A DNA stretch of 63,249 nucleotides, the filler included, from Collodictyon triciliatum (Eukaryota): assembly GCA_043381765.1 (NCBI GenBank). It is 10 parts of 10 records of this genome, joined end to end, with 100 filler letters (N's around TTAATTAATTAA, not from the genome) between each part and the next. Parts side by side here need not be neighbours in the genome. Positions count along the whole stretch, not along the records: positions 50,700 to 56,924 come from JBHJMP010004628.1; 9 more parts are not named here. One strand, written 5' to 3'. The notes under the pieces were generated by a model. It had not been told where the DNA came from. It saw only the letters and a list, made by a program, of their open reading frames with translations, and did not search any database. The translations under genes were made by a program, and so were the position numbers. Of the stretch, positions 1 through 63,249 are shown one piece after another; within the stretch, counting starts at the first letter, position 1; each line of letters starts with the position of its first letter.

Positions 1-116
1 ATTCCTATTCCTATTCCTATTCCTATTCCTATTCCTATTCCTATTCCTATTCCTATTCCTATTCCTATTCCTATTCCTATTCCTATTCCTATTCCTATTC
101 CTATTCCTATTCCTAT
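1..116 (+). repeat. (ATTCCT)n microsatellite
   Basis: Perfect hexamer array at the contig start, followed by intron-like sequence. Confidence 0.95.
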
Positions 117-215
117 TTTTGGTTCATCATTTATATGCCATGAATTTTGAGTAACTATCGATTATTCAAATATTCCAGTTCTAACATTAATCACTCACCA
201 CAAAAAAAAAAAAAA

Positions 216-1497
216 GGGCTCGTCTATTTTACTCTATCCAGGAACCGACTTTCGTTTGTCTCTCAATACGTTCTTTATGCCAAATTTTCTAATCAGTCAT
301 AGCTCGTTTTTTTTTGTTTCGTCTATTTTTTTTTTTTTTTTATGTTTTGTCGATTAATGCAGGAGGTTCAAGCAGAAACACGAACGACAATCGACATGTT
401 TTACATCGGTGCAAATGTTTTTCTTGTTTCTGTGGAGGTTCGTTTCTGCCTATTTCAAATTCCATGCACCACCATGTATTTTTAAAACAAAACCTTACAA
501 CATTAAAATAGATACATTAAAAAGTAGTTTTTTTTTTACTACATGAATAATTTTTTTATGTCAATACCTGATGCATATATATGCATTTAGGTTATTTTCG
601 TCACTCTATTCTTTATCACTGAAAGTGGAGATGAAAGCAACAAAAACGCTTTTTATGAGCTTATATCTGGTAATTTAAGTAATTCAATATGTATTAAATC
701 AATCCCATAAAGCCAAACTAGTTAAATGCGATATCCAATCTAAGAAAACCAGAAAAAGAAACGAAAAAAGAGTCGATGTAGTTAGGTTATCTAAAAAGTA
801 AAATAATGTAGCAAACAGCATTTTCCTTGGTGCGCTGATGATTATGTGGGCTGTTGGTTTCTCTTGGTTTGGAACTCTACTTTACATTAATATGCAAACA
901 GTAGTTGCAAATACTTTTCTCAGGAGCCGCCAACTAGTGATTCAAAGACTTAGAAAGGTTGACTGAAGATTGCTTCTTTTTCCTGCTTCTAGTTTAAAAT
1001 TATGTAGAATCAGTTGCATTACAGCTCGCAACCAACTCATGCTCAATTCAAAACTTGTGACCATACACAACCTCAAAAAAAAAAATAATCAAAAAAAAAA
1101 ACTACTATACAACTCCAAGGTCTCTATCATAACGGCAATCTGCACCTTATGCTTTCTGTTTCGAGCTGTTATCACATGCGCCTTTGCCCAACGCAAAAGA
1201 CTTGAAAACCCTGAGGGGAATTTCCTGATGGCATATTTAGCTATGTAGGATGATTCCACGTTCTTTTCTTTCTCCCCTTATTTTCTCTTTCATGTTTTTA
1301 CATTTTGGACATAAAGCCAGCCATATGACAAGCCATTCGAATCGGCTAAATATTCTTCGTGTAGATATATTGTAGGCGAGCTGATTCCCTTCACCTTGGT
1401 ATTGACCCAAGGAAGTCCCATCCAACTTAAACCGCCAGAAGAAAAGCGGCCACTCGTGGGCCAACGCCCGCCGTCAACCAATGTTCACCTCTACTGA
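216..1497 (+). CDS. THH1/TOM1/TOM3 (GPR137-like) multipass membrane protein, 5'-partial, spliced
   Basis: GT-AG exons give WARLFYSIQ...ANSIFLGALMIMWAVGFSWFGTLLYINM...RLRK|VSIITAICTLCFLFRAVI...AYLAI|YIVGELIPFTLVL...; stop TGA at 1495-1497. Matches the TOM1 pattern V.vtaICftCFliR and YY.vvE.lPs.LVL. Confidence 0.75.
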
Positions 1498-2196
1498 ATC
1501 TTAGCCCATGGCCCGGCTTTGTTTCCTTTCTTCCTATCCTTATTTCTTTCAAGAGGGGGAAAAAGCCCTCACCTACCCAGCACTGTCATTCACCCTAGAT
1601 GATGTTATCCTCATATTTTCACTTCTTTCTTCCCCTCCAAGCTCTGTATCTTGTCTCTCCTGCCATGAAGAGACCAAAAGATATCTACTCAGCTGCGCCG
1701 GCGTATTAGTGGGGCGCCACGCTGAACCTGTTGGTATCTGCCAGACTCCCAACTTGCATCAAACTGCACAGCCCACACACGAGGAAAAAAACCTTACCGA
1801 TGCTCCGCTCTATATCATTTCACATCCACACACAAAGCTTTCGTGCATGCCTTTCTCGACTGCGAGGCAGCCCCCCATCTTATTAAAGGAAAAAGAAAAT
1901 AACGCAGCATACCCGAAAGTAAACCAATACCAACGCACACACAATACTTCTATCGCACACAAAGACAACGTTCACAATCCCGCGCTGCTGAGGCAGTATC
2001 TATTTCCTTCTCAATCCATCTTCCCCCTTCTTTTCTTGATACTCCCAACCCATGTTCATTACGCGGTCGCCTCGCTCCGCAGTGGGTTGCAGAGCCGGAC
2101 GAGCGTCACCCAAAGAAACCCACTAATCCACACGCTTCTTCCCCACTCAACAAGGCAAGACATAAGGAAAGTCCGAACCAAACGCCCGCGCAGACT

Positions 2197-4377
2197 ATGG
2201 ATCGGTTGTCCCTTCAGCACTCGCCGATCTCTGCCGATGCTGCCTGGACAAAACCCGACCAAGTCACTGCCCCAAACTCAAGCGATCAGCACCCGCCGTC
2301 TCACTCTGCTTCGCAAACAGCGACCGAATCAACCCCGCCAAAGCCAAGGACGCCACCCAGGCAACTCTCTGACTCGTTTCTCTTCGGCCCGGGCCGAGGC
2401 ACTCAACAGGCATCCGCTGCTGCTTTTGGGCTGGACTCCTTCGCCTCACTCGAGTCGCACAGCCCGAGCCTAACAAACTCAAGCGCGCAGCCGCCCCTCC
2501 GAGCAGAGGACTTTCTGACCGGCCCAGCAAAACCTGTGATACACGGTTCTCATCGCTCATATTCGTCCTCATCAAATGCCCAGAGCCCACCTGCAACGCT
2601 CACGACACCAACAATAGCAGCATCGTCGCCACCATCATCGTCATCCATGTCTATACAGAGGAAACCAAAGACTGATAAGCCAGAACAGTCAGCGCAAATA
2701 TCGTCTTCCTTTCCAATGCGCCTTCTCCATTCCCGATTCCTGTACGACCGAGCATCTGACTTGGATGATTCCATTGCAGAGTTCTTTCGTGGAATTAAAC
2801 AGGATAATCCCGGTGAGCAGGAAACATCGACAGCAATTGGGAAGCAAGTGAGTATTTCTTTTCCTCCCCCAGAGTTATCAATTACGCCATTCAACTGTTA
2901 TATATCTGTTCAAATCCAAAATTACTCCTTTACGTAGTGATCCATATACTTTGTTCTATTCAGTTCTTTTCTTCTCTTTCTAATCATCATTTATTTTACT
3001 CTATCGTCCTTGGAATGAACAGGCAACGATTCCGCTTCCAGACACAGGCATGAAGACGAACACCATCCAAACCAAACATTCTTCATCACTTGATGCTTCT
3101 ATCGAGTCTCGCTCTTCGGAGCGTCGCAAGGGGATAGAGTCACCCCAGGTGATAGAATTTGCTTTGTCCAATTACATCGGGACGTCCCTCGACGAGACTG
3201 AAAAATCTCTATCACAATATTCCAATGGAAGGCAAATGGCCATATCTATTGACGATGAAGATGATGATAGAGAATCTACTGAATCCGAATTTCTGAACCT
3301 GGCAAAAAAGAGCCTGGAAGAGATTGAAAAACAGATTGAGGTCACGAAAGCAAATCCGCCACTTGGTGTTAAACATGGAGTGGTTTTGATAAAGAATTTG
3401 GAAGGTCAGCAGAGTAACTCTAATAAAAAAAATGAGGGTTTTATGATTCGTCTATATGCTTACTTGGTTACTCCAAATATTTTTCTTCCTTTTTTTCTTC
3501 CTTTTTTCTGAATCCAGAAGAGGCAGAAACTGCAATCGATAAGGCTGTCGGGCATGTTCACAAGTACTTGAGTGCATTACCATTCACACCCGATTTATCA
3601 AAGTATTTTCTTTGTACAATTTCATTTTAAATGTAAAGCATATATTTCTAGGATACATGACTCGAAGAGGTTGTACTTTTACCATCGATGTTACAGTTTT
3701 ATCTTTTCCTCTATAAATCATCCTGAGATATTGCTCCTTATTTACATTAAATTATCCCGATTTAAATCCACCTGCTGGAAACATCAAGCTTTGAGCGTTC
3801 CAATGAACAAGCTGAGATAGTTCCGATCTCATCTCCATCTTCTGAACATGCCAAGACCGCTGCTAATATGAGGCATAGCCTAATTGGCAGTGGAGTCGAT
3901 TCATTGACATTAAAATCATCGTCAATAGAAAATAGTAGCAAGTAACATTCAATATCAGGCCTCCTTAGCCTTTATGCAATCCACCGTTTTACTTAACAGT
4001 CCCAGATTTAGTACCCAAGTTTTGTAAAATTGTTTTTGTGCACTTACCTCTTATTTAGACTGAAGCAGTCCACACAAAAGGGATCAACCACACATGTCAA
4101 CCTCAATGACTCATCCTTTAACATCACTTTGCCAACGACACTCGGCCAATTTATCTCTCCCTCTCGAAAGGATGAATCAAGCAAGATGCTCATAGAATCC
4201 AATAGCGGTCCTTGGACAGATGCATGTAGGTGGTAATTGCAAGATCTTTTTAAAATGGCATTTATTTATTCATTAATGCTATCAATAGCTTCGAATGAAG
4301 CATTGAAAAAAGTATTTTTTNNNNNNNNNNNNNNNNNNNNNNNNNNNNNNNNNNNNNNNNNNNNNNNNNNNNNNNNN

Positions 4378-4419
<42 letters not shown>

Positions 4420-6083
4420 CTAACAGACAAATTACTTCAAGACGTTCACTCTCCAACATTGCATCGGCGCAGCCAACCTCGAGTGCTGATGAAAGAATCA
4501 GAGCTCACCAGCAGCGGGCAATTGATTATTTTCCCTTACTAGAAATACTTTGTGACAATTGCTTTGCCTCCGGTCAATGCTAAAGGACTATCTATCCGAT
4601 ACACTATCTGTTGAAACATAGTAGAATGACAAAAGCTTACACATTAGATTGAGAGAAAAAGACTTGAATCAAATGTCGTCTGAATCATCTGGCGCTACAA
4701 CTAATGAAATGCTCAACCAGCCCATCCGACCTGGTAATCAAATGCTTGATTATTTTCGGGTTATTTCCCTTCTCATTTAAAACCGATACACGTAATTCCA
4801 TTTTTTGAAGATAATTTAGCTGAACAAAAAGGGATTAAATAATATCTTGAATATAGGAGCAAATAACCCTTTGCAAACATTCCATGACGATTCTATCTTT
4901 GCCAAGTTGGATACATATACTCATGATTCTATTGCGATGACTAAAATACCCGTGGGGAATGCAGACTCGATCGACTTTCCACAATCACGCCTGAATCTTC
5001 CATCGTTTCATTCAAGTGAAAGCGATACTGCAAGCCTCTCGAAAACTTTGGATGTTACGGCTAGGGAATCCAGGATATCAGTCCCAGAACCCCAGACGGA
5101 AAATTTGTCTGACCGCTCTGCACTTGAGCATGAGCACCAAAGTTTTCTTGCAGAAGACCAGACCCTGCGTCTCTCTGAGTTGCAAGCAAACGGCCCGAAA
5201 ATTGCTCTCACAAATACAGAGAAATTGAAGCAACAATACCGTGATTCATTGCGACAATTTGAGGCATGCTTACATATCTGTTTCATTGCAATTCAGAAAA
5301 TACCATAACATAATATTTAAATCTCGGTATCAACCCTATCTTCCTCTCTCTAATAATTGTCGTTATAAAAAAAAATTAGACATACGCTTCCTGTCAAGTA
5401 TGCACACTCTCCCTAATTTATATTTTCTAATTGTAAAAGGACAAACTGGCTTTGAAAACACCTGATAGACTTCCAACACCGATGCAGCCGATTACTGACC
5501 CAAATGTCACCAGTCAATCATCAACTCCTCTGCAATATACTCCTAATCAAAGCGATGTGATGTTCAAAAGTGCCGCAAACCCTTCGCACATATTTGCCCC
5601 AAAGCAAGACGCAGATGTTGGAATATCTACTCGAAAAGATGTCGTTAAATCATCTTCAAGTAATTTGTAAAGCAAATATGCACCCATACATACTTCTATA
5701 TCCTTTCTTAAACTATTCCCTTGCACAATCGGAATGTTAAATGAGGTTTTATAAATATAGGTGCAGAAAGAAAGGATGCGGCCGACATAGGTTCTAAAAC
5801 TGATGAGTCTCCTCAATCAATCCCGTCCATGGGCACCCGGCCGATGTCATCATCACATTCTACTCATAAATCAAGCAGCCTAGCCCATCAGAATAGCTCT
5901 CAAAGTTCCTCTATTTATCTTCCTAAAACTCTGGCGGACGTAATTGGAAATTCTCCACCAAAGAAAGGTCAAAAAGTAAGGATGAGGATACCTGAGCCAA
6001 AGATATCTCCGCCTTCAAACCAAAATGACCGCCCATTGCCCGCACCAAAAGGTTCACCCCCTTTTTTAATTGTCTCGTATTAG
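2197..6083 (+). CDS. Ser/Pro/Thr-rich, probably disordered hypothetical protein, multi-exon, 3'-partial
   Basis: Consecutive plus-strand exons join in frame through GT-AG introns (e.g. GKQ|gtgagt...gaacag|ATIPLPDTGMK). No recognisable domain. Confidence 0.6.
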
Positions 6084-6242
6084 TACTTTAAAAAAAGTAC
6101 ATACATAAAACATGGTAGAATAACCGAAAGACCATATTTTTCTTTTCTTTTCTTTCCTTTCCTTTCCTTTCCTTTCCTTTCCTTTCCTTTCCTTTCCTTT
6201 CCTTTCCTTTCCTTTCCTTTCCTTTCCTTTCCTTTCCTTTCC

Positions 6243-6342
6243 NNNNNNNNNNNNNNNNNNNNNNNNNNNNNNNNNNNNNNNNNNNNTTAATTAATTAANN
6301 NNNNNNNNNNNNNNNNNNNNNNNNNNNNNNNNNNNNNNNNNN
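6243..6342. other. Artificial contig-joining spacer N44-TTAATTAATTAA-N44 (same spacer at 12582-12681, 18921-19020, 25263-25362, 31602-31701, 37938-38037, 44273-44372, 50600-50699, 56925-57024)
   Basis: Nine identical 100-bp spacers carry a six-frame stop linker. The segments between them are 6225-6242 bp and roughly size-sorted. N runs at 4321-4377 and 10137-10178 lack the linker and are ordinary scaffold gaps. Confidence 0.98.
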
Positions 6343-6506
6343 TTATTACTCTTTTATTACTCTTTTATTACTCTTTTATTACTCTTTTATTACTCTTTTA
6401 TTACTCTTTTATTACTCTTTTATTACTCTTTTATTACTCTTATTTTTAGGCCTATAATTACCTATTCACTTATTGAAATTCTAGGACTCATATTATATGT
6501 CTCTAG

Positions 6507-7878
6507 TTTGCGGGCGTCAGTGCAGAGCTAGAGTTTGGACTCAAGAGTCTCAAGCTGACGTATGATTCCCAAGGGCAATCCCCGTATTCTCGGTAATAGT
6601 TTTATATCATAGTAGAAATTTGTGTAACTTTTCATTTAATGGATTCAATTCATGTTGTGTTCAAAGGCTGATAATGCACACCAATCTTTCTTTCAATCTC
6701 AGCTACCAATTATTGAAGCAAGATTGCCTCTTTTTTTTCCATATATTTTTCCCCTTGATTCTATTTATATATGTTTAGGAATATTGACTATGATGAGTGG
6801 TGCGAGTTATTGTCTCCTCAATATGACGTGGACGATTGTGATGAACTGAAAAATGGTTTTTTTTTTATTCTTCCTTTCAACTTTTGTGCAGGACCGAGGG
6901 GGGGGGGGTGTTGGATGAACTGAAAAATGGTATAAAAAAGAGAGAATCTGTATTATCAAAGCAAACAAAAAAAATATTTGCCTTTTAACTACTGTTTAAA
7001 ATATAGGCTCCAGTGCTACATATGCATTTCTTCTAGCGTAAGTGTAATATCCTATTATTGAGATCATACATACGCACCATTATCGTAGCTTTTATGATTT
7101 ATGTACTTTAGTCATAACTAAAAATTGAGTACTGAGACCTTAACCTATGTAAAAATTCGTCCTGAAAAATCATTGTTATCATGGACTAATCAAAAAGTGC
7201 AGTTCAGGCATTACCTGTACAGTGGCTGCTTTTGTCTCGGTGGTGGGTCACAAGCTTAAGTTCAATCACATATTCATCACTGTGGCGTTGCTACTTACAA
7301 CATTTGTGATCAACATCGTCTGTGTTGTCGTGTGGTATTACGTCGCTGATGGATTCATCAGAAAGTGAGAATATTCCTAATGTTACTCCAAATGAATAAA
7401 ATATTGGTATCAAAAAGATAATATAGAACCATCTATGAATGTTCTAGTTCCAGCTTCTGGTACTCATAAATCCTCTCCAACAGGTATTTTGAACGCAATT
7501 TGGAGGATTCTTTTCCTATTGCTGTAGTTCCTATCATTCTTGTATTTTTTGCTCTAGTCAGGTGAGATAACCATTTATCATAATTTAATATAAATTCTAT
7601 GAATTATTGCTCATTACTTCTTTATTGGTGTTTTTACTGTCTGTTTTCTATAAAATTGCCGACGAATTTTCGCATACATTCACAAAAGATAAGTCAGACA
7701 TGCCAAACTTAAATCCGGGTTGGTCTTTCGCTGTTTGCATTCTTTGTAACTCTATTCTTCCATTCCATACCAACAAAGGTCATGCCAGGATATTGCATCC
7801 CCAAAAAACAAATATGTTCGGGATGATGGGGATGACACTGACAGCGAAAGGGCAGACTACTCTAGATTCACCGACTGA
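6507..7878 (+). CDS. Claudin/PMP22/amastin-like tetraspan membrane protein, 5'-partial, spliced
   Basis: Exons join in phase: FAGVSAELEFGLKSL...R|NIDYDEWCELLSPQYDVDDCDELKN|GSSATYAFLLA|SGITCTVAAFVSVVG...VVVWYYV...|YFERNLEDSFPIAVVPIILVFFALV|...RFTD*. A GL..C..C extracellular loop is followed by three hydrophobic helices. Confidence 0.55.
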
Positions 7879-8913
7879 AGCTACACTGATTTCCCCTCGC
7901 CACACGAGAATATTATTGATATCACATATGACAATCAAACGCACCTTGATGAATCAGAAATAGACCCCAACCCACTGGGAATGTGCACGCGCAGCTAAAA
8001 TAAAATAAAAGTAAAGAAAAAAAAACGGCAACCAACTATGTAGACTTTATTCTGGCGCAGAATGGGTGATATTGAAGCTCTCATAGCACAGAGATATTCA
8101 ATAACAGCCAGTGCAGAAGAAAGGAAACTGCGAACAGGCAAAAGATGCTGTGGGAAGATGCGTGCCCGAATGGGATGCGGATGTTTGTTCTTGTGCGGAT
8201 ATATAAGGGTTATTTCCGCAGGAAAGAGTCTCCGCCTTTGGTCATTGTGATCATAGCCTCCTGATAGTGGGTGATTTGAGAGCCATGGCGATGGTACTGT
8301 GCAACTGACGATGAACCCTCACTTGACCTCCATCCGACCTCCTAATAAACGACATGAGGAGGGGTGAGTGAGGAGTTCCTTTTTCTTTTTCTTTTTCTTT
8401 TTCTTTTTCTTTTTCTTTTCTTTTTCTTTTCTTTTTCTTTTCTTTTTCTTTTTCTTTTTCTTTTTCTTTTTCTTTTTCTTTTTCTTTTTCTTTTTCTTTT
8501 TCTTTTTCTTTTTCTTTTTCTTTTTCTTTTTCTTTTTCTTTTTCTATGTTTCCTTTGGGTTTGTGTTATAACTTATGATTTTTGTTTTATTTCTGTTTCT
8601 TTCGTTTTAATGTTTGATATCGCAGCACCTAGTGAAAGATAAGAGATGATGAAAAGAAAACTGAAAACAAAATATGCTGATAGTTCGTACACGGAATGGG
8701 GCATGTAGATTCAAGAGTTCAAGATAACCCATCAAAAGTGAGATATACCTGGGAGGAAATGACTGTCTCTGCATACTTTTTTGGAGGAGAGTGGACATAG
8801 CGAACGTGTCGGTGAGCGCTTTCCCGAAGTTTCTCTCCGCTTTCATATTCCTTCGCCTCCGGCTTTCGATGGAAAGAATATGGTAGCCATTTTAGTGCTC
8901 TTTGTGTTAAGTT

Positions 8914-9683
<770 letters not shown>

Positions 9684-10347
9684 AAAAGGATTATTGACGA
9701 CGTGAAACCGTTCGATATAAAAGGAAAAACGGTTACTTATTTCTGGAAGTTATATTGAAAATCAAAAATGTTGCTATTTACAACTAATGAATTGATTCTC
9801 AATGGATTTCTTTAGATTTAATACACAGTTAAGTAGCAATCTGAGGATATCTGCACAGACGCCGTTTACTCCAATGGCAAGTGCAGCCCAATCACGCAAT
9901 ATGTCAAGGGGCAAAGAGTCCAACCAATGAATCCGCGTGATAGAGAGCGGCCAAGCAAGAAATGTCAGTACGGACTCGAACCGCCGGATATATGGTTTGC
10001 TGAAGAGGCGAACAGCACGGCCATCGCACGTTCTTCATTTTGAAAGAGACGTTAGTTTAGACAGGTTTAAACAAAATTCTATGACAGGAACTAGAACTTC
10101 AAAATAGAACAAAAAAAAAAAAAAAAAAAAAAAAAANNNNNNNNNNNNNNNNNNNNNNNNNNNNNNNNNNNNNNNNNNAAAAAGGGAAAGAGAAACAACT
10201 TGTGGACAAGAGAACGCACCCGACCAAACCTCTGGTCTCGGTATGTGTTTCCAAAACTAACATTTATTTAACTCGTCCAATTGGAACCTATGATATGGCA
10301 CAGATTTACGGCAAGAAACTACAAGAGTTTAAGCAAAGAGGGGGAGA

Positions 10348-12309
10348 ATGAGAGAAAATCATCGCGTCCCGTGGGCGATCGAAGACGTGGACGGTGGTGC
10401 TGGCGTGGATCAAAAAGATAGTACAGGCGACAGCTGGAAAAGTTCGATTAAAAAGCTCAGAGCTGAGCAGAGCGGCTATGCAAGAAAAGAAACAGTATCA
10501 CAACCCCATAACGTGGACGACTTAGAGTCTCCAGAACCAAAAAGGGAAAGCATCCCTGTCCCAAAACTCAACCCACCTCCAAACCTTTCGTGGATCAAAA
10601 GAGATCGGGACAAAACCTCCATGCAACTTTCTCTTGACTTGAACTACCAGTTTTTAAAGAAAAGGAACTCGGTATTCACGTCATTATTTGGGGTCGACTT
10701 TCTTGACTGTATGTATGCCAAGGTGTGGAATAACAAGACAGTCATGAATATCACCTTTATATGTTGGACTGCACTCTCCATAGTTGGGCTCTTGTTCCTC
10801 TCTGAAGTGGAAATATTACCTCCGTGGCTGTACTCATCGGTTCAGTTGGTATTCTCCATGCACTTCCTAGTGTACAATCTCGCCTTCATTAATGTTGGTA
10901 TTCTTCGGAGCATTGCGAAGACATTCAATTTTTGGTTTATGATGTCACACGCACTAGTTTTCTGTATATCCATGATATTGTTGTGGGAAGGAGATTACAG
11001 AATGATTCTCCTGTGCACCCATTACTTCTTGAGTTGTTTTTACATGATTATGATTGACGCATTTATGACTTCAAATGTAAAATTGTTTCTCTTTGGAATT
11101 TTTTTGGGATTTGTGTGCTTGGTGTCAACAGTGGTCATATTAAAAATATCACCAAATGATACGAACAGAAACAGGTCAATTATGTATGATGATATAGAAG
11201 TAATTAATTTATTGTCGCAGACCACTGAGAGTTCTCTAGTTCTCCTGATTTATCTCATTAGAACGACTTTCCTAAAGTATAAGCTAGGGTCTGGTTTCCT
11301 GACACTTTTAGAGGACAATTACAACATAATTCCTGAATTGAACATCAATACTAGCCTTGCTCACATGTCGTTTAGACCATCCATAGATATTAGATCACAG
11401 ATAGATAATCAACTTGGAACAAACAGATTGGTTCAACCTCTAAATAGAGAACAATCATCCTTCAGACTAGCATTTGCCTCTGTTAATCCAAGCCAAGACA
11501 TCGAATTGAGGACAGGCAAGGAAGAATTGAAGGATTTGGTAATACCAAATCATGTGAAAGAAGCGCCAAACGAGTACTTTGTGTTTGGAATTACAGAAAA
11601 ACATACTATACTTTTTAACAATTTTCACACAATCTACCACCAATTCCTAATCGACAAAATCCCTTGGATGAAGAAAATAGTCAAATCAAAAAATTACTTC
11701 CTGTTTTGCGCAATTATCAACGCAACAGCCTTTTCCTCATGTTTTTCAATTGTTTTTGGTGCCAAACTGCCAAATTATCTGAGGATCATGGTGATGATTA
11801 TTATTACATGCTCAATGTTCGTGTTTACACTTCAAATTGTAATAAGTGCACACTTTTCAATTGCGAGAAAAATGTTCAGGTCTTTTGATTACTGGTATAT
11901 GACTTGGTTGAGTTTGCAAGTTCTAGTGAGCGGATGCCTTCTCGTGGAGATGGAGTGGAGTTGCATCGTATGGGTTTGGTATTTCGTCGCCACGCAATGG
12001 TACATGTTCATCGACTGTTTTCCATCAAAGTTGAGGAGATTGACCATGTTTTCAGTATTTGGCATTTTTTTTGGAGTATCATCAGCTGTTTTTTGTAAAA
12101 TTGGGCATGGTTCTATGTTTCAAAGCGATGCAAAAATCGTCATTTCAGGTATCGAGATGATAAAGTTTCGGTCGATAGCCTCTGGAAACTTGTTTTTATG
12201 GGCGATATTTCTTGTCAGATTTTTTTGTAGCTATTGGAAAAACTCGATGCGCTCTCAGTTTATGACAAAAAGGTATCGACTTTTTCTAGTTTCCAGCTTT
12301 ATCAAATAG
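10348..12309 (+). CDS. Intronless 653-aa polytopic membrane protein with two homologous multi-TM halves
   Basis: Long ORF with two hydrophobic blocks sharing motifs: ILRSIAKTFNFWFM / IARKMFRSFDYWYM, FYMIMIDAF / WYMFIDCF, LLIYLIRTTF / WAIFLVRFFC. Confidence 0.85.
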   Translation: MRENHRVPWAIEDVDGGAGVDQKDSTGDSWKSSIKKLRAEQSGYARKETVSQPHNVDDLESPEPKRESIPVPKLNPPPNLSWIKRDRDKTSMQLSLDLNYQFLKKRNSVFTSLFGVDFLDCMYAKVWNNKTVMNITFICWTALSIVGLLFLSEVEILPPWLYSSVQLVFSMHFLVYNLAFINVGILRSIAKTFNFWFMMSHALVFCISMILLWEGDYRMILLCTHYFLSCFYMIMIDAFMTSNVKLFLFGIFLGFVCLVSTVVILKISPNDTNRNRSIMYDDIEVINLLSQTTESSLVLLIYLIRTTFLKYKLGSGFLTLLEDNYNIIPELNINTSLAHMSFRPSIDIRSQIDNQLGTNRLVQPLNREQSSFRLAFASVNPSQDIELRTGKEELKDLVIPNHVKEAPNEYFVFGITEKHTILFNNFHTIYHQFLIDKIPWMKKIVKSKNYFLFCAIINATAFSSCFSIVFGAKLPNYLRIMVMIIITCSMFVFTLQIVISAHFSIARKMFRSFDYWYMTWLSLQVLVSGCLLVEMEWSCIVWVWYFVATQWYMFIDCFPSKLRRLTMFSVFGIFFGVSSAVFCKIGHGSMFQSDAKIVISGIEMIKFRSIASGNLFLWAIFLVRFFCSYWKNSMRSQFMTKRYRLFLVSSFIK

Positions 12310-12533
12310 CTTCTTTTTCTTCTTTTTTTTGGAATCCTATCTTATCGTCGTAGTATTTATTAATAAAATGAAGTAGTAGAATCAACCATGTGTTTGGCAT
12401 CTATAGGTGCCCTTTGTTGTCTCTCTTGTGTCGTCTTTTATTCTGACCCCATTTTTGGTTTTCTTATGTTTTGGTTTTTTTGGTTTTTTTGGTTTTTTTT
12501 TGGTTTTTTTGGTTTTTTTTTTGGTTTTTTTTT

Positions 12534-12581
<48 letters not shown>

Positions 12582-12682
12582 NNNNNNNNNNNNNNNNNNN
12601 NNNNNNNNNNNNNNNNNNNNNNNNNTTAATTAATTAANNNNNNNNNNNNNNNNNNNNNNNNNNNNNNNNNNNNNNNNNNNNT

Positions 12683-12734
<52 letters not shown>

Positions 12735-12786
12735 TTTTTCTTTTTTTTTTTCTTTCTTTTTTTCTTTCTTTTTTTTTTTTTTTTTT

Positions 12787-12826
<40 letters not shown>

Positions 12827-13028
12827 ACTTTCTGACTTTCTGACTTTCTGACTTTCTTACTTTCTTACTTTCTTACTTTCTTACTTTCTTACTTTCTTAC
12901 TTTCTTACTTTCTTACTTTCTTACTTTCTTACTTTCTTACTCTCTGACTTTCTTGCTTTCTTTCATTTTTCATGTTTTTCATGTATTTCATACTTTTAGC
13001 AATCAAACACCTTTCTATTTCTCTTTAG

Positions 13029-13132
13029 ATTTTGGATTTGGATGTGCCTTTTGATGGACACAAAAGTATCAGCATGGACTGGGAGCCCGATAGCGCCAGC
13101 GAAGCAGAAAAATCAAAAAAAAGGAAGCGATG
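13029..13132 (+). CDS. Probable terminal exon of an upstream gene (ILDLDVPFDGHKSISMDWEPDSASEAEKSKKRKR*)
   Basis: Polypyrimidine tract plus AG, then an open frame to TGA ending in an NLS-like basic tail. Confidence 0.4.
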
Positions 13133-25589: not shown

Positions 25590-28486
25590 TAACCTGAACA
25601 ACAGCATCGGCTATCCGTGCAGTTTCAGCATCACGTTTCTCGATATGAATCTAAAAGAAGAAAAAAAGCAGCCCTCTGTCAATCTTACACATAAAATAAA
25701 TCAAGATATGTTTGTATGGGACACACATAAATGGAAGGGTAAGTACGTAATATGACAAGTAAGTATACAAGCAAATATACATCATATAAAAACATATCCT
25801 CGGGATTCCAGAATATTAGAAGGGGAAAATATGCCTTTCTGCGCAAACGATGCTGGAACATCGCCTGCTGTATTACTCTGGAGGCAACTTTATAATCCAT
25901 GGCTTTGGCGACTTCGACGTGACTTCTAAGGGTCTATGGCAACACCAGTCAGAAGCAAAATGTGTAAATCAAGCGAACTCTTGCTTCTAATTTTGTAGTT
26001 CGTAGATACAGTAGTCATAGGTCGGTATCATTTTGGTTCACAATAGAGGAACATCAAACCACATACGTCAATATTGTAGCGGTATTTGCGCCAAAAATAT
26101 TGGATTCTAATTACTGCAATTTTTAATCTAGAAAATTTCTGTCGACCGCAGAGCCTGAGTTGTTGTTTTTTTTTTAAAAAAAAAATAATAAAAAAAGAGT
26201 AAGGAATCAGGTTGCGTTTATAAAATATATATATAGAATAAAAAAAATTCAAATATATACCCGCAGTGTCTCAATCACACTGCCGAGCTAAGTACATTTA
26301 CATCACGAAAGTATTGTAAAATATACATCTTTGAGAGGGCTTGCAGGAATGTGATGCCTTTTTCCACCATATTATACGTGTCTTGTCCCAAACAAATTCT
26401 GTACAGCACCTATTCAACAAAAAGAAACAGGCATTCAACATTTTGATTGTATAATGATATTTTGAAAACAAGCCAACACAACACCAGCTCCCTACGTCAT
26501 CAGAGGTATTTTTATACAAAAAAAAATATTGCTTGAAAAACTCCCACCTTTACAAACTTCCTGCGTTCGTGGATGATGCATTCATGAATAAGCTTCAAAA
26601 ACTGAACCAAGCAGTCCTTGGGCTTCGAATCGGCTTTCAAAGGATTTCTTTCATAATATCTTGGGATGATGCTACCAAATATCTACGTAAATAACGCAGA
26701 TTTCATTTTACTCGGTTACTTTTGAATTTTTCCAACCCACTATCATTTAGGTTTGCTTATGAACATTATATGAGGAGAATATAGCATATGTAAGTGTGTA
26801 AGTAGAATTACTTTATAGAGTTCACGCAAAAAATCGTAGTCCTTAGAATGGATTCAAGTAATAAAAAAAAATGTGAATATGATACTGATTTTCCCTCCGT
26901 CTTGTTGGGATGAGGGCAAAACGACAATTATAATTCGGATGATTCATAATTACAGCATGCATTCCACTTTAAGTTTGTCCAAAGTGAATACCTTGTAATG
27001 TTTCAGTTGGGATAGTTCTTCGAGACTGAAAAGATGGAATAGTTAATACTTTTCCAAATAAAGATACATTGAAAAAATTTTAAAGGGAAAAGGGAAATTA
27101 TAATGCAAAATTAAAAAAAAAATTGATTCTCACCACGACTCAAGCTGAACACTGAGCAGTTTATTATTAGCCTGCAATTTTTTCCCAGTAAAATTTTATT
27201 CATGTCAGATTTTGAAGGTGTAGATTAATAACATAAATTGATGCTATAAATCGTCAAGAAGGATTAACAAGGTACTTCTGCCACTGATAGAGCTCCAGAC
27301 AAATTGCTTTCCCTGGTGGTTGCAGCATGAAGTTCATTTTCAAGTGCTTCGGCTAGCTTTTTAGTTCCTTCATGCTCTATTTCTTTCTGGTTTCCCGATT
27401 GATTATTTTAAGGGGCTGACTCTTCATTAGACGTATGAATTTTGGACCGCAAGTAATTCACAACATGCCAAAAGACATGCTACCTGCTTCAAACTCTTTG
27501 ATGTTACTGCTAATGATTCAGACGCTTGAGAGAATTTTGAACTGAGCGACTCAATTTCCTACGAATTTTATTTTATTTAATTTACTTTCAGGTTTCATTC
27601 CAAACTTTATTCAAAAATAGGATGCGCAAGAAGCATTATCCATATTGACGTCACAGAGAAATATTTACCAGTTTAAACCCTCTCTCTTTTGTCTCCGCTT
27701 CTTTCGTAAGCAAAGTGACTTTGTGCTCCTAAATAGTATATGTATCATAGCCAATTTGATAATAAGCGATACAATTATTAAAAAAAAATATTGAAAAATT
27801 GCCTCAGAGTACAATCGCCCGATGAAAATGAACTGATTTCTAAATTACCAGATTATTTACTATCTCTCTGCATTCTTCATCTTTGATTTCCAGGTCTTTG
27901 GTTTTGCTCTCCAGCTGCAGCTCCAGATCGAATATGATCTTTTCAAGCTCAAATATTCGCTCTTTGGCCATATTTTCTTCAGGAAAAAAACCGACAGAGT
28001 ACGCAAACAAAAAATAGTGAGATACAGGATAGCGGAATGTAAATCATTTGATTGCAGACATCCCCAAGCAAAAAGTACTGATAAAAATTATAGAAAATTA
28101 TATGTATATATAAACACCAGCTTTTTGTGCCGCCGACACTCGACTATTAGCTATGCAAATAATTTCGTCTAAGTCAAAATGCTAATCAAGGACTTTGGAT
28201 TTGCTTCCTTTTTTCACGGATTCCTGTCATCCCAAGGAATATAATATAAAAAGACAAACCCAAATCGAATATTCGATTGATTTCAGGGTCAGGAGGAGCT
28301 TCTTGTTTTACTGAAGTAGTCGAGACTATTTCCTCGTTGATTACAGCACGATTCACCACCTAAGGTGTGATAAGAACAAAGTTAATAAGAATGGTTTATA
28401 TGAGATATTAAGAATGAATTAGTTGACATCAATAAATTACACATTTGAAAAATTCAACTGAGTTATGAATACGTTTTCCATAATCA

Positions 28487-28559
<73 letters not shown>

Positions 28560-31339
28560 GTCGAAAGCGAATGACTCTGAAAATGAGACTGGCCTGGTTG
28601 CATCGCTTCGCAAACTTTAGTGTGGATATTGTCTCAGCTGTGCACGAGTCAAAAGGTATCACATTTGCAATCAACCACGTTCTACTGTTCCCTCCTAACG
28701 ATTCCTTGAATTTGCCAGAAAAAATGAAAAGATAGAATCCTTAAATTTTAAATATCTTGATTATTCGATTTCTTTTATGACAGGCATGATACATGCAGTG
28801 TGTTGATAAAATTTAAATGGGTAAGGCTGGGAATTTACGATATGAAAGGTACTGATAGTTATCAAAGAAAGAATAATGATTGATTTTCCAAAATACCTTT
28901 AAGAAGTGTGTGAGCTTCGATTCTCTGTATGGAACATGTGATTTCTTCCCTTAAGAAAAAGTAGTGTACTATGTGATTACAGAGTTGTACACTTTGTAAC
29001 ATAAGGTGCCACTTTTTTATATGAAATTTGGAACGTGGTATACCTTGTGATATTTCTTCGAGCGCGCTGATGACGTTCCCAAGAGATAATAGCCCTTTGT
29101 TCACAATACCAGCCTCTCGACTTCGGAAACCGGCTTTGATAGAGAAAAATGTACATCAGAAAATGCATGATCCGTTCAAATAGATAATAATTTATTCATA
29201 TGCGTTCTAATTTTACATAAAATACTTGCATAAAAGATCAGTCGACTTTTGTCGTTCGATGCCAGCTAAATCCACAATGTTGAATGTTGGTTGTTTGACA
29301 GTAACTTTGCCATCATCACCAACCGTCTATGACGCATATAATTTGCGTATAACAGTAATCATTCATTGCACCGATTGAAACCAGAGAATATTGGCGAAGG
29401 AATTGTAGAATAAAGTTCGGAAACTATAACACAACTCCTGAAGAATTTACCTTTAATTTCAGCTTCAATGCAATTATCATGTGTGACCGGTTTGTTTCGT
29501 GAGGTCGGGTATAGGAAATTTCACTTTGTCTTTGGATACCCCTGTTGATGTAATCAAATGCCTGGAAAAGAAGAGCGAATTCACACAACGTTATCATGCA
29601 TCGAGTGTATCGTGATGATTCTTTATATAGAAAATAAAAACAGCATTAAAAAGAGAAACAGACAGCAAAATACGGCTGTGAATAAGATCTAGAGGTGTTC
29701 TTCGAACAATCGAGTGGATGGTGTGATGAGAAGAAAATACCTCGCCTTTACTTTTGACAGACACTTCGGTCAAGTCATCAATAACCACTTTATTTGCTGT
29801 GAGTTCTCGAAGTTGTGAGGTTTGTTAAGGAATTTTATATTATAAAAACCCCATAATATATTAAATATGTAATTTGTTTGATTTTTTTTATTTTTTAGCA
29901 ACAGAAAACAAATAGAGGGAAAAGAAAGAACACAAGGTTGAGATGATTGCATGAAAAGGCCAGGTAGATGTTATTTAAGAAAAGGATATGAAGTGGCTTC
30001 GAACTACTTGAGAGCAAGTCAATGACCTGCTCTGTATGGAGCTCGATGAATGACATACTCATTTCCGCCTCGCAACGAAGTGGCAGCTGAAGACCAATTT
30101 GTTAGTTAAAAAGGATATTATTTGTACGGCAAACTATTTAATTAATTTTTCACACGGAGTGATATATTTAGGACATTTGGGTATTGAACAAAGTGCCCTG
30201 CTGCTGTCATTGGCCAATTTTTGAGTTTGATGATTTGGAAAGGACAACTTCTAGTATAATTATTTTTTTTTTAAGAAAAAATACCTGATTGATTAGCTCA
30301 AATGTGAGCACAATAATTCTTTGCGCCATGCCAATATTTTCCTGGTTTGGGGATGTCGTTTCCGTGCGTGGGCCTAATTTTTTTTATTCTTTCGAAGTAA
30401 GCCAATAGATAGGAGGAAAAAACAATATGAATGAAATATCTGTGCGATTGAGAGGGTAGAAAAAATATGTTGAATAGTCACCAAATATTGTGTACGACTT
30501 TCCAGAACCAACTTGACCATACGTAAATATGGTGCAGTTGTACCTATAGAAATAATTTAGAAAGTGGTGAAATAGCGATTCGATATTTTCGTTAGGAAAC
30601 GCCTGAACGATATATCAAAAGTACCACTCAAACAAAAAGTACAGATAAAAAAATAAACGCAAAAGAATAAACTACCCATCCATCCAGTCATTGCACATTC
30701 CCCTCCCAACGATATTAAAAATGGAGTCCTGTCGTAATAAATAATTTGGCATAAGGCAAGGAGTAAATATGTATGTGTGGACTCGACTATGGTCAAATAA
30801 TATTGAAATCAATCCGCGTGAAACCTGTTTCGTTTGTTGATCGGCAACAAAGTCAAAGCCATATTCTCTAACGTCACGGTCAGCCTCTACTTTGATAGCA
30901 TATCGGGTTGGGCATGACACAGCACACGCTAAACCAGATGGAATTGGAACTGATGGGCGAACTCGGATGCAAACCCGAATCTTTGATCTATATATGGAGG
31001 CTCGATGACAAAGCTGCAGGTCTTAGTTTACAATATATCTAATAGAAAAAAATGACATAGCATAACATACGGATCAGATGATGACAGAGAAGACGATGAT
31101 GCTGGCGGGCTCAAAACTGCGTCATTGCCTCTTTGTGTCCCTTCACTATCTACCGGAGCTTTCCTCGGAACAGGGGCACTAACCCTCCGCATTGCGGCAA
31201 TCGATGAGCTGCTTGACTGAGATGAAGATGATGCATGTGGAGCAGCTGCGGACAAAGCAGACCGCTCGCGAGGAGACGTAAACAGAGTGGCATTAGAAGA
31301 AGGGGGTGAGGTAGCGAGATTTTGGGTGGCTCCGGTCAT
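25590..31339 (-). CDS. Kinesin-family protein: Ser-rich N-extension, divergent motor domain, coiled coil, tandem IQ motifs; many exons, probably 3'-partial
   Basis: IRVCIRVRP, YGFDFVAD, GYNCTIFTYGQVGSGKSYT, SFIELHTEQVIDLL, NRSH, IVDLAGIER, VNKGLLSLGNVISAL, HVPYRESKLTHFLK|ESLGGNSRT, ETISTLKFAKR. Downstream exons stay in phase through the coiled coil to GITFLQALSKMLCGRQKF and AVIRIQYFWRKYR. Confidence 0.93.
29815..29989 (-). other. U12-type (minor spliceosome) AT-AC intron in the kinesin gene
   Basis: Minus strand: 5' ATATCCTTTT, branch site TTCCTTAAC at 29832-29824, 3' CAC. Removal gives the in-frame motor sequence DLLSSSSKPLQLRELTANKVVIDDLTEV. Confidence 0.9.
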
Positions 31340-31961
31340 TCTGCGTGTGCTTTTGCGTGACCTGTGCGTGAATAGTGCGCCATAAATTGAATGGGATTTT
31401 TGTAATTTTTTAACTATATATCCACACTCTGTGTCAATGGAAAGAAGGAAAAGCTAAAATAAATAAAGGCTTCTTTTTGTTTTCTTTTTGCTTCCTTTTT
31501 GTTTTCTTTTTGTTTTCTTTTTGTTTTCTTTTTGTTTTCTTTTTGTTTTCTTTTTGTTTTCTTTTTGTTTTCTTTTTGTTTTCTTTTTGTTTTCTTTTTG
31601 TNNNNNNNNNNNNNNNNNNNNNNNNNNNNNNNNNNNNNNNNNNNNTTAATTAATTAANNNNNNNNNNNNNNNNNNNNNNNNNNNNNNNNNNNNNNNNNNN
31701 NAAGAAAAAGAAAAAAAGAAAAAGAAAAAAAGAAAAAGAAAAAAGAAAAAAGAAAAAAGAAAAAAGAAAAAAGAAAAAAGAAAAAAGAAAAAAGAAAAAA
31801 AGAAAAAAAGAAAAAAGAAAAAGAAAAAAAGAAAAAGAAAAAAAGAAAAAGAAAAAAAGAAAAAGAAAAAAAGAAAAAAGAAAAAAAGAAAAAAAGAAAA
31901 AAGAAAAAGAAAAAAAGAAGCCATTAATATATTTGTATTTCATAGATTCTTAGTAGCTTTT

Positions 31962-34900
31962 ATGAGTGTCGGCGATTCTTTGAAAAAGTAAGTGGAGCAC
32001 ATAATTACACCTGTGTGACGCACAGAAATCTTTTGATCCAACAAGACAATCGTCCTCTTCAATAAAATCTATCTTATTCTTCTTTTTTTTTTTAATGCCC
32101 TTCTTACGTCTTCTATCGTATCTGCTCTTTTATCCATTTGACTATGAAATAAACGCCCTTTCCAACGCTTTCAGATTTTCTCGAAAAGTCAAGGATCTTG
32201 TTGGTTCTCAGGAGCATTTGGAGGAGTCTGAAAAGATCAAGCTACAAAGCCAGGTAAGAAATAAGTTTCATCTACAGCTTCAAAGAAAATTATTCACTCG
32301 GACCCTACTGCTTTTATTTTTATTTCATGGCGTTCATTCACCTTAATATAATCCAGGAAGCAAAAGAAACAAAGAAAACCTTTCAGGACATTATTGATGA
32401 GGCTGGTCATTACCAAGCAAGCATAGAAGGTTCTGTAAAGAATCGATGGTTTTATCTTAATTTCCAAGCTGAACCAGTAGCTGAATATGATATATAGTAT
32501 GATATACCTACAACATATATTTACAATAACTAACGTTTTTACATATACAAAACAGCTTGCGCCACCAAGGGAAAAACCTTTGGTCTCACAATCATGAATT
32601 GGGTGAATACCAGCAACCAGCTCCCGACAGATCTATGTACGAATATTTGAATGAATACAAATCAATTTATATATCCATCGCATATATAAGTTTATTGGAA
32701 TCGCCGCTTACCGAAAGGAAAATAAAAATTTCGATTTGAACAAGATGAACACTTAATTTACCCCTGAATTTTGTTTTGCCTACTCTGTGAAAAAAAAAAA
32801 AACACATCCCAACAACGAAAATAAAATAAACAGGTACTTCATTGGCGACCATGAGCCAACTGCAGAACAAATTTACAGATTCGCTCACAGCGATGGTTTG
32901 GCTTTTGTTTTGGATACAAAAAAAATGGCGATTTCATAATACAGACTGACTTTACTTCTCTTTATCATTTGGATGTACGTCTGTGTCGATTAGAGGGAAA
33001 ACCTTGCAAAAAACGTGATTGCCCCAATATCGTATTTTCTGGAGACCGAATTTGCTGATTATGAGGCATGTCGTATTTATAATCATCTATCTTACGTTTA
33101 ATAACCATGATGAATTTCAAGCACCCAATATTTTTACAATATGTCATGTCAATATATCAAAACAAAGCGTCAAAATACATAATTTTCATGAAAGAAACAA
33201 CATCGCCATTCTGTGATTATAGTAATATGAAGCATATGCTAACAAATATAACGTATGTTTTTCCGATATTAATAGCGGTCGAGGAAAAGATACGAAAAAA
33301 TGAAAAGTGAGTACGAAGAGTTGCTAAAGGAAAGAAAGGACCTCCGAGAAAAAGAAAAGATAAATTATGAGAGACTCTACAATGTAAGAATCATCTTTAT
33401 TTTTTCAAAAAAACTTTTCTGATCTATTCACCGGGCGCTTAATTTACTGTTCTTCGATGAATCTGGCAATCCTATCAGTTGGAATGCGATGTGTCCGAAG
33501 CAAGGACAAAGTTTGACGTGACTTTTGCTGAGATATCAGACCATCTTATTCACGTCAATTCACGCAAAAATATAATTGCGTTGGAGTTTCTCCGGAGTGC
33601 AATCCAGTCTCTCAAAGCATTCAGCCAGTCATGTGTGTAATCAAATCCAAATATGTTTAAAAATTGGTGTTGATTGAATATACATTGTGAATTCGGGGGT
33701 TTAGTTTATTCCCCTTACACGTATAACATGTTCTGTATTCAATCAAAGGCTATCAAACTTCGACAGACTACGAACCATTTTCCAACTTGGTTGCCACACA
33801 GATTACCGCGGTATGCCATATACGCTTACATATAGTCTCTATCCAGTCTTTACCTTGACTTAAGAACATGTCATGAGTCGCATATCCCTTTGTGCAGCAA
33901 AAAGCATCGTTTATCGCCATGAAGAAAGACCGTGCGGATGAAATTACAAAAAAACTAGACATTGGTCGAAAAAGCAGATATTTCCCGCTTATCGAGGTTG
34001 GTCATTTCTATCTATTCATTAAATTATTATTAACATAGTATTCATACACGGATATTTTCAGCTCATAGGACAGCCGACGTTGGAAATATTCAAATCCGTG
34101 TCTGACATACCTGGCGTACAACCTTTATTATATTTTCTCTACATTAGATATTTTGATTCACGATATTTTATCATTTCTTTTTTTTTTCTCCAAAAAATAA
34201 TAATATGGTTTTCCCTCGGTTATGGCATAGTCTGAAGAATGGCTTAAAACAATCATTCGTATTCTTGATGCTCATAATATGACGTTCCTTGTTGTAAAAT
34301 ATATTGTGACACAAGAAGTGGAAGCCACAAGTAATTTTTCATCATGAACTCCTCCTTATCCGTGGTCACTTTATAAACATCTTGGTTTCATGTATTCCTT
34401 GAATCGAATAAAGGGAAAAAATCTTGATTTCAGATATTCTAATTAATTTATTTTGATTTGTTTTAGTTATGACTACAGCAAAAACTAATTCATATTCAAT
34501 TATATTACCACTGTTGCAGGCTCTCCAAAAACTCTATTCCGTGGCAACACAATTGGAACTAAATTCATTAATCTGTATACAAAAATGACGGCCGCGCAGT
34601 ATGTCACCACGCTGTTGTCGCCCATCGTTGCGATACTGACCCAAAATCCTGAAAAATCATATGAAGTATTGAAAAATAGATTCTATTACAATTTGGAGCA
34701 AGCAACGCGCCAATCTATCATATCCATAATTTATTTTTATTTTTATTTTACTTATATATTCAATCACTTATAGTTGGACCCAACACGTGTTAACGCTGGC
34801 GAAAATGCAGAGGAAAATGGAAGGCAATTATCTGCCTTAATTCAACAGTTTATGGAGCGTACTTACCAATCCAAAGTGACCTGTCCCATGTTTGTGATTC

Positions 34901-36026
34901 AATAAATTTGGATGTGAAATAATTAAAATATCACCTGATTGAGTACCAGTTCTGCGTTGTTCTTAGTTGATGTATTTCCTTACTGACATAATAGTTTGCT
35001 GCTTCATATTTGCGTATATGTTAAGCCTATTTGAATCTTTCTCAATGCTCTTAGCCGCCTTCGATACGTTCTGTCACATTTGAAGATGGAAACAGACCGT
35101 CGTTTTCCGGATAGCAAACTTGCTGCAGTCGGCGCATTTTTGTTCTTGAGATTGATTTGCCCTGCACTCACGTCACCCGAACTAAATGGAATATCATCTG
35201 GTTGGTGGAAATTCAATTTGTTTTTAATATGTTGGAATCACAATCACAATCACAATCACAATCACAATCACAATCACAATCACAATCACAATCACAATCA
35301 CAATCACAATCACAATCACAATCACAATCACAATCACAATCACAATCACCTGAAATCGAAAGATATAGAGGAAAACACCCAAACCTTGAAATACTTTGTA
35401 CAGAAGCACCCTCCGTTCAGACCAGAAGAGCTCTGGTCCTCATAACAAAGGTTATTCAAAACATTGCAAACGGAGTTCATTTCGGGTCAAAAGAAGAATA
35501 CATGAAGCTTATGAATGATGTCATCGAACAAAATCTTGCGCAACTGCGAGAGTTTCTGAATGACATGACCGTATGTTTATTAAATCATCCTTTGCTGTTT
35601 TTTTCTATCCCCTTTAGATGATTATTTTATTTAAATAGTAATACGTAATATAGCTGATACCCGAACGTATCGAAGAACACGACCCGCTCTCTACACCAGA
35701 GGAATGCGAACGAGTCGACCTCCCCTCTCTTCACAAATTCTTTGTCGTTCATCTGGACACAATCGCTGAGAACCTCACATCAATGCAGAAAAAGGTTTTT
35801 TTTTTTTTTAACTTATGTTCAAACTATCATCAATACATAAAATCATTATCTTCTGCAACAAACAAATTATGAAAAGCCTAAGAACTTGCCCAAAACTTCA
35901 TTTGCACGCCTATAGTTATTATACCTTGTCATATTCCTAATTTTCTTTTGGGTGTTTCCACCGTTCCTTTAGCAAACACTGTTTGACTTGATGGAAGTGA
36001 TCGGCCCACTCGGACGCATTAAATAA
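31962..36026 (+). CDS. N-BAR plus RasGAP domain protein, spliced, apparently complete
   Basis: The N-terminus MSVGDSLKKFSRKVKDLVG is endophilin-like, followed by BAR-like helices (VIAPISYFLETEF, RKRYEKMKSEYE). RasGAP motifs: TLFRGNT, YE|LDPTR, VGAFLFLRLICPALTSP, RRALVLITKVIQNIAN, KEEYMKLMN. Stop TAA at 36024-36026. Confidence 0.9.
35238..35349 (+). repeat. (CACAAT)n intronic microsatellite
   Basis: Perfect hexamer array inside a RasGAP intron. Confidence 0.95.
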
Positions 36027-36673
36027 TCTAACGGGACTGCAAAACGACTGATTCGTTCTCTCTGTCGCCCACCTTCCCCATCACGTTTATCCTACTGTCT
36101 TGCATGTCGCGTGATATCTCTAAGAACCGGGGATATGAGAACGACAGAATAGCTGGGAAAACATCGTGACCAAGGATAGGATAGAGGGGCAGACACATAC
36201 TTTTCAAGGGGCTTTCCTCTATTCCTACCGAATGTGGAGCAGCCTTATCATCACCATCATCATCATCATCACCACCATCATCATCATCACCCTTATCATC
36301 ACAATCATTTCATTTTTCTTATTTCTTTCGCCTTACAAATCCTCACCACGGAAATAAAATAAAATACAATAAAACAAGCAACCATAGAAAGAATGGGGAT
36401 ACATATAATAGTCGAGTTCACCACACGCAACAACACACTAATGTCCCACTTAACAGCAACCAATCACAACGAATTTACTTCTCTTTTTTTTTTTTTCCTT
36501 CTCCAATCACCATGATTATCTGTTGAACTCTTTTCCGACTCAAAGCCACCGACACTTTTTCATGTATGCAGTAAATACAGGTGTTTGTGGTATTCGAAAA
36601 GGACGAACTAAGATTTCCACCAAAGTCAATTACATTTACTTACACGGACCACTCTAATCATTATTATAGCTAA

Positions 36674-36715
<42 letters not shown>

Positions 36716-36853
36716 TTTTTTTTTTTTTTTTTTTTTTGCATTTATTTAAATTCAGGTGTGTAATTACAAACTCGACGAAAAGAAACAAAGGAGAAGAGAG
36801 AAACAGGGTGCATTCTTTTTTCTTTTTCGCCGTGGCGAGACCATGCGGCGTTT

Positions 36854-37705
36854 TTACAGCTCATTTACTTTCATTTGTAGATACATCGTCAGCATTCCTG
36901 CAAGGTGAGCGCGAAAAGCATATCTTTGAGATGATGACATAAATTCAATATAAATTCAATATATATTAATGAACTAGAACCCAATAGAAATGCTATCCAC
37001 ATAGGAAGAGAATCCTTCAAAAACGCATCGCCGCTGGGTGAGAGATAAATGAGGACGACAATACCAAGAGCCAATGGTATGAATGTCGCAAGGTTCAGTC
37101 CGCCACGAGGCTCATCTTTCATTCGTAAATGATAACGATTAAAGTAATTATGTATATAAGTATATGTATTTAAAACAGAATAATTTTGCCTATACTCGCA
37201 TATCAGATATTTGCCAAGATCTAATGTGAAAAAGAGATAGAGCAGCCTCTCGAATATAATCGATTTCAGCCCATACGCAATCTGATTTTTCTCTCTGGAT
37301 TGCGAAGCTCTCTGGTCCGATGTGACTGAAGAGCATTCGATGATGATGATGATGACGACAAAGAGCCATCAATTGCAGTGTGGGCTGGTCTGATATCAGC
37401 CTGAAAAAAAAATAAGAAAATGATGAATGATAAACGCAGAATGAAAAATTCATCACATATATATAAGGGAAATCAATCCGTAGGGAAAAAATGAAACAGA
37501 GTCAGAATAGCAGGTGATGTGTCGAAAGAAGGTAGTATATGTATTTGTTGGCAAAGAAATAAAATGAAAGGCTACGATTGAGTATCTGAGTTGGATATCA
37601 CAGAGAATTAGTTTGGTTCCTTCCATTGTCTTTTCACTATTACAAACAACGACTTTGAGCTTGTCTCTTTGCTCTGTTCTAACCCCATCGCTTAATCGAA
37701 CCACT
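36854..37705 (-). CDS. MSP-domain two-TM protein (MOSPD1/3-like), 5'-partial, spliced
   Basis: Exons: ...QRDKLKVVV...|ADIRPAH...|HEPRGGLNLATFIPLALGIVVLIYLSP...MWIAFLL|GMLTMYLQMKVNEL*. The C-terminus resembles MOSPD1 (VAAYILGLITM); DKLKV resembles the MSP DKF motif. Confidence 0.6.
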
Positions 37706-37792
37706 CTGCACATATACATTTTCGTTTAGGATGAATGATTTAGCATCCTTATACCAAGATGAGATAAATCAAGATGAAAACAGAACGGCGGA

Positions 37793-37904
<112 letters not shown>

Positions 37905-38230
37905 CAAATCAAGCAAATCAAGCAAATCAAGCAAATANNNNNNNNNNNNNNNNNNNNNNNNNNNNNNNNNNNNNNNNNNNNTTAATTAATTAANNNNNNN
38001 NNNNNNNNNNNNNNNNNNNNNNNNNNNNNNNNNNNNNAACAAAACAAAACAAAACAAAACAAAACAAAACAAAACAAAACAAAACAAAACAAAACAAAAC
38101 AAAACAAAACAAAACAAAACAAAACAAAACAAAACAAAACAAAACGGAGAGTTCGATTTAGGTTGGAGGGTTTCGTTTTCATGGGGATTATGGCTATGAT
38201 TTTTGGTTGTGATTATAGTCATATTGGATT

Positions 38231-41200
38231 TTATTCGGCCTCCTTTGTGGACGGGTTGCTACGAGAGGGAACGCTCCAGGGCATGGACCCCATGCTTCTC
38301 GCAGCCCTTCTGTTGCTGACCAGGTTTGGGACAGGCTCTGTAAGGGAATAGTGCTGAGTAAAGTACGACTCGCCAGTAGGTCTTTTGTCTTCGTCCATCC
38401 TGCGGCGTTCTTGAATAGCCTTTGCTGCTTGGTTCAGTTCACACTCTTCCACAGAATACAGCGATCTGATTTGTTGGTCGTACATTCTAGAAAGATGTCT
38501 CCCTTCAATTCTTAAAACGATGATTTTGTTCACCAACACCCGGGAATGCTGCGTTGCCGAGTAAAAGTACTCGACGAGGTTGCAGTGGGTCAGCTCAGCG
38601 ATAGTCTGATTTTCGTACTTTTTACACGTTGCATCTATTCTAAACTTTGACAACTCCGACAAATCGGAAATGTCTTGTTGAGAAATATGGAATAGTTCAA
38701 GAAGGACACTCTTGTGACCGTTAATGATATCTTTACCAAACTTCTCCCAAGGTAGATGAAAGACCTTCAGAAACAAACTGCGAAATCCCATGTCCCAAAG
38801 CCATTGGACGAATTCTCCGTGAAACATGTCTTTTATAAATGAGTATTTAGCAGGGAGCTTTCTGTATACAAATGTCTCTGTTATTGGGTCGTTCGAGGTA
38901 GAAAAAGATTCTATGTAATCCAATATATCGTCCAGAGTAGGTCGCAGTTTATAGTTTTGTCTCCAGCAAGCTTCAATTAATTTGTGGAAAGCAAATGGTG
39001 TATCAGATGGTATTTTAGGCCTCATACCTCGGATGGTAAGGTTTCGTGTGTAACTTTCGTTCAAAAATGGCTCGGTGCCCGAAAACATATACCAAAGCAG
39101 CAGGCCAAAGGCATATATGTTACTAGGCGTCCCACGATGTCCGACGTTGATTCCCTCATAAGGCGCGTATTCAGGGCCGTCTTCGTCGTAAAAAGACTTA
39201 CAAACCACATCATGGATTTCTGGAGCTTGCCAACAACATGTTCCGTATTGCTTCCATTCTCCATACATCGTCGGTAAATGAGACCCCACCTTTTCGCGGC
39301 TGCGTCGGCTTATTATACCAAAGTCTGATATCTTGATTCGATCACTTTCAACCATGATGTTATCTGCCTTGAGATCTTCATGGTAGAGGTCCAAAGTCTG
39401 CATGAATTTTAGGCCCATGCAAATTTGATACGAGTAATTGATGATACATAAGTTGCCTGGTTTTTGGATTCCCTGGTCTTCCATAATTGTTTTCAGTGAA
39501 ACACCTGCATATCCCATGACCATATAAAATTCACCGTCTATCACAGAGGCTTGAAAAATTTCAACTATATTGGCGCAGCCTCTGCACTCTGCCAACATCT
39601 GAGCCTCCAAGATAATGGAATCAAGAACTTGCTGCAATGTCTGCGCCCCACTGGCTCGGATGGGTTGAATTTTAACTACAGCTTTCTTACCAAGATAATT
39701 TTTTGTTAGGTAAACCCTTCCAAACGACCCTTTTGCGATGTACTGAATCAGTTCGATAGGTTCATCCGTCCATATGTTTTGCAGTCTACCACGAATGCTT
39801 CCAAGGTCCGTATCACTGCCCTGTTTCTGGCTGCTGGTATGTTGTCGACGTTTCACTTGGGATTGCCGCTCCATAAGCCCTATTTTATATATTTACTCCT
39901 TAATTGAAGAAATTCCCTTCATAATAAATTTATCGATTTTTCTGTTAAATGTTTTTTTTTCAGAGAATTTATGAAAAGTGATGAGAAATTGGATAAAAAA
40001 GCCTATTGAAAAGCCACCTTCTTCACTGTATACTCTCCCCTTCTTTACCATCATAATATCAAGGTTGTGTCCATAAGTACATCTAGACAGATCTGAGTTG
40101 GTAAAATGCGTCGGTGTCCGAATGATTCCAATACTGGCATGTGCACGACATATGTAGCATTGCATTTCAGAATGTAAAAACACATTGGGTCGGATAGATA
40201 ATATTCTATCCTTCAAAAAGCAAATAATATCAAAACACTCCGGGGATGGTGAGTGATTTGCTTCTACATAGTATTTTCTAACTTTTAGGGTTAGTTTGTC
40301 TCCCTGAATTAAAAATAAAACAATAAAATCACTTCCTGGGACCAGATCAAATGATACATGAGGTCTATCTCTGTCTGTATATGTTGGATAGTTCTGCCTC
40401 CCAGAAAGATGAATCAGAGCAGTATTTTTAAAAAAGTAGTTTTGGAAAGTTGCATCAGCTGTCGTATTTTTTGAAAGTCGAAGTGCATGTATGATAATAT
40501 TGCTTTGGTATGACTCATCTATTCCTCGTTGACTTATTAAATCGATGGATACTTCTGAAATGCAGTTCCATTCAGGCGTTTCATTCCATATTGCTTTTAG
40601 ATTTTCATTCAACCTCATCAAAAACGGAAACGCGATACATTCTTTGTTAAACATGATTCCAAGTCCAAATCGGTCAAACATATTCAAAACCAGTGAAAAT
40701 ATTTCATCCTCGATAGTAATACCAAACAATCTGTTCAGTTTATCTCTTAGTTGTTTGAGAAGCACAATCCCACCATGTTCTTTGCCAACTCCTCTGAAGC
40801 TAAAAACACATCGAAATATATTTACCAAGAAGCATGGGTCCAAAAAAACTGTGCTGCTAAGGCCTTGAATTCTGTGATACCATACAACCGACCCCAACTC
40901 ATGGAGGAAAATCATGGATGCCTTACAGGTACTGCTATCCATGTTCAAAGTCGAGCTGCAATAGTGTTGGAGCATATCGAAGGGCATATATTTGGTTGAA
41001 TTTCGACAGCCATCGACATAGTTTTTTAACTGAAAGTACGATAAAGGTATATGTTTGTTTACATATTCAAGACTCAGCATCCCTCTATAGATAGAACTTT
41101 TCAGTTCAGATATACCAACACCGGTGCGGTTACTGACCTTGATACTAGTCTCTATAAAAAAGTGCCCTGGATATCTTTTGACTAGTTCATCAATGTCATT

Positions 41201-43506
41201 CTGCATTCTGCGGGACCATAATATTTCCTCCTTATCCTGGTGCGTTCCAACGATGATAACAGTAGATTGCGGAGAAAAGTCATCCATCATCTTAACCCAC
41301 CGGTTTAAATTGTTTTCGGTTATGTATTTATCAAGGCGATATAGAATTAGGATTAGCGCTCCAGGTGTTAGAAAAAAAGGGTGAGTGACCTGAAATTCAT
41401 CCTGTCCCCCAAAGTCCCATGCTGTTACAGTGATGGAATCCCCTTGATTGTCGACAGAAGAATCAAAAAGTACCAAATCAATAAATTCAATACCGTCTGT
41501 TCTTTCTTTCTCAAGTGAAACTGCACTTTTAAACTCGTTTCCATGTTGAGATATGGAATCCACGATTGTAGATTTCCCTGCCATGGATTCACCTAGAATA
41601 AGAAGTCTTCCACGCGACCATTTTTTCGAACCGCCTTTCCTCGTTTCTCGAATGAAAATAAAAAGCCCTTCAGAACCTTGACTGATAACATTTTGAGGAA
41701 CATTCTCTATAGGGTTTCCTTCGACGAGCAAACCAGAGGTCAATTTATTTAAATCTCCTATAACATCGGGTAAAATACTGACCTGGATTGTTTTTTTTTT
41801 GGGCGTGTGTTAACTTTCTTGATTTATACCATATTATCTCATATAGACCTTCCGATACATAACATGCATAAAGCCAAACACGACCACGTGGAGAGAAAGT
41901 TTGATTATAACCTCTCTTTTTTTTTCAAAAAAAAAAAGCATTGTTTCATTTTCGAATACCTTATTGAATCTAATGTCAAGCATCGACAAATCTTGCAAGT
42001 TTTGGACAAATTGGGGTATACATGTTATCTGCGGTGTGTATAAATATTTTCATATTTGGCTACTTTTAACAAGCCATTTTAATATATCTGCTTCAAAATT
42101 TTAAAAAAAAAAAGGATAGAAAAGGGGAAAGAAAAACAACATACGAGATTACAAGACAAGTCTAGGTGTCGTATGTCCCCCATAAGACGTAAACACACAG
42201 GAAATTCGACCAGCTAAATATCTGGAGTAAGTAAACATCACTAAATAATACATAAATTTATCAAGTACCTGATTTCTTCGGAGACAGAGTTTCCTGATAC
42301 TTGTTAATGATGAAAAATATGTAGGGAGAGAACTGATCTGCCAGGTATAAATTAGGTTAAGATGAGTCATGCTAGTCCATTGATATCATAAACTAGGATA
42401 ACATAGGCATTAAGAAAATGTGTTTCAGTAAAAAAAAAAAAAAAATAGACTTTGTTGAAGGAGAAATCAATGGCTTCAAGTGAGGAGCACTGATACAGGT
42501 AATCTGAAATGTCCTCCAAATCTTTGTTGGTTGCCAGAAGGTCATACATATCGAATAGTATTGTGGATTTTTCTAGGTCACTAGCTTTGGAATCTAATAC
42601 CCGTTGCATCTCTCCCCAACTAGGTATCTTAGTGAGTGTAATTGGTATTCGTATTACAGCACTATTTTTACTCTTCAAGTTCAATTTTTTCAACCGCGTG
42701 AGCATAGAAATTCCACTATCCAATAATTCAATCTATTTCGTTGTAGAAAGAAGGGCAATAAATTAGATGAATTAGAATTGCTTGATGATCCTATTTTTTT
42801 TGCCGTAAGAAGTGTAAAAAACAAACAAACATTAACTAAAGGACATGCTTTTTTCTATGTATAAAATAGTGAAATTTTAAAGTATTGAAACGATTTAAGT
42901 TCATCAAATATTCAATAGTTATCAACAACAAACTGTGTTGTCACTTATGTCCAAACACGTCATTTTTTGTAAGGCAGAAACTCCCAGCGGTAGAAACGAG
43001 AGCTGGTTCTTTTCAGCATACAGCCCATACAGTGATGTTAATAGCGATATACTACTCGGCAATTCTCTCAGGCGATTACCTCCAATCCACAGTGAGTAAA
43101 GATTATACAGATTTGAAATACCGAGTGAGAGGCTCTCGATCTTATTATTTGCAATAGACAAAAACTGAAGATTGGATAGATGGTCTAGGAAAGAAGGATA
43201 GGTGTCTAGCTCGTTATTGTTAAGGAAAAGCGCCTTCAATATTCTCATATTCCGAAATCCGTCAGGAAGCTCAGTGATATTATTTCTCTGTAGGTAAAGT
43301 GCCCGCAGGGAGGAGAGATGAGACAATTTCTCAGGAAGTGTTTGAAGACGGTTTCCAGCCAGGTCGAGCTCTTGCAAGCGGGTGAGTGTGATAATCTCTC
43401 TGGGGATTTCGTGAAGGCCACGGTTTGACAGGTTGACATCTGCTTTGGAGGAAAGGGCGTTGAAGTCTATCTCACTCCCAAGCTGCGTGATGCTTCGGGT
43501 ACTCAT
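38231..43506 (-). CDS. Roco protein kinase (LRR-ROC-COR-TKL kinase-SAM-like tail), about 1490 aa
   Basis: Exons 43506-42934, 42732-42451, 42337-42269, 42213-42145, 42028-41960, 41782-40018 and 39879-38231 join in frame. LRRs, then ROC (GESMAGKST, TDGI, WDFGGQ, VGTHQD, VSNRTG), COR (FLHELGSVVWY, VFLDP), and kinase (GSFGRVY, VVK, HEDLKADN, DFG, APE). Confidence 0.95.
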
Positions 43507-44372
43507 ACGCGGCAATCTGTATTGATTTGGTTTGCAAAAATCTTTGTGGATAGCTTCTCACAAGCAGGTCGGATGTGATCGAATCGAACTTGAGATGATC
43601 ATGTCATACATGTGGAATAATGTTTAGGGAAGTCCCACCAGATTTATTCCTTTCCTCGATTTTTTTTCGTTTTCTTTGTCTCTTTTTTCTTGTTTCTTTT
43701 TGTTCTTTTTGTTCTTTTTGTTCTTTTTGTTCTTTTTGTTCTTTTTGTTCTTTTTGTTCTTTTTGTTTTCTCGTTTTCATTTTCATTCTCATTTTTTCGT
43801 TTTTTAATTTTTCATTTTTTCATTTTTTCATTTTTTTCATTTTTTTCATTTTTTCATTTTTTCATTTTTTTCATTTTTTCATTTTTTTCATTTTTTCATT
43901 TTTTTTGATTTTCTTATTTTTCATTTCTTTTTCTCTTTTCTCTTTTTTCTTTTCTTTTTCTTTTTTCTCTTTTTCCTGATTTCTTTTTCTTTTTCTTTTT
44001 CTTACTTTTTCTTTTTCTTTTTCTTTTTTCTTTTTTCTTTTTTCTTTTTTCTTTTTTTTCTTTTCTTTTTTCTTTTTTCTTTTTTCTTTTTTCTTTTTCT
44101 TTTTCTTTTTCTTTTTCTTTTCTTTTTCTTTTTGTTCTTTTTGTTCTTTTCTCTTTTTCTTTTTTCTTTTTTCTCTTTCTTTTTTCTCTTTCTTTTTTCT
44201 TTTTCTTTCTCTTTTTCTTTTTCTTTTTCTTTTTCTTTTTCTTTTTCTTTTTCTTTTTTCTTTTTCTTTTTTNNNNNNNNNNNNNNNNNNNNNNNNNNNN
44301 NNNNNNNNNNNNNNNNTTAATTAATTAANNNNNNNNNNNNNNNNNNNNNNNNNNNNNNNNNNNNNNNNNNNN

Positions 44373-46285
44373 TGTCAAAATCAAGCTGAAATCAGGAAAG
44401 CTCCACATTTTGATTGTTGTGTCATCACTTCCTGACAAAAATTTCGTGCCATCTGAGAGAACTGATATTCCGTTTACTGGACCTCCATGTTCACTCAGAA
44501 TATGTATGGTCACTCCATTTGAATAATTCCAAATTCTAATTGTATTATCACTGCTTCCAGAAATAATTTTAGAGCCATCAGTAGAAATCGAAACAGTTCT
44601 CACTATTCCAGTGTGCCCATTGAGTGTGCGAATTAAAATTCCATCTAAAATGCTCGTAATTTTGATTGATTTATCGCTGCTTCCAGAAACAATTTTTGTT
44701 CCATCTGATGTGATTAGAACGCAGTTCACAGAATCAGTGTGAACTTTTATATCATGGACTAATGTTCCATCAAAAAAATTCCAAACCTTAATTGTTTTAT
44801 CAGCACTGCCAGATACAATTTTTGAATTATCAGGAGTTAAAGCAACACTCGTTACTATTCCAGTGTGTCCATTCAACGCTCTAATCAATTTTCCATCAGA
44901 TATGTTTGTTATTCTTATTATTTTATCGTTGCTTCCTGATATAATTTTTGATCCATCTGAAGTTAAAGCAACTGAGTTGACTGATTCAGAATGTATTTCA
45001 AATGATTGAATCAAAGAACCGTCTTCAACATTCCATAACTTGATTGTTTTATCCGAACTTCCAGAGATTATTGTGGAGCCATCTGCTGTTAAAGTTAATG
45101 CGTTAACTTCATTTGTATGTCCAATCAATGTCTCGATTAAATTGCCATTTGAAAGATTCCATATTCTAATGATATTATCTGAGTGCCCTGAAATAAAAGT
45201 TGACTTAGACTGAGAAGAAATGATACTTGTAACTTTGGAACCTCTTGAGTAAACAGGACTTCCATCATTAAAATTCCAAAGTCTTACAGTTCGGTCTACG
45301 CTCCCAGAAATAATTTTTGAGCCATCAGGGGATACGAAAACACTTAGAACAGTACTAGTATGGCCAGACAAAGTGCGAATCAATGCTCCGTCAGAAAGGT
45401 TCCAAATTTTGATTGTTCGGTCTATGCTTCCGGAAACGATGTACGAACCATCAATAGTAACAGCAACGCTCCAAATACCATCATTATGACCAATTAATGT
45501 GCGAATCAAATCTCCATCAGAAAGGTTCCAGATTCTGATTGTTTTATCCCAGCTTCCAGAAATAATATTTGAACCATCAATAGTAACAACAACACTCCAA
45601 ACATAATCAGTATGATCAGTCAAAGTGCGAATCAAAGCTCCATTATAAAAATTCCAAAGTCTTACAGTTCGGTCATCACTTCCAGAAACAATTTTTGAAC
45701 TATCAGGAGTAACAGCAACACTTAAAACATCACCAGTATGACCAATTAATGTGCGAATCAAAGTTCCATCAGAAATATTCCAGATTTTGATTGTATTATC
45801 TAAACTTCCAGAAACAATTTTTGAGCCATCAGGAGAAATTGCAACATTGCTAACATAACTAATATGACTAGTCAATGTGCGAATCAAAGCTCCATCAAAA
45901 ATATTCCAAATCTTTATTGTATTATCACTGCTTCCAGAAACAACTTTTGAGCCATCAGGAGTAACAGCAACACTCCTAACAACCCAAGTATGACCAAACA
46001 ATGTACGAATCAAAGCTCCATCAGAAAGATTCCAAATCTTGATTGTATTATCACTGCTTCCAGAGACAATTTTTGAACCATCAGGAGTAACAGCAACACT
46101 CCACACAGTACTTGTGTGGCCAGCTGCAACTGTGTAAATCGAAGAAACTTGTGCAGAGGTCGATGAAATATATACAAGGATGGTGGCAACTAATAGACGA
46201 ATATGTTATAAAAAGAAAAGAGAGTGATTAGAAATGAAAAGGGCTTACCCAGTATTATTTGCTGAAGTTGTGGACTTTTCCTCAT
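44373..46285 (-). CDS. Signal-peptide-bearing WD40 protein, at least 14 repeats of about 42 aa with high internal conservation, 3'-partial
   Basis: Exon 1 (46285-46249), a 59-nt GT-AG intron (46248-46190) and exon 2 give MRKSPQLQQIILVATILVYISSTSA-QVSSIYTVAAGHTSTVWSV..., in frame with ORF 44325..46106. Confidence 0.9.
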
Positions 46286-47879
46286 CGGTGTAGAGCCTAT
46301 TGACGTATTATAATTCATTATAATTTTCGTCTATAAACAGCATCTTTTAACTCTCTTAATTCATCCAATATTTTCTTGTAATTTTCGGCCTTCTGTTTTC
46401 TAATTAATTCGAATATTGTGATTTATATTTGATAGTAACTGATATATAATCGGATTTCCGTTATTTTGAATTTTTGATCGACTAATTCTGAACAAAAATT
46501 GCAATTTTGATTCGAAGTTTTATCACTATTTTCTAAGTGTTACAGAAAAATTCATATAGCATGATAGCATAAGGTGATATGAGATTATAGAAAAAAAGCT
46601 AACGCACAATTTTATAAACTAACATATCTTAGTTGCATGGTATTATATCATTTGACTAAAAATATTTTATAAATGGTAATTGTGAAGTGTAGTTTTTAAG
46701 AATATTTCTCTTTTAACAGCATTTTTAAAATGTAAATTTCGATAGATTTTATAATTTCGCATATAAGTATCATAAAATGGATTAGAAAATTGTGTTGATA
46801 TTCGAGATAATAAATTCATATTTTATTTCAATTTTTGATAATGCTGATAAATTTTGTTTTGTCTTATTCAATCATCATTTTCAGTATAATATCATGTCCA
46901 TAATTTTAGTTAAAATAAATAGATTCTATAGTTCAACTCTAAGTTGAAATTTATGCCAAATAAAGAACCGAAAAATACACTAATTTGCACAAGAAAATCT
47001 ATCTAAAATTTAATAGTATTTAAAAATTGAATTTTAATCTTTGGGTTAAAAATATGCTACGTGAGTTTGACAAGTATATGATCAAAATTTCATTTTTCTT
47101 TTTCTACATCACCAAAAATGGGAAAGATAAAAAATCTGCTCAGTAACCGATTTATTTATGACAAATTGTGATTTAAAAATAAAAATAAATTAAATGTAAA
47201 ACATGAAGCCTTTTAAATCGGTATAATTCAACTTAAATTCGTCGATTATACATAAAATTTCTGATAAACTATTTAAAATTTTGGAATAATGCGAATAATC
47301 ATTCATTTACTCATAATATTGCAAATTAATTAAATTCAGTCGTTTGCATTTACCTCACACTAAATTTCAAAGATAAGATGATACTCATAAAAGCCTAGAA
47401 TTATTTTATTCAAATAAGATCAATAAAGATATGTAAATTCATATGGATCATTATTGTGTGAAGAATTTATAATTTATTCCAATCAATAAATTAATCGCTT
47501 CTATCCAGATAGATTACAAAATGAAATGAGCGCTTTATTTTATCGAAATATTTATATCTAATCCGATGAAAAATTATGAGAAATTAAATTAATTAAGTTC
47601 ATATTTATCGTATGTGAAAAAACTGAGAAAGCAAATCAAATACGGTTTAACTAATATATCGTTCGAAAAAAGACACAAAATAAATTGCTAAAGTCACCAT
47701 TTCAAATAGAGAGAATTCAACACTTTTACCTATCGATTATTTTTAATTTTTGAGGTACAAGGATATTTTTGTTTCCTTACCTTATAATTAACAGAGTTAC
47801 ACAATAAATCCACGAAATCTAATAATCAAGAGAGAGCATAATAAAACCCTGATATCGTCTCAATAAAATGTATCATTAT

Positions 47880-48860
47880 ATCAAAGTATGGAAAAAAGAG
47901 AATGATTTTTTAAAAGATATTGTTGGTAAATTGAGTGAATTATAACCGATGGGTTCCGTTTCGAAGAGATTTGATGTTCCATGGATAAGTGAGTATAGCG
48001 CAGATGTCCAAGAAACTGATGCAATTGTTCTTTTGTATTTTTTTTTTGCTTCAGAATCGTGAGCAACGCTGATGGTATAACTAAGCCTAATTATACTATC
48101 AAACAAAAACATTGCACCATAATTTTCAAAAAAAATATGCAATCTCCCAAAAACCGAATAAAAATATCATCAGTGCTCTAAAATGCCTGGGCCTAACCGC
48201 CCAAGATGCTTCATTGAGGAGAAATAAAGGAATTTTGATTGTACCCATGCTCTCCACGTTCATGATGGGCTTACAAACCTCCATAGAGTTTCAACATAAA
48301 ATGTGAAATAGGTTGAATGAATTACTTCGTCCATTTAGCTAGCAGTAATTTGTAATAATGAAGAACCATATGAATTATTCTAAAATAGAAAATGAATTCG
48401 ATGGCTAGAAAAAATTGCATATCATATAATAAAGAATATTCATGATTATCGGTTCGAATAACTGAACTTGCAATACCTATCGAACAGTCAAGAATGATTG
48501 AAGAAAAGGGACAATTTGTAAACCCGCAGCATAATCCTGAAGGCATCATAATCTAAGAAAAACTTCAGGTGTAAATTTTAAGAATGATTTTTTTAAAAAA
48601 GAGAAGTATTATGCATTATACCACTGATAAAAAGTTTTTATGATGTGAATTACAAAAAATTATAGATGAGGCTTATCTTGATAAACCTAGACATTTGAAA
48701 GTTGCTAATAGTCGGTAAAAAATCAAAGGAAATCGAGATATGGTATGCGAGTAGGCGTGAATTTAATGCTGGTTTTCTTGATTTGACATCTGGGCATAGT
48801 TCTCTCGCTTTTATCAGCCAAGTTTCTGGTGATGGATTACACCACATCAATTTTTACGTA
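47880..48860 (+). pseudogene. Decayed coding-like segment of unknown family
   Basis: Protein-like stretches broken by stops and frameshifts, with one intron-like gtgagt...cttcag. No motif recognised. Confidence 0.25.
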
Positions 48861-49977
48861 TGAACCATTATAATAAAAAAATTACGCAATCGGCGCAAAA
48901 AGTGTTCTTGAAATCGAAAATGATAGTTTATTCAAAATCAAATAATTTTAATATAAATACCTTTACCGTCTTCATAAATATTTCAGATACTATTGTTCGA
49001 GAAAATTGGCTACGTGCGGATCAATATTTACTAACATGGATGTTTATTATGCAGGAATACCGTCTCAGGCGAGCTATATAATAAAAATGCGACATATGTT
49101 TCTTTGGTGAAGATTTTTTATCTCTAAAAAATAAACATGACAAAATAATCTTTTCCTTCACATGATAGTTAATTAATAAATAAAAACCTTTGAAAATGAG
49201 AATGCTTGGATAATGTTGCTCGTGCACATGAGATATTTGAGATATTGATTTCAACCTGAACACAAAAACTAAATATTTTACTTCATGGATAAAAAATGTG
49301 AACCTTTTACACGTCCTGAAGTTAAAATAATAGCTTCTGATTTTTTCTTTCGCTGCTTTTGGTATATCAATATTGTTAATATTTATTTCTCCCGTGGCCC
49401 TGAGGAAAGACCGCCAGTCTAAGACCCTAATCAAACAGAATCTTTTTAATGGAAGAGCACAGAGGTTTAATAATATGAAAAGGGATTTTAAAAACCAGAT
49501 TGCTGTCATCAAATGGCCGATATGAAAGATGCTTCTCATACAAATCGTTTCAAAACAACACATAAAAATGCACGCTCTGGGGTCAAACAGTGTTTCTTTG
49601 CATAAGATAATAGCGTTCGTTCTTTTTTCTTTTATTCTTTAGTCAGTGATTGTAAGCTTGAGGCGGAAGAAATAGGTGAATCCGGGACGAGGAGGGCTTT
49701 GTCTGCTTCCAACACGAGCTTCGCCATCTCCGGAGTCAGGCGATGTGTGTGGTTTATTTGTTTGTGATTAATCAACCCGTGTTCGGAGTTTCGACGAAAT
49801 TCAAAGTGGGATAAGTGTTCGCAATATCAGCAACATACATTTGTGGAAATATAAAGAAAGATGAAGTTGATTACGAATATTCTTCATATTGATACCAATT
49901 ATGGAATTTATGATGTTATTATATTTGGACAAATTTAGCTGCGTATAATACAATATCATGTTACAATAAATATGCAT

Positions 49978-50599
49978 TTGGTTTCTTTTCAACAGTTTTA
50001 TTAAGAGAAATCGAAATGAAGAAGACCACCTTCGCCTCTAGGACAAGAATGAGCTATGGACAAGACAGTGGAAAACCCCGGATTGTGTGGTTGGATTTTT
50101 TGTGTTTTGGGTGGAAAGAAAAAGAGAAAGAAAAAGAAAAAAAGAAAAGGGAGAATGTGTTCTTTCACACGCGGACTATTCTACCCGAGGTGAATCAGCT
50201 CAAACGCGATTTCTGGTTGTATTCGAGACTGACAGAAGAGCGGATAAAGTTGTCGGGTCGATGAAAGTACGCACATGGCAGTTACTTCGATAAGCGATTA
50301 CGACGAGTCCATTCAACCATCTATCACAGACAAGTTTTACATCCTATTTCATTTCACAGGATGAGTCTTATGAGTGGACAACGAGTCACTTTCCTTGCGT
50401 TTCTTGCTGGGCGACTCAGATAGAAAGCGATACATCGTTGTTTGTCTGGAATTATCGGAAGTGGCGCTTGACCGTCCCCTGGCATCGGGACCATGCGTAG
50501 CCGGCAGTGGACTTTGCTTAACCGGAGTATGGATATGCGTTTGTGGTTTTAGAAACATACGCTCCTGCTTGCTCGGACTGCCTTTGGTGTGTGAAGTTC
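49978..50599 (-). mobile_element. 3' end of a dispersed repeat, probably a retroelement (ORF tail, 3' UTR with AATAAA)
   Basis: 49978-50092 is a near-identical reverse complement of 50700-50814 on a different contig. A minus-strand ORF ends at 50349, and the contig breaks inside the element. Confidence 0.6.
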
Positions 50600-50699
50600 N
50601 NNNNNNNNNNNNNNNNNNNNNNNNNNNNNNNNNNNNNNNNNNNTTAATTAATTAANNNNNNNNNNNNNNNNNNNNNNNNNNNNNNNNNNNNNNNNNNNN

Positions 50700-50823
50700 A
50701 ACCACACAATCCGGGGTTTTCCACTGTCTCGTCCACAGCTCATTTCTTGTCCTAGAGGCGAAGGCGGTTTCCTCGGCTTTGTTTTCTCTCAATAAACTGT
50801 TGAAAAGAAACCAATAAAAAAAA
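50700..50823 (+). mobile_element. Second copy of the same dispersed repeat 3' end
   Basis: aaccacacaatccggggttttccactgtc...aataaactgttgaaaagaaaccaa, followed by a short A tract. Confidence 0.65.
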
Positions 50824-51038
50824 TGAAAGTAACGAAACTGTTTGCAATTTTGAGATTCTCTTTATTCCTAGCTATCTACGATCACTACAACCACTAATCC
50901 ACTAATTCAGAAAACTAGGACATTGCCCTATTTTTTCCGCATTTGCTCCGTTAATCGCTTTTCTCATGACTTTTGCTTAGGATTCCACAGATAACCGAAA
51001 TTCCCTTGTAGAAAAAGAAATTTATCAGTCTCTTTCTC

Positions 51039-51270
51039 TTGCACACTCCGACCAGATCTTTCAAAAAAGTTCGAGCAACTTCAGACCCGAATCATAGGCA
51101 CATATTAGACCCACCTCACCATTTCCGCCAGCACACCACTATCGACTGGAACAGACAGCCTCTAATGCTCCAATGCCCAACACCAGCACAAGACGACTAT
51201 TTAGTCCCTCTCGTGAGGAATATTCTTTCTTTTTTAAAGCAAAGTAAAGATCAGTAAAAAAAAAAAAATA
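51039..51270 (+). mobile_element. Possible 5'-truncated retroposed fragment (ORF end directly followed by poly-A)
   Basis: GC-richer island whose stop codon TAA runs straight into an A tract. Confidence 0.3.
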
Positions 51271-52229
51271 TAGAACAATAACCACCGATCAACTCAAGAT
51301 CAAGCAAAACAAAAAATTACTCAGAAACAAAGCTTTTTTTCCATTTTAAACAAAACACAAAGTGCAATCCTCAATAACAAAAGTCGTTTTAATTTTGTCA
51401 GAAAGACAAAAGAGTTCATCGAGAGTGGAGTGGCCTGTCAGACGCGGGCAAAGAAAAGTAAAAATAAAAGACACAAACGCAGGCAAAAGATGAGATCTTT
51501 CGACGAAACTTTCTATGAATAGCTTCATCCTTGCTTTGCATAGTCCCGTATCATGTTACTCACCAAACAAAGCTAAAGACTATTCTGGAAACTCATCTAC
51601 ATATCCAAATAACTACGTATTTCAACTATTCCTTTATTCTGCGTAGGTTTTTTGAGGCTCTTGCTTTTTGAAATTGATTGCCGGCTCAAAAAGTTGGAAA
51701 TGACCTGTCACGAAGCCTTCCTGTTGCGGATAATTGTTGGCTGCGCATCCATATAATGCGAACTTTCGATATTCCCGTGTTTTTTGTTTTGTTTATTTCT
51801 TCCATCATCTGAGCTTTAGCTAAACTATTTTAATGTTATTAATGCTAATTTAAAGCGAATTCTAGCCCCATGCCGTGCAGCTTGTGACACTTTCTGGGGG
51901 CGTGGTGGTGATTGAATATCTGGTTACCGTGCTGCCCATATCACCCTCACTTCGATGGATTTTGCGCAGGCGCAGACTTTATGTACATCTCCTTGATGTT
52001 CCGTCTTTACTTTCAGGTTGTTTATTTTGATCTGTGTGTCATTCGATTCTGATACACCTTTTATTTTTATAGAATTCACATTTTTTTAGTGGAAAATTTA
52101 ATATCTCGTTCACATATTGACTGCACTCGCTTTTTGAATTATTTTCCATTAAGTGATACTATTATCAAAATAAAATGCCACGAAGATAATCCAGGGTTGA
52201 ATACTAAGCTCTTCATCTTCTGACTTGCG

Positions 52230-52760
52230 CTGGGGGCAACGTTGTAGTCCAGCTGGCATGGGACAGCGTCTGACCTGCGCGAACGTGGTTCGAACCGCAC
52301 AGGGCGCGTGGTGTGTGTGATTCTGGCCCTGTATCACGCATTCCCTGAGTCCTCCTCCTGCGCCTTCGGTTATACCCAATCCAGGGCAGACGGGGTGTGC
52401 TTCCCGGACAACAGAGCACACCCCACAACATCTCGAAGAAAATGACGTCACCAACAGAGTGCTTCCTTGAGAGAGGAATGAGATACCATATCTACGCCGA
52501 ACCTCGACCCCACAAAAACACACCCCAACAGAATTATCCCCCCTCTATTCCATGTCTGCCCTTCTTGGAAAACCCCCCATGCCCCCCACACACCCCTTTG
52601 TAAGACCCTGGCCACAGGCCAAACCGCAGGATGCAATCCTGAGTACCGACTACTTCTCCGCCGCACGGCCAACAAGTGGCGCCCATACAACCGATGGCTA
52701 GCGAACCGAAGCAAACATCCACACGGTCCTGCACAAAATTGAAAGGAAGAATAAAAAAAA
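52230..52760 (+). mobile_element. Candidate tRNA-derived SINE-like element
   Basis: A-box-like TAGTCCAGCTGG (52245-52256), anticodon-arm-like GCGT-CTGACCT-GCGC, B-box GGTTCGAACC (52287-52296), GC-rich body and an A-rich tail with AATAAA. Confidence 0.35.
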
Positions 52761-53089
52761 ATATAATATCACCGATATTTTGAATGAAAAGTATTTGCTA
52801 TTTTTAATTACTTTCATGAATCAATTTATTTAGTCACAATAATATCAAACAAAATGTTGTAAGCTCATCCATTGATATGAGCAAGAGTGCTTGCATATTG
52901 AGAGATTTATTCATACTATGATTATTGACTTATGTAGTTGGTTTACGTTTATGTATTTCTGAATTAAACGACAATAATTTGAGAATGATACGTTTAATAT
53001 TAGATAACTAAACCAACATCTTCTTGGTTATAAAAGCATATACAAAATTTTCTACAAACATTTGAACAATTTTCTATTTTATTACTAGA

Positions 53090-55084
53090 ATGACATGGAA
53101 TTCAATGTCTTTTGCAGTCGTCTTGCTATTGGGTGTGTTATTAATTTTTATGATTTTCATGTTTTCTTATTGAACCAAACGCATGAAACTTATTTTGAAT
53201 ACATTTTTAGGATGAATAATCTGCAACCCAGTGTTATGTTAAAGGACAAGACTACTTGATTCGCACATTGCTAGGACACTCTAATCACAGTCGAAGAGTA
53301 GCTGTTTCTTCTGATGGTGCGAAAGCTGTTTCTGGAAGCAACGATGAAACAATAAAAATCTGCAATCTTTCTGATGTAACTTTCATTCGCACATTGAGTG
53401 GTCATACTGATGCTGTTTGTAGCGTTGTTGTCTCTTCTGACGGCTCAAAAATTGTTTCTGGAAGTATGATAATACAATCAAAACTTGGAACCTTTCTAAT
53501 GGAGCTTTGGTTCTCACATTTACTGGTCATACTCATAACGTATTTGGTGTTGTTGTTTCTCCTCATGGTTAAAAAATTGGATCTGGAAGTCGAGATACAA
53601 CGATTAAAATTTGGGGCATATCTGAGATGGCTCTTCAATTCCGTTCAAAGAGCAAGTCCCGCTCCAACCTCAACCTCAATCTTAATATCAATCCCAAGAT
53701 GAATACCAATATCAACTCAATTCTCATATCAATCTCAGTTCGAGTCCCAATTCTAATCTCCTCCAGAGTCTCCTGCCATTCGCTCTGTAGAATGATATGA
53801 AAAGAAAAACTCGGAGAATTTTGGATTCGAGGTGGAGATTTATAAAGGCATCGCAGTGATTTCAGTGCCATTCTGCCGTACACCAAAAACCCCGGAGAAG
53901 TGCCATGGCAGCTTCATTCTTACATACAAGTTTGATGGGATATCCGGTTTGTAAATTGGACTTAGCAAAATCAAGAATCCGTTCCTCAATCTAGACAATA
54001 TGTTTGACTTCAACATAATTTTGAATGCGCACTATCTGATAGTCTCTGCAACGAAGTTAAAGTACATAAACACTGAAATCGGTGTTTTAGTTTTTTACAC
54101 ATGGAACGCAGGGCAAGATGCGTTCGTCAAAGACTCCATCATCTGCTACAGAAATACATCGAAGAATTTCCAACTCGGTGCTGCCATCTCAAATGTCAAC
54201 ACCATTGTAGCCATAGGAATGCATGTATATGACCATTCTGGAGTTGCCACAAACACCGGATGTGCACACATATACAAAAGGATGGACAATGGCGGATGGG
54301 GCACGAGAGTCACCATTACTGCTCCGAACCCAAAGCTGAATGACCGCTTCGGCCAGTCCGTGCCCCTTGGAAGCGTAACAATATTGGCGGTATCCAACAA
54401 TCCCGAGACAGTTTTCGACCAAATTGTGTTTGTCAATGAATTCAAGGACAGATAATGGAAGGTTTCATAGACCAACACTGACGCCAACGAGCTCGGATTT
54501 GGATGGGTTATTGAGTTCAATGCAAACGTCTCTATGTTTCCGCTGTGAATGACGGGAGCATTGCCACGAACACCGGGTCGATTCTGAGCTACACTCTGAA
54601 TGACGATGGCCAATATGCGTTTGCATCCACAATCAAGCCAAATACTGTCGTTGCTGGGAAGCATTTTGGATTCAGCTTCAGCTTTTCTACGGATGGAGAC
54701 CGACTTGCTGCGGGAGCAAAGCCCTGTGCAAATGGGTAAGCCTGCAACATCAAGGGTTTGTTACCTGATTTCCGTTGATTTTTTTTGTATTTACTTTTCT
54801 CTTGCACACTAGCTCAATTATATTCCCGTCGCATAAGTTCGATGCATTTGTTCACAAAGAGTGGGAATGATTGGAGCGAATACTACTATGTGGAGTCTCC
54901 GGTATCCGACGGCTCTGATGCGTATGGATTTGATGTCGATCTTGAGGAAAGCAATATCCTGGTCTCTGCTCCATATGACAGCAGCGCTTCGCAGAAGGGA
55001 AAGGTCTACTTCATCAAGAAGCAAAACTACCTCTCTCTTGATTACTTTCTTGATGCCTTCATCATACACAACACAGCCAGATGA
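53090..55084 (+). pseudogene. Pseudogene: signal-peptide-like exon, WD40 repeats, S/T/P stalk, FG-GAP (integrin-alpha-type) propeller repeats
   Basis: WD40 units resemble those at 44373-46285 (IRTLSGHTDAVCSVVVSSDGSKIVSGS), with a 1-nt frameshift near 53467 and an in-frame TAA. Then SPAPTSTS..., ENFGFEVEI, DRFGQSV, HFGFSFSFSTDGDRLAAGA and DAYGFDVDL...LVSAPYDSSASQKGKVYF, with further stops. Confidence 0.8.
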
Positions 55085-55400
55085 ACCCATGATAACAAAA
55101 AGAGAAGAGAAAAGAAGAGAAAAGAAGAGAAAAGAAGAGAAAAGAAGAGAAAAGAAGAGAAAAGAAGAGAAAAGAAGAGAAAAGAAGAGAAAAGAAGAGA
55201 AAAGAAAAGAAAAGAAAAAAGGATTCAATAAGTAATTAACATCAGTGCTAATATTTTAGTGGTTTTATTCTGTTTTCGCGGAGTATCCATGTGGTAAAAA
55301 AGCATAGGTCTGCTTGAAAAAAACCCAGAGAATCCCTCCATCTATAACGACTATTGTCAGAAAACATATATTAATATCTATTTTAATATTACTTACTTTC

Positions 55401-56924
55401 TTAAGCTGATGTTTTCTTTCTCCACTCAGCTGCTTTTTCAGTGTCCTTCTCAACGCCCCATCCATTTTCATAGCACTCAGCCATCATTTGAGCCTGGAAC
55501 TTTGTGAACTTACCCTGCTCACAATAGGCAGCAAAGCCCGCATCAAAGGAAGCAGCACCGATTGAAAGTAGGAGAGATTTGTTGAATTGATTCAATCCTG
55601 TGGCATTACTGATTTGGATGTTTCCACCTTGCAGCTTTCTTGGGCCGATAATCTGGACTGTCTTCGCATCTTGGACTCTGATGGTATCAATCATATTCAT
55701 CGCATCACTTGTTCTGTTGAATACAGCAATTAAGTGGTCTGGCTTTTCTTTCTTGACTAGGTATTTTCCTTGGGTGTAGGTCACTTCTGGTTTTTGCATG
55801 CTGTACGTTTGGTTTCCATTTGCTACATCCCAAATACGTATAGTGTTATCATAACTTCCAGAAACCAGCCAATTTTCACCATTCGGTCCTTGAATACTAC
55901 AAATATTTATCACAGTACTTGTATGGCCTTCTAATAATTGGATTTGGTTTCCTGTGGCTACGTCCCAAATACGTATTGTTTCATCCTGACTTCCCGAAGC
56001 CAACCAATTTTCACCATTCGGCCCTTTAATACTGCAAACACTGTTGACTTCGCTTGTATGGCCTTCTAATAATTGGATTTGATTTCCCGTGACTACGTCC
56101 CAGATACGTATTGTTTTATCATGACTCCCAGAAGCTAACCAATTTTCCCCATTAAATCCTCGAATACTGCAAACACCCATGACAGGACTTGTATGGCCTT
56201 CTAATGTTTTGATTTGGTTTCCTGTGGCTACATCCCAAATACATATTTTTTTATCATAACTTCCAGAAGCCAACCAATTCTCACCATTCGGCCCTTTAAT
56301 ATTGCTAACACAACTGACATCTCTTGCATGTCCCTCTAATTTTTGGATTTGGTTTCCTGTGGCCATATCCCAAATACGAATTGTATTATCACGACTTCCA
56401 GATGCAAGCCAACTTTCACCACCCGGTCTTTGAATACTGCAAACGCTTTTGACATAGCCTGTATGACCCTCTAATGTTTTGATATCTTTTCCAATTCCTA
56501 AATTCCAAATACGTATTGTCTTATCCTGACTTCCAGAAGCCAACCAACTTTCACCATTCGGTCCTCGAATACTGCAAACACAATTGACATCCCTTGAATG
56601 TCCCACTAATGTCTTGACATGACTTCCTGTCGCTACATCCCAGAGACTTATTGTTTTTGACTCACTTCCAGAAGCCAGCCAACTTTCACCATTCGGTCCT
56701 TGAATACTGCAAACGCTATAAACAAAATCTGTATGGCCTTGCAATTTATCATAAGGAATTCCAAATTTCACACTATTCATATTTGCATTATCAAATTCGC
56801 AATCACCAAGCATCGAATTCGTAAAATCAACACCATCCAAGTTAGCACCAGTGAAATTGGCTCCATCAATCATTGAATTACTGAGATTCGCATTCGGAAT
56901 TTTAATGTTTGATAGATCCATACC
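55401..56924 (-). CDS. Pentapeptide-repeat, 7x 45-aa highly conserved WD40, Sel1-like C-terminus; 5'-truncated, NLR/STAND-like architecture
   Basis: Intronless ORF: DLSNIKIPNANLSNSMIDGANFTGANLDGVDF...VKFG; seven GH...SVCSIxGPNGExWLASGSxDxTIRIWD units; QISNATGLNQFNKSLLLSIGA; AQMMAECYENGWGVEKDTEKAAEWRKK. Confidence 0.9.
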   Translation of the reverse strand, partial: GMDLSNIKIPNANLSNSMIDGANFTGANLDGVDFTNSMLGDCEFDNANMNSVKFGIPYDKLQGHTDFVYSVCSIQGPNGESWLASGSESKTISLWDVATGSHVKTLVGHSRDVNCVCSIRGPNGESWLASGSQDKTIRIWNLGIGKDIKTLEGHTGYVKSVCSIQRPGGESWLASGSRDNTIRIWDMATGNQIQKLEGHARDVSCVSNIKGPNGENWLASGSYDKKICIWDVATGNQIKTLEGHTSPVMGVCSIRGFNGENWLASGSHDKTIRIWDVVTGNQIQLLEGHTSEVNSVCSIKGPNGENWLASGSQDETIRIWDVATGNQIQLLEGHTSTVINICSIQGPNGENWLVSGSYDNTIRIWDVANGNQTYSMQKPEVTYTQGKYLVKKEKPDHLIAVFNRTSDAMNMIDTIRVQDAKTVQIIGPRKLQGGNIQISNATGLNQFNKSLLLSIGAASFDAGFAAYCEQGKFTKFQAQMMAECYENGWGVEKDTEKAAEWRKKTSA

Positions 56925-57024
56925 NNNNNNNNNNNNNNNNNNNNNNNNNNNNNNNNNNNNNNNNNNNNTTAATTAATTAANNNNNNNNNNNNNNNNNNNN
57001 NNNNNNNNNNNNNNNNNNNNNNNN

Positions 57025-57616
57025 GATTCCAAACTCCAATCCAGAGCACGTCCAGGTGAGTAGTGGGAAATAGAATAAAAAAATTCCAAGAATGCCATAC
57101 TTTCCAAAATTCTCAAGGAATAATTATGACGCATTTTGTGTTTGGTAAATAACAGAACATGGTGGACATGGGCCTAGAGATGGTAGACGTGATAAACTCT
57201 TTACCAGAAATCGAAGGCATGCGTGTGAACCTCCGACTTGGCGTTCATTGCGGGCCTGTTATCGGCGGTATGGTCGGGCTCAGTAAAATGGTAAGACTCA
57301 AGGTTGCAAGTTGAATTCATGTTGATTAAACAGTCGTATATTGAAAGGCGTTTCAAACCAAATTTCCAAATGATTCTGTGACAAATAGGTTTTTGATGTT
57401 TGGGGAATGAGCGTAAACATCGCATCTAAGATGGAGTCTAACGGAAAACCAGGATTTTTGAACATTTCGAAGGATTGCCGAGAACGACTCAGAGATGGAG
57501 ACTACAACTTTACACCAAGAGATGAAAAATTGGTGTACGAAGATTGCAATATCGAAATGTTCATCGCTGAGCGTTTAGTGAAGCATCCACAGACCGTCCC
57601 TCCGAATGGTTGGTGA
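57025..57616 (+). CDS. Class III adenylyl/guanylyl cyclase catalytic domain, C-terminal part (5'-partial)
   Basis: Exons 57025-57055, 57156-57290 and 57389-57616: LRLGVHCGPVIGGMVGLSKM|VFDVWGMSVNIASKMESNGKPG. Confidence 0.92.
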
Positions 57617-57829
57617 AATAATACAAAGTGGCCTTTCTCAAAACTACGATGAGTTTTTAAATAAAAAGACAGCGCCAGGAATATTGTTTTAATTAAAATT
57701 GCGTTTTTTAAATTATACTGATTACAAAATAAAATCCATGAGATGTGACTTCACTTTATCTTCAAATCCATGTTTGATTCTATGAGAGAAGGGGAAATAC
57801 TTCATTAAAGAATACCAATAGACAAACAT

Positions 57830-58760
57830 GCTTTATATCGACGCATGGGACTAACACAAAAATGGAGTGCCTCGACTAGCAAATTTCTTATATTGGCTAG
57901 GCCTTGTGCTTGCATGAAAGAGACAAGGCGGGGTTGAATCTCTTTCTCAGCCTCTTTCCACATGTCTCTTCTCACAGGGTCTGACTAATAAAGAACGTGC
58001 AGGTGGCGAAGGAAGCTGTTGAGGAAAGAGACTTGTATGATGTCATTCAGCCTATTATCATGAATGGGTGGCTGGTTGTTGAGTCTTGCTTTGCGTGAGT
58101 ATATGCGTGTTATCCACATAGTCCATAGCAAATGACCTCGCGTCACTGCCCGGAATGTTTTTGCCTCTGGACGCAGCTGTTGCAGAGGTCCAAATATCCC
58201 CTGGATTGGGCCAACGGCTGCAGCCGTCTTGAGTGTCAGTCGAATAATCTCACCGGCTGTTTTGCGCAGGTTTTGAGCGAAGGGACATTGCACAAATGTG
58301 TTTTCAATCGATTCATCACGGTTGCTGTAAAGTGTGCATTGTCGGGAGACTTTGCCAGATTTTGCCGCGCGTGTGCCTATCCATAGCTCCCTATTGGCGA
58401 TATTAACATCAGAAAGCGATAGATTTGGAAGGACTTGCGGGGTTCGTGCTTGTCTCCAGCTCGCGGTGAGCGGGGTATGGGTGGTGCCTTTGAAGTGGGT
58501 TGCAAGGCAGTCAGCGACAAAGTAGAAGAGAAGTGGGGCTAGATGGCAGTCTTGGTAGAAGCCGCTTTGTCTTTTGGTTTCATCTGTAGGGCTGTGTGCG
58601 GTCAGAACCCTAGTTGTGGCATTGTCCTGCAGCTTCCTGATAAGTTTGGTGAACTTGAAGCAGAATCCTCGCTTTTTTAAGATGATTTCTAAGGCTTCAT
58701 GGTTCGCATAGTCGTATACTTTTTCAAGGTCATAGAATCGTACCGACACACTTGATTCAT
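57830..58760 (-). mobile_element. Degenerate non-LTR retrotransposon (L1/Tx1-like RT plus zf-RVT) with internal deletion
   Basis: DLEKVYD..NHEAL..IL...GF and SGFYQDCHLAPLLF (cf. G.RQGCPLSPLLF), then no YADD, jumping to C...ESIENTFVQCPFA and LWTMWITR. Confidence 0.85.
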
Positions 58761-59499
58761 TTCCATCGACTTCGTATTGCGACTGAGCTTTATGTTCCCA
58801 ATTTATGCACGGCCATGACATCAGTTATCGCGGATTAACTCATAGAAAAGAAATCTGAAATCTTTCCGTGTATCATAAAAATAAAACATTTATTGCATCG
58901 GATCAATCAAAAAAAAAAAAAACCTCTCACCAGAAAAAAAACATCACATGAATTATTCTTAGGCAATGGCAAAAAAATTAACCATGGAAAATAAAAAAGC
59001 GATTGTTTTAGAAAGAATATATGGATGGAAAACTATTAGAAAATTTCATCATAAAACTTGCACTCGTATTGTCCATTTCTTTAGTAGATTGCTATGCGTA
59101 GTTTATTGTGTCACAGAATAAGGAGCGAGAGAGAGAAATACTTTGAGATATACACCCGTTTGTTTGCCATTCGATTGCGCACGAATTTTGAAGGAAGTTG
59201 GTTAGGGTACATGATGCATTCGTACATTAATAAATAACCATACGTGGTCGCCAGTCTTTCACATGAAATGAGTTTACTTTGGTTGGTGTGATGTTGAAAG
59301 CAATCGCCTCGAATAATATGGAACAATCAGACCAATAGTGATTGCTATTGGGATGAGGACATAGGTCGACGGTGACGGGGATGCTCGGCTGGGCGCGCAT
59401 AACGACCATGCCTTTTATACAAAGACGGTTTGTTCCACGAATCTTACTACCAATTTGGTTGTGTTTTTGTTTTCGGTGGGTCGGCAAAATGGTTAAAAA

Positions 59500-61732
59500 C
59501 AACTCATGGAGATGATTACCTGAACGATAAATCTTGTGAGTCTCTCTTTCAAAGCTGCAAGTGTGGATACATTCTTTCCCGAGTTTGGTTCGGGCGTAGG
59601 GTCAGAGCGATTTGAGACATCATTCAAGTCGGCAGAAAAGATATCTTTGCCAGCCGAGGGAGACTTAGGCTCCTCTCTTTCAAAGCATCGGCTTGTATGG
59701 GCATCAGGTGCAGTTTGATTGGAATCCTGATGTCCATCAGAGCTTGATGAACAATCACACTCCGGTCCAGCATGCATCTGCTCCTCTGTGTCTAGGAAGG
59801 TCATCACACTCCCAATCTCAGGCACCTCTCCAAACTTTGCGAGAAGCAGCTCTTCTGATAACGACTTTGAGAATTTGAGACGTGTTTTAACGATAGGCGT
59901 ACGTATATGGCAAAGAGAGATATAATATAGTTATATATGGTTGCAAAGTACCGCTGCAATATCTGTTGTTTGAAGCATGCCACTTCGAAGCCGATTGAAC
60001 ATATCAATATGAAAAGGGTATATTTAGATATCATAAAAGGATAATATTTTCGAACGGAAAACCATTTATTAATCGGATATATGTAAAGTACAGTTGTGCA
60101 TTGAGTTGCTCGATATTCTGCTCTGCTTCGTACATCCTCGCATGAAACAGGAATAACGACTCCGTCGATTTTTCTGAATTCATCAGATTCATGAGACATC
60201 AGTTGTAGTTGAGACAATAAAAAAAAAAAAAGGATTGCAAAGAGACACCTTTTAATGCTTTAATTTCCTTGTCTTTCAAGGCGATTAATTCTTTCATTTG
60301 TGCATTTTCCTCGTTCAACTGCATGGTAATGTCAACAATTCAACTCATCATTCAGTAAGCATGTTCACGACATATAAAAACTAGTGGTGGCCAGTTGAAA
60401 AAATATTCTGGATTATACTGTTACAAGTTTAACTTTGGGAAAACAAGGAATTTTTAAAGTTCATGGAATTATAACCATTCTAATTTCTTCGTCAAATTGG
60501 ATATTCGATTGCAATGCACTTCGCAATTGGCCTTCTAGCTGGCTGATTCGATTCAGGTCCAATTCACTTCTATGTACTCTTTTGTTCATATTATCCAAGG
60601 TGTCTTGATAAAAATAAAATATTAGAAGAATAAAAGAATACATTTATGTAGAAAAGAAAATATTTGATAAAATTGCATGGACAACATGACATTTAAGGGC
60701 AATATGACTGTCTGCAGACCCACCTTTCTGCATTTCAATAGTCCTGGTATGATTCTTGTTTTGCTCGCGTATCAGATTGAACTTGGCAAAAAGCGCCATG
60801 GATTGGTCTCTCTGCTCGTTTAACTATGCAAAAATTAAAAAGAATATACATTTAGCAAATCGATGGTGAGTTTTCAAGGTAATTGGTAAAATTTATGTCA
60901 CTTGATAATCAGGCTTTAGATTGAAAGTAATAACCTCTGAAAGCAGAGCCACATTTTCCCTTCTCAGTTCACTTATTTGTTCGCATTCCTGTCACGAAGG
61001 TTTAAAAAAAAGCACCATATTATGTTGTGAGAGACAAAAATCAGTTGGCTATTAGCGCGATTGTGTCTTTGAAAAAAATCTCACTTTTTTGACACAAACT
61101 GTCGAAAGAATATTTATAAGAATTACTTTCTCCAACTTCTGAATGCGAAAGCCCATTTTCAGTATCGCCTGGTTCTGAGAAATTCGGATATCCTCTGTTT
61201 GCGCTAGAAGGGCGTCGTTTCTATTCAATTTCTGTATATTTTGTGAAGTTGGTTATAAGACAGACTAATGAAAAGGATATAATCATTATGACAAAGCAGC
61301 AGTTCAGTAAAACAGAATAATAAGCTTGTTATACATGAATAAAAACGCTCCCACAAAGGAAATGAACATCAAAGAAGCCTACATCGAAAAGTTGATTGTT
61401 TTCTGTTCGAAGATTTTCGAGCTGACCTTCCTTCTCACGAATGATACGGGATTGAAACAATATCTAAACTCGTTTTGTGTATTCAAAAATAAGACGAGGG
61501 AATTTTTTGCAAGGAAATATAATATTGAACATTCACAAACTTGTACCAAAAAAAAAGCTGAGTATTAGAAACGACGAATGAAATAAATTAACTCGTAATA
61601 ACCTCCTCTTGGAGAATGAAACACTGGTCTTGTAATTGTCGGTTCTTTTGGAGCAGCGCAAATCCGACCTCTTATTATTGAGTTCAGATTGATGATGATG
61701 ATGATGATGATAATAATAATAATAATAATAAG

Positions 61733-61785
<53 letters not shown>

Positions 61786-62177
61786 GATAATGATAATAGT
61801 TGCAAAGTTGAATCCGGGGATGCAATCATATAAAGATGAAATCATCAGAGGAGTAAAGAAATATTTTTAAGCGTTAGGATCTCGACTGAATCGACGGTTC
61901 GTGTTGCGCAGATAAGTAGACGTAGGTTGAGAAAAAAAACGGACAAAAGAAGTTTCACTCATGCCATAGAAAACAAACTATGTATTTAAGAAAAACCTGC
62001 GGCAAGTCTAGATTCTCGTATTTTTTCATCCAACTCATTCTGCAAAGAAAGCATTTGGCTATGTGGACCGGCGTTATGCTGTTCAACTAAACAATGGGAT
62101 ATTTTAAAAAGGCTGCTTGTCTGCACCGGAGGCGCTTTGATTACCGAGCGTTCCTTTCTGTTCTTATTGTCTTTCAT
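59500..62177 (-). CDS. Multi-exon coiled-coil protein with CC1-box (AAxxG) and Spindly-like motifs; termini approximate
   Basis: About 11 exons join in phase: LDEKIRESRLAA|EVGFALLQKNRQLQDQ, then heptad-rich exons, then TTDIAA|SLSEELLLAKF. Confidence 0.75.
61690..61797 (+). repeat. (ATG/ATA)n intronic trinucleotide repeat
   Basis: Compound GAT/AAT array in an intron; source of the poly-H/Y/I ORFs. Confidence 0.9.
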
Positions 62178-63249
62178 TTCATTTTTTTTTGGTTCGTTCC
62201 TCTCAAGAGGGCAGGGCTTCTAATAGTTTTCTTTTAAAGAAAAAGGAAAAGGAAAAAAAAAAAAGAAGAAGAAGAGAAAGCGTCCAAACTATAGGCATAG
62301 GAATAGGTGCTTCAGATTAAGCTCAAACCCATTTGATCTTCAGAACGAAAAGAGGCCGGCGTTGTCGATCGCGCCATACTCGATGGAATGAGCCAGTTGC
62401 AGCCCAAGCAGCCACGGACGCGGAAGGGATCGTCTCGGTCACTTCAAAAAAGATAATGAAAAATGACAATAACTGAGAAACAATGAGTAATGAAATGAAA
62501 AAAAAAAATGAAAAAAAAAGGCACAAAGTGGATATGAAAATGAAAATTAATGCTGAAAGAATAAGCAAATCATTTTATTAAATTGATAATGAGAAACGAG
62601 AATATTTTGATTTGAAGTAGGATGTATACATTGATGAAAAGCGCAAAAGCACGTAATTAAAATATATTCCATATTTGTATAAAGAGAATAAATGAGGAAT
62701 TTTCAAAGAAACTTTTAGTTACAATATTGGAAATTACAATATTAACGATTTTGCAACTAGTTTTTTTGTCATTTAATCAAATATATATGTGCAAAATTAA
62801 TCCAATTTATCGTTCCACAGAGAATTAGTTGGCCGGCGACGTTGCGGCGACAGTCAATTTCCCACCGAATCCAAACGGCATTGCGCGAATGTGACAACCG
62901 ACAAGCGCAACAAGCTGACCGGTGACAGATCACCAGCCGCAACGCGGCAAACGGAGATGAAGGCTCCTTGCGTTGGGACATAAAGCCTCAGGCACGATAA
63001 ACCTATCTATGCCACCATTGAATCGAATGAAGAGGAAAAAAAATATCATATGAATGACAGCTAACCACACCCATAAGCCGTTCAGTGGTAGCAGTGCCAG
63101 AAACCAAAAACCAAAAGCCAAAAGAAAAAGCCAAAAGAAAAAAGCCAAAAGAAAAAAGCCAAAAGAAAAAAAGAAAAAAAGAAAAAAAGAAAAAAAGAAA
63201 AAAAGAAAAAAAGAAAAAAAGAAAAAAAGAAAAAAAGAAAAAAAAAAAA

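Follow-up and report, generated by a model that had tools for sequence, protein, structure and literature searches.

Eukaryotes normally keep their WD40 propellers inside the cell. Among the closest described systems are the HET-D, HET-E and HET-R proteins of Podospora anserina (HNWD/NWD), in which 42-residue WD40 repeats are arranged in tandem propellers (PMC1805685; PMC4986451), as they are in the gene described here. Codons 7, 9, 25 and 27 of the HET-E repeat are positively selected, lie at the top of the propeller and flank the conserved codons 8 and 26, and the repeats themselves are up to 100% identical and are exchanged within and between loci (PMC1805685). HET-E is an intracellular protein with an effector domain and a NACHT domain preceding a C-terminal array, whereas the array of our gene is N-terminal and placed behind a predicted signal peptide. 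For fungal NLRs ‘high internal conservation’ denotes 85% identity over 100 aa (PMC4986451); a broader survey divides repetitive WD40 proteins into a moderately (0.4–0.7) and a highly (at least 0.7) repetitive class (PMC5587647). The repetitive WD40 proteins of both classes, which occur in bacteria, fungi and protists (PMC5587647; 2ymu), share their consensus and top-face variability with our gene; ours differs in being a spliced eukaryotic gene with a recurrent sequon, forming a clade of its own without a supported sister.

Bacteria-like proteins that combine a signal peptide with WD40 repeats (P0014 of Treponema sp. R8-4-B8, P0050, P0052 and P0324) resemble our gene in having the leader directly before the first GH and about 14 repeats. 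Many of them end in a caspase-like or Ig-like C-terminus (labels read from the sequences and listed names); in contrast to our gene they lack an intron and rarely carry sequons, and its descent from them finds no tree support. The plant receptor CRINKLY4/ACR4 exposes a glycosylated extracellular seven-bladed propeller, termed WD40, before a cysteine-rich domain; this propeller has a disulfide per blade and BLIP-II as its nearest structure, whereas ours is built from canonical GH-WD repeats in at least two propellers with one cysteine (10.1101/2020.08.10.245050). Finally, the multipass CRMP receptors known from Toxoplasma and Tetrahymena are described with MAR, Kringle or EGFR-like rather than WD40 heads, carried on a cysteine-rich stalk and a membrane base (PMC9670195), whereas the window holds no stalk or membrane part. 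Here we report a locus of Collodictyon triciliatum that probably represents the 5′ portion of a genuine eukaryotic gene with splicing, encoding a secretory-pathway binding protein head of at least two seven-bladed propellers that belongs to a lineage-specific family.

Gene structure, predicted signal peptide and fold

The window, by which we mean the entire 63,249-nucleotide stretch of DNA that was analysed, consists of ten unrelated contigs of about 6.2 kb each (6225–6242 bases), roughly in descending order of size and many of them with simple repeats at their ends. They are joined by identical artificial spacers (N44-TTAATTAATTAA-N44), so gene neighbours across spacers carry no meaning. Introns, Roco kinases and long regions devoid of genes identify the DNA as eukaryotic.

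6243–6342, 12582–12681, 18921–19020, 25263–25362, 31602–31701, 37938–38037, 44273–44372, 50600–50699 and 56925–57024: artificial spacers

A Roco-type gene (38231–43557, minus strand) with LRR, Roc, COR-A and protein kinase parts across successive ORFs precedes the WD40 gene in the window; fusion or linkage of the two is ruled out, as they lie on separate contigs. The WD40 gene occupies the minus strand of contig 44373–50599 (GC 0.325). It reaches the end of the contig at 44373, which adjoins spacer 44273–44372, without meeting a stop codon; the gene is cut there and its C-terminus consequently lies outside the window.

46249..46285, minus strand: exon 1, 37 nt, with the start codon, a basic n-region and the first residues of the hydrophobic core; splicing predicted
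46190..46248, minus strand: predicted phase 1 intron of 59 nt, GT-AG type (donor GTAAGC, acceptor TAG), with a stop in the coding frame
44373..46189, minus strand: exon 2, with the remaining signal-peptide-like part and the WD40 repeats, open to the contig end
46149..46189, minus strand: rest of the predicted signal peptide, comprising core and cleavage motif, by a rule-based assignment; predicted mature start Q27 at 46148
45246..46127, minus strand: propeller 1, repeats 1–7, mean identity 63%; most variable codons 25, 9, 27 and 7; sequons in repeats 1, 3, 5 and 6
44373..45254, minus strand: propeller 2, repeats 8–14 (8 irregular), mean identity 47% in repeats 9–14; sequons in repeats 8, 10 and 13

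Read without splicing, the frame meets a stop shortly upstream of 46205 and offers no ATG, GTG or TTG ahead of the first GH, and the gene therefore requires an upstream exon. A bacterial gene is ruled out, the in-frame start codon being absent unless the gene is spliced. The original prediction had proposed a small upstream exon and an intron at 46248–46190; we obtained the same model, in which the predicted 37-nt exon provides a signal-peptide-like N-terminus and the spliced frame extends over 618 codons without a stop. The intron contains the branch-like motifs CTAAT and TAAC, is free of AG from donor to acceptor and is non-coding in all three phases (−8.5 to −14 bits in the Markov model); its GTAAGC donor hexamer recurs in the predicted intron of a broken paralog in the window. 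An alternative in-frame ATG at 46318, 11 codons above the exon 1 start, would add 11 residues. Among the eight upstream donor-like sites examined, five belong to an open, phase-compatible exon with an ATG; the 37-nt exon is the closest of these. Three further in-frame acceptors are found downstream (46148, 46130 and 46124), with 65–70% pyrimidines upstream of them; their use would delete the hydrophobic core, and no branch-like motif precedes them in 46189–46130. An upstream NACHT domain, which the original prediction had named as evidence against itself, was not seen on the contig, whose 4.3 kb upstream of the gene include a single ORF above 116 aa (205 aa, no Pfam match).

No 11-residue window of the WD40 protein is more hydrophobic than residues 10–20 (Kyte–Doolittle 3.07), which are flanked by a basic start and a small-x-small cleavage motif that ends at residue 26. 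A signal-peptide-like rule for the exon 2 part, demanding 26 open codons, a hydrophobic 8-mer, a cleavage motif and no charge, and written with the target known, was satisfied by 2 of 7265 non-coding frames (from overlapping windows) and 14 of 20000 shuffles, corresponding to a chance below 0.1%. The coding score of this part of exon 2, for which five further ORFs from the window served to train the Markov model, is intermediate at 0.3 bits, with 8% of non-coding windows as high and 4% of coding windows as low; exon 1 scores −0.9. Putative secretory targeting of the WD40 protein is supported by the signal-peptide-like rule, by the sequon counts given below and by the FG-GAP matches of the broken paralog; the intermediate coding score speaks against it.

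The earlier count of at least 14 WD40 repeats is borne out. Fourteen repeats follow one another at a spacing of 42 residues, shortened once to 39 residues between repeats 7 and 8, and the Pfam WD40 family (PF00400) matches 13 stretches with an E-value of 1.9e-136, placing the protein in the WD40 beta-propeller superfamily. The accompanying description of the repeats as highly conserved is overstated: over all repeats pairwise amino-acid identity averages 51% (range 26–81%, the upper value being the best pair over 42 aa), and the internal identity of 0.55, calculated with an ungapped version of the published metric (PMC5587647), makes the protein ‘moderately repetitive’, below both the 0.7 of the ‘highly repetitive’ class and the 85% applied to fungal NLRs. 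An AlphaFold model based on a 45-sequence alignment (44 homologues) consists of all-beta repeats with a pLDDT of 93 and a pTM of 0.61; single-sequence folding gave a pLDDT of 34. The model is most similar in fold to 2ymu, which we take to be a repetitive propeller of the cyanobacterial type, and then to double propellers. There is one cysteine in the 618 residues, and thus no disulfide adaptation; stability outside the cell would have to depend on the hydrogen-bond network of the repeats and on glycans.

Sequons and the variable top face

Seven N-x-S sequons are present, in repeats 1, 3, 5, 6, 8, 10 and 13, and each is located at the residue after the W/T of its repeat, in keeping with the original observation that the sequon recurs at one repeat position. 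Half of the target repeats (7/14) have such a post-W sequon, compared to 20 of 792 database repeats and 0 of 7 repeats in an intracellular-type WD40 gene of the window; likewise, 7 of the 12 asparagines at this position fall within a sequon in the target, compared to 20 of 226 in database repeats. Since repeats are copies of one another and their sequons are pseudo-replicated, the fair count is taken per protein, and here a sequon fraction of at least 0.5 was reached by 4 of 257 control arrays, one of them without a hydrophobic leader. Three database arrays carry the post-W sequon in 5/7 (L036, frame from 7944), 4/6 (L050, frame from 159) and 3/5 (L062, frame from 6963) of their regular repeats, which means that repeat amplification alone can produce the pattern. 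The sequon residue ends strand c in the AlphaFold model, and from WD40 geometry we assume that this end leads into the loop opposite the variable face. Counted per protein, the excess of sequons gives modest support to glycosylation.

In our repeat register codon 8 is a conserved V and codon 26 a conserved D; the irregular repeat 8 was omitted from the codon analysis. Within repeats 1–7, conservation among the 42 codons is lowest at codons 25, 9, 27 and 7 (exact permutation p 3.6e-5), and the seven blades of propeller 1 display seven different four-residue combinations on their top face. At these four codons pN amounts to 0.65, compared to 0.18 elsewhere, where pS is 0.38; the ratio of top-face pN to pS elsewhere is 1.7 (bootstrap over columns 1.2–2.4), with pS at the four codons themselves being 0.47. 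The same ratio is 0.74 in repeats 9–14. These values compare the repeats of one haplotype with each other and differ in kind from allelic polymorphism.

The site of variation is thereby that of HET-E, and to this extent the analogy drawn by the original prediction stands; it fails for repeat identity, for NACHT (none seen upstream on the contig) and for evidence of repeat exchange, which was not significant here. The shared codons are not diagnostic: of 120 database proteins, 99 have an array with at least five regular repeats, and all 99 of these control arrays are more variable at the four codons (median identity 0.15 vs 0.71 elsewhere; target 0.15 vs 0.68). Top-face excess is a general property of repetitive WD40 arrays and hence does not single out the target gene. 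The four-codon variability is compatible with ligand-driven diversification. The earlier label ‘diversifying’ is weakened because every database array tested varies more at those codons and because the intracellular-type gene of the window does so as well. A search for conversion tracts among 21 repeat pairs produced none that was significant after correction, the best candidate being a 27-nt identical tract between repeats 4 and 7 (p 0.026 raw, 0.55 corrected). The internal identity of 0.55 and the pS of 0.38 suggest that the amplification is old rather than subject to ongoing homogenisation, unlike the up to identical and exchanged repeats of HET-E (PMC1805685). The target uses its top face like the sensor propeller of an NWD protein, yet it is not a member of that group, since no NACHT domain was seen and its identity falls below the threshold applied to those receptors.

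Relatives within the window and in the databases

A second member of the family is present on another contig.

53090..55084, plus strand: broken paralog with many stops and frameshifts

Its parts follow in the order ATG-led hydrophobic segment, intron-like stretch, about 3.5 WD40 repeats, low-complexity Q/S/P/Y linker and FG-GAP-like region, with the hydrophobic segment about 170 bases ahead of the repeats, which are 66–79% identical to those of the target at the DNA level. A reassigned code with sense TAA/TAG was considered for its stops and dropped, since long genes of the window are without in-frame TAA/TAG and the paralog is also frameshifted. FG-GAP is an extracellular module. The two FG-GAP_2 matches downstream have E-values of 6e-5 and 1.2e-3, one of them below the Pfam cut-off (19.4 vs 23); given this score and the broken state of the paralog, its WD40 repeats are presumed to have been joined to the FG-GAP region. 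It possibly represents a second architecture of the family, in which WD40 repeats are combined with an integrin-alpha-type propeller. No GCC-type cysteine-rich stalk turned up within the window.

A tree of three-repeat units (157 rows) unites the paralog with the four units of the target in a single clade (FastTree 0.99), for which no supported sister was found among 152 database units. A grouping with three P-loop-WD40 proteins, obtained with 45 of the 152 candidates (99/96), was gone once all 152 were included, and we therefore claim no donor. The proposed redeployment from fungal NLRs is likewise without tree support.

The intracellular-type gene mentioned above (55404–56924, minus strand) is truncated at its 5′ end and encodes pentapeptide repeats as well as seven WD40 repeats of 45 residues each, with a Sel1-like repeat at the C-terminus, an arrangement that resembles an NLR-like tail. 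Its codons equivalent to those of HET-E are variable too (pN 0.54, p 1.3e-4, ratio 1.4), and it has no sequons.

The protein searches order their matches by the number of repeats, and generic arrays saturate them. Among proteins of near length the best 120 of 7961 matches are 29–52% identical to the target; longer proteins gave 106 matches at E ≤1e-230 with at most 48% identity, and the best 150 representative proteins reach at most 52%. No shorter protein matched at E 1e-88, a cut-off so strict that this says little. In a protein-level scan of metagenomes 80 of 493 relatives were retained, which are 40–60% identical; 77 of these have a frame of regular repeats, none of the 77 frames has a cysteine-rich tail of any length, and a DNA pattern of the subfamily matched no metagenome contig. 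We thus found no close relative by sequence, the listed protein matches being at most 52% and the listed metagenome loci at most 60% identical. The ESM Atlas places the WD40 head with bacterial WD40 clusters. In 65 of 226 matches, and in more among the representatives, the N-terminus is hydrophobic and a regular repeat first appears within 130 residues; named or readable examples of this arrangement are bacterial, and the assumption that repetitive arrays of this kind stay inside the cell accordingly fails for bacteria-like proteins. No match listed, eukaryotic or other, joins a leader and an N-terminal WD40 array to a cysteine-rich stalk. The databases and literature searched contained no example of a eukaryotic signal peptide with repetitive WD40 repeats, although the per-protein tables of the survey (PMC5587647) might hold protist ones, and the literature on extracellular or secreted WD40 proteins yielded the CRINKLY4 structure alone.

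Possible functions and alternative explanations

In the reading that we favour, a secretory-pathway binding head, the signal peptide would be cleaved near Q27 and N-glycans would be attached at the end of strand c in about half of the blades, on the face opposite the ligand face. The outermost propeller would form a rigid ring whose top-face residues at codons 7, 9, 25 and 27 contact an extracellular ligand, either a protein or a surface, and the second, more diverged propeller would be mainly structural. The missing C-terminal part probably comprises further extracellular domains, perhaps with a membrane anchor, and the gene family would be lineage-specific, derived from repeat amplification and composed of living and dead copies. 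A binding tip would fit the outermost propeller, the younger of the two and the one that shows the non-synonymous excess.

The sequence features could also be accommodated without secretion if the gene encoded an ordinary intracellular WD40 array, stand-alone or as the sensor exon of an NLR-like protein, and the signal peptide resulted by accident from reading through the pyrimidine-rich stretch that closes a longer intron, whose true acceptor would be 46130 or 46124. The extra in-frame acceptors with their pyrimidine-rich upstream sequences, four other phase 1 donor-like sites with an open ATG upstream on the contig, the intermediate coding score of the signal-peptide segment and the existence of intracellular-type WD40 genes in this genome, such as the pentapeptide-WD40-Sel1 gene, would be in line with such an arrangement. 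It would demand that the first AG be skipped where no branch-like motif assists the later ones, and it leaves to chance both a signal-peptide-like open stretch of such rarity and the sequon excess, while the contig offers no long ORF upstream to supply the remainder of the protein; we consider it unlikely. We hold it to be similarly improbable that the protein is a luminal or structural scaffold (of the ER, a phagosome, an extrusome or a coat) or that the gene is a decaying copy, the top-face variation in either case resulting from relaxed constraint. Such variation is generic, the paralog is pseudogenised, and the C-terminus beyond the contig end keeps anchor and intact end alike out of view; against this stand 611 open codons under purifying selection off the top face (pN 0.18 vs pS 0.38), and relaxed constraint alone would drive the ratio on the top face of propeller 1 to near 1, rather than to pN in excess of pS.

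A stronger version of the secretory-head explanation, and one compatible with it, envisages an actively diversifying surface receptor, the outward counterpart of HET-D/E, in which repeats are exchanged between blades and paralogs and the top face is positively selected in the recognition of prey, pathogens or self and non-self. The coincidence of the four most variable codons with those selected in HET-E, the confinement of pN>pS to the outermost propeller and the dead paralog speak for this version, but the top-face excess is shared by all database arrays, internal identity and pS point to an old amplification, the 21 repeat pairs are devoid of significant conversion tracts, and pN/pS between repeats is not an allelic measure, with pS raised to 0.47 at the four codons; we entertain it as a tentative proposal that we rather doubt. 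Similarly speculative is the possibility that a protist NLR-type WD40 sensor was turned outward and gave rise to a multigene repertoire of surface receptors for recognising prey or non-self, built on a fold otherwise used by eukaryotes within the cell, diversified at the HET-E codons and reshuffled between blades and paralogs, of which the target would be an older and partly diverged member.

The literature searched does not describe canonical GH-WD propellers in the secretory pathway of eukaryotes, CRINKLY4 being of a different build. Should the binding head be displayed outside the cell with its top face under diversifying selection, it would constitute a new receptor scaffold beside the LRR and Ig repertoires and provide a handle on prey and kin recognition by free-living protists, with four defined codons per blade. 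If secretion alone holds, a cytosolic scaffold would still have been moved to an unusual place, and its adaptation would apparently have relied on glycans and not on disulfides.

Three further features of the window were recorded in passing. An intronless ORF of 658 codons (10333–12309, plus strand) comprises two similar hydrophobic multi-pass halves without a Pfam family; in the ESM Atlas it matches eukaryotic clusters without names at a top score of 0.83, with nothing at 0.9. A decayed non-LTR retrotransposon-like ORF lies at 57985–58824 (minus strand) and has a weak zf-RVT match (E 3.6e-4, below the cut-off). A 116-base element occurs in two copies that are 88% identical (49978–50092 and 50700–50814), 3.7 kb upstream of the WD40 gene and 2.3 kb upstream of the broken paralog in the same relative orientation, and is either a repeat or the trace of a segmental duplication.

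Follow-up and report, generated by a model that had tools for sequence, protein, structure and literature searches.

The window analysed here is a stretch of 63,249 nucleotides from Collodictyon triciliatum, and its minus strand carries, between positions 55401 and 56924, the 3' half only of a gene; its 5' half is missing because an unplaced 6.2-kb contig ends there. This is probably a nuclear gene of this freshwater microbial eukaryote, with a large STAND/NLR-like switch protein as its full product. The frame, closed by a TAA stop codon at 55401-55403, is uninterrupted up to position 56924, where the contig ends, and its 507 codons specify the protein fragment P0001. From the 5' side the features are:

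56925..57024, no strand: artificial spacer N44-TTAATTAATTAA-N44, read from the sequence; it joins an unrelated contig and cuts the gene at its 5' side
56739..56924, minus strand: pentapeptide-repeat block and short linker, P0001 residues 1-62, ending ...NSVKFGIPYDKLQ (Pfam, colinear relatives)
55794..56738, minus strand: seven WD40 units of 45 aa (135 nt), residues 63-377 (Tandem Repeats Finder, GH-anchor parse, Pfam, AF2, Foldseek)
55545..55793, minus strand: family-specific tail, residues 378-460, with conserved core IIGPRKLQGGNIQISNATGLNQFNKSLLLSIGAASF (phmmer, alignment A1)
55404..55544, minus strand: one Sel1-like helical unit, residues 461-507, ...FQAQMMAECYENGWGVEKDTEKAAEWRKKTSA (Pfam below cut-off, phmmer, AF2)
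55401..55403, minus strand: TAA stop codon; in the alignment, the relatives P0170 and P0237 stop no more than about 10 residues from this point

Some ten contigs, each ~6.2-6.3 kb long, make up the window; between them lie nine identical N/TTAATTAATTAA spacers at intervals of about 6.3 kb. A reading made earlier from the sequence alone (the sequence-only reading) had placed a contig break beside the reading frame, and N44-TTAATTAATTAA-N44 indeed starts there, at 56925. Because the contigs are merely chained by such spacers, the DNA past 56924 is unrelated and the upstream part of the gene is unreadable in the window; physical linkage to the WD40 frame is confined to 50700-56924. The upstream parts of the relatives P0170, P0366, P0132 and P0002, searched against the window with tblastn, gave eight matches, all at E of 0.81 or above and thus at chance level. 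The ATG at 56919-56921 is internal and no start codon, with both P0366 and P0170 carrying on upstream of that point. The frame is uninterrupted, as had been remarked, but its lack of introns is not special, and other uninterrupted frames of 1.66-1.98 kb are present in the window. Rfam models find no match on the contig, and the exact P0001 protein is absent from a collection of 15 billion proteins.

Repeat architecture of the truncated protein

The N-terminal block of P0001 matches the Pfam Pentapeptide family (PF00805) at residues 3-36 with 49.6 bits, against a cut-off of 20.2, and is modelled by AF2 as short strands with a period of about 5 residues (pLDDT 64-82). It lines up colinearly with residues 232-293 of P0366 and with P0170 from residue 1567 on; both proteins extend upstream, and the motif NSVKFG sits before the first GH of the array that follows.

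Cut at its GH anchors, the array falls into exactly seven units of 45 aa; Tandem Repeats Finder reports a period of 135 with 6.8 copies and 78% matches at 55808-56719, and the Pfam WD40 family (PF00400) is matched in seven stretches with 218.8 bits (cut-off 27, E 1.2e-66). The loop of each unit is three residues longer than usual and has the form C-S-I-x-G-P-N-G-E-x-W-L-A-S-G-S (GPNGExW type). The inserted loop CSIQGPNGESWLASGS that the sequence-only reading had described is present in the repeats, as are the strings it listed after GH (TDFVY, SRDVN, TGYVK, ARDVS, TSPVM, TSEVN, TSTVI) and the variation in GSxD, where x is E, Q, R, Y, H, Q and Y over the seven units. Its count of seven 135-nt repeats stands, but its term near-identical does not fit pairwise identities between units of 69-85% in DNA and 51-82% in protein; synonymous divergence among units is about 0.54. 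Residues vary most directly behind GH, at the x of GSxD and towards the end of the unit, and variability by position across the seven units correlates with that in 23 independent units of relatives (Spearman 0.76). Measurement of dN/dS on the repeat units, which had been proposed as a check, gives 0.31 at scaffold positions, that is, outside the six most variable codons. The value of 1.38 at those six codons is circular because the positions were chosen after looking, and positive selection at them was rejected. These six codon positions vary generally in WD40 repeats.

The seven units are predicted to form a closed seven-bladed beta-propeller of four-stranded blades. The AF2 model of the array contains 28 strands between residues 68 and 376, with pLDDT mostly above 90, and the best Foldseek matches are seven-bladed WD40 propellers such as 5yzv (TM 0.87), with target TM-scores ranging from 0.84 to 0.91. 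The propeller also exceeds the cut-offs of two TEP1 models, Beta-prop_TEP1_2nd (111.6 against 89) and TEP1_C (65.2 against 32).

The tail contains the motif G-L-x-x-x-N-x-x-L-L...GA as GLNQFNKSLLLSIGA at residues 443-457, and L431, G433, N448, L452, G456 and S459 are invariant in alignment A1. Pfam and the sequence bear out the order proposed earlier, from pentapeptide block through WD40 array to this terminal motif. The tail core has pLDDT below 50 in AF2 models of both the whole fragment and the tail alone (alignments of six rows each). It is possible, if rather doubtful, that the tail completes the pentapeptide helix, which would make the propeller an insertion within that helix.

What had been called a Sel1 cap survives in part. 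Judged by its sequence, the resemblance of the last unit to Sel1 is real, though it concerns a single sub-threshold unit: phmmer recovers it and AF2 places helices at 462-470, 475-487 and 495-506 (pLDDT 64-86), but the Pfam score for PF08238 is 24.4 bits (E 4.2e-5) against a cut-off of 30.7. Since there is one unit, below cut-off, we label it Sel1-like. It is not the atypical addition it had been taken for, being conserved across the family, and in P0132 the protein extends into several true Sel1 repeats.

Relatives and the missing upstream half

A phmmer search with the 132-aa tail against 1.84 billion representatives returned 3936 matches, most of them on tail residues ~100-130 only; the Sel1-only matches each align in many stretches, as expected of Sel1-repeat proteins. 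Among the best 150 of the 3936, the whole tail is matched only by P0170, P0132, P0172, P0237 and P0002, and four of these five whole-tail proteins are Diphylleia rotans transcripts. The relatives are 37-50% identical to P0001, apart from the fragment P0366, which comes from another public assembly. Other routes into the tail were unproductive: a word-based search of longer proteins with tail residues 385-480 gave zero matches, the Protein Atlas yielded nothing usable for residues 378-507, and all 54 metagenome loci found with the tail align only over its residues ~68-132, the generic Sel1 unit, with zero family members among them.

The longest view of the upstream half comes from P0170 (2619 aa), in which the order is CH, DUF4062, NACHT, TPR, pentapeptide, WD40 and tail. 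Its Pfam scores are 43.4 bits for CH, 42.4 for DUF4062, 25.6 for NACHT, 24.8 for nSTAND1, 23.2 for NPHP3_N and 136.5 for TPR_12; the Walker A motif is AESGIGKS and the Walker B motif FIFLVD, and at least 11 45-aa units of the GPNGExW type precede the same tail. In P0132 the order is NACHT, pentapeptide, WD40, tail and Sel1 repeats, with a NACHT score of 24.6 bits, Walker A GDSGSGKT, Walker B IVFFMDD, several Sel1 repeats (63.6 bits) and an N-terminus that matches zero Pfam families. The NACHT scores of P0170 and P0132 are both slightly below the Pfam cut-off of 26.7. P0366, a contig fragment of 1851 nt, is identical to P0001 at 120 of 161 positions (75%) from the first residue of P0001, and its 231 extra upstream residues form a TPR-like linker ahead of the pentapeptide block; it aligns with P0170 residues 1384-1728 without gaps at 43% identity (E 3e-93).

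At least 14 of the 120 longer homologues listed have both NACHT (PF05729) and Pentapeptide (PF00805), a lower bound taken from precomputed Pfam lists. The sequence-only reading had held that the terminal motif typifies NACHT/NB-ARC-WD40 STAND proteins, and 8 of these 120 homologues have it in their last 90 residues, as against 0 of 120 shuffled controls; all eight motif-bearing homologues, with Mortierella, Mycoavidus and Glomeribacter among them, have a Walker A motif.

The NACHT-like domain in P0170 and P0132, together with the TPR-like linker in P0366, supports by homology the STAND reading of P0001, and with it the earlier proposal of a NACHT-type NTPase upstream. We infer from these sequences an NTPase in the lost half of P0001's own gene. 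The proposal is not uniformly borne out, in that P0002 has TPRs only. This protein (2520 aa, annotated as a 'complete' ORF) is the best-scoring longer homologue (1096 bits) and shares the pentapeptide block, the 45-aa units and the tail with P0001, yet no NACHT is found in it: the 545 residues before its pentapeptide block give only TPR_12, TPR_10 and TPR_NPHP3. P0002, along with the P0366 upstream residues and their TPR-like linker, would fit a TPR-pentapeptide-WD40-Sel1 scaffold that lacks an NTPase and serves as an interaction platform, for example cytoskeletal or ciliary, with no nucleotide-driven switch. We regard such a scaffold as unlikely. P0002 begins about where the TPR region of P0170 begins and may therefore be a Trinity transcript truncated at its 5' side, its first Met being internal; P0366 comes from a contig fragment of 1851 nt; and an NTPase is present in two of the three long relatives that have the tail.

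For the STAND/NLR-like switch protein, superstructure-forming C-terminal repeats are found in P0001 as pentapeptide, WD40 and Sel1-like repeats, and as TPR in its relatives. By analogy with P0170, the nearest full-length relative, one would expect the lost 5' half to encode TPRs, a NACHT-like P-loop NTPase and, at the N-terminus, a DUF4062 (TIR-like) domain, a CH domain or both. The repeat region would keep the NTPase switched off until a ligand on the variable face of the propeller freed it, whereupon nucleotide-dependent oligomerisation would gather the N-terminal effector domains. Ligand sensing and the immune-sensor role proposed in the sequence-only reading are putative.

Integrity and origin of the gene

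The gene looks constrained, to judge from its 507 codons without a stop and the dN/dS of 0.31 at scaffold positions. These observations, and the retention of every family-invariant motif, make it improbable that the gene is a dead or incomplete copy, of which a 3' fragment sits in repeat-rich unplaced DNA and a functional upstream half is missing. That explanation draws on the shortness of the unplaced contig, on metagenome contigs that skip or repeat units of the WD40 array, on the lack of any RNA run among the sequencing runs listed for the sequence, and on a neighbouring WD40 gene at 53220-53640 (plus strand) that shifts frame at 53465. A metagenome contig has one extra G exactly at that point, however, so the shift may be an assembly error or a strain difference.

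The frame has a GC content of 0.40 and a GC3 of 0.32, within the range of the other ORFs in the window, and its RSCU correlation with them is weak (r 0.37) and uninformative. The 3' flank contains a (AGAAGAGAAA)11 microsatellite, and comparable low-complexity tracts occur on other contigs. The convergent neighbour is an FG-GAP-like gene split over three ORF pieces, for which no consistent GT-AG join was derived by eye. Freshwater metagenomes contain pieces of ~150-200 nt across the contig with 0-1 differences; in four such runs the contigs are of ~80-370 nt, and one 151-nt piece reaches 31 nt past 56921.

Horizontal acquisition or contamination, both raised in the sequence-only reading, finds no support in the in-range composition, the host-style microsatellites and the eukaryotic tail relatives. 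That the gene is bacterial contamination, or was transferred from bacteria very recently, is highly improbable: the WD40 part does score high against numerous STAND proteins of cyanobacteria and other bacteria, pentapeptide-WD40 fusions are frequent in bacteria, and the bacterial-looking P0005 likewise has Sel1-like repeats after WD40, but all nameable proteins with the non-repeat tail among the best 150 of 3936 matches are eukaryotic transcripts (the outcome of a homology check suggested earlier), the same contig has the FG-GAP-like gene in pieces and microsatellites resembling those of other contigs, the composition is not deviant, and the 54 metagenome tail loci hit the generic Sel1 unit only.

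Comparison with known systems and significance

The DUF4062-NACHT proteins NWD1, NWD2, TEP1 and NPHP3 resemble the family in that P0170 pairs DUF4062 with a NACHT/NPHP3_N-like NTPase, after which come TPRs of the NPHP3 type and WD40 propellers, a likeness in the N-terminal half that is seen in P0170, the P0001 fragment holding the C-terminal half alone. In the accessible text of a preprint (bioRxiv 10.64898/2026.05.01.722283), DUF4062-NACHT-WD40/TPR is given as the architecture of NWD1, NWD2, TEP1 and NPHP3, DUF4062 is reported as a TIR-like NADase, and it is proposed that WD40-controlled NACHT oligomerisation activates the TIR-like domain. Relative to these proteins, the P0001 family has TPR and WD40 together in a single protein, separated by a pentapeptide block; further differences are the 45-aa GPNGExW units, the specific tail with its Sel1-like end and, for P0170, an N-terminal CH domain.

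With the NACHT-pentapeptide-WD40 proteins of Mycoavidus, Glomeribacter, Mortierella/Podila and cyanobacteria, P0001 shares a pentapeptide block ending in V-x-F-G directly before the WD40 units and a motif of the G-L-S-x-x-N-x-x-L-L-x-Q-R-G-A type after the array. In the Mycoavidus/Mortierella type, however, this motif lies in the last ~25 residues, whereas P0001 has about 50 residues more (SFD..F..YCE...FQAxMMAxCY and the Sel1-like unit), and their WD units are canonical, of 42 aa (SPxGxxIASGS), in place of 45. Identity of P0001 to these proteins is 33-46%, nearly all in the WD40 part.

Fungal NACHT-WD (HET-E/NWD) NLRs likewise have a C-terminal WD40 array varying at few sites per unit, and the accessible text of PMC4986451 describes their units as ~85% identical in protein and evolving in concert. 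The 51-82% of the P0001 units falls below the threshold of at least about 85% amino acid identity in that text, and P0001 is without HET or another fungal effector; with this identity and a dS of about 0.54, the P0001 array shows no sign of recent homogenisation. APAF-1, represented among the matched solved structures by chains of 3sfz (E 3e-45), is also a STAND NTPase governed by C-terminal WD40 propellers, but it has NB-ARC instead of NACHT; its propellers number two, its effector is a CARD, and it lacks pentapeptide, TPR and Sel1 repeats. Sel1-like repeat (SLR) proteins share the consensus to which the last ~30 residues of P0001 fit, but P0001 has one sub-threshold unit capping a propeller protein and no many-repeat solenoid.

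Among the papers listed in literature searches for pentapeptide-WD40-NACHT or Diphylleia NACHT, no title or abstract opening deals with the P0001 family. We consider it possible, though rather doubtful, that this is an undescribed NLR-like family of free-living freshwater protists (Collodictyon, Diphylleia), in which a TIR-like DUF4062 NADase and NACHT are placed under four stacked repeat types and make up a multi-copy ligand-recognition repertoire. The four would be TPR, pentapeptide, GPNGExW-loop WD40 with diversified top-face residues and the Sel1-capped tail, and the whole would be an innate-immunity-like system outside animals, plants and fungi.

NLR-like STAND proteins have been much studied in animals, plants, fungi and bacteria, and little in free-living protists. 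P0001 is a truncated member of a recognisable NLR-like class, closest to the known NWD1/NPHP3/TEP1 and Mycoavidus/Mortierella types, and its value is therefore modest. Together with its Diphylleia relatives it points to a distinct architecture of DUF4062/CH, NACHT, TPR, pentapeptide, 45-aa WD40 and Sel1-like tail, which links the NWD1/NPHP3/TEP1 group to the pentapeptide-WD40 proteins of bacteria and Mortierella. Should the complete gene be confirmed and the family prove to be expanded, it would offer a tractable case for sensor diversification in unicellular eukaryotes, and for asking whether DUF4062 is an NADase effector there.

The P0001 gene and its missing upstream part

Nine identical N44-TTAATTAATTAA-N44 spacers lie ~6.3 kb apart across the window (6243-6342, 12582-12681, 18921-19020, 25263-25362, 31602-31701, 37938-38037, 44273-44372, 50600-50699 and 56925-57024), so that about ten contigs, each ~6.2-6.3 kb long, make it up; the ORF encoding P0001 is therefore physically linked to 50700-56924 only, and synteny across any spacer is meaningless. 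Bounded by a TAA stop (55401-55403), the uninterrupted minus-strand frame stays open as far as base 56924 and meets the spacer at 56925; its 507-residue product is organized as follows.

Residues 1-62: pentapeptide block (Pfam PF00805, 49.6 bits; cut-off 20.2)
Residues 63-377: seven WD40 units (PF00400, 218.8 bits, 7 stretches)
Residues 378-460: tail, matching no Pfam family
C-terminal end: last unit, Sel1-like (Sel1, 24.4 bits, below the cut-off of 30.7)

P0366, a 392-aa relative encoded in a different public assembly on a contig of 1851 nt, matches P0001 from the first residue of P0001 (120/161 identities, 75%) and continues for 231 residues upstream, so that the ATG at 56919-56921 is internal rather than a start codon and the P0001 gene, on this alignment, is cut at the contig end. 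The upstream residues of P0366 align without gaps to P0170 residues 1384-1566, the end of the TPR region of that longer relative (43% over 345 columns, E 3e-93). An upstream part like those of the relatives is not encoded anywhere else in the window.

Proteins sharing the tail

Matches to the WD40 part alone run into the thousands among STAND proteins of bacteria and fungi and say little about the P0001 family; more telling is the 132-aa tail. Searched against 1.84 billion representatives, the tail gives 3936 matches, and among the best 150, which were inspected, nearly every one is confined to the final ~30 residues and aligns there in multiple stretches, the pattern expected of Sel1-repeat proteins. 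Of these 150, matches spanning the tail come only from P0170, P0132, P0172, P0237 and P0002; four of the five are Diphylleia rotans (protist) transcripts in EukProt and P0237 is a 183-aa fragment. Their alignment gives the conserved module IIGPRxLEGGNIQLxNAxGLSxxNKxLLLSxGAASFDxDFVxYCESxKFTKFQAxMMAxCY..G..V.KD..KA.EW. Three of these relatives have the following architectures.

P0170, 2619 aa: CH, DUF4062, NACHT/nSTAND1/NPHP3_N-like NTPase, TPR_12/TPR_10, pentapeptide, 11 or more 45-aa-type units, tail
P0132, 2169 aa: NACHT-like domain, pentapeptide, WD40, tail, several true Sel1 repeats
P0002, 2520 aa: TPRs, pentapeptide, WD40, tail

The NTPase of P0170 scores 25.6 bits, under the cut-off of 26.7, with AESGIGKS and FIFLVD readable; P0132 has a NACHT-like domain at 24.6 bits (GDSGSGKT, IVFFMDD) and Sel1 repeats at 63.6 bits. 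The P0001 fragment thus probably comes from a host STAND gene of the NACHT type, as its sensor half, with the NTPase predicted from these relatives. That it belongs instead to an NTPase-less TPR-pentapeptide-WD40 scaffold is unlikely: P0002 has this composition, with no NTPase seen in its 2520 aa, but may be a 5'-cut transcript, because it starts about where the P0170 TPR region starts.

The pentapeptide-WD40-STAND motifs named in the sequence-only reading hold up among the 120 longer homologues listed, of which at least 14 carry NACHT and Pentapeptide together in precomputed Pfam lists. A motif of the G-L-S-x-x-N-x-x-L-L-x-Q-R-G-A type occurs in the last 90 residues of eight (0/120 shuffled sequences), all eight with a Walker A motif; they include Mortierella, Mycoavidus and Glomeribacter proteins and one Nitrospirae protein. 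Paramecium proteins with pentapeptide and WD40 are also among the listed matches. In the motif-bearing homologues the motif ends the protein, whereas about 50 further residues follow it in P0001, so that the Sel1-like end, previously called an atypical addition, is indeed added relative to that group but is a conserved feature within the P0001 family. P0005, an NCBI protein from outside the window (1912 aa, bacterial-looking), has an N-terminal P-loop domain listed as nSTAND1 in precomputed Pfam data, WD40 units 50% identical to those of P0001, and then Sel1-like units (…LQLGIAYHRDGDAEKARLWYEKARAAG…) and TPRs; the order WD40, then Sel1-like repeats, is thus not unique to the protist family.

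The WD40 repeat array

The array has a period of 135 with 6.8 copies and 78% matches (Tandem Repeats Finder), and cutting P0001 at GH yields seven units of exactly 45 aa, in which the loop C-S-I-x-G-P-N-G-E-x-W-L-A-S-G-S adds three residues to the common 42-aa unit of relatives. Every post-GH string given in the sequence-only reading is confirmed, as is the variation at the x of GSxD; calling the repeats near-identical is too strong, as they share 69-85% of DNA and 51-82% of protein positions, with synonymous divergence of ~0.54. The top face of a WD40 propeller carries the positions immediately following GH, together with the x in GSxD. An AlphaFold2 model has 28 strands, forming seven blades, with pLDDT mostly above 90, and the structures that match it best are WD40 propellers with seven blades. 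Across 23 independent 45-aa units of relatives, positional entropy correlates with that in the seven P0001 units (Spearman 0.76), a non-circular check, and positions 4, 5, 7, 13, 26 and 43 belong in both sets to the twelve that vary most. Overall, dN/dS between units is 0.44, and it is 0.31 outside the six most variable codons; the value of 1.38 at those six proves nothing, because they were chosen after inspection. With the ratio of 0.31, and 507 codons free of stops, it is quite improbable that P0001 is a dead gene fragment. Units of fungal NWD repeats are roughly 85% identical in protein where PMC4986451 describes them, far above the P0001 values.

Contig neighbours, origin and relationship to known classes

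The following features lie on the P0001 contig or on others.

53955-55084, plus: FG-GAP_2-like gene split over three ORF pieces (19.4 and 23.3 bits; cut-off 23), convergent with the P0001 gene
53220-53640, plus: WD40 gene fragment on the P0001 contig, frame shifting at 53465
52200-52740: GC-rich element inside the AT-rich P0001 contig, no Rfam match
44373-46205, minus: second long WD40 array, adjoining contig, canonical 42-aa units (...TPDGSKIVSGSSDNTIKIWN...)
38231-43557, minus: ROCO-type gene on another contig (LRR 42922-43557; Roc and COR-A 39893-41809; protein kinase 38231-39892)
57985-58824, minus: zf-RVT-like ORF on the contig after that of P0001 (21.6 bits, below the cut-off of 27.5), probably a retroelement remnant

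One freshwater-metagenome contig has an extra G just after 53465, so the frameshift may be an assembly error or strain difference rather than a true pseudogene lesion. The GC-rich element has much higher summed metagenome word depth (up to ~98), with listed pieces differing at 7-13 sites over ~110-165 nt, and resembles a repeat that is widely shared or present in multiple copies. The second array is open to its own contig end and 35-38% identical to P0001 (tblastn); WD40 arrays of the Collodictyon triciliatum genome seem to coincide with assembly breaks. COR and kinase of the ROCO-type gene share one frame split by a single in-frame TAA (39893-39895), which may reflect a short intron, a lesion or read-through.

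Contamination or recent horizontal transfer, which the sequence-only reading had allowed for, is highly improbable, with no sign of either in composition (ORF GC 0.40 and GC3 0.32; other long window ORFs 0.36-0.44 and 0.24-0.52), flanks, neighbour gene or tail-sharing proteins, all of which, where they could be named, are eukaryotic transcripts. The 3' flank contains a (AGAAGAGAAA)11 microsatellite resembling purine-rich low-complexity tracts elsewhere in the window, a compositional hallmark common to this contig and others. Such microsatellites and tracts lie at 55103-55216, 20901-21956, 43808-44328 and 63054-63249 and appear as ORFs rich in K/E/R or F/L/S. Freshwater metagenomes from two studies contain ~150-200-nt pieces with 0-1 differences, at low depth and spread over the P0001 contig, placing either the source organism or a very near relative of it in a freshwater habitat. 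Many more pieces, some of them skipping or repeating units, match the array at 90-95%, which would fit paralogues or relatives.

No publication on the P0001 family was found in a literature search judged by titles and abstract openings. All parts of P0001 are already known; what is new is their combination and the 45-aa unit with a Sel1-capped tail, and nothing stronger can be claimed from the fragment by itself. Among known classes, the DUF4062-NACHT group (NWD1, NWD2, TEP1, NPHP3) is closest; a 2026 preprint (bioRxiv 10.64898/2026.05.01.722283) reports DUF4062 as a TIR-like NADase and proposes that the TIR-like domain is activated by NACHT oligomerisation under WD40 control. By analogy, we propose that the P0001 family may follow the same logic as the DUF4062-NACHT group, in which the fragment would be the sensor end.
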